Source: Podarcis vaucheri
Lineage: Eukaryota
Assembly: GCA_965113315.1 (NCBI GenBank)
Contig: OZ220370.1
Length of the DNA stretch: 64,000 bases
Direction: 5' to 3' (one strand)
This document shows, in pieces, positions 1 through 64,000 of this stretch. The notes beneath the pieces were generated by a model. It ran no database searches. It was not told the DNA's origin and was given only the letters and a program-made list of their open reading frames with translations. Within the stretch, counting starts at the first letter, position 1; each line of letters begins with the position of its first letter. The position numbers were made by a program, and so were the translations under genes.

Positions 1-5
1 AGTAG

Positions 6-374
6 GGGTAAAGGTAAAGGTAAAGGTAAAAGGACCCCTGACCATTAGGTCCAGTCGTGACCGACTCTGGGGTTGCGGCGCTCATCTCACTTTATTGGCT
101 GAGGGAGCCGGCGTACAGCTTCCGGGTCATGTGACCAGCATGACTAAGCTGCTTCTGGTGAACCAGAGCAGCGTACGGAAACGCCGTTTACCTTCCTGCC
201 AGAGCGGTACCTATTTATCTACTTGCACTTTGACGTGCTTTGGAACTGCTAGGTTGGCAGGAGCAGGGACTGAACAACGGGAGCTTGTTCACCCCATTGC
301 AGGGATTCGAACCGCCGACCTTCTGATTGGCAAGTCCTAGGCTCTGTGGTTTAACCCACAGCGCCACCCGCGTC
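6..374 (-). mobile_element. Sauria SINE (Squam1-type), near full length
   Basis: Reverse complement has a tRNA-derived head (GACGCGGGTGGCGCTGTGG A-box, GGTTCGAATCC B-box), a Bov-B-like tail GAGTCGGTCACGACT and an (ACCTTT)n terminus. Confidence 0.92.
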
Positions 375-505
375 ACATTAGAGGGGTAGGTTCAGCTTAT
401 TACTGTTGGTGCATAGCAGTAACCATTTGAAGTTAAATCCTTTAAATTCTGAGGAAAAGCCTTTATTTTTGGAGATGAGGAAAGTTCATGCTGGTGGAAC
501 ATAGC

Positions 506-854
506 CCTTGAAAGCCCTAAACTGCCTTGGCTGTGTATACCTGAAGGAGCATCTCCATCCCCATCGTTCAGCCTGAACATGGAGGTCCAGCTCCAAGGGC
601 TTTCTGGCAGTTCCCTCACTGAAAGAAGTGAAGGTACAGGAAACCAGGCAGAGGGCCTTCTCAGTAGTGGCACCCACCCTGTGGAATACCCTTCCATCAG
701 ATATCAAGGAGGTAAAGAACTATATGAGCTACCGAAGACAAATGAAGGCAGCTCTGTATAGGGAAGTTTTTAATGTATGAAGTTTTATTGTGTTTAAAAC
801 ATTTTGTTGCGAGCCTCCCAGAGTGGCTGGGGCAACCCAGTCAGATGGGTGGCA

Positions 855-892
<38 letters not shown>
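506..892 (+). mobile_element. L2-clade LINE 3' fragment with (TAT)n tail
   Basis: Homologous to the other L2 3' ends in the window (KAL.GLG..YLKE.L...RAFS region), with a 3' stem-loop and an ATT microsatellite tail at 856-892. Confidence 0.85.
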
Positions 893-893
<1 letters not shown>

Positions 894-1004
894 GTTGATG
901 TACCTTAATGGCTACTGCCATTATCCTCTGCACCCTTACTTGAATGTAGTCCCACTGAACTCAGTAGGATTTACTTGAGAAAGGGCTGCAACTCACTGCA
1001 ATAA

Positions 1005-1130
1005 TAGATTCCAGGTTCAATCCCTGATGTTTGCAGGTACACCTGGGAAAGACTCCTGTCTCAAACCCAGGATAACTATTGGTCAGTCAGTGTAGTAGAC
1101 AATGCTGATTGGCTCCATCAGTCTGTTTCT
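1005..1130 (+). mobile_element. Degraded tRNA-derived SINE (Squam2-like)
   Basis: B-box-like CCAGGTTCAATCCC followed by gggaaagactcctgtctcaaaccc...cagtcagtgtag...acaat body; boundaries approximate. Confidence 0.55.
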
Positions 1131-2087
1131 ACTGCATGAAACCTCCTCCTATCAGAGACAGCAGTCCATTTGCAGCTAGCATAGTGGCTCTATCCTATCT
1201 GGTGAGCTGTTTCTAATTGAAAGGAACCTAGACTTATACAAAGCACATTAAACAACCACCACTACTAAAATTGGAATAAAGGAATTGAAATTATGTTCTA
1301 GAAGGCCTATTGCTCTTGTAAACCACACAGACCTGTTGGAAGAGCTAATTTAGGATTAGCTAGGTATAACAACATCAGGATGCTGTCAACAGACACATCT
1401 ATTTGCCTAGAATTTCTCAAAATCTGAATTTCCTGTTTTAGCACAGTGACCCTGAAGATGGAAGGTATAAACTCGGTTTGAGGAACCCAGGTCACCATCA
1501 CTTGTGCTAGAATGCTTGGTGTGCCGATAGCTACCCCTATAGTGGCTTCAGGATTCCACTTACCAGCAGTGTGGATGGGAGGGATAACATGGGTGGGCTC
1601 AGAATATGGCTGTTCAGCAAAAGCAGCAAAAAAAGTTGTGTGACACCTTAGAGGATTACACTGAAGCTTGTGGAAGCTGGATCTGCTTAAAGAGTGTATG
1701 AGATCCCCCCCACTCTACACATGCACTTAAAGGCAGTCCGCTAGGCATCATTAATAAACAGCTGGCAATACACAAAGGCATTTTTATTTTACAGTTTTTA
1801 TGACAGTTTTATGGCAGTCTTGCAACTACTATCCTCCATGGTTGTAGAATTTCCTTTTTTAAAATCTTCAGAGCTGTTTGAGGAGGTTAGTGGGTAATAA
1901 ATGGATGAGAGCAATAATTGCATGGTGAGTCACATAAAAAGAGTCATAATCAATTGCTCCGATGTCACAAAAGTTACAGTCCGCTGATTTGATGTCAGAG
2001 TGATGGATTATGACTTTGGATGCTTCAGTTATGAGCCTTTTAAAAAAAGGAAGATGAAGGAGGAGGAAGAAAATAAAGGAAGCATTG

Positions 2088-2223
2088 NNNNNNNNNNNNN
2101 NNNNNNNNNNNNNNNNNNNNNNNNNNNNNNNNNNNNNNNNNNNNNNNNNNNNNNNNNNNNNNNNNNNNNNNNNNNNNNNNNNNNNNNNNNNNNNNNNNNN
2201 NNNNNNNNNNNNNNNNNNNNNNN
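2088..2223. other. Assembly gap (136 N)
   Basis: Run of N bases. Confidence 1.
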
Positions 2224-2272
2224 AGGGCAAAGCAAGACTAGATAAGGGAAACATGGGTACCTCAAACATGTG

Positions 2273-2500
2273 CAGTGGTACCTCGGGTTAAGTACTTAAT
2301 TTGTTCCGGAGGTCCGTACTTAACCTGAAACTGTTCTTAACCTGAAGCACCACTTTAGCTAATGGGGCCTCCTGCTGCTGCCGTGCCTCCAGAGCACAAT
2401 TTCTGTTCTCATCCTGAAGCAAAGTTCTATTTCTGGGTTAGCGGAGTCTGTAACCTGAAGCGTATGTAACCTGAAGTGTATGTAACCAGAGGTACCACTG
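2273..2500. mobile_element. Tc1/mariner (Tigger/pogo-like) MITE
   Basis: TIRs CAGTGGTACCTC...GAGGTACCACTG, TA on the right flank, internal repeated TAACCTGAA; same family as 36003-36216. Confidence 0.85.
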
Positions 2501-3518
2501 TACTTGCTTCACATAGTTAATATGGTAAGTCGTTAGCACTTGAAGGTGAGAATTAGTGGACAGGGAAAATGCTCTTCCCAATCATGGTTCTCCCCTACCA
2601 ACCCTCTCCTCCTAGTCTTTTTTGAATCCCCTCACTCCAAACATGTTTAGTAACATCTGAAAGTTTTTCAAGATAGGACAATAGCCCCCACCCCCAAGTT
2701 AAAGTTAACTGTAACTCTCTCCCTTTAAAACCAATTGAATTCATTTACAACACAGGTTTCTTTGCTTTCAGTCAATGACAAAATTGGAGCAGCAGAAGGG
2801 TGCCCCTCCACTCTGTTGAGGGCTATAAGAGGAAAAACCCTGTGGTTAGGAAAATGGGTTGGAGGAACGGGAAAATGGAGGCTGCCATCCCTTGCAGTTC
2901 TCCTTCCTCGTGGAGCAGAGCCCTGGCAGTACAGTGTCACCAGCAAGCGCAAGCTGATATAGGGAAATAGGCTCAGAAGAAGGAAGGGAATGACGCTCAA
3001 ACATGCACTTCCTAATGGAAAGTCCTTCACTGCCAACAGGCAAAATACGAATTTTAAAAGACATCTAAAAGTAAGCAAGAATGATTCCTGTCAAACCTGA
3101 AACAAATGACCCTTCTGTTGTCACAGCTGTGGCAAATCCCACCTGCCAGTTCTAGCCACAGAGACCTACTAGTTTGCAGGCTCCAGTTTGGGAGCTGAGG
3201 TTGCCTGAGCTTAGAAACACTCAGCTCACCACTAAGTGGCTGTCTACACTGACCAGAGGTCATCTGTAGAGTCTGTACCCTCTGATGTTTACCTGCATTC
3301 TATGCTCCAGATAACGATGTTTTCTCCATGCATGAACCTCTGTCTCTTTCCTCACAACGCAAAGGAAAGCCGTGGAACAGAAGAGAACTCTTAAGTCCTT
3401 CTTGAAGGTCCCTCACCTAAGAGGGCTTACTAGGTCAGGACATATATTGACTGGAGAGGAATGAGGATGAGAACTCTGTTCAGTTGCAGCTTTGCTTTTA
3501 GAAGGTTTGTAGAGTTCT

Positions 3519-3789
3519 CCCCGCGACGGGGTGAGCTCCTGTTGCTTGGTCCCTGCTCCTGCCAACCTAGCAGTTCGAAAGCACGTCAAGTGCAAGTAGA
3601 TAAATAGGGACCGCTCCGGTGGGAAGGTAAATGGTGTTTCTGTGCGCTACTCTGGTTCTCCAGAAGCAGCTTAGTCATGCTGGCCACATGACCCGGAAGC
3701 TGTACGCCGGCTCCCTTGGCCAGTAAAGCGAGATGAGCGCAGCAACCCCAGAGTTGGTCACAACTGGTCAGGGGGTCCCTTTCCCTTTC
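3519..3789 (+). mobile_element. Sauria SINE, 5'-truncated
   Basis: Body similar to 6-374; flanked by 7-bp TSD GAGTTCT (3512-3518, 3790-3796). Confidence 0.9.
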
Positions 3790-6194
3790 GAGTTCTGAAA
3801 TATAAAACAGTTTTCAGCCACAATCCCTTAAAAATCACAATAACTGGATAACAGATTTCCTGCAAATGCTTAAAACCAGGTCCCTCCCATGCAAAGGCAA
3901 GCCTGGTTCTTTTTGGTACATGTGCAGCTGTAAATGTATAGCAACTGTTTGACAATGGGTGTGGTTTGGACAATCAATTCACAGCAAAAGAGTAAAAAAA
4001 TAATGCACCAGCCCATTCCCTGCAGTTTTCCCCCAGGAGCTGCTTCCTTCCTTCTAAGTGTTTTCCTTTTCATGTGAGGAATACATACTGCTTTGTCTTG
4101 GAGCCAGGGGTATGTCTCTGACTCAGATTGCTTTCTGTCATACTGGTTGCCCAGATTCCCCTTGCTGCGTCCTGCAGACTGTGCTCCATAGATCAGACTG
4201 CCAGGTCTGCCAATTAAGAGCCCCCTCCTCCCATTCAGCCCTCCCAGTTTAAGCTTTCATTCCCAGTCTGGCCCTGAGGGTCCTCCTATCACAATGGCCG
4301 GTCTATGGCTTGAGGCCTCTCTCATGAGAACAGAAAGCTGCTTTGCCAGAAGGGAGGGGTGGGGTGACACTGAAGAATAATACCTGACTCCCAATGCGTA
4401 CTGGGGGCAAAGCATCACCCGTTTTCTTGGCTGATTGTGGTTTGGAACTAATTGCGTTTGGTAAAACTCACACTTCTGGTATGATTGCCAAGAAGGGCAA
4501 GGAAGGTTGGTTAATGTATATATTTAAAAATTCAGATTTAAGTTGGATTTTAAAAATAATAATAATCCTGAGATACATGTTTTCAGAAAAAATACAGCAA
4601 ATAAATTTTAAGTTCTTGATGTAATTATGAAATGTTATTATTGTTGGTGGTTTTTTTGTCTGATGTCTAATTTATGCATGATAAATAATTATCAAATGAA
4701 TATTTAAAAAACAACACACACACAGCCCCTGGAAGCTAAGAAAATGGATATGATTTTTACACATATTTCACCTGGTACTCCATGGTGCCCTCTCAACTTG
4801 CACAAAGAAAGGGTACAGACACATTTCATTGTGGAATTCTAGTGATATTGGTGATTTGAAAACATGTAAAAGGGGATGTGCGTGGTTTTTTTCCTTGATA
4901 GACTTACTTGGATGTCTTGTGTGATAGAAACTTTCAACGTTCTTTTATCTCAGCATGGGAACCTAAAGTTCAGATTGGTTTCAGCAGCATTTCCACAAAT
5001 TTTATACTAGTGCTTATTGTTCACCATCACTTAATTGCCACCCCCCCCTGTTGCATTCGCTCCTTAACTTTCTTGGTGTTGAGAGCAGAGTAGGAGAAGT
5101 CAGATTTCATGCCCTGGGGCCTGAATAAAGAAATAAAATAACAACACTGTATTTGCATCTGTTTAGCTGTCTTGGGTCTGAGCCCCCACATGGAAAAACT
5201 GAGAAGAGGAGTGAGAGAGAAGGAGAGAGGGAGGAGAATCTATATTTCCTAGTTAGATACTTGTACAAAGCATGATTCACCGGTGTGGATGGTGGTGGGG
5301 TGGGTGGGAATCATTGTTAAAAACGACCTAGGAATTCATGGTTTTCCTATTAGAAACAAAGTCTAAAAGGGTTACATTCTCTTGCTTCTCTGCCTACTCC
5401 TGATATCAATGAGCATCAGCTAAAGGTGGCTGAAGAACCAATTTCATGCATCTACTGTAGAAGGAAATGAACTGAGCCATGGGCAAAAATAAAATTATAC
5501 AAATGTTATTATAGACTAGCCTGCTTCTGTCCTAGTTTAATTCAAATTTCACTGCTGCAGGCTTGGCTGTCGGCAGTAGCCTTGCTGAATAAATCAACAT
5601 TTGCTTACATCTAAATTATTAGAGAAACATGTGACTTTGTTTATTGTATAAATTATACACAAGGTTAAAGCATTAACTCTGTGCATCCACATTGTCTCCC
5701 TCTCGCCCCATCTCAACAAAACAAAAGCCCTCCAGAGCAAGCCAGATAGGGCAATATCTGCAAGCAGTGCTGGGTTATATGATGTTTTTAATGGAGCTGT
5801 GTGAGGCAGGAATTGCTGAACCTTATTTCAATCTGCCTTGGGCACAGTTATTTACTCCTGCACAAAGGAAGTGGGCTCTACTAACTAGGCACCATTTCAC
5901 ACATCCACAGAGGATAGTTGTAAGTAAACACATAAAGGGCTGAGTTCAAGAGAATGACTCTGTTTATTATACACTGGTGAAGGGTCCATCTGTATGACAA
6001 GCTGTATTTATTTTATTCTCCCATAAACATGATGGATGCTATGGTCCTTTGTCCACCTAGCCCTATGGGCTTGTTTAAAGGGGGCTGAGAGTGCTGCCCA
6101 GAAGTGAGTAGCTAATCTTCCTGGTGTCACAGTGGTAGGATTGTGACCCCCTCTGGCCACAGACAGGCTGGTTTAGTTCAGGGCAAGGTAGTTA

Positions 6195-6442
6195 CCGTAT
6201 TTTTCGCTCTATAAGACGCACCAGACCACAAGACGCACCTAGTTTTTGGAGGAGGAAAACAAGGAAAAAAATATTCTGAATCTCAGAAGCCAGAACAGCA
6301 AGAGGGATCGCTGCAGCAATCCCTCTTGCTGTTCTGGCTTCTGGGATAGCTGCGCAGCCTGCATTCGCTCCATAAGATGCACATACATTTCCCCTTACTT
6401 TTTAGGAGGGAAAAAGTGAGTCTTATAGAGCAAACAATACGG
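6195..6442. mobile_element. Tc1/mariner-type MITE with internal palindrome
   Basis: TA TSD on both sides; TIRs CCGTATTTTTCGCTCTATAAGAC / GTCTTATAGAGCAAACAATACGG; internal inverted repeat at 6280-6347. Confidence 0.88.
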
Positions 6443-8072
6443 TAGATGCGTGCTAAGAGTTGACATACTGGGACTTAAACACAAACAAACAGTGAGCATT
6501 TCAGTGTGTGTTAGGTATACCATATGACATTAAAATATACAGTTGTGGAACTTTGAGGGGGCTCAGCCCCTTTACTGATATTTTTTTTTGGGGGGGACCA
6601 GACCCATATTGTCTGCCTGTCTGGGACAGGATACTGGACCAGATGGGCTTTTCTTATGTTTCCTTTTTTTTTTGGGGGGGGGGCAATCTGATTTCTTAAA
6701 TTGCTCTTACTGGTGTCATTTTTTTATTAGAAAAGTAAAATACGTTAATATAATGTATACATGGTTATGGGAGAATAAACTTAGTTAAAAGGGCAGGAAA
6801 ATGAAGAATAAGAGGAATATAAAGCTACATACTTGATAACTGAAGCACTGAAGATGCCAACACTATACAACCAAATGACAAAAGCCATTCACAGTCCTCA
6901 TTCAGACCCTGACAAACATTCAAGTTTCCTAACAAATTCCAGTTCTGCATTCTCTCTGTTCTCAGAGAGAACTGAAATGTCTCCCCACAACTCATTTCTG
7001 TATTTTTGTGTATGCGCAGTGCAATCTTATTTGTGTCTACTCCGATGTAATCTCCAGTGAATGTAACTGAACTGCCTCCTAGGTGTGTAGCAAGGATGAG
7101 TCGTCTGTGATCCTCCAACAACGGTTAGACTCCAACTCCCATCAGCCCCAACTAGCGTGGCCAATGTTCTGGGATGATGGGAATTATGGCCCACCGGATA
7201 TTTTTGGGCAACAGGTACACCATCCCTGATGTGCAGGATTGAAGCCTTGATGTCGAATTTATACTTATCCATGCTTTTACATAGAAGGCATTTTTTCCCT
7301 GCTGGTGCAAATTTCTAACATGCAGACAGTCACAAGTTGGGAGTGAGGGGCTGAGGATAGCTTCCTTTCTGTAATTGCCTCCTCTTTTCTGGCTGTAGCT
7401 AGGCACCGCAGATGACAGGATGCTGGCTAAATGAACCAGCAGCCTGATACACTATGGCAGCTCTCATGTCCTCAACAACCCAAGGGATAGCCTGGCCATA
7501 TGAACACAGCCTAACAAATAATAGGATTCATATATCAAATTCTCATGCATCCCTTTGAAAAATGGATCGCCTCCAGAGAGTGTCTTGCATGTTCCTTCTT
7601 CACAGTATACAATGCAAAGGGTACATCTCTAAATAGGAAGGGATGTGTCAGAAGACATCCCTACTCCGACACCACTCCTGGCTGCTCCTTACTACACTGC
7701 ATCAGACAACTGCCTAGCTCTGATGTGCCCCACTGAGCGTTGGATGAACATTTGATGGGGCCAAATGTGAGAGGTTAGAGACTCTTAAAGCCCAGTCTTA
7801 ACTGAGAGAGCAATTTATAGGACCTACTATCTATCATGTGAACTCCAGCTTACATGAGGAACTCATCCTTTTGTACTAACAGAAGAATCTAATTCTGGCA
7901 CAAAAGCATTCTTTGGCAATGTTTTCCTGATGCTTCCTTCCAAGCCCTGTATCACTCAACCATGGAGATGTACATGCCATTTTTTTAAAATATTTTTTTA
8001 CAACTGACATCTAGACCAGTATAATCTACTCTGACAGGCTTTCCAGGTCCTCTCAGGTCAAGGTCTGCACTG

Positions 8073-8184
8073 AGGAACCTGTGTTCCCCATGCTGTTAGA
8101 CTCAACCCCCAGCCGGCAGCATGGCCAATGGCCAGGGATGATGGGAGTTGCAGTCTAGAAACATCTAGAGGGCCACAGGTTCCT
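8073..8184. mobile_element. Palindromic hAT-like MITE relic (similar copies near 7095-7230, 45215-45290, 46130-46245, 51625-51745)
   Basis: AGGAACCTGTG...CACAGGTTCCT inverted ends and the recurring ctcccatcagcccc...gggatgatgggagttg core. Confidence 0.6.
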
Positions 8185-9392
8185 CATTCATCTTAAAGGA
8201 AGGACACCAGCCAATTGTGCTGTACTCTTGAAGCACAGGATCACACTTCATCTATGGCAAGGCAAGCTCCTTTGCTCACGCCTTACATTCTTTGTTGATC
8301 CACCAGATCAGAATGTCCAATCTGTGACCTGGAATGCTAGCCTGTTGTGGATTCCCCACAGAGCATATTTTAATAACAGCCTACTTCTTTGAAGCACATT
8401 CAAATCATTTGGACCATTTCCATCAACAAGCCCTAATGTTTGCTTGCCTGAACATGTGCCAGAACTCATGGTGAGGCAGTGACTGCCCAGAGCCAGAGGA
8501 GAATCTTAAGATGTAATACTGGTCAAAGTAAATTCAATACCCAGGTTTCAATTGTAAACTCAAATGAAATTCATCACCCTTGCTCAAAATGTATAGGCCT
8601 AACAGTGAATTTCAGTGTAGGGAAAGTAATTAATATTGAGGCATTTATAACTGCAACATATGGCTGCCTTTAGCAGCTTCATTCCGTTTCATGCCTGTCT
8701 CCAGATCATGCAGCTCAAATGAAAAGAAAGCATCCAGGAAAGGCTGCTTCAATTTCTCTGCATGGATGTAACTGAGGGACTGAGCAGTTCTTCATAAACT
8801 CTGAGTGGGTCCCTGAGGGCAACAAAGGGCGGTATTGGAAGTCTATGGTATTAATGAAACAACAGTCCCACAATCCATTCTGGACAGAATTAGACTCTCA
8901 TGTAACTATATGCCACCACTGGCATTCTCTGAGATGAATCTGCTCTTCAGTCAGAAAATGTGATTGACAAATTGAAAGGCAGGATGGGAAACCTACCACT
9001 GTTTAATTTTTGCTATAGAACTGCTGGAGATGCAATGTCAACAGAGAGTTCTCTTAATTGATCCTTAGTAGGAGGTTCTCATTAAGGAAGGCTGTTTTTC
9101 CTGGCTGACCTCTAGCAGCTATGCTTTACCAATGTATGAAAGTTATTAAAAGTAAAAGAGAATCTGACCCTGAACCAGCTAAAGAAATATGAAGGTCTTT
9201 TTAATCCAAACATTTCTTATTCTTATTATGTCACTTTTTTCTTTTTCAAAAGATGCACCAAAAAAGATGTGACTTAAAAAACCCAAAGATTAAAAATAGA
9301 TACTAAGCAAGAATAAAACCAGCCTAAAATATCCATGATAATAAGTATAATAATAATAATAATAACAACAATAATATTATATATATATATAT

Positions 9393-9745
9393 ATAATAAT
9401 AATTTATTATTTATACCCCGCCCATCTGGCTGAGTTTCCCCAACCACTCTGGGCGGCTCCCAATCAGTGTTAAAAACAGTACAGTGTTACATATTAAAAA
9501 CTTCCCTGAACAGGACTGCCTTAAGATGTCTTCTGAATGTCAGGTAATTATTTATCTTTTTGACATCTGATGGGAGGGCGTTCCACAGGGCGGGCGCCAC
9601 TACCGAGAAGGCCCTCTGTCTGGTTGCCTGTAGCCTCACTTCTTGCAATGAGGGAACTGCCAGAAGACCCCCAGAGGAGGACCTCCGTGTCTGGGCTGAA
9701 CAATGGGGGTGGAGACGCTCCTTCAGGTATACAGGACCGAGGCCT
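9393..9745 (-). mobile_element. L2-clade LINE 3' fragment with AT-rich microsatellite tail
   Basis: Homologous to 47840-48780; 3' stem-loop at 9418-9456; (AAT)n/(TA)n tail at 9348-9400. Confidence 0.85.
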
Positions 9746-10129
9746 TATAAAAGAACAAATCCAATTTAACCCCCTGTTCCTAAAATATGTAGAGAATTAA
9801 ACCCAAGGTCTGAATGAATAAAAATGTATTAATCTGGCATTAATACAGAATCCTGAGAGGGTATATTCATGTGTTGCATCTCTCTTCATCTTCCTGGGTC
9901 TCAGATGAAGAACACAGGTTTTTTATTTGATTTTGGTTTAATATTTGCATTTCACTTTTCCAACAACAAATACTGAACTCAAAGTGGCTCTTAATAATCA
10001 CAGTAACATAAATAAAGCAAATAACAATAAATTCACCAAAACAATATAATTTTGGTTGGTTCATGAGGGAAGAGGTTATCTGTGAGGCAGAGGTAAAGGA
10101 CGCCTGGACTATTAAGTCCAGTCAAAGGT

Positions 10130-10640
10130 GATGCTTTATAGGTCAAAACCAGAACTTTGAATTGGACTTTGAATTAGACTTGGAAACTAAATTGTAACCA
10201 TTGTAAACCAGGCTAAAATTGGTGTTATATATTCAGACAATTTCACTCCAGTCAACAATATGGTGTCTGAATTCTACACCAACTGCAGTTCCAGAACAGT
10301 TTTCAAAGGTAGCCCCACATATAATACATTGTAGTAATATTTACTAAAGCACAAACAACAGAAGTTAGGCTATTCTTGTCTACATAGGGGCATAGATGGG
10401 CCACTAGCCAAAGCTGATGGAAGGCACTTTGCAGCACCTATAGAATTCCTCCAGAATCAGGAATCCAGAATTCTTCCCCGCCTCAGCCCAAACGATACAC
10501 CTGCTCCTTCAGAGGGAGTGTAACCCCATCCAGAGCAGGCCACGCCCCACCCATCCAATCTAGGGAGAACCACCTACTAACAGTGCCTCAGTTTTGTTTG
10601 GATTAAGCTTCAGTTTACTGGCCTTCATCTAGTCCATTAC
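10130..10640 (-). mobile_element. Older, degraded L2 fragment (small Sauria-SINE tail piece at ~10092-10128)
   Basis: Reverse complement shows remnants of the LKLNP.KTE and FKVLVLTYKA motifs. Confidence 0.6.
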
Positions 10641-12664
10641 CAAGAAAACACTTTGAGGATAAAAGCCCTTGCATCTGCCAGGACCTTGACTCCACTGTTA
10701 TAGTAGACGGATCTCAAGAGGTGTCCAGAGCACTGTCTAGTCTTCGTGTGTTGGATGAGCTTCAGTTAATGCCACTGAAAAAATAGCCAAATAGCTAATA
10801 GAGACACAACCTTAACTATGACATCTTCTGTACCTCGTAATTTATGTAAGTAATAAATAGTTTATTGAACCTTGACTGGCTTGGCAAGAGCTAACAAAAA
10901 ACAAGTGAAATAAAGGGCCAGCACAACAGAAAATAGACTTTCTACCTGGTAATCTTATAGAAAAGTCAATCAGACTTAGGAAACAAACTGAAAGAAATAA
11001 AAGTAATACCTTCTGAAAATCCCCCTGGCAATCTCAGCTGGATAAAGGAGTCTTCAGTTCCTCTCCAACAGTTCTGCTGTGTAATAATATTAGCAGCTGC
11101 ATTCCAGCCTAGAGGCTGGTGCATTTCAGCAATGGGTGAAATGTTGATTTGGAGGGGAGGGTGTCATCTCAGCCTCCATTGTTTTTCTTTGCAAAATAGT
11201 GGGAGCAAACAAATGTAAGTTATATTTAATAACATTTATATGGCTTCAAGTTATAATGAGCTGGTTCATATGTTATTAATGAGACTCTCTCATGTGCACA
11301 GACACACACACAAGTCTCACTTAGCCTGTTGGTTTCCAGTTTGAAAAACTAGTACAGGTGTACCGAGGCTTCTGAACATGTGGTGTCTCATAAAGAAGGC
11401 AGCACATGAGTCTTGTGTGTTATATTCTGGTGGTACCCTTGGTTGTTGACCAAGATTAGGAGACATATATCCCTGAAACACATACCTACTATAGAGGTAA
11501 AACAGATGGTCCTGCTTAACAGTGGGGTATCAACTCCACATACAATAATTCTATCTCTGAACCATCCTGAATCAATGACGATGACGATGATGATAACTGA
11601 CAAGTAGTAGTACAGTAGTCATCTTGTGGTACTTGAAAGTCTACCAGATGTATTATAAGCTCTAACCAATGAATATTTGTGCCACAAGAAATCTGCTAGT
11701 CTTTAAGGTGCCACAGCAACAGAATAGAGCATTTTCAAGATGGAACACTCAGTCCACCGCCTTGGCTGAGAGGGAAAGTGCTGGTTCCTTTTCCTTGGCT
11801 GCTGGAGGGCAGGACCGAAAGCATTTCTTCTTTTTTCTCTGAACAGTTTATTCAGCTACTTGACCCTGTCTGTGACACTTTGTGGTCTATGTGTAAGTAG
11901 CAAAAGCTTCAAGCTATCATGCCCCAGATTAATTTGAGGTCCGTTTAATAAAGCACGAAGCCTCAGCCATCAGTGGCAATCACATTGCAAAATGCAAAAC
12001 CTTGCTTTGAAAAGGTGGGTGCAAAATAATCAGTCACTCTGTTTCTGATGTTTTGGGGAGAGTGCCACTGCTTATGCAGTGGTGCAGTTAAGTAATTTTG
12101 TACTCTGGACTTAATAGTCTTATGCGCCACCCCCCATGCCACTTTAGATGGGAATGCATATTACTTTATTTCAAGAAGTGGCATTCTAGGCTCACTGCAT
12201 ATGGGAGCCCTCCTGCTCATTCTGCCATGGATTTCTGCCCTCAGTCATGCACCTATGCGCTTATGTAGCCATCCACACAAAAGAGAAGGTATCAGCAATA
12301 CTAGGAAAAACCCAAGTTTTGCAGAAGTACAAAATAACTTTTTGGGGGAAGACCTTAAATGCGGGGAGGGAATACCAAAAGCAGTTTAATGAGTATGGAA
12401 CTGAGGTATGGAAAGTAATGGAGTATCCTATAAGAGGGTCAACTAACTGGAACACTAAGCTGGTGCACTTCATCCTTTTTTTACACACTTGTATATAAAT
12501 TCTAGTGAAATCCCAAGACAGATGCTGCCTAGGAGGAAACCCAGAGTGCTCTGCAGCTTCCACAATGGGACTTGTACAACATGCGGGCCTCAAGGTGTTT
12601 TTGTTCACAGGAGGAAGGTTGTTTCAGTGGACTCATTGTATGGTGTCCTGATCTCATTAGAACA

Positions 12665-12899
12665 CAGTGGTACCTTGGTTTAAGAACAACTTAGTTTATG
12701 AACAACTTGGATTAAGAACGCTGCAAACCCAGAAGTAGGTGTTTTGTTTGTGAACTTTGCCTTGGAAGCAGAACATGTTCCACCTTCTGTTGAGTGTGTT
12801 CCATTTGTAAATTGAGTCCCCCGCTGCTATGGGAAAGCACACCTTGGTTTAACAACGGACTTCCGGAATGGATTAAGTTCATAAACCAAGGCACCACTG
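12665..12899. mobile_element. Tigger/pogo-like MITE
   Basis: TIRs CAGTGGTACCTTGGTTTA / TAAACCAAGGCACCACTG, TA on the right flank. Confidence 0.82.
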
Positions 12900-14377
12900 T
12901 AATACCTATTGGACCTGAAAGAAATTAACGGTTCTTAATTAATTGGACGCTCTTTGGGTATGTCTGTACTAGCTGCTTCTCATCCAGAACACACGTGAAC
13001 TAGCGGGTGCAGAAGCCCCAACCCATCCAAAGTACTGTCACAGTTCTGGCTTCCCCCCACATAGGAATGAATTCCTCATTAAAAAGGCAACAACTTTTGC
13101 AACTGGTCATTTCCAGAAGGTCTTTCTTTAGCCTTATCCTGATTTGTACATGTTTGTTGCTTCACCTTTTGTGGTCTTCCAGTGATGAGGATGATATGAC
13201 AACACATCGGCTAGAATCTTTTTTGAGGTCCCTCCCAATGTTATGATTCCAAGTGCAGTGAATACACTCTCATTTCCCCCTCTATTTGTATCCCATAGCA
13301 ATAAATGCTTCCCTGAAGCTTTGTTGACTACCAGCAATCACTTTGCACATTGTCAGCATCCTAAACTGATCCCAAACCACCGGGAAGCCAGTCACATGAT
13401 CCTGAGGGGAAACAAAGACAAGAGGGAGAGAAAAGATCTATTCTAAGCAAATCCTCCCCAAAGAGACAAAAGTTAGAGGTTCCACTGCACTGGTTACTAT
13501 GAATGAGAAAGCACTAGGGACATTTTCTCAGCAAGCAGCAAATCTGATAATGGTGTTGCTGTTGAAAGCTTGGCAGAGCACATTGGTGGAACTGCTGATT
13601 TTTTCCAGCCCCATTTATTAATACCTGTGTCCTTTAAGATAGCAGCCAGCTTCCACAGTACTCAGACAGAACACACATATCCTGGTGGTTTCTTGCTATG
13701 AATTAAGGGCTAAGATCTAAGGCTCAGCATTGGCTGGTGCTGCTACTACTATGATGCCAGATTTTCTCCAAGGTTTTGTAGCACTGACACAAAGGAAGGG
13801 AAGCTTTTCATCTATGTGTGGTACACAGAGTTCTCTCCACATAAGGAGAGTTTTGAGAAGAAAGAGTACCATTTTGTATAGCGTTCCCACAATTTGGGTG
13901 TCATTGTGGAAGTGCTGATGAGCTTGGACTAGAGGAGAGGGTTGTTTATCCAGCAGAAAAGAATGAACGGCTACAGAAAAATATTGAAAAGGCAGTATCT
14001 AATGTCACTTACCTCACAAAGTAATGAATGTATCGGATATAATAGGGAGAGTATAACAGGACAATAGCTTCACATTCACACAGCAGATATTTTATCCTCT
14101 TAGGGTGGAGGGGCACGATCAGCTCCTTTCCAGCACAGATTGAGCCAGGTGACCTCCCTGAAGTATAGACCCAAATGAGACACAGTCTTTGAAATTTGCT
14201 GAATATGAATTCAGCCAGCTAGCCAGCCAGCCAGATGACAGATCTTATTTTTTAGTTTATCCTGGGTGTTAGTCCTGGAAAACCAAGCAGCACATTGAAT
14301 TCATTTCCACCTAGATTCTATGTAGAGCTTTGTTGTAAAATGTGTCCTGACCCCACAACAAAGTATTATAGTAAAAC

Positions 14378-14745
14378 AGGGATGCAGGTGGCGCTGTGGT
14401 CAGACTCTAAACCACTGAGCCTCTTGGGCTTGCCGATGAGAAGGTCGGTGGTTCGAATACTCACAACAGGGTGAGCTCCCGTTGCTCTGTCCCAGCTCCT
14501 GCCAACCTAGCAATTCAAAAGCATGTCAGGGCAAGTAGATAAATAGGTACCACTGTGGTGGGAAGGTAAACAGCGTTTCCGTCACAGTGTTCCGTTGTGC
14601 TAGAAGTGGTTTAGTCATGCTGGCCGCATGATTTGGAAAGCTGTCTGTGGACAAACGCCAACTGCCTCTGCCTGAAAGTGAGATGAGCATGCACCCCATA
14701 GTCGCCTTTGACTGGACTTAATCGTCCAGGGGTCCTTTACCTTTC
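14378..14745 (+). mobile_element. Sauria SINE, full length
   Basis: A/B boxes (GTGGCGCTGTGG; GGTTCGAATAC), ACCTTT end, 11-bp TSD TATAGTAAAAC (14367-14377, 14746-14756). Confidence 0.92.
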
Positions 14746-15060
14746 TATAGTAAAACTGAGAAAAAGGAAGAGTGTACAGATTTTCTGGTTAGCCAGTCAC
14801 ATGATCCTAGTAGCTTGCAAACTTGGTGGTGAAAGTGGCTTCCTGCTGTGATAGTGAAAGGTAGACATCTCTTGAAGAGGTGGGTTTTATTTAGATATTG
14901 TGGCTAGCAGCTGTTGAGAAGCCAGTTATTCACACAGGCTGTGCGAGTGTTTATTGGTGCAGCATTCGTTACCCACCCAAATGGACATTTGCTGGCAGGG
15001 GCCACAGATACATTTCAAAAGCAAAGCATATAGTTTTCCATTGGGTTCAATACATACTAT

Positions 15061-15307
15061 AGAAGAAGAAGAAGAAGAGTTTGGATTTGATATCCCGCTT
15101 TATCACTACCCGAAGGAGTCTCAAAGCGGCTGACATTCTCCTTTCCCTTCCTCCCCCACAACAAACACTCTGTGAGGTGAGTGGGGCTGAGAGACTTCAG
15201 AGAAGTGTGACTAGCCCAAGGTCACCCAGCAGCAGCATGTGGAGGAGCGAAGACGCGAACCCGGTTCACCAGATTACAAGTCTACCGCTCTTAACCACTA
15301 CACCACA
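15061..15307 (-). mobile_element. tRNA-derived CORE-type SINE (Squam3-like) with L2-type tail and (CTT)n end
   Basis: Reverse complement: TGGTGTAGTGGTTAAG A-box, GGGTTCGCGTC B-box, gggtgaccttgggctagtcac core, L2-like 3' stem-loop, (CTT)n tail. Confidence 0.85.
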
Positions 15308-18300
15308 TAGCTCATAAGCTGCTTAGTCCTGGGCAGTGGCGGCAGCACTGAACATAGGCATTGAAACATCTCAGCTATAGCAGGCCTTTGGATTTTTTAA
15401 ATTATTTTTTTGTCCTCCCAAGTATTTTATTTTAGTAGAGAACAGTTTTCTCTTATTTTACACACATTCTTTGTCCTCAGCTCCAGGCTTCTCGCCAGCT
15501 GTCCTTGTTCCTTTCTTTAGCATTTGCTGGCTGGTAAGCACCACCCTAATATATTACTATGTCACCAGTTTGTCTTTAGAAAGGAATGTAACATTTTAGA
15601 TCATTCCATTTTCAAAATGCAATATTATAGGAATACCATCCTCCAGTTTGACTCACTAGTTTCTGAACTTGGCCCAAAACATCCTACTAAGCAGGTGACA
15701 TCCCTCCCCCCAAAAAAATCTGAGGCTTGCCCTTTAGTTTTTCATGCAGGGTGGGGGGAAGCTCCCATAAGAGGTTTAAAGAGCCTTAGGCAAGTTTTGG
15801 CTCCATTTTGGTCTCTTAGCAACCAAGAACTCGCTCTCCAAATTATCTCCAAACATGCATCTCTTAGGTGACACCCAAAGAAATGACTTACTTTAAGAAT
15901 GTTTTACAAACACTGGCTTTTTGTGTATCCCTCTGGAATGCTGGAACTTCATGAATAAGACGATACACTGTCGGATATTGAATACTGGCACGGAAGAGCA
16001 TGACTATTTATAAAAAGCTACAATACACACATTTCTACATAACGTATTTGTTTGATTTGCCACATTCTCAAACGATATAGAAGAGGCAAAATAGGATTTC
16101 AATAAAAACATGTGAGATATGCAAAGGTACTTTAGCAGTTGCTAAACTATCTTTCTTTCTAGCAACACCCAGCAAAACCCCACTGTTCTGCAAGTACTCT
16201 GGAGAGAAACCTCCATTATGCGCAGAGTGCCTTTACCACGCACATTTTACATGCTAGTCTGTTTGCCAGTGCCCCAACACCATTTTTAAACACTTAAGGA
16301 AGAAGAAATTTAGAGCGAGATAAATGGTGGGGCTGGGAGGGGTGTTTAACCCCTGATGTTTCTTCATTCCAAATCATCGTCTTCACCGGCAGGTCCCCCC
16401 ATTGGTTTTCAAATCACGCATTTTAAACAGGGTTGGACCCCAGACATTTTTTCTGCCTGAGGCAAAACAGCAAATGACAACCCCCCAGGTCAAGGTCCAT
16501 GGGACCCAAGGTGGCTCAATTTATTTTGGCACCTAAGGGGGGGGGAATCAAAAATAAAATTGAACAAATAGCTATTCTGCCCTTGGCAGCTACAAAAACA
16601 ACAAACAAACAACAATTTGCTGCCCTTCCATGACACACACACAAAAAAACCAGCTGCCCAATGTGGCTGCCTCAGAGGATGCATTGTACTGGAAAAATGG
16701 AGAGGGAGTGCTCATCCACCTCTGCCACCAAACCAATATCATTTTTCTCCTCCTGACGAATTATTATTATTATTGTTTCAAAAAGCAGTTGCCAAAGCAC
16801 TTCACATGGGTGTGTAATGTGTTGCTCGGCCCTGAGTGGCAGCAGTCCCTCAGCATACTGAAAACACAAATGCTTTTAGGCCTCAGATAATAATATACCG
16901 TAGTTCTTGTGCTTCTGGAAGACTTGAGTGCTCAAGTTCTCTTTTAGATCAGTAGGTTAGCCAGAAAAGAGTACATCCATGGAATCTGCAAGTTTATCAG
17001 TGCTCAATCATTTTCTTCAAATTCTTTTGAATGGGTAAATATCTAAGCAACTAGGATCCATCAATTGAGCGTGCCTTTCAGCTGACAATCAAAGGGCTCT
17101 GACTTAACTAGTCCTATTAACTGTGCGCTGGGCTGCCAGCACCAGATTGCTGCGATGTGCTTTGTGTTTTAACCAGATTGCACTGCAGACGACCTTGAGT
17201 GTCAACTGAAGGCGGAACGCAGCATGGCTCTGCACCCAACTGCCAGCTAATTGGGAAGGAAATATTTTCAACCTGACACAGACTGTGCCCTGGTAAGTTT
17301 ATACCTTACAGAAATGAGCTTTTTCTCTTTAGTGAAAGGATCAGACCACATACTGGAAAGGAGACACAAAAGAAACGAAAGTCCCTCATGGGCTGTAATG
17401 TTCTATTAGTGAATATTACCATCCTTGCTTTTATCCTCTAGTGTGCCACAAAACCTGAACATGTGTTACATGCCCTCAGGCATTTGCTGCTGAATTTACT
17501 TATGCAGAAGAAGGCAGCACACATAAATATATATATATATATATAACACTGTGCAACCAGAGGATCAGTGCTCGCTACCATTTCTGCACATCCCTCCGTG
17601 TGCCTTGTCATTATCGTTGCCACAACTGTGAGAGTGGGTGGTGGGTGGGAACTCACACTATCGGAAAGCGCTCAAAAATATTTAATGGATGCAGCTAAAT
17701 AATTCATCAGAACAAATGAAGTCGTTAATAAGAACAGAATGCAGTTAAAATACAATATCTCAATCTGTATCCAGAGCCAACTTAAATTTAATCAACCCAC
17801 AATTAATAGGGAGCACTTTTTCCAATATACGCAATGTTGTATAGTCAATGCTACCTGCTTTCATATATCCACCTCTAACAATCCTTTAGGTTTCCAGCAT
17901 GCTGAAGGAACCAGGAGGTGCCCTGTGTGGAGAGAAAAAATGGTAACTTGTCACATTATGAATTCTTTCCCTTTTAATCCCCCCCCCCCCGGAAACCCTT
18001 TCCCTCATGAAGCACACAGACACACTCTGTCCATTCTTACTAAGTTGTTTGTTTATTATGGAGAATCTGTAAAATGGGTAACAGTCCAAACTGTTGATTA
18101 AAAAACATGCCCCCACCCCAATCCAAACACCCTTACTTAGAATTTTGTTCTGCTGAAATTGATGGCTCCTACTTCCAAGCAAGTGTGTTTTGGCTATTCC
18201 TTTGATTTACATGGTGCTTGGACTGTAGCAGCAACAACAAAATAATTCCATACCTTGACTTAAAAATGAAGGCCATCTGTTTCTCCCCCTTTGATTTAGA

Positions 18301-18727
18301 GTATCTGTTTTTATATCAAAGCTAAAGCCTTTCTGAGCAGCTTCCTATTTAAAGCACCAACTACCTGACCTATAAAAGGAGTTTTGTCTGACTGCAGGAA
18401 TTGGCCCTGAGGTTGTTTACAGTACATGTTCAAGTTTTTCTTTTGAAATATAAATTGGAAAGAGAAGGGTGAAAAAACATATATGACATTATCTTGTTTT
18501 CCCTACTTCATTTTCTTCTGTCAAAGGATGTCTTTCCCCTTGTTTTGAGATTGCTGAGATGTTTGGACAGAAGGATTACCCTGCCATTAATAGTGAGCAT
18601 CTTGGATTTGTAACATTTCACAACACAATCCACAGATCACTTGAGCCTGTGTATTTGGATTATAGCTGATTCAGTTCCACTGAAGCCACTGGCATATTGA
18701 CCGCTCCCCACATTAGATGGGGAGTGC

Positions 18728-19562
18728 CCTTTGCGTGGTCGCGCGCAGCCCCTGGGACCCTATGCGGCACCATTAGCACTGGCTTGGCTTTGCCTTCCCC
18801 AGGTGGGATACCTGGAGGTCTCCGCCTACCTCAGCCAATTGCCTAATCCCGCCTGGGGAGGTGTTGCCAAGGTGATCAGGCTGGGTAGGGGGAGGGACCA
18901 CCCTGCCCACACAATAGGGGGAGGATCTTACCTGGGAATTGTCAGCTGGCTCCAGAGCTTCTCCCACCCTACCCACCCTCAGTTAAGACTTCTTTTGGAG
19001 GTTAACCTTTTTTCCACAGGTACACGGGTGCTGCTACATCAAGGTTGCTGTTGAAGGGCCAGAAAGGAATTCTCCTGCATTGGCAGGTTTGCCTTTCCCA
19101 TAGCAAAATGTCACAACTTTGGCGATATCAGGCCTTGAGCAGAATCATTTAGTCTATCTTCCCTAAATGGGGGTGGGCATGTAGCGGTGACCCACACCCC
19201 CTTTCTCTTTGCGGGGGCAATACCAGGGTTCCCCTTTAAAGGGGTTGTTTTGAGGGGGGGGCTTTGGCCGTATGCCTAGAGGTTGTCATTGCTCTCCCCT
19301 GTGACGGGGGCGGGCTCTCTCTGCTTGAACATATGTTCTTCAGAGCCAGCCCCTCCCCCCACACTTTGGATAACCCTGATGTCCCCAGATCCCCAGCGGG
19401 GGACTAGGAGGGATAAATGCCCAATGCCTGAGCCAAGGTCTACCCACATCTGAAACATAATAAAGCTGTGGCCAATTTTAATCCCATAGCATGCTGTCTT
19501 GAATCATTATTCCACACGGGGGCCGCCCAGGGTTTAGGGGACTCTGCCTGTCCACGCAAAGG
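18728..19562 (+). mobile_element. Unclassified GC-rich terminal-repeat element (LTR-like or DIRS/Ngaro-like remnant)
   Basis: GC/CpG-rich island against AT-rich flanks; 11-bp inverted ends CCTTTGCGTGG / CCACGCAAAGG; AATAAAGCTGTGGCC near the 3' end; no TSD visible. Confidence 0.5.
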
Positions 19563-19974
19563 TTTTACTTCCTTTTAAACATGGGATAATCTTGTCCCCT
19601 AACTGGTTAAAGGGCTGTGAGGAGACAATCTTCTATTTGAAGGTATCCTCTATTGAAAGAATGTCCAGCCCAAGGGAAAGCAGAGGCCTTGAAATTGTAC
19701 ATCCACAGTAAGCAACTGGGCAAAAAACTGAACAGGCACACAAGTAACCCATTTACAGTCTTCCCTACTATGGTGAGATGCATGTCGGTGAAGTAGTATC
19801 TAACAAACTTGCTCTGTATTGTCCTCTTCACTGTTCTGTTCTCTTTTTTGGCTATGTAGTTTCTCTCTCTCTTTTTTGGTGATGGATACGTGGCCACTCT
19901 ACGTATATCTGACAGAACATTTTAAAGAACTGCTGCAAGGCTGCTTACAACCTTGGTGTGGAGAAAGTCAATAT

Positions 19975-20362
19975 AAGTTTTTCCATTTCTTTCCATAATA
20001 CTAGAACCCAAGATCACTGAACAAAGCTGAAGAGTGGGAGATTCAGGACAGATGAAAGGAAATGCATTAAAGTATGGAATTCACTTCCCAACATGTGGTC
20101 AAGGCCTCCATCTTATATGGCTTTAAAAGGGGATTGGAAAAAGTCTTGGAGGATAAGGCATTCAATATCTACTAGTAATTGCAGCTGTGCATTACCTCCT
20201 GGATCAGAAGTACCATGCTTCTGAATGCTACTTTGGATCAGGCATGGGAGAGGACTATTATGCTTATGTCCTGTTCTGGGATTCCTATAGGCATCCAACT
20301 GGTTACTGTGGAATATAGGATGCTGGATAGGCCTGATCCAGCAGTGTTCTTCTTATATTCTT
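19975..20362 (+). mobile_element. CR1 LINE 3' fragment
   Basis: RFRTD..., WNSLP..VV and FKRGL.K remnants followed by the cctgatccagca...ttcttat 3' end shared with other copies in the window. Confidence 0.7.
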
Positions 20363-23189
20363 TTGATAGCCCCATCAAACAGGTCACCATTGTTCTTATT
20401 TTACCAGTAGAGAACAGAGACAGAGGAAAAAGTGAGTAGCTAAACACTACAACCATAATTCTAGAACAGAAGTGGGATGAGCTCACATTTTCCAGCTTCA
20501 TCTCCCTACTCATTTTGACCACAATGATGTTCAGGTGTCTGAAGTGATTGACAGAGAACAATGACCAATTGAAAACAATAGGGATTCCAAGTAAATGAGT
20601 TTAGGATGGCTATAGACATCAGCAGAATTGACCATAAATTTAGTTTAACTGGTGTGCTGATCACGGGCCTTCTGTGCACTGGAGAATTTGGGCAATCCTG
20701 CTCTAGCTGAAATAGCAGCCAAGTGGTTGGGTATAGAGCAACAGCAAGCGAATAAAACATACTCCTCACTAGGAGTTGAAAATCCTACAGTTTTTGCTTC
20801 TTGGAATGGCAAGAACAAGTGAGATGTCAAGGATCTGGAAGGCCACAACACAAAGCTGGTGGAAAGCATTTGGATTGATAGGTCACAAGTTAGCAGGCTG
20901 TGTACTGTTGCCTTCCGTATCCTTGGCATTCCCCCTTTCATAGTCTTTCAAAGCAGGTATTAAAAACAGTGGGATCATCAATGGAACGTTCATCTGACTT
21001 GATATAAGGCAACTTCCCTACATTCCTCCCTCCAAATCGGCTCTCTCAAGTTGTCCTGAACTGGAAATATCTGGAGTGAATCAACATCAGAATCCCTTGG
21101 TGGTGATGTGATGGCTTTGATTCTGCCTTTCTGAGGTCCAATGTTTTCTAACAGGTCTTCCTTCCACACTCGTACCAGTTAAAGCCGTAATAGCTCAGGA
21201 CAACCTACATGGCTAATGCTCATATGAAAGAGAGAAGGCCTAGCTATAAATCAAGAAAGGAAATGCAACAAAATGTCACAATATGGTGTGCTCCTGTAAG
21301 GGTTCCTACCAGTCATGCCTTTTCCCAGAATGCTTCATTCTATTTCCCCTGCCTTTGCTTTTCCATCCTCTTCTCTTACTGTCAGGCAGTATTCTGTGCC
21401 CACTGAGCATGCCCAGTCCTTATTGAGTTGTTGTGCTGTTCTCTCCACCTCTTAGGGCTTTCCCCGCCCAAATATTTTGTAGTTCTGTAAACCTCGGGGC
21501 TCCCCTAAGCCCGCTTATATATCCCTCTATATGCATGGATAGTGTAATTTTGGCTACATGAGGACCAGCACTTGGAGAACAGATTTTCTATTAGTATAGG
21601 ATGTATCTTAGAAATGCATTGTGTGTGTGTGTCAGAGAGACAGAGAGTGAAGGAGATGCAGTCATGTCTCTGTTTCCTCCCCAAATGTCTTTCCTAATAG
21701 CTTTCAAATGTTGGCATCCCTAGGCCATGTACAGATGCAGCTCTGGACATGCCAGTGGCTTCATGGCACTCAAGGAGATAAGACAGTTTAGTTTAACACA
21801 ACATGAATGATTCCAGCCTCCAGTCCCAATCAAAGAGATTTACAGCTGTTTTAAAAAGACAGTAATGTTGACTTGACTGGTGAAAAAATGCAGGAGGCAG
21901 CACTGAATACGAAGACGGGAAATTAATAAGTAAATAAATGCTGGGCTGTGAACATAATGCTTCCCCAGTTAACTCCATTATTGTTATTTTTTGATCATCA
22001 TTTCTTTTGGGGACATTCACACAGCCTCTTAATTCTAAGGCATTTAAAGCTGCTGCGCTTTTGAAATGAATAGCTTATCCCCCCTTCCCAAATAAACACC
22101 CATCTTGTCTAGTTAAAACAATTAACAGAACAGACAGTGAAAAAGACTGCCTCTGTCACTGTTTATAGCCATTTTAATACATGGTGGCTCAAACTGAAAA
22201 TCTCCTATAGTCTCACTTTCTCCTGATGGGGCTTCTTTTATTTTTGGTTGCTGTTTCAGTGTGAAAGTGCTGTTCCTGTATTAGCACCTTTCTCCACAGA
22301 TTGTCCAGGAAAAAAGCAATGCTCTGCAAGACCAGACCTTAAAGCATAACTTTTATGGACACAATTAACAGCACAACTGATTTGTGCTTACTTAGAGGTA
22401 AACATCCCTGTGTTCAGTGGGGCTCCTCTCAGGATTGCAGCCTAAAATTCATTTTCCTTGTGAGCTGGTGTATTCCTTTTTCTGCCCTCCCCACCTGATA
22501 ACCCAAAGAAGGGACATTAAAAAACCCAGCCAATGCAATGCAGACGAAGTGACCATCTGCAATCCATAGCAAATAATTATCTGTTGCCTTCCTTGACTGA
22601 ATTCCATGTGCCAGTGCAGACTGGTAGGAGGTGCACCTTCCGCTGTGAGTTGCTGGTGCATCTGCCTAGGGAGAGGAAGGAGGGGTCTGGGGGAAGCAGA
22701 TCATGCCGATTCCTTCACTACAAGGCACACAACCTGCTGAGTGGACAGGTGCTGGCTGTGTGGATGTCCATGGGCGATGGAAGCCTGGTTGTCCTAGTAG
22801 CTGACATCTATATCTAGATCTATCTGGATTTTTAAACTGATACAACATGAAGAATGTCACTCTTGGTTACTGTACAGCTGTATCTCATGGACATCCTTTA
22901 AGCACAATGCCTTGACCACGTCTCCCCTGCTTTCCTCAGCTGCTGTTAATGTGCTATTGTTGTGAAATCTTTTGGACCTCTATTGAGCCTCCAGAGCAAA
23001 AACCCCTGGCTACAGTTTGAAACTTTTTCAAATGCTGCATACTTGATTATCAGACTTCTGCACAACAACAAAAAACAAAAGTAAACTAAAACCCAGCAAT
23101 TCTTCTTCTGGCTGCTGCCTGCAATATTCATTCATACTGAAACAGGGAATATGTTGCTACAATATCAGAGATACTTCTGTCTGCACTAC

Positions 23190-23230
23190 GTGTGTGTGTG
23201 TGTGTGCGCGCGCACACACACACACACACA
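23190..23230. repeat. Compound microsatellite (TG)8(CG)3(CA)9
   Basis: Read directly from the sequence. Confidence 0.95.
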
Positions 23231-23232
23231 TA

Positions 23233-23377
23233 CAGTGCTTTTTTCTGGGAGAATATGGGGGTACGCATACCCCTAAACATTTTGTGAATCTAGGTTTGGC
23301 CTCATTGAGGGGCAGTATTTCAATATGAGTAGAAAAATGAGAGTACTCCTAAACATTTTTAATGAAAAATAGCACTG
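23233..23377. mobile_element. Short MITE (145 bp)
   Basis: TIRs CAGTGCTTTTTT / AAAATAGCACTG flanked by TA; internal direct repeat (g.gtac...cctaaacatttt). Confidence 0.7.
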
Positions 23378-24788
23378 TATATATGTATCAGAACATCGAC
23401 AACTGGAAGAAGATTTTCACAGAAAGCAAGTATCTTGGCAATGAAATAGAGGTGATCTCCCTTACTCCACTGTAAGCAAAATTTCCCCAGTAAACTATGA
23501 TCTCTAGCTAATAGTAAAATATTTTTTTAAAACAAACAAACTGACAAGGTAAAATTTCTCACAGCAGCACCGATTCCAGCTCACCTCCAACTGTTCTAAA
23601 CTAGTTGGAGGTAGAACTGAGGAGAGAATTGAGAAGTGTCGAAAATAAAGCAGCCGGTCTCTGGGAACTACCACCTCCAAGTTGTTTAAACCAACGAGGA
23701 AGCCTTTATAGGAAACAGGATGTATTACTTGACCTTTCCTGGCCTGTTGTTGTGGTTCCAGTTCCAGTGCCTCCTTCCCCTGCTCTAATTCTGTGGTGAA
23801 GTGTGAAAGTACAAACTCAGGCAGACAACAATCTGGAATTAAAATGGCTACAACTGTATTGATTGCAGATGTAGCTGGAACTTTGGCTGAGGCATTGGGT
23901 GTATATCCATTCCAGCCTCCGGCTAGAGGGCAGGAACTGCTTCTGGGTTGTGGCCTCCCCAACATCTACTGTGGTGACCATACTAAGGCAGCCACTGGAA
24001 GCCCTATGGGCCATCAGCCCATGCTGGCTTCTGGACAGGGACATCCACCGAGATCCCTTTAATAGGAGTCAGCATGTTAAAACATCAGGTGGTGACCCAA
24101 TAACTCTGGGCACTCTTACTACTGAGCTAGAAGGAAACCTATTAGAAAATCAAGAAGTGAAGTCTGTCAGGCTGTGATTTCAATGGCAGGTGACACTACT
24201 AAGAGGGTTTCCATTCAGTCCCATTGATTTGCATTTCTGGAACCAGAAGGAACTTCTCAGTCTGCAAAAAACTTCTAAGTCTGAAGAAATGGCATGATCA
24301 TAGTTAGGCAAAGCATTTTGATTTATTTATTTTAAATTAATGGTAAAAGCTAAAACAGGAGTCTCTCAGTGGGTACAAGAAATATAACAAACATCTGCTG
24401 TAACCACAAAGGAAAGAGCAAGTGGCCTGCTCAAGCCCTGAGATCATCATCTTCGTGACATGATAAAAATGACGCTGTTAAAAATAGTCTACATGGGGGC
24501 CTAATGAGAATAGCAAAGGGAACAAGGAGATCAGTAAAAGGAGGTTTACTGCTGGCTCCTGCTTTTACTGTTTTCCTCTAATGAGGTACAAATTGAGTAA
24601 CTAGTGTTATGTGTCATGTCACAATGCATCACAGTCAGGTTGTGTTCTCCTCTCATGTCACCAAGAGTAACAGGAGATGACAGATACAATAAGACACTAT
24701 CTGTCACTTTTGGATTTTTATTTATTTATTTCTTGTTGATAAAGTTATAATGTTTACCAAACACAGTAATAGAGTCTCAGCAGCTGGA

Positions 24789-24789
<1 letters not shown>

Positions 24790-24822
<33 letters not shown>
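24790..24822. repeat. (GT)n microsatellite
   Basis: Read directly from the sequence. Confidence 0.95.
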
Positions 24823-24825
<3 letters not shown>

Positions 24826-27800
24826 CCTCAACAACAGAGAGACCGGGAGAAAGGTCAGAAGGTCAAAAGCAATAAGTGTTGCTCAGTCCTCAAGCAAATG
24901 AAGCGTCATTGAGTGATGGCAACAACATGGGAGGTGGGGTTAAATTGCACAGCCTGGATGTGAAGCAGTCTCCACTTAGAGATCTGCCACTAATCATAGC
25001 AGTCTCAGATATAGTCACATTACACACCACAGCCTCTTCTTGGTGAAATCAATAACACATTCTACCGAACGAGATAAAATATGGGTAATTTATTGGCATC
25101 ATATTTTGGCTCCAATTTAAGTGAAAATTGCACCACAATCCAACACACACTTACTTAAAAGTATATTAAATTGAGAACTAGGCCTAATTCTCACGTATTG
25201 ATGAAAATGTCTTATTAGAAAGTGTCATCCAATTTATAGCCTCTTTCCTGAATCTGAATGCCTAGAAAGTTGTGCTTCAAGAAATGTCTATGTAACCAAA
25301 TTGTGGAATAATATGCCTGTTATGATAAAATTAAGTCCATAGTATCACCGTTTTCATGTCCAATTTCCAGAAAGTGAAATAACGGGGGGAAAGGAAGGGG
25401 GTGGTTAACCCTTTGGTCACTTGCTCACTTTCATGTTACAAATTGTTGTTCCGCCCCCCCCTCCCGGCAGCATCCTCTACCCACCTGCTCCTGTGGAACT
25501 GCAAATATGGTAAAATAGAGGAAAGGAATGACCTGGAGTCGAGAAGTGGCTGGCAGCAAAAGGGTTAAGGAATATTCATTTATTATCTTTATATTCTTCC
25601 TAATTTCCCAAAGAAAATCAAAGTGGCTAACAATTCCAACCATCGCAAAAGTATTACAATATGTAGCAACCGCACGCCAAACCCAATCATAAGATAAAAA
25701 TGTTGACATAAGAAACCTATTCCAAATCCACCACAACTAATTCCAAACAGCCATTAGAAAGAAATTATTTGGATAAACAAGAAAAAGAAACTATTCAACT
25801 GAAGGACCTCTCAAACACCTACATTTTTACTTGCTGCCTAAAGTGCTCTTTCATACATTGGTTGCCACAGCGTGAGTGCCACTACTGTCAACACTCTACC
25901 CCCTGGGCTGGCCCTACCATTAGACAGATTGAGGCAACTGCCTCAAGCACTGATGCTTAGGTGAAGTAGTAGCATCTCCTAAGTAGCATCTCCTGGCCAT
26001 TCTTCCTGAGTTCTACTCTGTTGTCCTACATGCTCTCCTGGCCCCTCTAATATGGCTTGCTGCCTTAGGTGTGGTGGAGGGTGCTATCCCATTATCCGTG
26101 TTAAACTTAACTATCAGTCAGTCAAGGTTCTGCATGTGGAACTGAGAAGGGGAGCCATTTTGTCCTTTACCTCAGGCAGCAAAATGTATTGGGCTGGGCC
26201 TGCCTAGCCCCGATTACTGCAAGCCATGCCTCATGGAATCCTGTCCCTGCTACTTCTTTGACCCTGAGCACCTCTTCAGAAGGGTTTTTTTTTTTTTTTG
26301 CTTATACAAAGGTTGGTCAGGATAACATTACCAACCACCTGCCCATGTGATGACTTATTTGACCCTGACAAGCACACACCATTTATATACAGTTTTCAGC
26401 TGGGATATTGAACTGAATAACTCACCGCTGCCTGCAACTTCTCAAATATTCCACATACCCTCTAGATCCTAAAGCTGGAGGCTTCAGAAGGCAAGACACA
26501 GAGAGACACATCCATGGGGAGAAAATCCTTGCCTGACCCTGTTGGGTAGCCATAGGCTTCTAGCATGCTACATCAGAGGCGTAGAGGGCACAAACCAGAA
26601 TGTGCCCCAAGACTGGATTTCTTAAAGGACACAATAAAATAGAAATACTCCTAACTTTAACAAGCTAACCCAAGAGGAAGTTTCCAGCTTCAAAAGAATA
26701 AGAGAAACACCCCTCAGGCTCGCTCCATTTTGGATACTTTCATTTCAGATAGGAATCCTTCCATCAGTGTGAGTGACCTGTGGTGTTTTTGCCGCAAAGC
26801 TCCAGCTAAAACTGGAAACACACATTTTCTTCACAAGCGAAGGAGGAGAAAACACAAACAGTATACTTCTTTTCCTTTGGGGAATAATGGATGATATAGC
26901 CCTTTAAAGAGAGAGAGCGTAAACAGCAGAAACTCTACTAAGGGCTGGAGAGTTGGTGAGTAAAGGCACAGGCTTTAGAAAAAGGTGGGGTGTAATTTAT
27001 ACCACCTCAGGAATTGCTCTGGGAGGCATCTTGCCTCAAAGGCAACTTCTGCTCAGCCATCTCCCTGCTTATGGGTGTGGAAGGTTTAGTAATTGCCAGC
27101 AGTAAATTACTAACATCCCCCAGTGATGCTGGCTCTGCTCATTTGGCCCATTCCTTGCTTCTTCACACATGCCTGCTTCAGGGAGGCAATAAAGAGGCAG
27201 CTGACAGCATTGGTTCCTAAGAGCCAGATCTCAACATCTATATATTCCAAATAGGGTTGTACAAGCGAGGTGCTAAAAGAAATTACTGGGGGTGGAAAGG
27301 CAATTTGTGCCTCTTCTTCACCCCCTCACTACTTCCTCCCTGCTTCCTCCTCCTCCTCCTATCTCACAGCATCCCCTATATCCTCCACAGCTAGGGATGG
27401 GGGAATAATTCAATTCAGTTTGCATTCAAAGGTGAATCTCCTGGTTTTTCACTTTCTGAAACAATTTGAGAACAAATATGTTCAAAATTCCCTTATCCAA
27501 AATTTGTGTTGTTTGATTCTGATGTGTGCATCAGTTTAAAATGCATTCAAACATGTGCTTATTATTAGAAATTTGCAATAAAATGCTGATGAATTTTCAT
27601 GATTATTTTTTTAAAAAATAAAAAACCGGGTCAAACTGCTGCAGAATGGTAGATAACTGAATTTAAGATTGGAAAGAAGAGAAATTGGGAGACCCAAAAT
27701 TGCCAGATCTTACCAATCCTTATTTGCACCTCACGAACTCACTCCCTTTCTTCACTCGTCTCCTGACATTGATCTGGCAGAAACAAAGTGCCCAGCTGCT

Positions 27801-30624
27801 GAAACATGCTGCCAGGACTCCTGTATCTGCAGACAACCCTGCTGACATCTTTCAAGAGCCTATTGCAGGGCTAGAGAACCTTAGCTCTCCAGATGTGCAA
27901 TTGTGCAAATGTTTATTTTATAGTAAATAGTAGCCATGCAGTCCTTTGATCCAAGTTGGGACCACAAGGGCAAGTGGGCAATCTTTAACTCTGTACCCTG
28001 CCAGCACTCCAGTGCCAAGCAAGATCACACACCCACTGCCTGCAGTTTGTATCAGAAGGAAAGCTCCTACCTGCACAAATGGGAGTTTTCTTCCCCATGC
28101 AGACATCAGCTGCAGAGGCTCCCAATCTCATGGAAAGGACAAAAGCTTCAAGAAGCCCTCTTCTCCCTCCTGCAGTCCCAGTCTGGTTTGGGAGAGGTCT
28201 GCTATTTACTTTATACATTTTTTAAAAAAACAAACAAGCATGCATGCCATTAAGAATTGCATGAATAACCTCACGTCCAGTTTGGCCCCAAATCTGTGGC
28301 AAGTGAAGATCTCATCATTAAAAATGTCACAGAGCCCAGGAACCACTCAGCAAAGTTCCTCGAAATAGGAGTGGAAGTGTTGCCTTGCCCACATCTGTGA
28401 ATTTAGTCCTGGTGCCCATTTTAATAGGCCTCTAATATGCAACCCAGTTGTGAGGAAATGGAATCGTTTTTCAATAGCAACTAATAAATGCAATATCGTA
28501 TAAGTAACAGTTAACACTTTTTATTTCACCAGCCTTATTACACAAAGGGAAACTCGGGCAGCAATGTGCCAGATGCGCCCCCCCACCCCTGAAGTCCTGT
28601 TTCCCTATTCATATCAGTTTTCTATGGTTTACTGACAAAGCATTATTCCAGGCACAGAGTTCCATCTCCAAATCATATCCATTGCAGCTGCACCTGCACT
28701 CTTTTCTCTTGAGCATCTGGCTGTGAATAATAAAGTTGATCACCGAGTCCTCCCACTCAGTTATTGGCATCTCACTTTGCTGGGGTATTGCTGCAATACA
28801 TCTTTAGAACAGATCCATGCTCTGAGACTTGTTAGAGTAATACACGCTGCCTGCTTTATAAGGAATTCGAATACACATGTGAGCCAGAGAGACGGGGTGG
28901 GGGAAACGGCAAACTTGATGCATGGCAAACCCACACGTAGCTCTTTTTCACTCAAGCACAAATATGGAAACAGATTTTGTTTAAATGCTGTGTGGAAGTT
29001 GTTCCAGCATCAGGAGAATATCTCTTAACATTATTTTTGCATGAATCTGTAACAAGTGTGAAATCTTAACAGCATATTTATTCTTTCCCTCTGTGCGCCT
29101 GTTTTCTGTGCTGTTTCTCTGTTCTGTTATTGAAAGTGGATAAAGAAATGCATTTCCTTTTCTGTCCCATGATGTACGGTGCTTCCACAATCAGTTTGGC
29201 CAAAGATTACTACTGGGTGGGCAGGGGAGAGGAATGTATGAATGCTCCGTATGTAACTCTATCACATAGCCTTTGGTTGCTATCCAGATAATGTGTTCCG
29301 TCAGGGGGAGGATTTTCACTTGCTCAGTGGAACTCTGCCCCCTCTCCTGCCCCCTGGGACCCCTACATCTGTTTTAGGGGTTCCCCCCAACCCATTGGAG
29401 TAGCTTTGGAGAGGGTATGGAATGCACATGGGGAGAGGAGTGGGGCAGAGGCTCCGCTGTACACAAGGAAATTCTTGAGCTGATGGAACATGTTAGTTGG
29501 ATACAATCCTTTAAGTCAGTTATTTAAAGTATTACTTCTATCCAGCCAGAATCACAACATTTATTGAATGCCTTGTTTGGGTTGTAGGAACTTGATTGAT
29601 TTCCCTCAAAATCAATTATTCAAAGATTCACACAAGTTTGATCTAAATATAGCCAAACCAGATAGAGAATTTAGTACAGATGTGTTGCTCTATTGCATGT
29701 GTAAATGTTTGTTTGTTTTTTAAATTGCTGTTACAGTATTTCTGTTTCACCATCACTTAATTTGATTGTCCATCAGCCCCCTTCACACAACAGGTACAGA
29801 AATGGGCACTGTTAGTGTAGCAGCTTAAGCTGGGCAAATATACTCTTGGCCATAGCTGCCATGTTAGAATCCAGGATCAAAACTGGGTTCTATAGAATGA
29901 CCAGATTGTGCACATGATCTTCCTTGACTTTCCTAGGCTGAGATGGAAAAGGAGAGAGAGAGAGATCTGAGTGTCATTGGCATACAGATAACATCAAACT
30001 CCAATCTTCTGAGCACTTTCATGTAGATGCAAAACTCTATATGTTACATTCTCTTCAGTGGGAGTTATTTATATAAAAGATTTGAATGAAGGCAACATTT
30101 GGTATTTTTCAAAATGGCAGGTATGATCGTTGATCATAATCAAAGGTGTGTGTGTGTATTACAACAGAGAAGGAAAAAACCCACATTGTCAGCTGACATT
30201 AATGATTGAAATATACCATCTGTCCTTAGTTTGGTGTATGACCTGCCTGTATGAATTTATATGTCCAAATAGGAATGCAAATGAGATGGACAACTGCACT
30301 GTTTTTTAGTTTTTGTTTTTTTAAATAGTTGTTTTTAATTACTGTAATTAACCACCGGATAATAACATCACTAGACTGCATTGAATTCAACACTGCCAGT
30401 TAAGGCACTACATTTTATATAAACCCCAAAATAATGACTTAAGAGACTCTACAGCCTTTAATGAGCAGGTTCTGGAGGAAGATTTGATGAAGGGAAGGGA
30501 GACATTTTGAGAATCTGTAAGATGGGGGCAAATAAGTCAGTTTAATTCATTCAGTAGGAGAGGGAGCTCAGAGACAGGCTGGGTGATGATGATTGTTGCA
30601 GTGTTTGTGAGGAAGGAAGGGTTA

Positions 30625-30890
30625 ATATTTTCCACCTGTGAAACTTTGAGAAAAGCTTACTTTAAAGTGATGTCTAAATGGTACCTTACCCCTTGGCGAC
30701 TGAGAAAAATCACAGGTCTTAGCTGTGGTTGCTGCTGGCAAAACTATGTCTTGAAAGACACCTATTTGCATATGTGGCTGAACTGCCCCAAAGTCATAAC
30801 ATACTGGTGTGAAATTCTAAGTATGGTCACAAGACTGGCTGGCTATGAATTACCCTTGAATGCTTCATATATTCAGCCTTGCCTCAGCTG
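30625..30890 (+). mobile_element. L1-clade ORF2 C-terminal fragment
   Basis: FKVMSKWYLTP.RL...CW...TYLHMWLNCPKV matches the WYLTP and degenerate CCHC zinc-knuckle region of non-mammalian L1 ORF2. Confidence 0.7.
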
Positions 30891-31589
30891 ATGAGGAATC
30901 AAAATGGTTTCTACCAAGGGAGGTCCCACTTCATTAGACTTTGGGAATTCTTGAGAGAATGTCAACTGTTTGTAGAGAGGAATGATCCAGTACATATTAT
31001 ATACTTTTGAAAATATCCCTCACCCATTGCTGTTGAGTAAACATAGCAATCATGGAACAAGATGACTGTGGTCTTGCAGACTGGTAAAAAAATTGGAAGC
31101 AGCGGATACCAGTAAACGGGCAGTTCACCCAGTGGAGGAAGTAAGCAGCAGGGTCTGTCAAAGACACACACTGAGACAAGTGCTATTTGATATATTCATA
31201 AATCTGGAGTTAAGTGACTAGTGAAGTGGCCAAGTTATTAAAAGGTACCCAATTATGTAGCATGGTGAGAAGCCAAATGGACTATAAAGAACTCCAATAG
31301 GATTCCCCACCCCAAGATCCCAACTGTATAGCAAAATGGCACACAAAGCCCAATCTAAGTAACAGTAATGATTAATTTAGGGGAGAAAGACGTATAAACA
31401 GATAGGATCTGAGATGATGTGGATTAACCTACAAAGAGAAGGTGGGATCATGGTGGGAGAGCTCAAGGAAACATCAAGTCAGCAGTGTGTCAGGGGTTTA
31501 TAAAGACAAGTTCAGTGCAAGCAATTATTAGGAAATCGGTTGAAAATAAAATAGCCAGTATCTCAATGCACATATCATATAAACTTATG

Positions 31590-32010
31590 GAATGTCTATA
31601 TTTGGAATGCTGTTTACAGTTCTAGTTGCCCCAACTAAAAATGGATAGAGATGCCAAAAGGGTTAGCCAAATTGATTAAAGGGCTGGGACATCTATATGA
31701 TGAAAGCATTAGGGACCTTTTTGTTTAGGAAAAATATGATGGGTTTAGAAAATTATGAATGGTGTGGTTAGAAGGTGATTCAGAGCATTGGAACTCATTG
31801 AGATTGTTGGGAATAGGCTCAGGACGAAGAAAGTAATTCACTTTCCCACACAATGCACCATTAATATATAGAATTTGCCACCACCCAATATGGTGATGAT
31901 CATTAATCTAGATAGCTTTAAAAGGGGGAAGGCAAATTCATGGAGGATCAATAGGTATTGGGCACGAAAGATAAATGAAGCCTTCAGGTTCAAACGCATG
32001 GTGCCTCTGA
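31590..32010 (+). mobile_element. Degraded CR1 LINE fragment
   Basis: gaatgctgtttacagttctag (EYCVQFW-like), KLIKGLGHL and LDSFKRG remnants plus the CR1-type 3' region. Confidence 0.6.
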
Positions 32011-32724
32011 ATGGAAGCTTCTGTAGAACTTCACAGAGATGCAGAGTCCTTCAGTTGTGAAGCAGCAGCTTACTTTGGACTCCTTGTTTGCGGCACTGAA
32101 TGAATGGATTGTATGCTAATGGGGAAGAGGATATGGTCCACTGGATGAAACACTGTCTGAATGAAATTCACAGACAGATTTTCAAATGAACTCTATATAT
32201 TTGTTCTAAGTCTACTTGCACCATCTGGCTACAGTGGTACTAGAGACTTTTACTTCCCTCCCCCTTCGGAATCGCCTTCTCTGTATCTCCCTGCCTCATT
32301 GACTTTCTACTTCTTTTCAAATCTCATCAGAAAATGCATCTTTTCTCCCTTGCCTATAGCTCTTAATTTCCCCCTCTCTCTGCTATTATTTAACACTGTT
32401 AACAGTTGTATTTTGTTGTATGTTGTAAATAATGAAGCATAAAACCTTCCATAAAGAATGAGCCACAAACTGTTAGGTTCAGGGATGCCCACATTTTTAA
32501 AGAAATAAGCAGGGATATTTTTTGGTGGTTTTTGTTCCAATCTTGTCTAGGGGGAAATATATAAAGTTACCAGTTTCTTTTGCATGATTGGGCAACTCCT
32601 CGCAGCATGCATAAAGCATTGGGATGTAGCATTGCGACCCTGCACCTAAACATAGTGTTGCCACCTGTCTGAAGCCACTTGAGAATCTGAAGGGGCAAAT
32701 GAAGGGGCAAATCATATACACATA

Positions 32725-33000
32725 TGAAGAGCTTTATACTGAGTTAGGCTGCTGGTCCACGTAGCCTAGAATGGTCTCTACCTGTGACTTTCATCTCTGC
32801 CCCTCAGAAGAGTCTTCTTCAGCCCTGCTGGCCAAGATCCTTCAATGGGTAGTGCTAGTAGAGACTGAATCAGAGACCTTCCACTTGCAAAATCATAGAA
32901 TTGTAGAGTTGGAAAAGATCCTGAGGATCATCTAGTCCAACCCTCTGCAATGCAGGAATATGCAGCTGTCTGCTCTACCAATGAGCTATGGGCTTTCCTA
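32725..33000 (-). mobile_element. Degraded Squam2-like SINE interrupted by a short CR1-type 3' fragment (~32892-32970)
   Basis: tRNA head remnant (rc CATAGCTCATTGGTAGAGCA) separated from the SINE body by atcatagaattgtagagttggaa...tagtccaaccc, a typical reverse-oriented CR1 end. Confidence 0.5.
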
Positions 33001-33445
33001 TGTAGACTTAAATATATGGGTATAAACAGAGACACCTCACAATATTTCTGTAATACAATTTATGTATATGATCAATATGCTTGTACCACATAGCAACATA
33101 ACATTTAACTGCTTAACATTTATACAGGGGCAGCACCATGTCAAACCCTGTGCAAGTACACAAAAGTGAGGTTGGGCATGTCCAGGCAAGAATGATTGTG
33201 ACACCACTACCTCAACATGGAAAGAAATGATGCTGAACCGGCCAGGATGAAACAATGACTAGTTATGGATCATGAGGTGCCTGTGATCTATTGTAGATAA
33301 ACAAGTCAAGGAATGAGAGAAGTCTAGAATTTGCAAAGTGTTGTAAAAATGGCTCAGTCAGTCCAATAGCAGGCCTTTAGAGGACATTGATAGGTATTCC
33401 TCATTACTTACCAATTATGGATTGGATCTAGGCTAAGGCTAAGGC

Positions 33446-33662
33446 CAATACTTTGGCCACCTCATGAGAAGAGAAGACTCCCTGGAAAAGACCCTGATGT
33501 TGGGAAAGATGGAGGGCACAAGGAGAAGGGGACAACAGAGGATGAGATGGTTGGATAGTTGACCAAACTGTGGGAGGCAGTGGAAGACAGGAGTGCCTGG
33601 GGTGCTCTGATCCATGCAGTCACGAAGAGACAGACACGACTAAATGACTAAACAACAACAAC
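33446..33662 (+). mobile_element. Bov-B (RTE) LINE 3' fragment with internal deletion
   Basis: QYFGHLMRREDSLEKTLMLGKMEG; (CAA)n tail; ~11-bp TSD AAGGCTAAGGC; lacks ~25 bp present in the 38944 copy. Confidence 0.92.
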
Positions 33663-34729
33663 AAGGCTAAGGCTGCAGTTCTTTGCACACTAACCTTGGA
33701 AGTAGGTTGCTCTGAGTGCAATGAGACTTACTTCCAAGTAGACACATGTAGGATTGTACTCTTAGCCACACTTAAGTCCCACTGAAGTCAATGGGAAAAG
33801 TTAATCATCACTAACTCAATAAGTTCCTCTGATAGAGGGAGAAATGATTAGGTGTGGGTGTCTCACCACTAGGGAAAATCTACCACAGCAGAGGTCCCTG
33901 CTGCAGCCACCAGAAGCAAGTGGTTGAGAAGCGACCTGGAGGGTGCTGAAGTGGGGAATTACAGGAGTGGGTGCATGAATCTACTGGATCCCAATCTGAT
34001 CTGCTGTAGCAGCCTGAAGGTGATACAGCGAAGAAGAAGACCACCATCTACCCTTGTCAGAAGGTACTACCTGGTCCCTCTTAGGACTGCTCTGCCTGTC
34101 TGGATCCAACCATATGTTTTACTGCATGGGTGTTGTGTATGAAGCTGAAAAGATTCACACTCCAAACCTGAAGATCATCTGAGGTCAGTGAAGGTGAATG
34201 GCTTAAATTAGCCGAGCTCGCAAAGTGGGATGTTTTGGTAATTTACTGCTCTTGCAGACAAAGTGATAATGCCAAGTGATAGTATCACAGATCAGGAGAG
34301 AGCGAGCAGGAGGGAAGATGCCTCTCAGGCAGAATACCTCTTGGTTGCATAGCTTGCATACCACCCGCTTTGCTCAGAGCTGTGTCTACCGACGCAAACC
34401 AGCCCTTGGGCACCTGCCTGCTGTTCTGTATACAAATACAATAAATATTCTGATGTCAACAGAAAAACAAAGACCATTGATTTTGGAACTGGTAACAGTG
34501 GCCAGACCAGCTCTTGCAGTCCAATCCTCTACATGTTTACTAAAAAGTCATCTCACTATGCTCAATGGGGTTACTTCCCAATAGGTGTGCAGAGGGGTGT
34601 AACCTCAGTCACTTCAATGCATTACAGGACACCCACATATTACACTTGTTATTCCAGCTTGAAGGTCTAACCCCAAAGGCCGCTGTGTGCATGGGGAGGG
34701 AGGACCCCAGTTGATTTTGGTAGCAATGA

Positions 34730-34922
34730 AAAGGCTTAGGATATTTTTTTTTTAAAAAACAACAGAATAAAGTCAACAGCGGGATTTCAATGGCAGAATT
34801 GATGTCTGGGGGAATTTCTGAAAGGCAGTCTTTTGTTCTTCAAGAATTTTGGGGGTTTTCTAAAAAAGTCAACAACTTTCAGGGTGTCCTGGTTTTTTAC
34901 TTCTTGAAATATGGCAACCCTA
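34730..34922 (-). mobile_element. Non-autonomous DNA transposon relic with TAGGGTTGCCA end (partner copy at 41516-41750, plus strand)
   Basis: rc tagggttgccatatttcaagaagtaaaaaaccaggacac matches 41516 tagggttgccatatttcaaaaagtgaaaatccagacac. Confidence 0.6.
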
Positions 34923-36002
34923 CCAAATCTCTATTTTGATGAAAACCACAAGGGTCAGGGGTCATTTGGCAACACATCCTTACATTCCTCTGTTCCCTTT
35001 TGGCTTCCAAATTACCTCATATTTCCACCCTGTTCTCTAATAATACCACCTATTATTCTGGCAAGGCTCCTGTGTGTTTAAGAGCTGGATGATAGGCAGA
35101 ACTTGTCTTGCACTGGTATACCAGAACTTCTGATTAGTTGGGTGAGGGCAACAAGGTTTATTTTGCTCATGTGGCATTGTGACAAGACAACGTTTGCACT
35201 GCACACTCAGATTCTAAGCTCTGAGTCAAAACAGTTTAATGTGTGAAGCAATGTTTGATTTCTCAGTTACAATATGAGTAGAGTACAGAGTTTCAGTGGA
35301 GCAGTCTGAGCTTGTCTGAGTACTAATAAAGTGTACAACTTCAGCTGAAGAGGTACGGAAAGTAACATTAAATGAGCTCTTCCTCCTCCTGCTGGTCAGA
35401 GAGGTGAACTGTTGTTTGTCACCTTAAAATCAATTGTTTCCTTTTGTTTTTAGTATCTTATCTCGGTACAATATGCATTTTACTGTTTGTGCTTGCTGTA
35501 TGTGTAGTGGTAGTGGAATGTTAAATATTTCTTCAAAAACTTTAAAAGAGCACAAAGCTCTAAGAAAGACTAATAGCTAACATGAGTTTACCTGGCATAA
35601 TACACTATATACTAATATAACAAACCACTTCAGAGTGTTCTTGTGTTCATGTCTTGCTTGCAAGATTCCCACTGGCATCTAGTTGTTCATTGTGAGAAGA
35701 GAATGTTGGACTAGATGGACTTATGGTCTGATCCAGCACAATTAAAATAATGCAAGTCTACAGCATTCCAAGACCTGATATCTGATGTAACAAAAGGAAA
35801 ACGTGTGTTCCTTAATCCAGACAATTCCGTGTGAAATGCAACAATTCAAAGATTCTGTTCTCTTCGTTGTACATTTTTAAAGGCAATAAAATTTCCAAAC
35901 TAATTTCTGCCAAATATAAGCTTCAAAGATCTTACATGTGATTTGCATGATAGAAAGCAGCACACATGGTGCAGATACGGTGAGGTTATGCATTTGAATG
36001 TA

Positions 36003-36216
36003 CAGTGGTACCTCTAGTTACGAGCTTAACTCATTCCAGAGGTCCGTTCTTAACCTGAAACTGTTCTTAAGTAGAGGCATGCTTTTGCTAATGGGGCCTC
36101 TTGCTGCTGGCACACAATTTCCGTTCTCATCCTGGGGCAAAGTTCTCAACTCGAGGTAACTCTTCCAGGTTAGCGGAGTTTGTAACCCGAAGCATTTGTA
36201 ACTTGAGGTGCCACTG
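36003..36216. mobile_element. Tigger/pogo-like MITE
   Basis: TA TSD on both sides; TIRs CAGTGGTACCTC / GAGGTGCCACTG; homologous to 2273-2500. Confidence 0.88.
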
Positions 36217-37199
36217 TACTTGCTGAGTGATTTGTGTTTCCCAAACCTCAGTGGTGTTCTATAGAACATGTCTGTAAAACTCAGCTGCATGGAAGGAAAA
36301 TGTCTCATGGCAACAATTAACACTTACAGCTCAGATTTTCAAAATAAAGTTTTCAAATTCATTTGCAGGCATTTCTGTTTTGACATGTTGTGGTTCTGTA
36401 TGTAACATGGACAAAGGAACTAATAGCAAAAATCCCCAACTGATTAACACAGTTGTCAGCTGCACAAATACACACAACATACAGTTTAAACAAACTTGCA
36501 TTCCTTATGGAGACCAAATTGAGTGTCATCTTTTCAAACAGTGCCTTAACAAAACAGCATTCACACATGGATTTTGGTCATCTGCTCCGACCAGACAGGT
36601 ATTTGGACTGATGACAAAGAGCAAACATCACCCATCTTCCATTGCCAGCCCCCTGAGCCATCTTCACACCCATTCTCAAAGAAATCAATATGTAATTTCC
36701 CTTGAGTATCTTAAAGGTCACAGAAATATTTATTGATGTTAGTGATATCTTTACCCTGATCTTACTTGAGCTATTCTGGGGTCAAGAGTGGAATTGGATG
36801 CCTCAAATTCATAGTCACAGCAGGGTTAAAATAAGCAAAGCAAGGAGCACGGATATGTGCTTTCCATGTTTAGTCTAAATGAAGGGGAGAAACCCTGAGA
36901 GAGGTCACATTGACTCAGTCACAGAATCAGTGACATGGTCACACAACACAATTCAAAACAAAAACAGGGCTGATATTACTCTGGGAAAATATGTGATGAG
37001 CAGGTCACTATGGAAGACTCAACCCTCATGCAGCTCAAGAGTTTGCTCATTGTAACGGTAGGCACTCATGTTTGATTGTTTGGGAATTGGGAAGCCATTT
37101 TGTGGGAACAGAGAACCTCTAATGTTTTGCATTATTGTTGTTGGCATGTGACTGTGGTTTGTTTGTTTTAACTAAAATATAACTGTCTGTATTAGAGAC

Positions 37200-38580
37200 C
37201 TTCAGGTCCACAAGGATGGACTACAAGTATTCAGAAATATCATACCAGTGCATCTGGCTTCAAACTCTGTCACTTTGTATTTACGCATAATTACTTCAGT
37301 TTTGGGTAGTACATGTATTTCCATGGCTCCACATTACTCCAACATCTTCATCATTGACCCGGAACAATGGTTGCCCAGTTCCTGACCCCCAAAACCCATT
37401 TTTCTTCTTCTATCCAATACACACTGATGATATCTCTATCATCTGTACTCAGACAGAAATGCTTGTGTAGTTCCACCAAGACTGCAGGAACATTCATCCC
37501 ACCATCAACCTCAGCCTAGACCAGCCCACACAAAAAGTTCATTTTCTTGATGCTACTGTGAAACTCTGCAATGGACATTTAAACATCACCTTATATAGTA
37601 AACTCACTGACTTCTACACCTATTTACACAACACAAAAACCACTGTCCGTCTACAGCTGAGCCTTACAATACAACCACCTCTGTCAAGACAGAGACTCAA
37701 AAACAAACAAACAAAATACATCTGATATTCCACTGACAACAATATGGACACAACAATCTTAAAAAAAAAAAAGCATACCAACAAGGCCACCTATAATCCA
37801 CAACCTATCCTGGACAATGGTGCTTCCCTCTCACAGAGCTTGGGTGGCGTGCCTGTGCTTACCTAAAACAGCCCCTGACTAAAATAGCAACAATACAACA
37901 GTATATGGTCACAGAGATCAGCTCTGTGGCAGATGCAGATGCCAACTTTGTCTCCATGTTTCCTTGTATGTAACACTTTTATAGGACCTAATGATGTCAT
38001 ATGCGACATCAGGGGTTCATTCCCCTGGTCATCTTCCAATATGATTCATACCATAATCTACCCATAATGCCCTTCTGCATTCTACATAGGACAAGCAGGC
38101 CAGTCTCTGTGCAAAAGAGTAAATACGCATACTTTTGTTGTCAGAAATTGCAAAAAGGGAAATCCAGCCTTTTAGGGCACTTTTCAAGCAACCTTGACAT
38201 GGACATAAGGGAACAAGGAAACTTCAAAGGAATACTGCAATTTGAAATGGCTGAATTACAATTTGACAGGTGGTTCAGTGCAATCACTTGTGGATTGAAA
38301 CAGAATAATGGATTTTTATATCAACAGTACATGCGTTAATTTGTTTACCAATACCAGGATGTCTGTGTTATCAAACACATGTATTTTAGTGACTGGTCAC
38401 TAAATCTATAGATTTCTGCTTTTCCTTTCCTTCTAATTTCATTGTTTACATGCACATCCCCTCCTCAGCTTGTATACAAGTGCCAGCAACTCATGAAAAC
38501 TTTTCATGCATCTGATCATGAAAGCTTATGCCATAACAAATTTATTAGTCTTTAAGGGGCTACAAGATTCTTGGTCTTTT
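37200..38580 (+). mobile_element. Decayed Penelope-like element (RT + GIY-YIG endonuclease remnants + pLTR end)
   Basis: MAPHYSNIF (37323), HTDDISIICT (YIDD-equivalent, ~37420), TINLSLDQ...VHFLDATV...TLYSKLTD (37501-37611), CPSAFYIGQAGQSLCKRVN (38068), and 3' gaaagcttatgcc...tagtctttaagg.gctacaag. Confidence 0.82.
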
Positions 38581-38943
38581 CCCTGGCAGTGCTTTACTTG
38601 TGTCTAGTTATGGTAGCTGCATAAGAGTTTTATTTATTTACCTTATTTATAGTCTACCCTTCACCACATGGCCCCAGGGTAGAGATAAATCACATAAAAA
38701 TCATAAAATGGACAACAAACACTATAAAATAGCACAATAATAAAACACACAACCCACCATACTCAAGTTCCTTCAGAGGTTGTTGACTCCAACTGTTGCA
38801 GTAGCTTGCAAGCCATGAAGCAGACTTAGAGAAAACTAAATATTATTTCCATGGCATTCCCAAGTCCTCCTCTGGCACACCTGTGAGGAGATGGGAAACT
38901 TCTTCCTCCATTTTAGATTAAGTTGTGACTAATCTTAAATGGA

Positions 38944-39417
38944 GAGACATCACCTTGCCAACAAAGGTCTGTATAGTAAAGCTATGGTTTTCCCAGTAGT
39001 GATGTATGGAAGTGAGAGCTGGACCATAAAGAAGGCTGATCGCCAAAGAATTGATGCTTTTGAATTATGGTGCTGGAGGAGACTCTTGAGAGTCCCATGG
39101 ACTGCAAGAAGATCAAACCTCTCCATTCTTAAGGAAATCAGCCCTGAGTGCTCACTGGAAGGACAGATCCTGAAGCTGAGGCTCCAATACTTTGGCCACC
39201 TCATGAGAAGAGAAGACTCCCTGGAAAAGACCCTGATGTTGGGAAAGATGGAGGGCACAAGGAGAAGGGGATGACAGAGGATGAGATGGTTGGATAGTGT
39301 TCTCGAAGCTACCAGCATGAGTTTGACTAAACTGCAGGAGGCAGTGGAAGACAGAAGTGCCTGGAGTGCTCTGGTTCATGGGGTCACGAAGAGTCGGACA
39401 TGACTAAACGACTAAAA
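38944..39417 (+). mobile_element. Bov-B (RTE) LINE 3' fragment
   Basis: KAMVFPVVMYGSESWTIKKA...DAFELWCWRRLLRVPWTARRSN...; 14-bp TSD TAATCTTAAATGGA (38930-38943, 39418-39431). Confidence 0.96.
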
Positions 39418-42400
39418 TAATCTTAAATGGATGTGAATCTCCCAAACTCTTCCTCATGGCTGCTTTGAAGGAGGCAAGAATACATGAGCCCAAAGCCTTG
39501 TAAACCATGGGCCAGAACAATGATTTAGCATTATATGTGATTGCAGCCATGCCAAGAGCAGACTTTTCAGCTGTTCTATTTTTCTTTCATAGTAATGTAA
39601 TCTACTCAGCACAGATAGGTAATAAATATCTCCTGCCTCATGGTGAAGAGTTTAAGGACTGAGTGAGCAACATAATATTTAAATCTGGCATTCAGAAGTG
39701 CCATTTTAACCAAGACACACTTGATGGATTAAGACAGTAACCCAAAGGAACACTGGTTAGTATTGTGTTGCCATCTTTGGTGCTGATGCTTCTTCCCTAC
39801 AGACAAATGCAAACCCTGCTAGAACTCAGCATGTTCACATTCAAAATACCTGCCTAATTATATTTTATAACTGTACAGGTATTCCCCTAAGTGGCAACTG
39901 ACAATTAGCTCCATTCACTCAGAGGAGGGAACTGCAGCCAGATGGTTTAAGTAACTTACCACGCTTACATTTATTCTTCCTTCGGCTGGTTAGACTTTGA
40001 TTAGCAAAGACCTAAACTGGAGACTGCAATACTTCACTATGTATTACATCACTATGTCCAGTACTTCACAATGTCTGGTCAAATGCTGAAGAGATGGTAT
40101 TATGTGTGTGTAATGCACATCCCAAATTGTAATAAAAAGCACTTTAATATAATCTTAATTTTAAGAAACTATCTCATTGCGTATCCTGAAAATACACTTC
40201 TCTGGGATGAAGCCTATATATGCCATCAATGCTAAGTTCTAAAACGTTTAATAAAAGATGAGTATTCCCCCCCCCCGACTATGGCCTTCAGGGCATCCTT
40301 TATGTGCACATTTTGTGGGATAAAAGTTGCTAGTAGAATACTAGTTGCTAGCCTTATACATGAAGTTACTCACATGGATACGTGCTCAGATGCAGAAGTG
40401 GGCCCAGTCTCCTGGCGCTTTCTGCTTCTGTGGTGGCACCTCAGAAAAACCACTTCTTACTGTTGTAGCAGAGTTTTCCCCTGGAGGCAGAGGACAAGAA
40501 CAGTAGTCATAGTCAAATTCCTCAGTCAAGAACTTCTTTATTGCTTGACTGGTTGCACAAGCATTTCTATTCCTAATATATACAAACTATTTACATTACA
40601 TCTGTATCTCTACAGCATGGTATAAACTCTCTCTCTCTCTGTGTGTGCATGTGCCTTCCTCATGCGGAAATTGCAGCCTGCAACTTCCTCCCTTGATTTG
40701 CACCTCCAACTGACACCAATCAAGCCTAGAGTGCCACTCCCACACACTAAAGAAAATTCTGGAACCCTCTTTAAAACTTAAAGGAACTTTTATCAGTTTC
40801 TTAAAGAATGTTTCCCCAACATCTTCTCTATCATTGTTGAAGCTAGGTTTCCTTTTCAGACCCACTCCTGCTAGGGTTAGGGAATACTAGACGTTAATTG
40901 CAAACCTGAAACTGATGTCACAGGTCTGGATTTTATTTTATTTTATTTTATTGTTTGGCTGCAAAGCAATTCTAATCTACTTAACATTTTAAAATCTCAA
41001 TGTGCTGAAGAAAATGACACAAAACCATAAAACAGTATAATGAAAACAGGGATACAACATAAAATCAGTAAAGCAGTATTATGAAAACAGGAATTCAGAA
41101 ATAACAGGGTCAGGGAAACCTAACAACAAGTCTTCACAAGCAACTAACAGGTTATGTTTCATGCATGAAAGAGGGATCTGCAGCCCACAGCATGGGGACA
41201 GTGGCAGAGAATGCCCATGATCAGGTCAACACCCTCTGGTATTCTGTAGGGTGCAGTGCCACAAGTAAAATTTCCCTATTTAAAATTAAAATAGCTGCCA
41301 AAGGGGACCTAATCCTGAATGGGCCCATGGCATGCAATGAGAGTGAGATTAACTCTTTCTCTACATGGCACAATACCAATTACAATTGCTCCCTGCCCCC
41401 ATGTGCTGTTCACTCTAGGAAGAAACCTTGCACCGGAACTGCTAAAAGTTCCCCTCCACAGGAGAATGGCAGCTTCAAGATGGAGAGAGATTTTAGCAAA
41501 ACCACAATATAATGGTAGGGTTGCCATATTTCAAAAAGTGAAAATCCAGACACAAAAGTTGTTAAGCTTTTTGGGGAAAAGGTTTTTTGTTTTGTTTTTT
41601 TGCAAAACCTCCCCCCAAAAATGGATTTTAAGGAAATTTGTCAAAAAGTCAACACTTCCAATATGGGTGGCAATGACTGGGGGTTTCCGAAAATTCCACT
41701 CGGATGCTATTTCTGACATATAAATTACAAATATGTCCAGGAAAGCCCTACATAATGGGAAAATGTTAAACTTCCACATGGTGTAATTCCAGTCCTAACT
41801 TTGCTTCACTGTTGTGATTTAAATCATTTTAAAAGATATGTGAAATGTAACCAGACATGTGATTTGAATCCCAGCAACAACATTCTAAATCTCAGAAATC
41901 TAACCACATTTCACATTCTTGGCATTCAGTTATCATGATTCTCACTCTTACAGTTATTTGGTTTGGCTATAGGAGGTCCAGATTCTATCATACCCATGTT
42001 CAGTTGTTTTCTTTATTGGTTGGCTTGGGGAGAACATCATTTCTCAGTGTCTCTGGGTGGATGTGAGACTAAATGAGACCATCTTAAAGGTCGGGGGAAT
42101 GCGCTATAGCAATTATTTGTTATTGATTGGTTTCTGCAGCTGTTTTAGATGCAGTTCTCCTTTCACAATCCGCACTACAGAGTAAAAATACACATCAAAA
42201 CCTCCCAGCTGATGTTGCTAATAAGTGCATCGGAGAAGCTATTATATTTTATGCTCTCTCTATCTAGTGGCGATCAGCTTCTCTTGACCTACTTTTCAAA
42301 TCTCCTGTTGGAATGTTCCGAAACATTGACATGCACATCCTCGCTCACCCCTTCACATTTTACTAAAGGCCCCCATTTCACTTTACAACAGCAAGTTCTG

Positions 42401-43243
42401 CCACACCTGGCTCTTTTTAAAAAATAAATAAATAAATCTGAGCAACACTTGATTTGCAGATGTCGCACCTCTTCTGAGTCTTCCAGCATCATCCTAGACA
42501 AACTGTTCTTCATTGGACAGCAGTAAGCCATCTTTTCATTTTGCAGAAATCTCCTGAAAACAATCTGACTGTGAGAAAAGCCACTATTTCCTGCTAGCTA
42601 GCAGAGCCCTCTTTCCAGTAATTGCAGAAGCCATTAAGGAAATGGAGGGGAGGGGAGAGGAGGGGGGGTGGGAGCAGGGAAGCAAGACACAAAAGGGAAT
42701 AAATACTGTACATAGCCTGCAGCGCTTTCCCTCCCACACATATGATTCACTGTTGTTCCCTGCCTCACATGGGAAAACGTTGTCCTGCTGAAAACATACC
42801 TTACAGGCAGCTCTGCCTCAGAGACCTCACATATGCATATTGATAACATGCACTTTGTAATGCCTAGAGTTGTTTTTAATGAGGCATGCTGAAATGTACC
42901 AACAACTTTCTCTCTTCCCCTTCTGCGTGGCGCAGATGATTTTTTTACATGTGTTTCCTGGTGGTCCCCTGTCCCTTGTGAGTATGCTAAAAGATGGCAA
43001 AGAGAAAAATTCTGAAGGGTCAAAATGGGGCAAGTCCAGCTCCTCTGAACACTTCAGGGCAGGCCTTCTCTTGCCTGATCACTTGCAGAGAAGACCAGGG
43101 CCCCTTCTGACATCCCTGTGCATTCATGAAGATTTGTGCTCCTGGTGACATTGGAGCAGTTATAGCAATCCCCTCTATCAGTGCCATTTGCACATGCATC
43201 CAGTCAATGCATGGCCCTTTGCTTCCTCATGAAACCCTATAAC

Positions 43244-43277
<34 letters not shown>

Positions 43278-43665
43278 GACACCCATTTGACTGGGTTGCC
43301 CCAGCCACTCTAGGTTGCCTCCAGGAAAATATAAGAACACCATAAAACACCAAACCTCAAAAACTTCCCTATACAGGGCTGCCTTCAGATGTCTTCTAAA
43401 AGCTGTATAGTTATTTATCTCCTTGACATCTGATGGGAGGGTGTTCCACAGGGAGGGCACCAATACCGGGGAGGCCTCTGCCTGATTCCCTGTAGTTTCA
43501 CTTCTTGCAGTGAGGGAACTGCCAGGAGGCTGGACCTCAGTGTCTGGGCTGAACGATGGGGGGTTGGAGATGCTCCTTCAAGTATACTGGGCCGAGGCCC
43601 TTTAGGGCTTTCAAGGTCAGCACCAACACTTTGAATTGTGCTCAGAAGCATACAGGGAGGCAATG
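43244..43665 (-). mobile_element. L2-clade LINE 3' fragment with (AAT)n tail
   Basis: Homologous to 47840-48780; LWNTLPSDVKEI...FRRHLKAALYREVF. Confidence 0.85.
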
Positions 43666-43959
43666 TGTTATATGTTCTGTTTCTGGTTCTTTTTTGTTCC
43701 GCTTCTGTTGTGCTATAGCACAGGAACGCCCCTCCAGCCAGAGATGAGATTGGGGAAGCATTGCAGAAGGACTAAGAAAGGAGAATAATGTGTGGGCTTG
43801 TACAGTATAAGTCCACCACTAACATTGTGTCAACAGCATGTTGCAGAATATGCCAAAAGATAGAGCACAGAATTTGGATGTTTGATTTAAAACAACAACA
43901 GCAAGCCACCATCACACCATACATGTAAAGCTCTATGATATCACTTTAAACAGTCATGG

Positions 43960-44206
43960 TGTTAAGTTGTGGGTCAACATATCAGATGACACAGCGATTC
44001 TTCAAACAGCTCTTGTTTATTCCGAGGCCAGAACAGAACAGAACTGAAGAGCTCAGTCAGCCTGCTTATATAGAGCTCCAGAACAATGTAACTGTTGCAA
44101 CTTTCTAAAACTATCCAATCACTGAACGTCACTTTCGATCCTTCATTTGCATAACTATCTACAGTATCCCCCTGCTGGCCCAGGGTGAGAACTTCAGTAC
44201 ATAACA
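43960..44206 (-). mobile_element. Solo LTR (247 bp), Copia-like by size and TSD
   Basis: TGTTA...TAACA inverted termini, perfect 5-bp TSD CATGG (43955-43959, 44207-44211), TATATAA then AATAAA on the minus strand. Confidence 0.85.
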
Positions 44207-44219
44207 CATGGCTTCCCCC

Positions 44220-44478
44220 AGAGAATTCTGGATTAGACCAATTCATGGTGGACAAGGCTCTCGTTGACTACTAGCTATGGTGGCTATGTTCTCCCTCCAA
44301 TGTCAGAGGCAGAATGCATCTGAATGCCAGTTACTGGGGATCACAAGTGAGGAGGGTGAAACTGTGATCATGTCCTGCTTGCGGGCTTCCCACAGGTATC
44401 TGGTTGGCCACTGTGAGAAAAGGCTGGCGGACGAGATTGGCCATTGGCCTGATCCAGCAGCCTCTTCTTATCTTCTTA
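44220..44478 (+). mobile_element. CR1 LINE 3' end
   Basis: ggattagaccaattcatgg...ttggccactgtgagaa...gcctgatccagcag...cttcttat, shared with 19975-20362. Confidence 0.7.
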
Positions 44479-46264
44479 CTGAAGTCACAGAGTCTGCAAG
44501 TAGAAGTGATCCCCAACGCTCACCTTTTCCTTTGCAGAATCAACCACTGTAGCATTCAAATGGTAGTACAGGTAAAACACATTCCCCTCGCCACAGGTAA
44601 AGTTTATTTACACACATATTTCTATAATGGGTATGAATCAGAATCAGACACAAGTAGGCTGGCAGGATGCAAATGAAGAACCTTGAAAGGTCTGTAAGAA
44701 GGGGGATTTCAGCTGGTGTAACTTGTACGAGCGCCTACAGCCGCTGAGATGCTCCCTTCCATGCAACTATAATAGGTGCAGGAACTCTGTTCTTTTAGCC
44801 ATCTGGCCACCCAATTCCTACCTTTTATGCAAAGGATCATTCAAGTTTAATGAACACCTGATATTCTGCTCAAATGAATAATAAAATTTGAACTACATTA
44901 TTTCATTAGTTAATAAATCTAATGTTTATCTTTCTTGCTTCAGGCGGTTCGCATTCCATATAGAGTCCTTTTTATGACCTGCACATACATATGTTATTAA
45001 AGATAATGCAGATCTTCAGACTTTCATAAAATAAATTTATGGGAGCAGTATTTGATACCACAAGGTTTCGTTTATATCCCTGTACCTACCATTTACATTC
45101 AGACTTCAATGAGCTAATCAGAAACAATCCTTTCATTTGGCAAATTTCTACCCTGATCCAGGAAAACAAACCTGAAAGATCAAGGGATTAATACTAAAGG
45201 TCATTGATGGAAACAGGTGAGGCTAGCCTGCGGCCCTCCAGATGTGGCAAACTACAGTTCCCATCAGTCTCAGTTGGCATGATCAATGCTGTCCTCATTG
45301 CAACCCTGTCCGTAATGGTGAGTATTTTGGTAAGATGCTTATACTCCTGGGACTAGGACCCTAACACTGACAGCACCCATGGGACTGTGACAGATAGTCA
45401 GATTTTAAAACTAGAGGTGCATGGAACCTCCAATAAAGCCATTATATTTTCAAGCCAATAGATCAGTGAATTCTGAAAAAGAAACAATTTGTTGTAGGAA
45501 GAAATGCTAAAAGCACCAGTGCCTGCCCAATAGTGATAGATCTCAAGCTCTAATGCCGGTCATGTATGCACCAGCCTCTTGAAGAAAATGGATCTTTAAT
45601 AAAAAAACATATTATTTTTTTTAAAAAAAGTGAAAACAGAAAAAGAAAGTCAGTGACAGCAGAACCAGATAGGTGTGGAATAGCAAGGTGACTCAGAAGA
45701 GCTTTTCTGAACAATATTGGAGTTAAAACATGTCAACAAAATTTAACAAGGAAACCTTTTACTTGCTAAACTAGGAGGTTTTTAAAATGCTTGAAAGAAA
45801 AGGCAGATGAATAAAATGCAGCCCAATATAATCAACATGAAATACTTTGCTTCTGAGATTTCTGCATCAAAAACCCAGCGGGTGGCAATGGAAAAATCAT
45901 GTTAATCACTGGGATTTGTCTGTGACCTTCCAGCACACCAAATATAAACACCGAATCATAGTAAATGTCAAATATTACGGGAACCTCCGTGGCAGAGTAG
46001 CCATCTGTGATTGCCTGGAGGCATTAGAGAAGAAAGGAACTGTCAATGATTTCCTCTGCTGTTTCAAGATTTCCATCAAGGAGGCTTAATAAGGACAGGA
46101 AGGAACCTAAGAGGCAGGAATAAAGAAGCCATGTCCCTCCAGACATCATTGAATTCCAACTCGCATCCCCCTTGGTCATGCTGACTGAGGCTGATGGGAA
46201 TTGTAGTCCTGCAACATCTTGAGAGTTGCATGTTAGTTACCCCTGATTTGCTCATTTATTCATC

Positions 46265-47200
46265 TACTTTAAATATATACTCTTATGAAACTGCTGGTAA
46301 TTACAATAATCCTGCCAATGTTCTTATCTGTTTACAATTTATCTCTAAATATTCAATGAACCATTTCCATTCTTTTATAAAAAGTTTGTTATCTTGACTT
46401 CTTATTCTTCTGGTAAGTTTTGCCATTTCTGCATATTCCGTAAGTTTTTGTAGTCATTCTTCATTTGCTGGGACTTCTGCTTCTTTCCATTTTGGGACAA
46501 GTAACATTCTTGCCTCTGTAGTTGCATATCTGAATAAGTTCCGATACAATTTGGGTAGTTCTGTCCCTATAATCCCCAAAGGAAAGCTTCTGGTTGTTGT
46601 TTTTTACAAACATTATTTTAAACATCCTCTTAAATTCATTACATATCATTTCCCAGTAAGTTTTAACCTTACTACAAGACCACCACATATGATAAAAAGA
46701 ACCTTCTTTCTCTTTACATTTCCAACACTTATTTGATTTAGATTTATACATTTTTGCCAATTTACTCATTGTTAGATACCATCAATATATCATTTTCAGA
46801 CAATTTTCTCTTAGACCATAACATGCTGTAAATTTTATATCTATATTCCACAATCGTTTGCATGTTTCCATGTCTATATTATGACCAATGTCTATTGCCC
46901 AGTGTATCACTGAGTATTTTATTTGCTTATCCTTTGTCTCCCATTCCAATAATATTTTATACATTTTAGTCAGCACTTTTACATTACATTCCAACAGGTC
47001 TCTCCCCAGTTGTGATACTTGTTCCCCAAACCCTCGCATCCTATCTTTCTTAAATGCTTCATTCAAATGATGATATTGTATCCATGTTGTTAATTTTCCT
47101 GATAATTCCTTAAATTGTTTTAATTCACACTCTCTTCCCTCTTGTTTTAATAAATTTCTATAAGTTGTCCACTCTTCTATCATATAAACTGTCATTAAAC
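46265..47200 (-). mobile_element. L1-clade ORF2 3' fragment (pseudogenised)
   Basis: In-frame ORFs 46782-47195 and 46461-46769 joined across one stop (KMIY*WYLT), then CWKCKEKEGSFYHMWWSC zinc knuckle; A-rich coding strand. Confidence 0.85.
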
Positions 47201-47839
47201 TTTAGCATGGTCTTTTGACTGCAAGGCTTTGACAGCCAGGGGAAAAGAAGCTGAATGGTTTTGTTTTGTTTTTTTGCATTTATTGTATTAAGGTCAGTCA
47301 TGTGTTCTACAGTGAACAAAGATTCATGCCTTGAGCTGCTTCTGAAGCTGCCATGCCAACTGCAAAAAAGGAGGAAAATGCTATATGTGGCTTTAAAAAA
47401 AATACACAGAAAGATGGAAAGCATAGGTGAGCAGGCACTGTAGGGTGAATCTGTGCCAGAGGTAAAATACATACACAAATAAATTCTAGTTACAAATACC
47501 AGGATGTGCACATGTGACTTTTGGGCATCATTATAAAACTATACCCTGAGATGACAAGCTATTCTGGGAACAATCTATGCCTGAACTGTATGCAGCTTGC
47601 ACAACAAATCTTGCCTCCTCATGACAGAGGAGTGTGACCTGAAGGATGGAGTGGTAGATGACACTCAGAGCAAAGTTTTTGCATTCAGCAAGTTGTACTA
47701 GAAGTGGACAGTTGAGCTTGTTGCAGAATGCTAGCCCTCATACAGAAAACAACCTGAGCTTCAGATCCTAGGAAGCATGTGCCATTGCTGTGTCATTTCC
47801 AGGGCAGTGGACCAGAGTCTGGTCAGAGATGATGGTGAT

Positions 47840-48780
47840 AATGATGATGATAAATTATTTCTATCCTGCCCATCTGGATGGGTTTCCCTAGCCGCTCTGG
47901 GTGGCTTTCAACAGAACATTAAAAACAGAATAAAACTTCAAACATTAAAAACCTCTCTAAACTAGGCTGCCTTCAGATGTCTTCTAAAAGTCAGATAGTT
48001 GTTTATTTGATTGACATCTGATGGGAGGGTGTTCCACAGGGTGGGTGCCACTACGAGAAAGCCCTCTGCCTGCTTCCCTGTAACCTCACTTCTCGCAGTG
48101 AGGGAACCGCCAGAAGGCCCTCAGCACTGGACCTCAGTGTCCGGGATGAACGATGGGGGTGGAGACACTCCTTCAGGTATACTGGGCCAAGGCCGTATAG
48201 GGCTTTCAAGGTCAGCACCAACACTTTGAATTGTGCTCGGAAACGTACTGGGAGCCAATGTAGGTCTTTCAGGACTGGTGTTATATGGTCTCGGCGGCCG
48301 CCCCCAGTCACCAGTCTAGCTGCCGCATTCTGGATTAGTTGTAGCTTCCGGGTCATCTTCAAAAGTAGTCCAATGTAGAGTGCATTGCAGTAATCTAAGC
48401 AGGAGATAACTAGAGCATGCACCACTTTGGCGAGACAGTTCGCGGGCAGGTAGGGTCTTAGCCTACGTACCAGGTGGAGCTGGTAGACAGCTGCCCTGAA
48501 CACAGAATTAACCTGCACCTCCATGGACAACTGTGAGTCCAAAATGACTCCCAGGCTGCGCACCTGATCCTTCAGAGGCAGTTACCCCATTCAGGACCAG
48601 GGAGTCCTCCATACCCACCTGCCCCCTGTCCCCAAGAAACAGTACTTCTGTCTTGTCAGGATTCAACCTCAATCTGTTAGCCGCCATCCATCCTCCAACC
48701 TCCTCCAGGCACTCACACAGGACCTTCACTGGTTCCTATTTAAAAGATAGGTAGAGCTGGGTATCATCCGCATACTGATG
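47840..48780 (-). mobile_element. L2-clade LINE 3' fragment
   Basis: HQYADDTQLYL at the 5' break, LRLNPDKTE, LDYCNALY, LHWLPVRFRAQFK; frameshifted. Confidence 0.92.
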
Positions 48781-49679
48781 AGGAGACCCTGTGATGTGAG
48801 ATGACACAGAGACTGCAACTGCTATGGGCAAATTGGACATGTGGAATGACACCCCTTCCCATCTGCCCTTGCTGTTTATCTGGCCACAGGATACCCAATA
48901 TCTGGGTACCTTTTCTCATATTTAGCATGGACACTTACACACTACCAAAAAGGGGGGGGGGGCAGAAATGCCTCACCAAATATAGAGGACAAAATGGACT
49001 GTTTCTTACAATATCACTATGGAAAAAAATATTACCGCGTTCCCAGTCAGTGCCTGCACAGTACGAAGACACAGGCAGTGTCTGCATAGTTTGAAATAAT
49101 CAACATTGGCTCATGAACCTTCTAGGTGAAAAAAAGTAACCGATTCAACCATAAGGTGGCACAGTATAGTTGTCATTTCAGGTGAGCATAAGTGAAATGA
49201 TTCTCTCTCAGCTGAAATTGTTCACATTGCACAGGAGACTTTGATGGAGTTTCATAAAGCTGCCTTGTTTTCCCCTCTTGTGCACTGGTTGTTGTTTTTA
49301 ATCTCATTCCTATTGCGACTGTCTATGCCTCCTGCTGTTCATTCTTCTGCCCATCTAGCCTTAGTGTCTTTTTTACTCTCAGTGTACTGAGGAGGGTTGT
49401 GGGATGGTTGCTGTAGGATTGACAGGTTTCCTCCACCCCCACCCCCCAAGCTTGCAGCAATGTTGATCTGAAACACTTTCTCATGTAAAAATGTTTTAAA
49501 AGGTCCTGAAATTTTAAAATGCTCTGTATCCATACCTGTCAGTTTGGAGCAGCTACACAAACTGGAAGATACAATGGTCCAGAACAATACCTGGGCACCA
49601 AGATGTATTAACAATATTCTGAGGAAAACCTGAGTGGGAAGCATGTTCATCAGCTTAGTCGATTGGTATCCTTTAAAAT

Positions 49680-49870
49680 TCCCACAGTGGCTAGTTGGAT
49701 GCCGTTGGGAAACCTGAAAGCAGGGTTTCAGCACAGGAGCATTCTTCCCTCTTGTGGTTTCCAGAAACTGGTATTTGAAAGCATTACCGGTACTTATTCC
49801 AACCATGGATGCAGAGCATAAGCATTATGGCTAGTTGCCATTGATCTCCCTTTCCTCCATGAATTTTCCT
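49680..49870 (-). mobile_element. CR1 LINE 3' fragment
   Basis: Reverse complement resembles 44220-44478 (ttcatggagga...atcaatggcaactagccat). Confidence 0.6.
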
Positions 49871-49944
49871 GAACTTAAAACCAACTCTGCTTTACCAAGA
49901 TGTCTGCAAATGTGACATGAAGACTGGCAACATTAACCCTGCCA

Positions 49945-50120
49945 TATTGCAGAGAGAAGAAACACCATGGTGCACCTCTAGCAGCAAAACCGGATGCCTT
50001 CATCTGCCCCACCTGCATTGGTCACTACAGCCACAGCTGGTGCTGTAACTCTCCGGCAGTTTGACTTTATCCCCAAAAGCACTCTCTTCCATTGTCTCCC
50101 AAGACAGATAAATGCCAATC
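49945..50120 (+). mobile_element. RTE-clade LINE 3' end remnant
   Basis: AFICPTCIGHYSHSWCC zinc-finger-like remnant followed by ccattgtctcccaagacagat...gccaa stem-loop tail. Confidence 0.5.
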
Positions 50121-53100
50121 AACATTTTAAAGCCACCTTGTTTGGTAGCCAACACGTTGCATTGGTAGTCAGCAAGCTGCATAGATTACGTGCTATTTCA
50201 CAATTCAGAACTCGAGAATCTCAGTATACTGTTCAAGTTGCAGGAAAATTCAGAAGGCTGGCACAGCTTCTGGTCAGCATAATGGCCACAATGTCTACAA
50301 TAGGGTTAATTTCAAGCATTTGGTGGCACACAGAGAGGCATGGGTACCAGAACATGGTTCAACGTGATGCCCCCATCTCTTCTAATTTCAGCACTGAACG
50401 TGCCATCGGCATGGCATGCCAGCCCAATAACTGGAAACTAAAAGTTCCTGCATTGAAATACAACTGAATGACGATGTGCACTGCACAATAAAGACTTGAT
50501 TTGAAAAGAGATTGAATCCACTGGTATACATCTTACACTCTAGATGTGCAATTGAATCTCCTGGCAATTTTTCGAATCCTAAGAAGGAACCGTGTGTGTT
50601 TCCTCCCCTTTGGCTGGGAAAAGGAAGAAGCGTTTTGGAAGGGTGTACTAAATCCTATTTTTACTGATTGAAGTCTCCCACCTACCCAAGCTGCTATTGG
50701 TTCAGCAGTGGAAAAAAGACAAATGCAATAAAGGGACATGTTGTTTTTTCCTGAGCAGGGCTAATACCAGCTTCAAGCAGGGAGAGATTGTGATTGGGAA
50801 AGGGATTCGAAGGGAAGAATTAGTTTAAGCACCCCTCATTCAGCACCCTTTTAATTTTTAAGAAAAGTCATAAGATCTGGTACCGGATTTCCCACATCAC
50901 GTTTATTTTGTCCTAGAGTATCTTTGTATTTATGTACTGCTTCAGCTGTGTTTATGTCACACACAAACATACAGGAGGATAATCTCTAATGAAACAATTT
51001 GCACACTTTTATCTTCCCCTGCAAGGGAAACCAAGTAAATTGCTAAAACACTGAGCACTGGACACTAGATTTAAGCCTTCATCCCAAGGTGCCTGGTTTC
51101 TTTAATGAATGAAAATAATTGGCCAGCCACCGTGCCATTAATTAGTACCCCAGTGCATTTCATTCTTGCCATCTTAATGTATTTTTCAGGTTCCGCTGGA
51201 TACCATTAAATTATCCTTTCAAAAGAAAATTAAAACTCCATTTTCAATGGATTATTATGACTATGTATCATAAACCAGGTGACATCTACTGAGATAATTA
51301 CTCATTCTCCAAAGAGGTTAGAGCAAATCATAGCCATCCTGGGACCATGAGCTCATCTTCATGTCTGTCTTTCTAATTAGTAACACAAACAGCTCCTCAC
51401 CTCTCCAGCCTCCCATGAGGTCCACTTGCTAACAGAGTGGAAGAAACATTCTGTAAACACACAAGCTGGATTCTTCACAATGGCTATTAATTCATTTAGT
51501 TGGGAACAACGTTCCTATTGATTGCTGTGAATCCTGCTTCCATAATTAGGTTTATATTTTATTAAAGCTACAAGAAGTACAGAGTAATAATCTGGGACCA
51601 CATACTAGAGTAGGACTGAGAAACATGAGGCCCTCTAGAAGTTGTTGGACTCCATCTCCCATCAGCCCCACCCAATGTGGCCAATGATCAAAGAGAATAG
51701 AAGCTGTAGTCCAGAAATATCTCGAGGGCTACAGGTTGCCTGACTCTGCTATATGAGAGAAAAACCACCACTAACCCCAAGTTGAAGAAACCAAGGATTG
51801 CACTTTAAGTTGTGTTCATTCTGGAACTCTAAAGCACATTCTTTCCCTCAAAGAATTCTGGCCACTGTAGTTTACTCCTCACAGAATTACAATCCCCAGC
51901 AGCCCTTAACAAACTACAGCGCCCAGAATTCTTTGATGAAAAGAACAGGCTTCAAATAGGCTTTTAAGATATTGTGTGTGCACAGCCACATTGTGGGAGA
52001 ACAACATGCATATCTTTCATAAAACCCGTAGGAAACAATCTGAAATGACCATGCGTTCCTGTAGGTGGCCTTGCTCATGTTTGCAATGGGTTGTCCCTCC
52101 CCATTCAAGGGCTGTGTGAGCTACCATGTGGTACAGGTGGTGGTGGGAGAGAATTATATACAAACACAAACTGCACATGAAGAATGTTAAGGAATGGTGG
52201 AGCTGTGCCTCTTGTTATCTGTGGTGTCACAGGCACTCTCCAAGACCACCACAGCAATCTCAATGGCAATGAAGGCTAGGAATCTCATTTTAACTTAACA
52301 CCCATGCCGGTTTTGCATGGATGCCTGGAAAATGAGATTTCCTAATATCTAACAGCACAACTAGAGGGGAAAGGGTATCCTGTCCCTGAAAGTGTTACAA
52401 GTGCATCATCATTTCCTACAAAAGGAAGAAGAAAAAATAATACTGGTGCTGCTGACAACTGGAATCTTTCCACACAAGGAGAAATGTATCTGCGGCATCC
52501 ATTTCTAAGGGTAGCTTGAGGACTTGATTACTTTGAGGGATGTGCCTAGATGGACTCTTTGACCTCCTCCTTCCCTTGTGGTCAGCTGTCCCCCCATTTC
52601 TGTTTTAGGCATTTTTTTTCAGATATAAAAGGTTGTAAGCCACAGAGCAACATGCTCAGATTTGAGTCTGGAGGCTACAGAAGCTTTCCTCTTGTCCCCT
52701 AGCAGTGTGTGCCAGTCAGTAAACTTGAACTGTTCTGGACAGCTGTGTAGAGAGTGAGAAATCATAAGTGCTTTGGAAAACATTCGTCCTTGCTTGTAGG
52801 TCTCCTGTTTGTGATGCAGCTGGTCCAAATTAGCTCTGAGAAGATGTTGTGCAGCTGTTTCTCTGAAGCATCACCACCAGGCAAATGGCATCACAGCCCA
52901 ACGTTTTCCTGATCTCTGTAACTTGTTTTGTCCCTACCCTGTCATGTTTCATCTCTATACACATTAAGTCTTTATTTTAAAGTGTTGTCCCTGGGCATGT
53001 GCTCAGAAGTTTACAGGGACAACTTACCACACCATGAAATGCCCTTTTCCCTCCCACTTTCCAGTTGGCCCCTAAAGAGTTGCCAAGAGAAGTTTCTTGT

Positions 53101-53399
53101 TTCTTGTGGCAACTTAGTGTTTTCCTGTCTTTTCTCCATACGAAAGGTTCACCCTTTGGGAACAGATGATTCCATCCAAGTTCAAGGCCAGCTTCTGCAG
53201 GGAATGATAGCTATGCCCCGTTGACATATATGGAAAATGTGTTTCCTTGTCATTGATGCTGTTAGGATTTTATGCTAGCTAGAATTTACTTGCACAAAAT
53301 AAACAACTTGCCAAGGAATATATAAGAAGAACCATTTTTTCCAGTCTCAGGATAGGGTGCTGTTTGGTGCCCAGGGAACATGCCTCCATTTTTAGATCA

Positions 53400-54017
53400 A
53401 GGGCTGGTGCTAAACTGGTGTTTGGAGGCAGTGGTGGGAGGGATGTGGGTTATTAAAGTGAAGCTGAATTCTGAAAAGAAAGTTGTGTTACATATTCCAA
53501 GTTCTTCCAGACTGGATTACTCCAATGCACTATATACTGCCCTCAGAGAGGACTTGGAAACTTCAACTGGTCCAAAATGCAGCAGCCAGATTACTGGCTG
53601 GGGTTTCATTTACAACTCATATAACTCCTGTTTTAAAGCAGTTGTATTGAATGCCAGTTTGTTTCTGGGTCCAGTTTAAGCTGCCTACCCTAGTGTTTAA
53701 GCCCTAAATGACTTAGGCCCTGACTATCTGAAAAACAACTTCCTTTCCTACAGGCCGACTCTCAGGCGTTAAGACCAACAGAGGGGGCCCCTCTTGGTAA
53801 TTCCACCACCTTCAGAGGTTCAGGGAGTGGCAGCCTGGGAGAGGACATTTTCTGTGGCAGCCCCTAAATTGTGGAATTCCCTTCCAACAGAAGTGTGTCT
53901 GGCAATTTCACTGTGCAGTTTCCACCATATGTTGAAGACACACCTCTTTATCTGGGATTTTAACATCTCAGATATACAGGTAACCCCCCATTTTAGGAGT
54001 GATTGACATGTGCACAG

Positions 54018-54050
<33 letters not shown>

Positions 54051-54290
54051 GCCAAACCCAGAAATGTAATAAAATATGTCATTAAATGGGTGGGGCGGGA
54101 GCAGGGCAGAGCAGGAATGAAACAGGATGGAATGGGGTGTTACAATGGCACGTGATTTCATGCAAGAACACAATGACCTGGAATGCAAGCCCCATGCAGA
54201 TAAGGGGTTGCCTGTAATTTGTTTTAAACGGTTTTTAATATTGCATTTTTAAATTGCTGAAATCTGCCCAGGGACCCAGTATTATAATGA
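53400..54290 (+). mobile_element. Old L2 3' fragment, interrupted by a MITE
   Basis: SRLDYSNALY and FSVAAPKLWNSLP...LKTHLF motifs. Confidence 0.75.
53977..54214. mobile_element. Tigger-like MITE containing a (CA)n tract
   Basis: TA on both sides; TIRs CAGGTAACCCC / GGGGTTGCCTG. Confidence 0.65.
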
Positions 54291-54521
54291 TCACAATCAT
54301 TGTATCTTAACCTTTAAAAACAGGGGCGTGAACAGCATACACATACACCCTCAATTTGATTTCTTGGAATAAGGCATGATCTGATGTTGTTGCTGTAACA
54401 TTTAATTCACCACTCAGATGAGCACTTTCTCATCCATATACAGAGAGTCCTCAGTTAAGCATCTCCAAGGTCACAAGACTGGAAATGATGCAAATCCTGG
54501 ATAGAGCAGAGTAGACTTATG

Positions 54522-56831
54522 ATAATAATAATAAATAATAATAAATTTTATTTATATCCCGCCCTCCCCAGCCGAAGCCGGGCTCAGGGCGGCTAACAAC
54601 AATCAAATAAACAATCAAATAATCATACATTCTAAAAATATTTCATTATAAAATTAGTTAAAATCAAATTGATGGCAACCGATTAAGCAAGATTTTGTGC
54701 AGGTTGCCAGAGGAGGGGGTCAGGCTGCGCCCTGACCAAAGGCCTGGCGGAACAACTCTGTCTTGCAGGCCCTGCGGAAAGATGTCAGGTCCCGCAGGGC
54801 CCTAGTCTCTTGTGACAGAGCATTCCACCAGGTTGGAGCCGCAGCCGAGAAGGCCCTGGCTCTAGTTGAGGCCAGCCTAACCTCTCTGAGGCCTGGGACC
54901 TTGAGGATGTTATTATTTGCTGACCGTAGGTTTCTCTGTGGGACATACCAGGAGAGGCGGTCCCGTAGGTACGAGGGTCCTAGGCCGTATAGGGCTTTAA
55001 AGGTTAAAACCAGCACCTTAAACCTGATCCTGTACTCCACCGGGAGCCAGTGCAGCTGGTATAATACTGGATGAATGTGCTCTCGCAGCGAAGACCCCAT
55101 AAGGAGTCTCGCCGCGGCATTCTGCACCCGCTGGAGTTTCTGGGTCAGTCTCAAGGGCAGCCCCACGTAGAGCGAGTTACAATAATCCAGTCTGGAGGTG
55201 ACCATCGCATGGATCACAGTGGCTAGGTCAGGACGAGAGAGATAAGGGGCCAACTGCTTAGCTTGGCGGAGATGAAAAAATGCCGCCTTTGTTATAGCTG
55301 TAATCTGCGCCTCCATAGAGAGGGAGGTATCGAAGATTACACCCAAACTCTTAACGGCCGGTGCTGGCACTAATTGCACCCCCGCAAGAGATGGGAGTTG
55401 CCCCCTCAATCCCATATCGTCCCGCCCCAGCCAGAGGACCTCCGTCTTCGAAGGATTTAACTTCAACCGGCTCCCACGTAACCATCCAGCCACAGCTTCC
55501 AGACATCTGGTCAGTGTGTCTGGGGCCGAGTCAGGATGGCCATCCATCAACAGATAGAGTTGGGTGTCATCGGCATACTGATGGCAACCCAGCCCAAAAT
55601 TCCTGACAAGCTGGGCGAGGGGGCGCATAAAGATGTTAAAAAGCATCGGGGAGAGAATTGCACCCTGAGGCACTCCACACACCAAGGAGTGGCGTGATGA
55701 CAATTCCCCCCCAAGCGCCACCCTCTGTCCCCAACCAGAGAGAAACGAGCGCAGCCATTGAAGGACTGTGCCCTGGATCCCCACGTCGGCAAGGCGGTGG
55801 TCCAGGAGTTCGTGATCGACCATGTCAAAGGCTGCTGACAGATCTAGAAGAATCAGCAGCCCCGACCCGCCTCGATCCAGCTGCCTGCGGAGATCATCTG
55901 TTAGGGCGACCAGAGCCGTCTCGGTCCCATGACCAGCGCGGAAGCCGGACTGGAATGGATCCAAAGCCGATGTTTCATCCAGAAACCTATCAAGCTGTTC
56001 AGCAACCGCTCTCTCAATCACCTTACCCAGGAATGGAAGATTAGAGACCGGGCGGTAATTGGATAGATCTGAGGGATCTAATGATGTTTTCTTTAAGAGC
56101 GGACGCACCACCGCCTCCTTCAGTTCCCCTGGGAATATCCCGGTGCCAAGGGACAAATTGATGATATCCCCCAGGGGGCCCCGCACCTCGTCTGGACACG
56201 CTCTAATCAGCCAGGACGGGCACGGGTCAAGAGGACAGGTGGTGGGCTTTCCAGCTTGGAGGAATCTGTCCACATCGGCTGGAGATATCCGGTCAAAGTG
56301 GTCCAATACTGGACCAGAGGACAGTCGAGGGGCCTCCAGTTCCTTTATTGTATCCAAATTGGCAGGGAGGTCATGGCGGAGCAACAGGACCTTCTCCGCA
56401 AAAAAGCTCGCAAATGCCTCACAGCTGTGTGTCAAATTGTTGTTTAAATTTGGCTGTCCTTCAAGGGACGTTAAAGACCGAATTATATTAAATAATTGTG
56501 CCGGGCGAGAGCTAGCGGATGCAATGGAGGCCGAGAAGTAAGATTTCTTAGCGGCCTTCACTGCCATCTCATAGGTTTTCATAAAAACCCTATAAGATGT
56601 TCTTGAGGCTCCGTCACGGGCACCCCGCCATACTCGCTCTAGCCGTCTGAGGTCCCGCTTCATTTTCCGAAGCTCCTCGGTAAACCAGGGAGCCCGGTTT
56701 CTGCGGGGTCGCAGAGGGCGCTTAGGTGCGATCTCATCGATGGCTGCCAGGAGCTGGGTATTCCAGCCCTCAACAAGCTCAGTCAATGAGTCGCCAGGGG
56801 GAGTAAGGTCCCGCAAGGCTTGACGGAATCT
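54522..56831 (-). mobile_element. Young 5'-truncated L2-clade LINE
   Basis: Uninterrupted RT ORF, 3'UTR with stem-loop, (TTA)n tail at 54522-54545; CpG-rich relative to flanks. Confidence 0.95.
54720..56816 (-). CDS. L2 ORF2 reverse transcriptase (698 aa, lacks N-terminal AP-endonuclease; no genuine start codon)
   Basis: NYRPVSNLPFLGK, QSGFR..H.TETAL, LDLSAAFD, GVPQG.ILSP, YADD, LKLNPSKTE and LHWLPV motifs. Confidence 0.9.
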   Translation of the reverse strand: MRDLTPPGDSLTELVEGWNTQLLAAIDEIAPKRPLRPRRNRAPWFTEELRKMKRDLRRLERVWRGARDGASRTSYRVFMKTYEMAVKAAKKSYFSASIASASSRPAQLFNIIRSLTSLEGQPNLNNNLTHSCEAFASFFAEKVLLLRHDLPANLDTIKELEAPRLSSGPVLDHFDRISPADVDRFLQAGKPTTCPLDPCPSWLIRACPDEVRGPLGDIINLSLGTGIFPGELKEAVVRPLLKKTSLDPSDLSNYRPVSNLPFLGKVIERAVAEQLDRFLDETSALDPFQSGFRAGHGTETALVALTDDLRRQLDRGGSGLLILLDLSAAFDMVDHELLDHRLADVGIQGTVLQWLRSFLSGWGQRVALGGELSSRHSLVCGVPQGAILSPMLFNIFMRPLAQLVRNFGLGCHQYADDTQLYLLMDGHPDSAPDTLTRCLEAVAGWLRGSRLKLNPSKTEVLWLGRDDMGLRGQLPSLAGVQLVPAPAVKSLGVIFDTSLSMEAQITAITKAAFFHLRQAKQLAPYLSRPDLATVIHAMVTSRLDYCNSLYVGLPLRLTQKLQRVQNAAARLLMGSSLREHIHPVLYQLHWLPVEYRIRFKVLVLTFKALYGLGPSYLRDRLSWYVPQRNLRSANNNILKVPGLREVRLASTRARAFSAAAPTWWNALSQETRALRDLTSFRRACKTELFRQAFGQGAA

Positions 56832-57429
56832 GAATTAACAAAGGATTTTTGAGAAAACCAAATGAACCTTGAGTAAGCCTCACCTCCACAGATTAACAAA
56901 AGTGACCCTTTTGACAAATAGCAGTTCACATAACATGCACAGAATAGCTGGACTTCGCTGAAGCATAAAGAGAAAAGGGGGCACATGCCTTATATGTACA
57001 ACAATGGTACAATATTTAAACATTCGATAAATTCATGTTCCCCCAAGAGAGGCAGGATGTAACACAGTAGAATTAAGGACCTACAAATCCCACTGATTTC
57101 TCTGAGGTATTAACTGAGCTTAGCTGTGCAATGGATCGAAGACCACTGTAGAGTTTGAGAAGGCACAATGAAAAGGCAAATATTTGGGCAGTGGATAACC
57201 TTCCTTGTGGACAACTGCAATAGGAAGGATAGTATCGAAAGCAGACTTGAGATGATCCCCGAGATGACATGGAAGAAATTGTGCACTCAAAATACAATAA
57301 TGCAGGGTCATCTCAGTAAAATGGTAGGTAGCAAGTTTATGGCAGAGAAGAGTGGTCTTCCTAGGATACCTTAATTCAACATTTATCTATCTGGTGCACT
57401 CCAGATATTTTGGACTACACCGACTATCA

Positions 57430-57615
57430 CCAAAGGGTTGAGACCCATCAGCTAGCCTCACCTGGTTTAGCCAGCCAGTCGAAGCTATTTCCCGGGATGT
57501 GGCTGCTGTTACATGCTGACTGCTTCTAGGAGCCACAGGTAGAGCTGAGTGCATGGTGGGGACCAATGGTGGACAAACTACCCTCTCCAGAGGGACTATC
57601 CCTCCCCTAGTACCC
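57430..57615 (-). mobile_element. Repeat fragment resembling an RTE-type LINE 5' region
   Basis: rc ...cttcgactggctggctaaaccaggtgaggctagctgatgggtctcaaccc; recognition from memory only. Confidence 0.35.
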
Positions 57616-58059
57616 AAACAACTCACTTGGCAATCAGAGGTCTGACTTCACTCATTGGAAAATGTAAATTTTACCTTTGTGCAGCAGCTCAGTTTCTGCT
57701 GACCTATGTATCCACACAACCCTATGTATCCTCTCTAGACAATCAAGGGGCATTATCAGAGTCCAAGGGCACATTCCAGCCAGGTACACTCAGAGTGTGA
57801 AACTAAGAGCAAAGAGTTTTGAGGGCTAGAGAGGCTCCGAAGGCAACACACAATCCCCAGGCCTGAGGTTCACCCATCCCTGCCTTAAAGAGCCTAAAGT
57901 TTCCATCACGAACCCCTTTGGAATATTATTCCAACCCACAACGTGCAACTATTCATTCCTTATCAAAATGACATTTATTCATCATGACACCTAATTGTCA
58001 GCGTTCATATCTGATCTCTTTATAACATTTTAAATGCATTTCAAGAAGAAAATGCAGGG

Positions 58060-58090
58060 ATGAATCAAAACAGACAATAGTTTATTTACA
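58060..58090 (-). terminator. Candidate distal polyadenylation signal of AQP4
   Basis: Minus strand TGTAAATAAA ctattgtctgttttgattCA: AATAAA, a CA about 20 nt downstream, then U-rich sequence (ttttcttctt). Confidence 0.5.
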
Positions 58091-59855
58091 AGACATAACC
58101 ATAAAGAATACAGCAGAAGAGAAGAGGAACAAGATAAAATTCTATTGTTGACAGTAGGACATCTTAAGTAGATTATTCCAAATGTTACACATTTTGATTT
58201 ATAATACTATTATCATATCAGTTCTGATAAGGTTGAATGAACTTGTAATATTTTTTTTAAATGGCCATATGTTTAGTATGTTTACTAGTTTAGCCCTTAT
58301 CATTGGTCCTACAAGTGATAGATTATCCTTCGTGCAGCTCTTAATAGGCTTTTATAAATTGGATTCTGGATATGCACCTGAGATTTCAGAATGAAATATT
58401 TTGTGACACCTCGTTTTATTTATTACAGCTTTCCACATTCACGATGAAGATTCTTTTGATTCTTCAGTTGCGGAGTGAGAAGCAGAAGACAATGCTTCCC
58501 CTACTTAATCCACATGCTCCCAAAACTAGCAAAGGAAATTGGCATGCTTTCTCCAAACAGATAACATTCCAAGTAAAATTGCTGCCTTTTGTACCAAACA
58601 TTTCAACTGAAACATATGCAAATGATTATGGCAATTAACTTTGTAGGGAATTGCTGTATAAGAACGGCAAAAAATAAAAACAAGAACATTACAAAGGTGA
58701 TGTTCATGCTGCCATTTCTGCTAGAACCACACTAGAAACTGTGTGTACAACTATACACAATTTATTTCCCCCCCACACACAACCAAGTTCTTAGGGTACT
58801 TTCAGCATCCAAATTTCAAATTATTTGGAGGATTTTTTATTTTAAGGCAGAAAAGCTAGGAGAAAGGCAGCTGTGAGTATAAAGCATCTCTTTCAGAATA
58901 ATTTCTACAATTTCATGCTGGCCTGGTATGGTACACAAAGTGGGATAAACTATCAGGTCTTTCTGTTGATGAGGGTATGTGAAGCTGTAGCAGTCTCTAA
59001 ATGATTTGCTTTGCATCTAGTGCTTGCTATGAACAACTTGGCAACAACACTCTCTCAAATATGAGACTCACATGTTACATCAGTTTGTAAGACATCTTAA
59101 TAAGCCACTGAAATAGCCTCTAAGTGTATCACAGTCAGTGAGTTAACAAAATGTAAATTATAAACATGCATTGATGAAACATTACCAAAATACAAATTTA
59201 AAACAAAAAGGCTTAGGAGAGAAAGTACAGTCATATGTTTATGAAGTGGAGCTGCAGTGTATAACCAAAGAGTAACTGTTACACCAGTGCAAAACATGTT
59301 GAGAAATACAACCAAGGACACATCACTAGTGAAATGAAAATTCTGTATCTACTTCCAGGATTCTATATTACATTGGCTGAGGAATCTTTCTGACTTTTAA
59401 GGTTGTGAAAGACACCAAGGGTTCACATATTGAGCATTGGCAAGAGAGATATTGTAAACTTTGAAATTACAGAGATTCCACCTGGAAATGGTGACTAAAA
59501 AGGTATTGGTTTGATCTCTCTCTTGAACAAGATAAGGAAAAACGTTCTACGTCAAAATCACAAGACACTTGATCTTGAACCAGTAATTTGCTCTTGAGTA
59601 ATGAGCTCCAATGTTGTCCACAGAACTTCCCTAGACATTTTCATTGAGAGTTCCGTCCACATCTCTTTCTGTTTGCTGAGGTGCTGCACCACAGATGAAT
59701 GGAACAGCTCTAGGTGTGCGTTGGGACACACATGGACATCTTGATTGAGGTAATAATTCATTGCCTCATCTATTCACGTATCAACTTAATTGTACGTTAC
59801 CTTATGACCATCAGATGGCTTGCAATGCTTACAAAATACACAGTAGTTTATTTTC

Positions 59856-59980
59856 TAAGAACAAAATAAGAGTCTGCTGGATCAGGCCAATGACCCATGT
59901 GGTCCAGCATCCTGTTCTCACCAGACTGTTTAGATGCCTATGGGAAGCCATCAAGAGGGATCTGAGTGCAGCAGCACTCA
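59856..59980 (-). mobile_element. CR1 3'-end fragment inside the inferred AQP4 3'UTR
   Basis: taagaac...ataagagtctgctggatcaggccaatg...tccagcatcctgttctcac is the reverse complement of the CR1 3' ends elsewhere in the window. Confidence 0.7.
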
Positions 59981-61976
59981 TCAGGGCATTAGTATCTTTC
60001 TTCATATGGTCTCCCTTTGGCAGACCTGGCGAATTTTACTGCACAATATGATGTCTTTTTACTCAGAAGTTCCACTAAACCCAACAAGCCTTACTCCTTA
60101 GGAAGTAACTTGGTTTGCTTAGGATCACAGCCCTAGTTGAATTTCTTTGTTTTGGCTTTGCTATACTCTCAGTTCTTTCCTTTTTTGTGCAGTGCATTTG
60201 GTGCTGCTTCACACTGGGCAGTTTTGTTAGATGGGTGTTGCTTCTTCTATGGAGGAAGAAGTGTATATTTCTTTGATCACGTCGTGTTTCTTGTGCATAA
60301 GATTATCTATGTACTTCTCCCTACTTAGAAATATTCACCACTAGTATAGTGTCCTTTTTCTACAAGACCAGGTGTTCTCAGGGTGGTTTTGTACATTCAC
60401 CACATTTCACCACCAAAAACCTTAATAGGAATGGATGAGTTCCATACAAAGAACCTCAGCTATAGCAAATTTCAGTTCTGGCTACATTCAGAGAAAGTGT
60501 AAACGTTACTCCTTTTTGACCAAAAGCATTTGAAGTTTATAAAAGGCAAACTCACCATTCAGCAGCACAACATCACACAAAGTTGCAAGCTATTCCATGC
60601 TCTGGCTTCTTGATGCATTGAAAATCACAGTTGCTATTTAACTGTTTCATTGATATTATAACTGCATGGAGATCATGCAACAATTGCACACATCTCTGTG
60701 ACAATGGCTTTCTGGCCTATGTACACTGAGTGCAAGCACTGGAACAAACATGTCTGCGACTGTCACATGTGGAAATCTACGTGCAGTTTGCCTAGATGTA
60801 GAGCTTTTTATATAGGAAATGCATTGTGTTTGACGCAGCTCTAAAACAAATCTTTTTAGCAACAGAGTATTCAAAGCAAAGCATCAGTCACCAAAGCATT
60901 TCCCAGCAGTATTTTAAATAATTATGAAAAACCTGCTTGTTATGCTTTTTTTTAAAAAAATCACACTGTGAGCAAAATAGTTACACATTTTTAACATTTC
61001 AGTTATATAAAATTGGCACAGTAACATTTTATTTGTTTGAATAAGTGCACTGAAAACAGAACAGCCTTCAACTTCTTTTTGATACCTGCGTATTTTTATT
61101 TGACATGATCCACCCAAAGTTAACCACTGTTAAGTCCCACTGATGTCACTGGGAAAGTTAAGCTGTGTATAAATGCCTCCTGGTAAAAGGATCTGGAATT
61201 CACAGGGCTTAACTTTGGCTGGAATGCACACATTACAAGATGGCGTATAATACAGACTTATTTTGTTCATTGTATGTCTTCAACAGTTCTGGCAATAGTA
61301 TGTCATGAGAACGTTTTTGTGGAAGGACAACTCAATGTGGGGGACATTTTAAAGATTATGAGTCAAAAGGAGAGGACTTCCTTTTTTGTGGAAGTATAAA
61401 ATGTATGAGTATGTAGTAGATATAAAATGGCAAATGGCAATTCTTGTTTTTTTGTTTTGTTTTGTTTTGTTTAAATGTCTTCTCCCAAATGTAGCATGGA
61501 AGGATTAAAAATAACAGGAGGAATGAGGCTTTTGCAAGCATTTGTTGTATCCTGCATGTTGGCTCTGCTTTCACTGAACCTGCCATAGACTTTGTCATTA
61601 AAATTCTAATCAGGATTGACAACAGCCAATTAAGTGTCAGAAGAACAATCTGATAGACACTTCTTTCTGTGTCTATAGGCATTTTTTGATAAGTTTCATC
61701 TGTCAATCTGATTGACGAAGATTGCTATTTCCTGCTCATATCTGCTTGCGTTAAAACCAATGCCTCTTTCAAAATTCACTCAGAAAGCAGAGAGGGAATA
61801 AAAGGATTCCCTTATGGGTATTGCCAAAAGGACATTTATGAATTTGGAATAATCTATGAGGATCCCTCAACACAGTTAGCTGCTACCATGTCAACAGAAT
61901 GGGAGTCTGGTCTGATTAAACAGCTAATTCACTGCTGCCATTTTCCTACAATTTTATGATGTCGCAGGTGGCTAAT

Positions 61977-62066
61977 TTACAACAAATCTGTCTCTTTTAT
62001 GGGTGGGAGGCTATCTGTGGGCCTGCTAGTAGACTGTTCCCTGCTTTCAGTGCTCCTTGCTAGTCA
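61977..62066 (-). CDS. AQP4: AQP4 stop-codon readthrough extension (AQP4ex-type), 29 aa: X-LARSTESREQSTSRPTDSLPPIKETDLL
   Basis: TGA (62066-62064) is followed by CTAG. The frame stays open for 28 more codons to TAA (61979-61977). Length and the C-terminal LPPIKETDLL match the mammalian AQP4ex extension as I recall it. Confidence 0.88.
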
Positions 62067-62342
62067 TACAGATGATAGCACCTCATTGGTTGGGTCTCTA
62101 CCCTTCTTATCATCACCTCTCTCAAGGTCAATGACGTGGACCATTCCAGGCTTCAGAAGCAAATCATCTGTCTCCACCTGGCTCCTGGTGTCTTCAACTT
62201 CTATGTATTTCCCTTTGGACTGCTGGCTCGTTTTAGTAAACGCTTCTTTGAGCCGCTGTTTGAATTCAGCATCAGGACAGTAGACATATTCATAAAGGGC
62301 GCCTGCAAGAACTGCTCCTATAATTGGTCCCACCCAATATAT
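62064..62342 (-). CDS. AQP4: Aquaporin-4, terminal coding exon (TM6 end plus cytoplasmic C-tail, 92 aa + TGA); partial gene, upstream exons outside window
   Basis: Translation IYWVGPIIGAVLAGALYEYVYCPD...ETDDLLLKPG...EVLSSV* matches the AQP4 C-terminus, including the -SSV PDZ ligand. Preceded on the minus strand by a polypyrimidine tract and acceptor (ttctttatccctgttttgtgcag|ATA), phase 0. Confidence 0.98.
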   Translation of the reverse strand: MYWVGPIIGAVLAGALYEYVYCPDAEFKQRLKEAFTKTSQQSKGKYIEVEDTRSQVETDDLLLKPGMVHVIDLERGDDKKGRDPTNEVLSSV

Positions 62343-62822
62343 CTGCACAAAACAGGGATAAAGAAACATACATTAAGCAAGGATTGGGAGTACCGTTTCA
62401 AAGAAATGTCAAGAGTCCAATAAGGAAGTTGGGTGTTACCAAGGTTAGCATAGTTGGTGCTTCTCTTATTTGGTGCTACAGGAAATCTTAACAACCTTCC
62501 CAGTTTAGCAGGGCTTGGATGTGTAAATGGCACATCAGAGGCTTTGCTGGCACAGTATGTGAACACATGTGTTCAGCCAAGCCACATGAACAAATGTTTT
62601 ATAAATACCTGGAATGCTGCGTCTTTTATAGGCATAGGAGCACATACAGACACAGAATGATAAACTCACACCCAAGAACCTTAATTAGGCTGACTGAAGA
62701 ATAGCTAGTATTCTCTTGAATTCTGATTGGATGATGCTTTGTCATTTGTATCAGCAATGCCTTTGTTCATGAATCAATCAGCATAAAATAGCTTTGGATG
62801 AAACTAAATCAATACAACACAC

Positions 62823-63337
62823 TGTTGCACGCCACCCCAACCGCTGAGCGGTGTGAGAGTCCAGCAGTTCCAGGCACTTACCCAGGGTTTGGTTTCCTTG
62901 GAATGAGGGACAGCGGAGACTGTGGTGTCTTTAGGATATACAGTTTATTTACACATATATACAACCTTAGCCTATGATGGAGGGGTTCACAGCATTAACA
63001 CCCAACTGGGTCTTTTTTCTCCCAATAATCACAGCCTTGGATTACAGCAGAAATCAGGCATGGCTCTGTCTCTCAGGCTTCCCAGCCAGCTTCTTCCCAC
63101 TTCAAGCTTCTAGCTCACATGCCTCAACTCAGGCCTTTGTCTTTCTAACTAACTAACTAACAGTTGAGGTAGTGAGGCCCATCCATCTACTCTCTGCTAT
63201 GGAGCCACTTCCTTTGTTACCTTAACAACCCATACTTAGTGGGTGATTACCAATAAACTTGTCTGGCTATTACAGAAAGTGGATCCTTGTTGGAAGTGAC
63301 TCAGGCATACAGCCTACCCCCCCCCCAACTCACAACA
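62823..63337 (-). mobile_element. Solo LTR (~515 bp, Gypsy/ERV-like) in the AQP4 intron
   Basis: TGTTG...CAACA inverted termini, near-TSD ACAC/ATAC, AATAAA on the minus strand at 62944-62949. Confidence 0.7.
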
Positions 63338-63369
63338 ATACAAACACCTGAAGTCAAACAACTGGTACC

Positions 63370-63554
63370 TAGATTCAGGTAGGTAGCCGTGTTGGTCTGA
63401 CGCAGTTGAAATAAATTAAAATATTGTCCATTGGCTCCTTAGAGGCCAACTAAGTTTGTTCTGGGTATAAGCATGCACATGAAAGCTTATACCCAGAATA
63501 AACTTAGTTGGTCTCTAAGGTGCTACTGGACAATTTTTTTATTTATTTCAACTG
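63370..63554. mobile_element. Penelope-derived fold-back element (inverted pLTR ends)
   Basis: 70-bp inverted arms containing gaaagcttat...tagttggtctctaaggtgctac, similar to the PLE end at 38520-38570. Confidence 0.75.
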
Positions 63555-64000
63555 ACACTTATGTTGCCAGCATATCCCAGCAGTTTCCTAATACTAAGAA
63601 AGGAAATCTGGTGAGCAATTGAAAGCAAGCCTAGAAACATACACTCATGAAGACACACCTAAGGTTCTATGATGGCATTCCAGCAGAACCTTCTGAAATC
63701 TATCTAATTAGATCAGTTAGTTACAGGAGACAACTGACATTTGTAGGAGCATCCTGTTTAAGTACAAGTTCTTATAGATTGCATTGATTCTGTTTCAATA
63801 CAGAATCAAACTTAATATAGGTAATGTCTCACTTTGACTCATCTTGGAACATGTGGGTTGTTTTTTTTTTTACAATCAAGTAGTATATATTTTTTTGAAA
63901 TAAATAAAATACATGATGGTAATAATACCGCTATTGATGGTGGAGGAAGCCATAGATGAGCCTTGTCCTCCACAAATTTGTCTAATCCTAAACCAGCAGG

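Follow-up and report, generated by a model that had tools for sequence, protein, structure and literature searches.

Does translation of the AQP4 gene in this lizard always end at the first stop codon, or might some of the ribosomes continue, as they do in mammals, into a conserved C-terminal tail? The window, by which we mean the whole stretch of 64,000 nucleotides of Podarcis vaucheri DNA that was analysed, raises this question on its minus strand, where an AQP4 readthrough cassette occupies exactly the segment 61977-62066 (a translation of the plus strand is meaningless here). The preliminary description had read this segment as TGA CTA G, followed by 28 sense codons and a TAA, and precisely this arrangement is present when the minus strand is read (Table 1). 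Judging from the sequence comparisons described below, we consider it very probable that the segment is the orthologous AQP4ex cassette, which would be read through to the TAA in a minority of mRNAs. The lizard AQP4 readthrough cassette as such is real and has already been described, and two other lizards have been published.

Table 1. Coordinates of the last AQP4 coding exon, its stop codon and the in-frame tail, given as positions of the window.
Feature	Position	Strand	Remark
AG splice acceptor before AQP4 exon 5	62344-62343	minus	
Last AQP4 coding exon (exon 5)	62342-62067	minus	92 codons, IYWVGP...EVLSSV, by translation
First (leaky, annotated-type) AQP4 stop, TGA	62066-62064	minus	Last sense codon before it is GTA
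CTAG tetranucleotide directly 3' of the AQP4 stop	62063-62060	minus	Readthrough-promoting context
In-frame extension of 28 sense codons	62063-61980	minus	LARSTESREQ...LPPIKETDLL
Tail codons 5-8 (TESR), bases 13-24 after the stop	62051-62040	minus	One silent base different from L001
Tail codons 8-11 (R-E-Q-S), RXXS motif at the human Ser335 position	62042-62031	minus	
Last ten tail codons, LPPIKETDLL	62009-61980	minus	Invariant in 24/24 sequences
Second stop, TAA, end of the extension	61979-61977	minus	TAA at the same position in L001

Its sequence identifies the exon in front of the stop as the terminal coding exon of an orthologue of AQP4. All 92 residues aligned with Aquaporin-4 PDB chains (positions 232-323 of a 323-residue chain, E 1e-44), and the next family, Aquaporin-2 (AQP2), followed at E 5e-4 over the first 27-30 residues only. 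The best matches in the protein collection were fragments that were 93% and 90% identical, and the cluster at 93% includes a Gekko kuhli record with the name Aquaporin-4, the nearest named relative. When submitted to Pfam, exon 5 alone gave an MIP match below threshold, as expected for a last helix plus tail, and the 28-residue tail gave no match. Exon 5 is the sole AQP4 exon of the window, as a tblastn search with P0013 found no further ones up to position 64000. As for the Gekko kuhli fragment itself (P0020, NCBI KAL8182219.1), it carries the source flag UNVERIFIED_CONTAM, has non-AQP4 residues at its start, and looks like a poor gene model.

By its length alone, the open frame behind the stop is unremarkable, since open runs of 28 codons start at 25% of the window positions, and the weight of the case rests on the comparison across species. 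A CTAG directly after the stop triplet was found for 4 of the 2481 TGA triplets on both strands of the window.

The AQP4 tail was predicted by PhyloCSF in Loughran et al. 2014 (PMC4132726), where the human cassette displayed ~7% readthrough in a HEK-293T reporter, which was abolished by deletion of CUAG. The importance of this tetranucleotide was seen there from deletions in several genes, AQP4 included, as well as from mutagenesis of OPRL1. According to the same study, GUA is without exception the last AQP4 sense codon, the stop is UGA, and the tail usually comprises 28 residues, with its conservation concentrated C-terminally; the supplementary alignment covers Anolis carolinensis, alligator, painted turtle, chicken, turkey, gar, coelacanth, and elephant shark. 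A second paper (PMC9138620) aligned AQP4 tails of fish, reptiles, birds, and amphibians as well as mammals, including the wall lizard Podarcis muralis (its Fig. 1A). The mechanism is known in mammals, as the preliminary description had said, in the form of CUAG-dependent AQP4 readthrough (PMC4132726), and the human tail peptide that it gives agrees with the human phosphopeptide DRTESRQDSLELSS (PMC9138620) over that part.

At the protein level, 22 AQP4 fragments from the database have a tail as long as that of the lizard; 4 of them are bird-like (P0016, P0022-P0024) and 18 mammal-like (one of these, P0064, primate-like). Together with the window and the bird-like contig L001 (see below), this gave a compared set of 24 sequences with 18 distinct tails. 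The tail measured 28 residues in every one of the 24 (P0042 seems longer only because its own second TGA is also read as W), and its last ten residues were the same throughout, so that an identical length and an invariant end, both claimed beforehand, were found in the entire set. Across the 18 distinct tails, the invariant positions were L1, E6, R8, and residues 19-28, with conservation strongest at the C-terminal end, while residues 9-18 vary freely. A search focused on residues 79-118 of P0016 yielded two more mammal-like tails and no squamate one.

We also observed that, in the protein collection, some gene calls have a W in place of the AQP4 TGA (P0004, P0008, P0014, P0016, P0022-P0024, P0027-P0044 in part, P0063, and P0064). 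Such W-for-TGA calls are an artefact of the caller, which is handy for surveys of tails and is no sign of translation.

A metagenome scan provided at least two host-derived AQP4 contigs, the bird-like L001 and a teleost-like L002, the first of which allowed for a comparison at the DNA level. At 1777-1866, L001 displays GTA TGA CTAG (TGA-CTAG at 1777-1783), 28 codons, and TAA. A codon-level dN/dS comparison, which had been proposed as a check on the preliminary description, revealed a substitution pattern of the coding type for this one DNA pair, i.e., the lizard window versus L001, under a simple mutation model. Over the whole tail, the pair differs at 20 bases, yet 21 of the 28 residues are identical (P 0.0014, 200,000 random-mutation trials), and the Nei-Gojobori omega amounted to 0.19 in the tail versus 0.04 in the coding sequence of exon 5. 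Within the last ten codons, a block that was fixed beforehand by its invariance in mammals, all 8 of the differences in 30 bases are silent (P 3e-6 under random mutation). The TESR residues, which had been noted as shared, likewise differ only silently from L001 at the DNA level, and the corresponding bases 13-24 after the stop are the most conserved stretch outside CUAG in the published alignment (PMC4132726). The coding-type pattern was hence observed at both ends of the tail, whereas the nine middle codons (10-18) had an omega of ~2 and are effectively unconstrained. We retained the whole-tail test and the test on the predefined block, and dropped as circular an "all silent" test on blocks that were chosen after viewing the residues.

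The two remaining reading frames of the tail are closed by stops in both the lizard and L001. The blastn alignment to L001 extends from the intron-exon border across the first stop and breaks off at 61986, near the second stop; further on, similarity returned at 61739-61557 and 61069-60989 only. Taken at the level of sequence, the comparisons support the view that the tail behaves as translated coding sequence under purifying selection. The selection that the preliminary description had postulated is thus borne out by the omega of 0.19 and the silent changes of the pair with L001, but its dating to the amniote ancestor is too recent, as the AQP4 UGA-CUAG is conserved throughout vertebrates, as far back as the ancestor shared with cartilaginous fishes (PMC4132726).

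An intact cassette could, in principle, still be a recent relic, with hardly any readthrough in this lizard lineage, or none that is put to use. We consider this very unlikely. The published lizard support for AQP4ex that we found is in silico only (PMC9138620 and the Loughran 2014 alignment), which would be in line with such a relic; however, the UGA, the CUAG, and the 12 bases downstream match those of the tested mammals exactly or almost exactly (PMC4132726). Furthermore, the differences from Anolis, as judged by eye, consist of 3 residues confined to codons 11-15 plus 4 silent bases, a distribution that is unexpected for decay.

The 3'UTR of AQP4 also contains conserved blocks that are clearly non-coding, and conservation alone would therefore be insufficient as proof of coding. 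One such block, at 61739-61557 on the minus strand (~240-420 bases after the second stop), is 75% identical to L001:2103-2285 and has a core of ~40 consecutive identical bases at about 61617-61656. Rfam contained no family for this block. A consensus fold of the two sequences was weak and had a single compensatory pair, and the block is thus probably bound by a protein or a microRNA. A second block, at 61069-60989 on the minus strand, is 74% identical to L001:2692-2766. Closer to the tail, the 84 bases past the second stop are 54% identical to L001 when gaps are allowed, versus 44 ± 3% for shuffles, such that the bases just past this stop are slightly closer to L001 than shuffles are. Some nucleotide-level constraint may continue just beyond the tail. 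By eye, the first ~16 bases after the second stop (61976-61960, minus strand; ATTAGCCACCTGC...) look similar to their mouse and turtle counterparts in the published alignment.

These conserved blocks, the slight likeness beyond the second stop, and the ease with which 28 open codons arise by chance are all compatible with the 84 bases of the tail being a conserved non-coding 3'UTR element, e.g., a protein or microRNA site or an RNA structure, in which the open frame would be incidental. We nevertheless deem such an element extremely improbable: the differences between the lizard and L001 sit at silent sites, and, although the middle varies, none of the 24 sequences departs from a length of 28 codons. 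An RNA structure, in particular, fits poorly with a tail fold that is less stable than its shuffles (z +1.35), with the lack of an Rfam match to the tail, and with the RNAz result of no conserved structure in AQP4 (PMC4132726). Recoding of the UGA as selenocysteine, or a tail reached by alternative splicing, has next to no probability. UGA does double as a selenocysteine codon, and the GTATGA at the stop is faintly like a splice donor. However, Rfam scans of 59000-62400 (E up to 1) and of the whole window (gathering scores) detected neither a SECIS nor any other family; the tail follows the stop without a gap and in the frame of the coding sequence, which leaves no space for an intron between the two; and mammalian AQP4 shows plain CUAG-dependent readthrough (PMC4132726). 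Given the weak fold and the absence of Rfam and SECIS matches, conserved RNA structure and selenocysteine recoding are both unsupported.

For the orthologous AQP4ex cassette, our preferred reading of the segment, we infer by analogy with mammals the occurrence of readthrough in this lizard, its level, and an equivalent part of the tail in anchoring. The UGA would be decoded by a near-cognate tRNA instead of leading to termination in a few per cent of the ribosomes, aided by the CUAG, after which the ribosome would translate 28 further codons up to the TAA. The predicted product is an AQP4 subunit with a 29-residue C-terminal tail and an end of the IKETDLL type. This extended subunit would enter AQP4 tetramers, where the conserved C-terminal end of the tail may mediate anchoring at perivascular endfeet. 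In the mouse, the AQP4 tail is required for anchoring at perivascular astrocyte endfeet, and both the endfoot anchoring and the interaction of the tail with alpha-syntrophin are known for mouse and human only (PMC9138620).

If the tail anchors likewise in reptiles, the polarised perivascular placement of AQP4 would be ancestral to vertebrates and not peculiar to mammals. The tail might, in addition, be regulated in a lineage-specific manner through the RXXS motif that occupies the Ser335 position. This motif is kept in the wall lizard and in mouse (PMC9138620), and the serine that completes it in the lizard tail (R-E-Q-S) is missing from the bird-like L001 and P0016; its retention in the lizard and its absence from the bird-like tails and from the Anolis row would, if true, point to such regulation. 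We put forward this combined reading as a tentative one that is somewhat less likely to hold than to fail. The scientific value of the locus is otherwise small, as it adds one more orthologue to a well-described recoding event whose deep conservation, lizards included, has already been published. Its practical value lies in annotation, since the readthrough isoform belongs in the AQP4 model of this genome. Experiments on AQP4ex are apparently confined to mammals, and lizard or bird brain would offer a simple way to ask whether anchoring is ancestral.

Of the known systems that come near the lizard cassette, one is mammalian AQP4ex, with which it shares the gene, the GUA as last sense codon, the UGA-CUAG, and the 28 codons. 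The mammal-like database tails agree with the lizard in L1, E6, and R8 as well as over their last ten residues, and the lizard keeps the RXXS at the position of Ser335. In contrast, residues 2-4 and 9-18 are different (at the start, ARS... in the lizard and ED... in mammals), and the RXXS at the mammalian Ser331 position is missing in the lizard, where the Arg is located one residue further away.

The two published lizards form a further comparison. When the machine-read text of the published alignment is inspected by eye, the tail of Anolis carolinensis again spans 28 codons after a TGA-CTAG, and 25 of its 28 residues are as in the lizard window. By eye, the two differ at 7 bases in 6 codons, which account for the residue changes and silent bases mentioned above. 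The second stop is TGA in Anolis versus TAA in the window, and Anolis has a Pro where the window has the Ser335-equivalent serine. Podarcis muralis, on the other hand, keeps the Ser335 RXXS motif, as does the window (PMC9138620).

The teleost-like AQP4 of L002 (MDSQ01003687.1, 466-504) has kept GTA-TGA-CTA, but with a T instead of a G as the fourth base. Its tail is 11 codons long, with a METNL end followed by TAG, and the long tail is hence not universal, as judged from this one fish-like copy; its E-T-x-L end is reminiscent of the ETDLL of the lizard. Outside AQP4, the genes OPRK1, OPRL1, MAPK10, and MDH1 have the same UGA-CUAG as lizard AQP4 and do not need a downstream RNA structure, whereas the host genes are different and the tails unrelated. 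Across the vertebrate UGA-CUAG genes, reported readthrough efficiencies lie between about 3.5% and 31%, and human AQP4 is at ~7% (PMC4132726).
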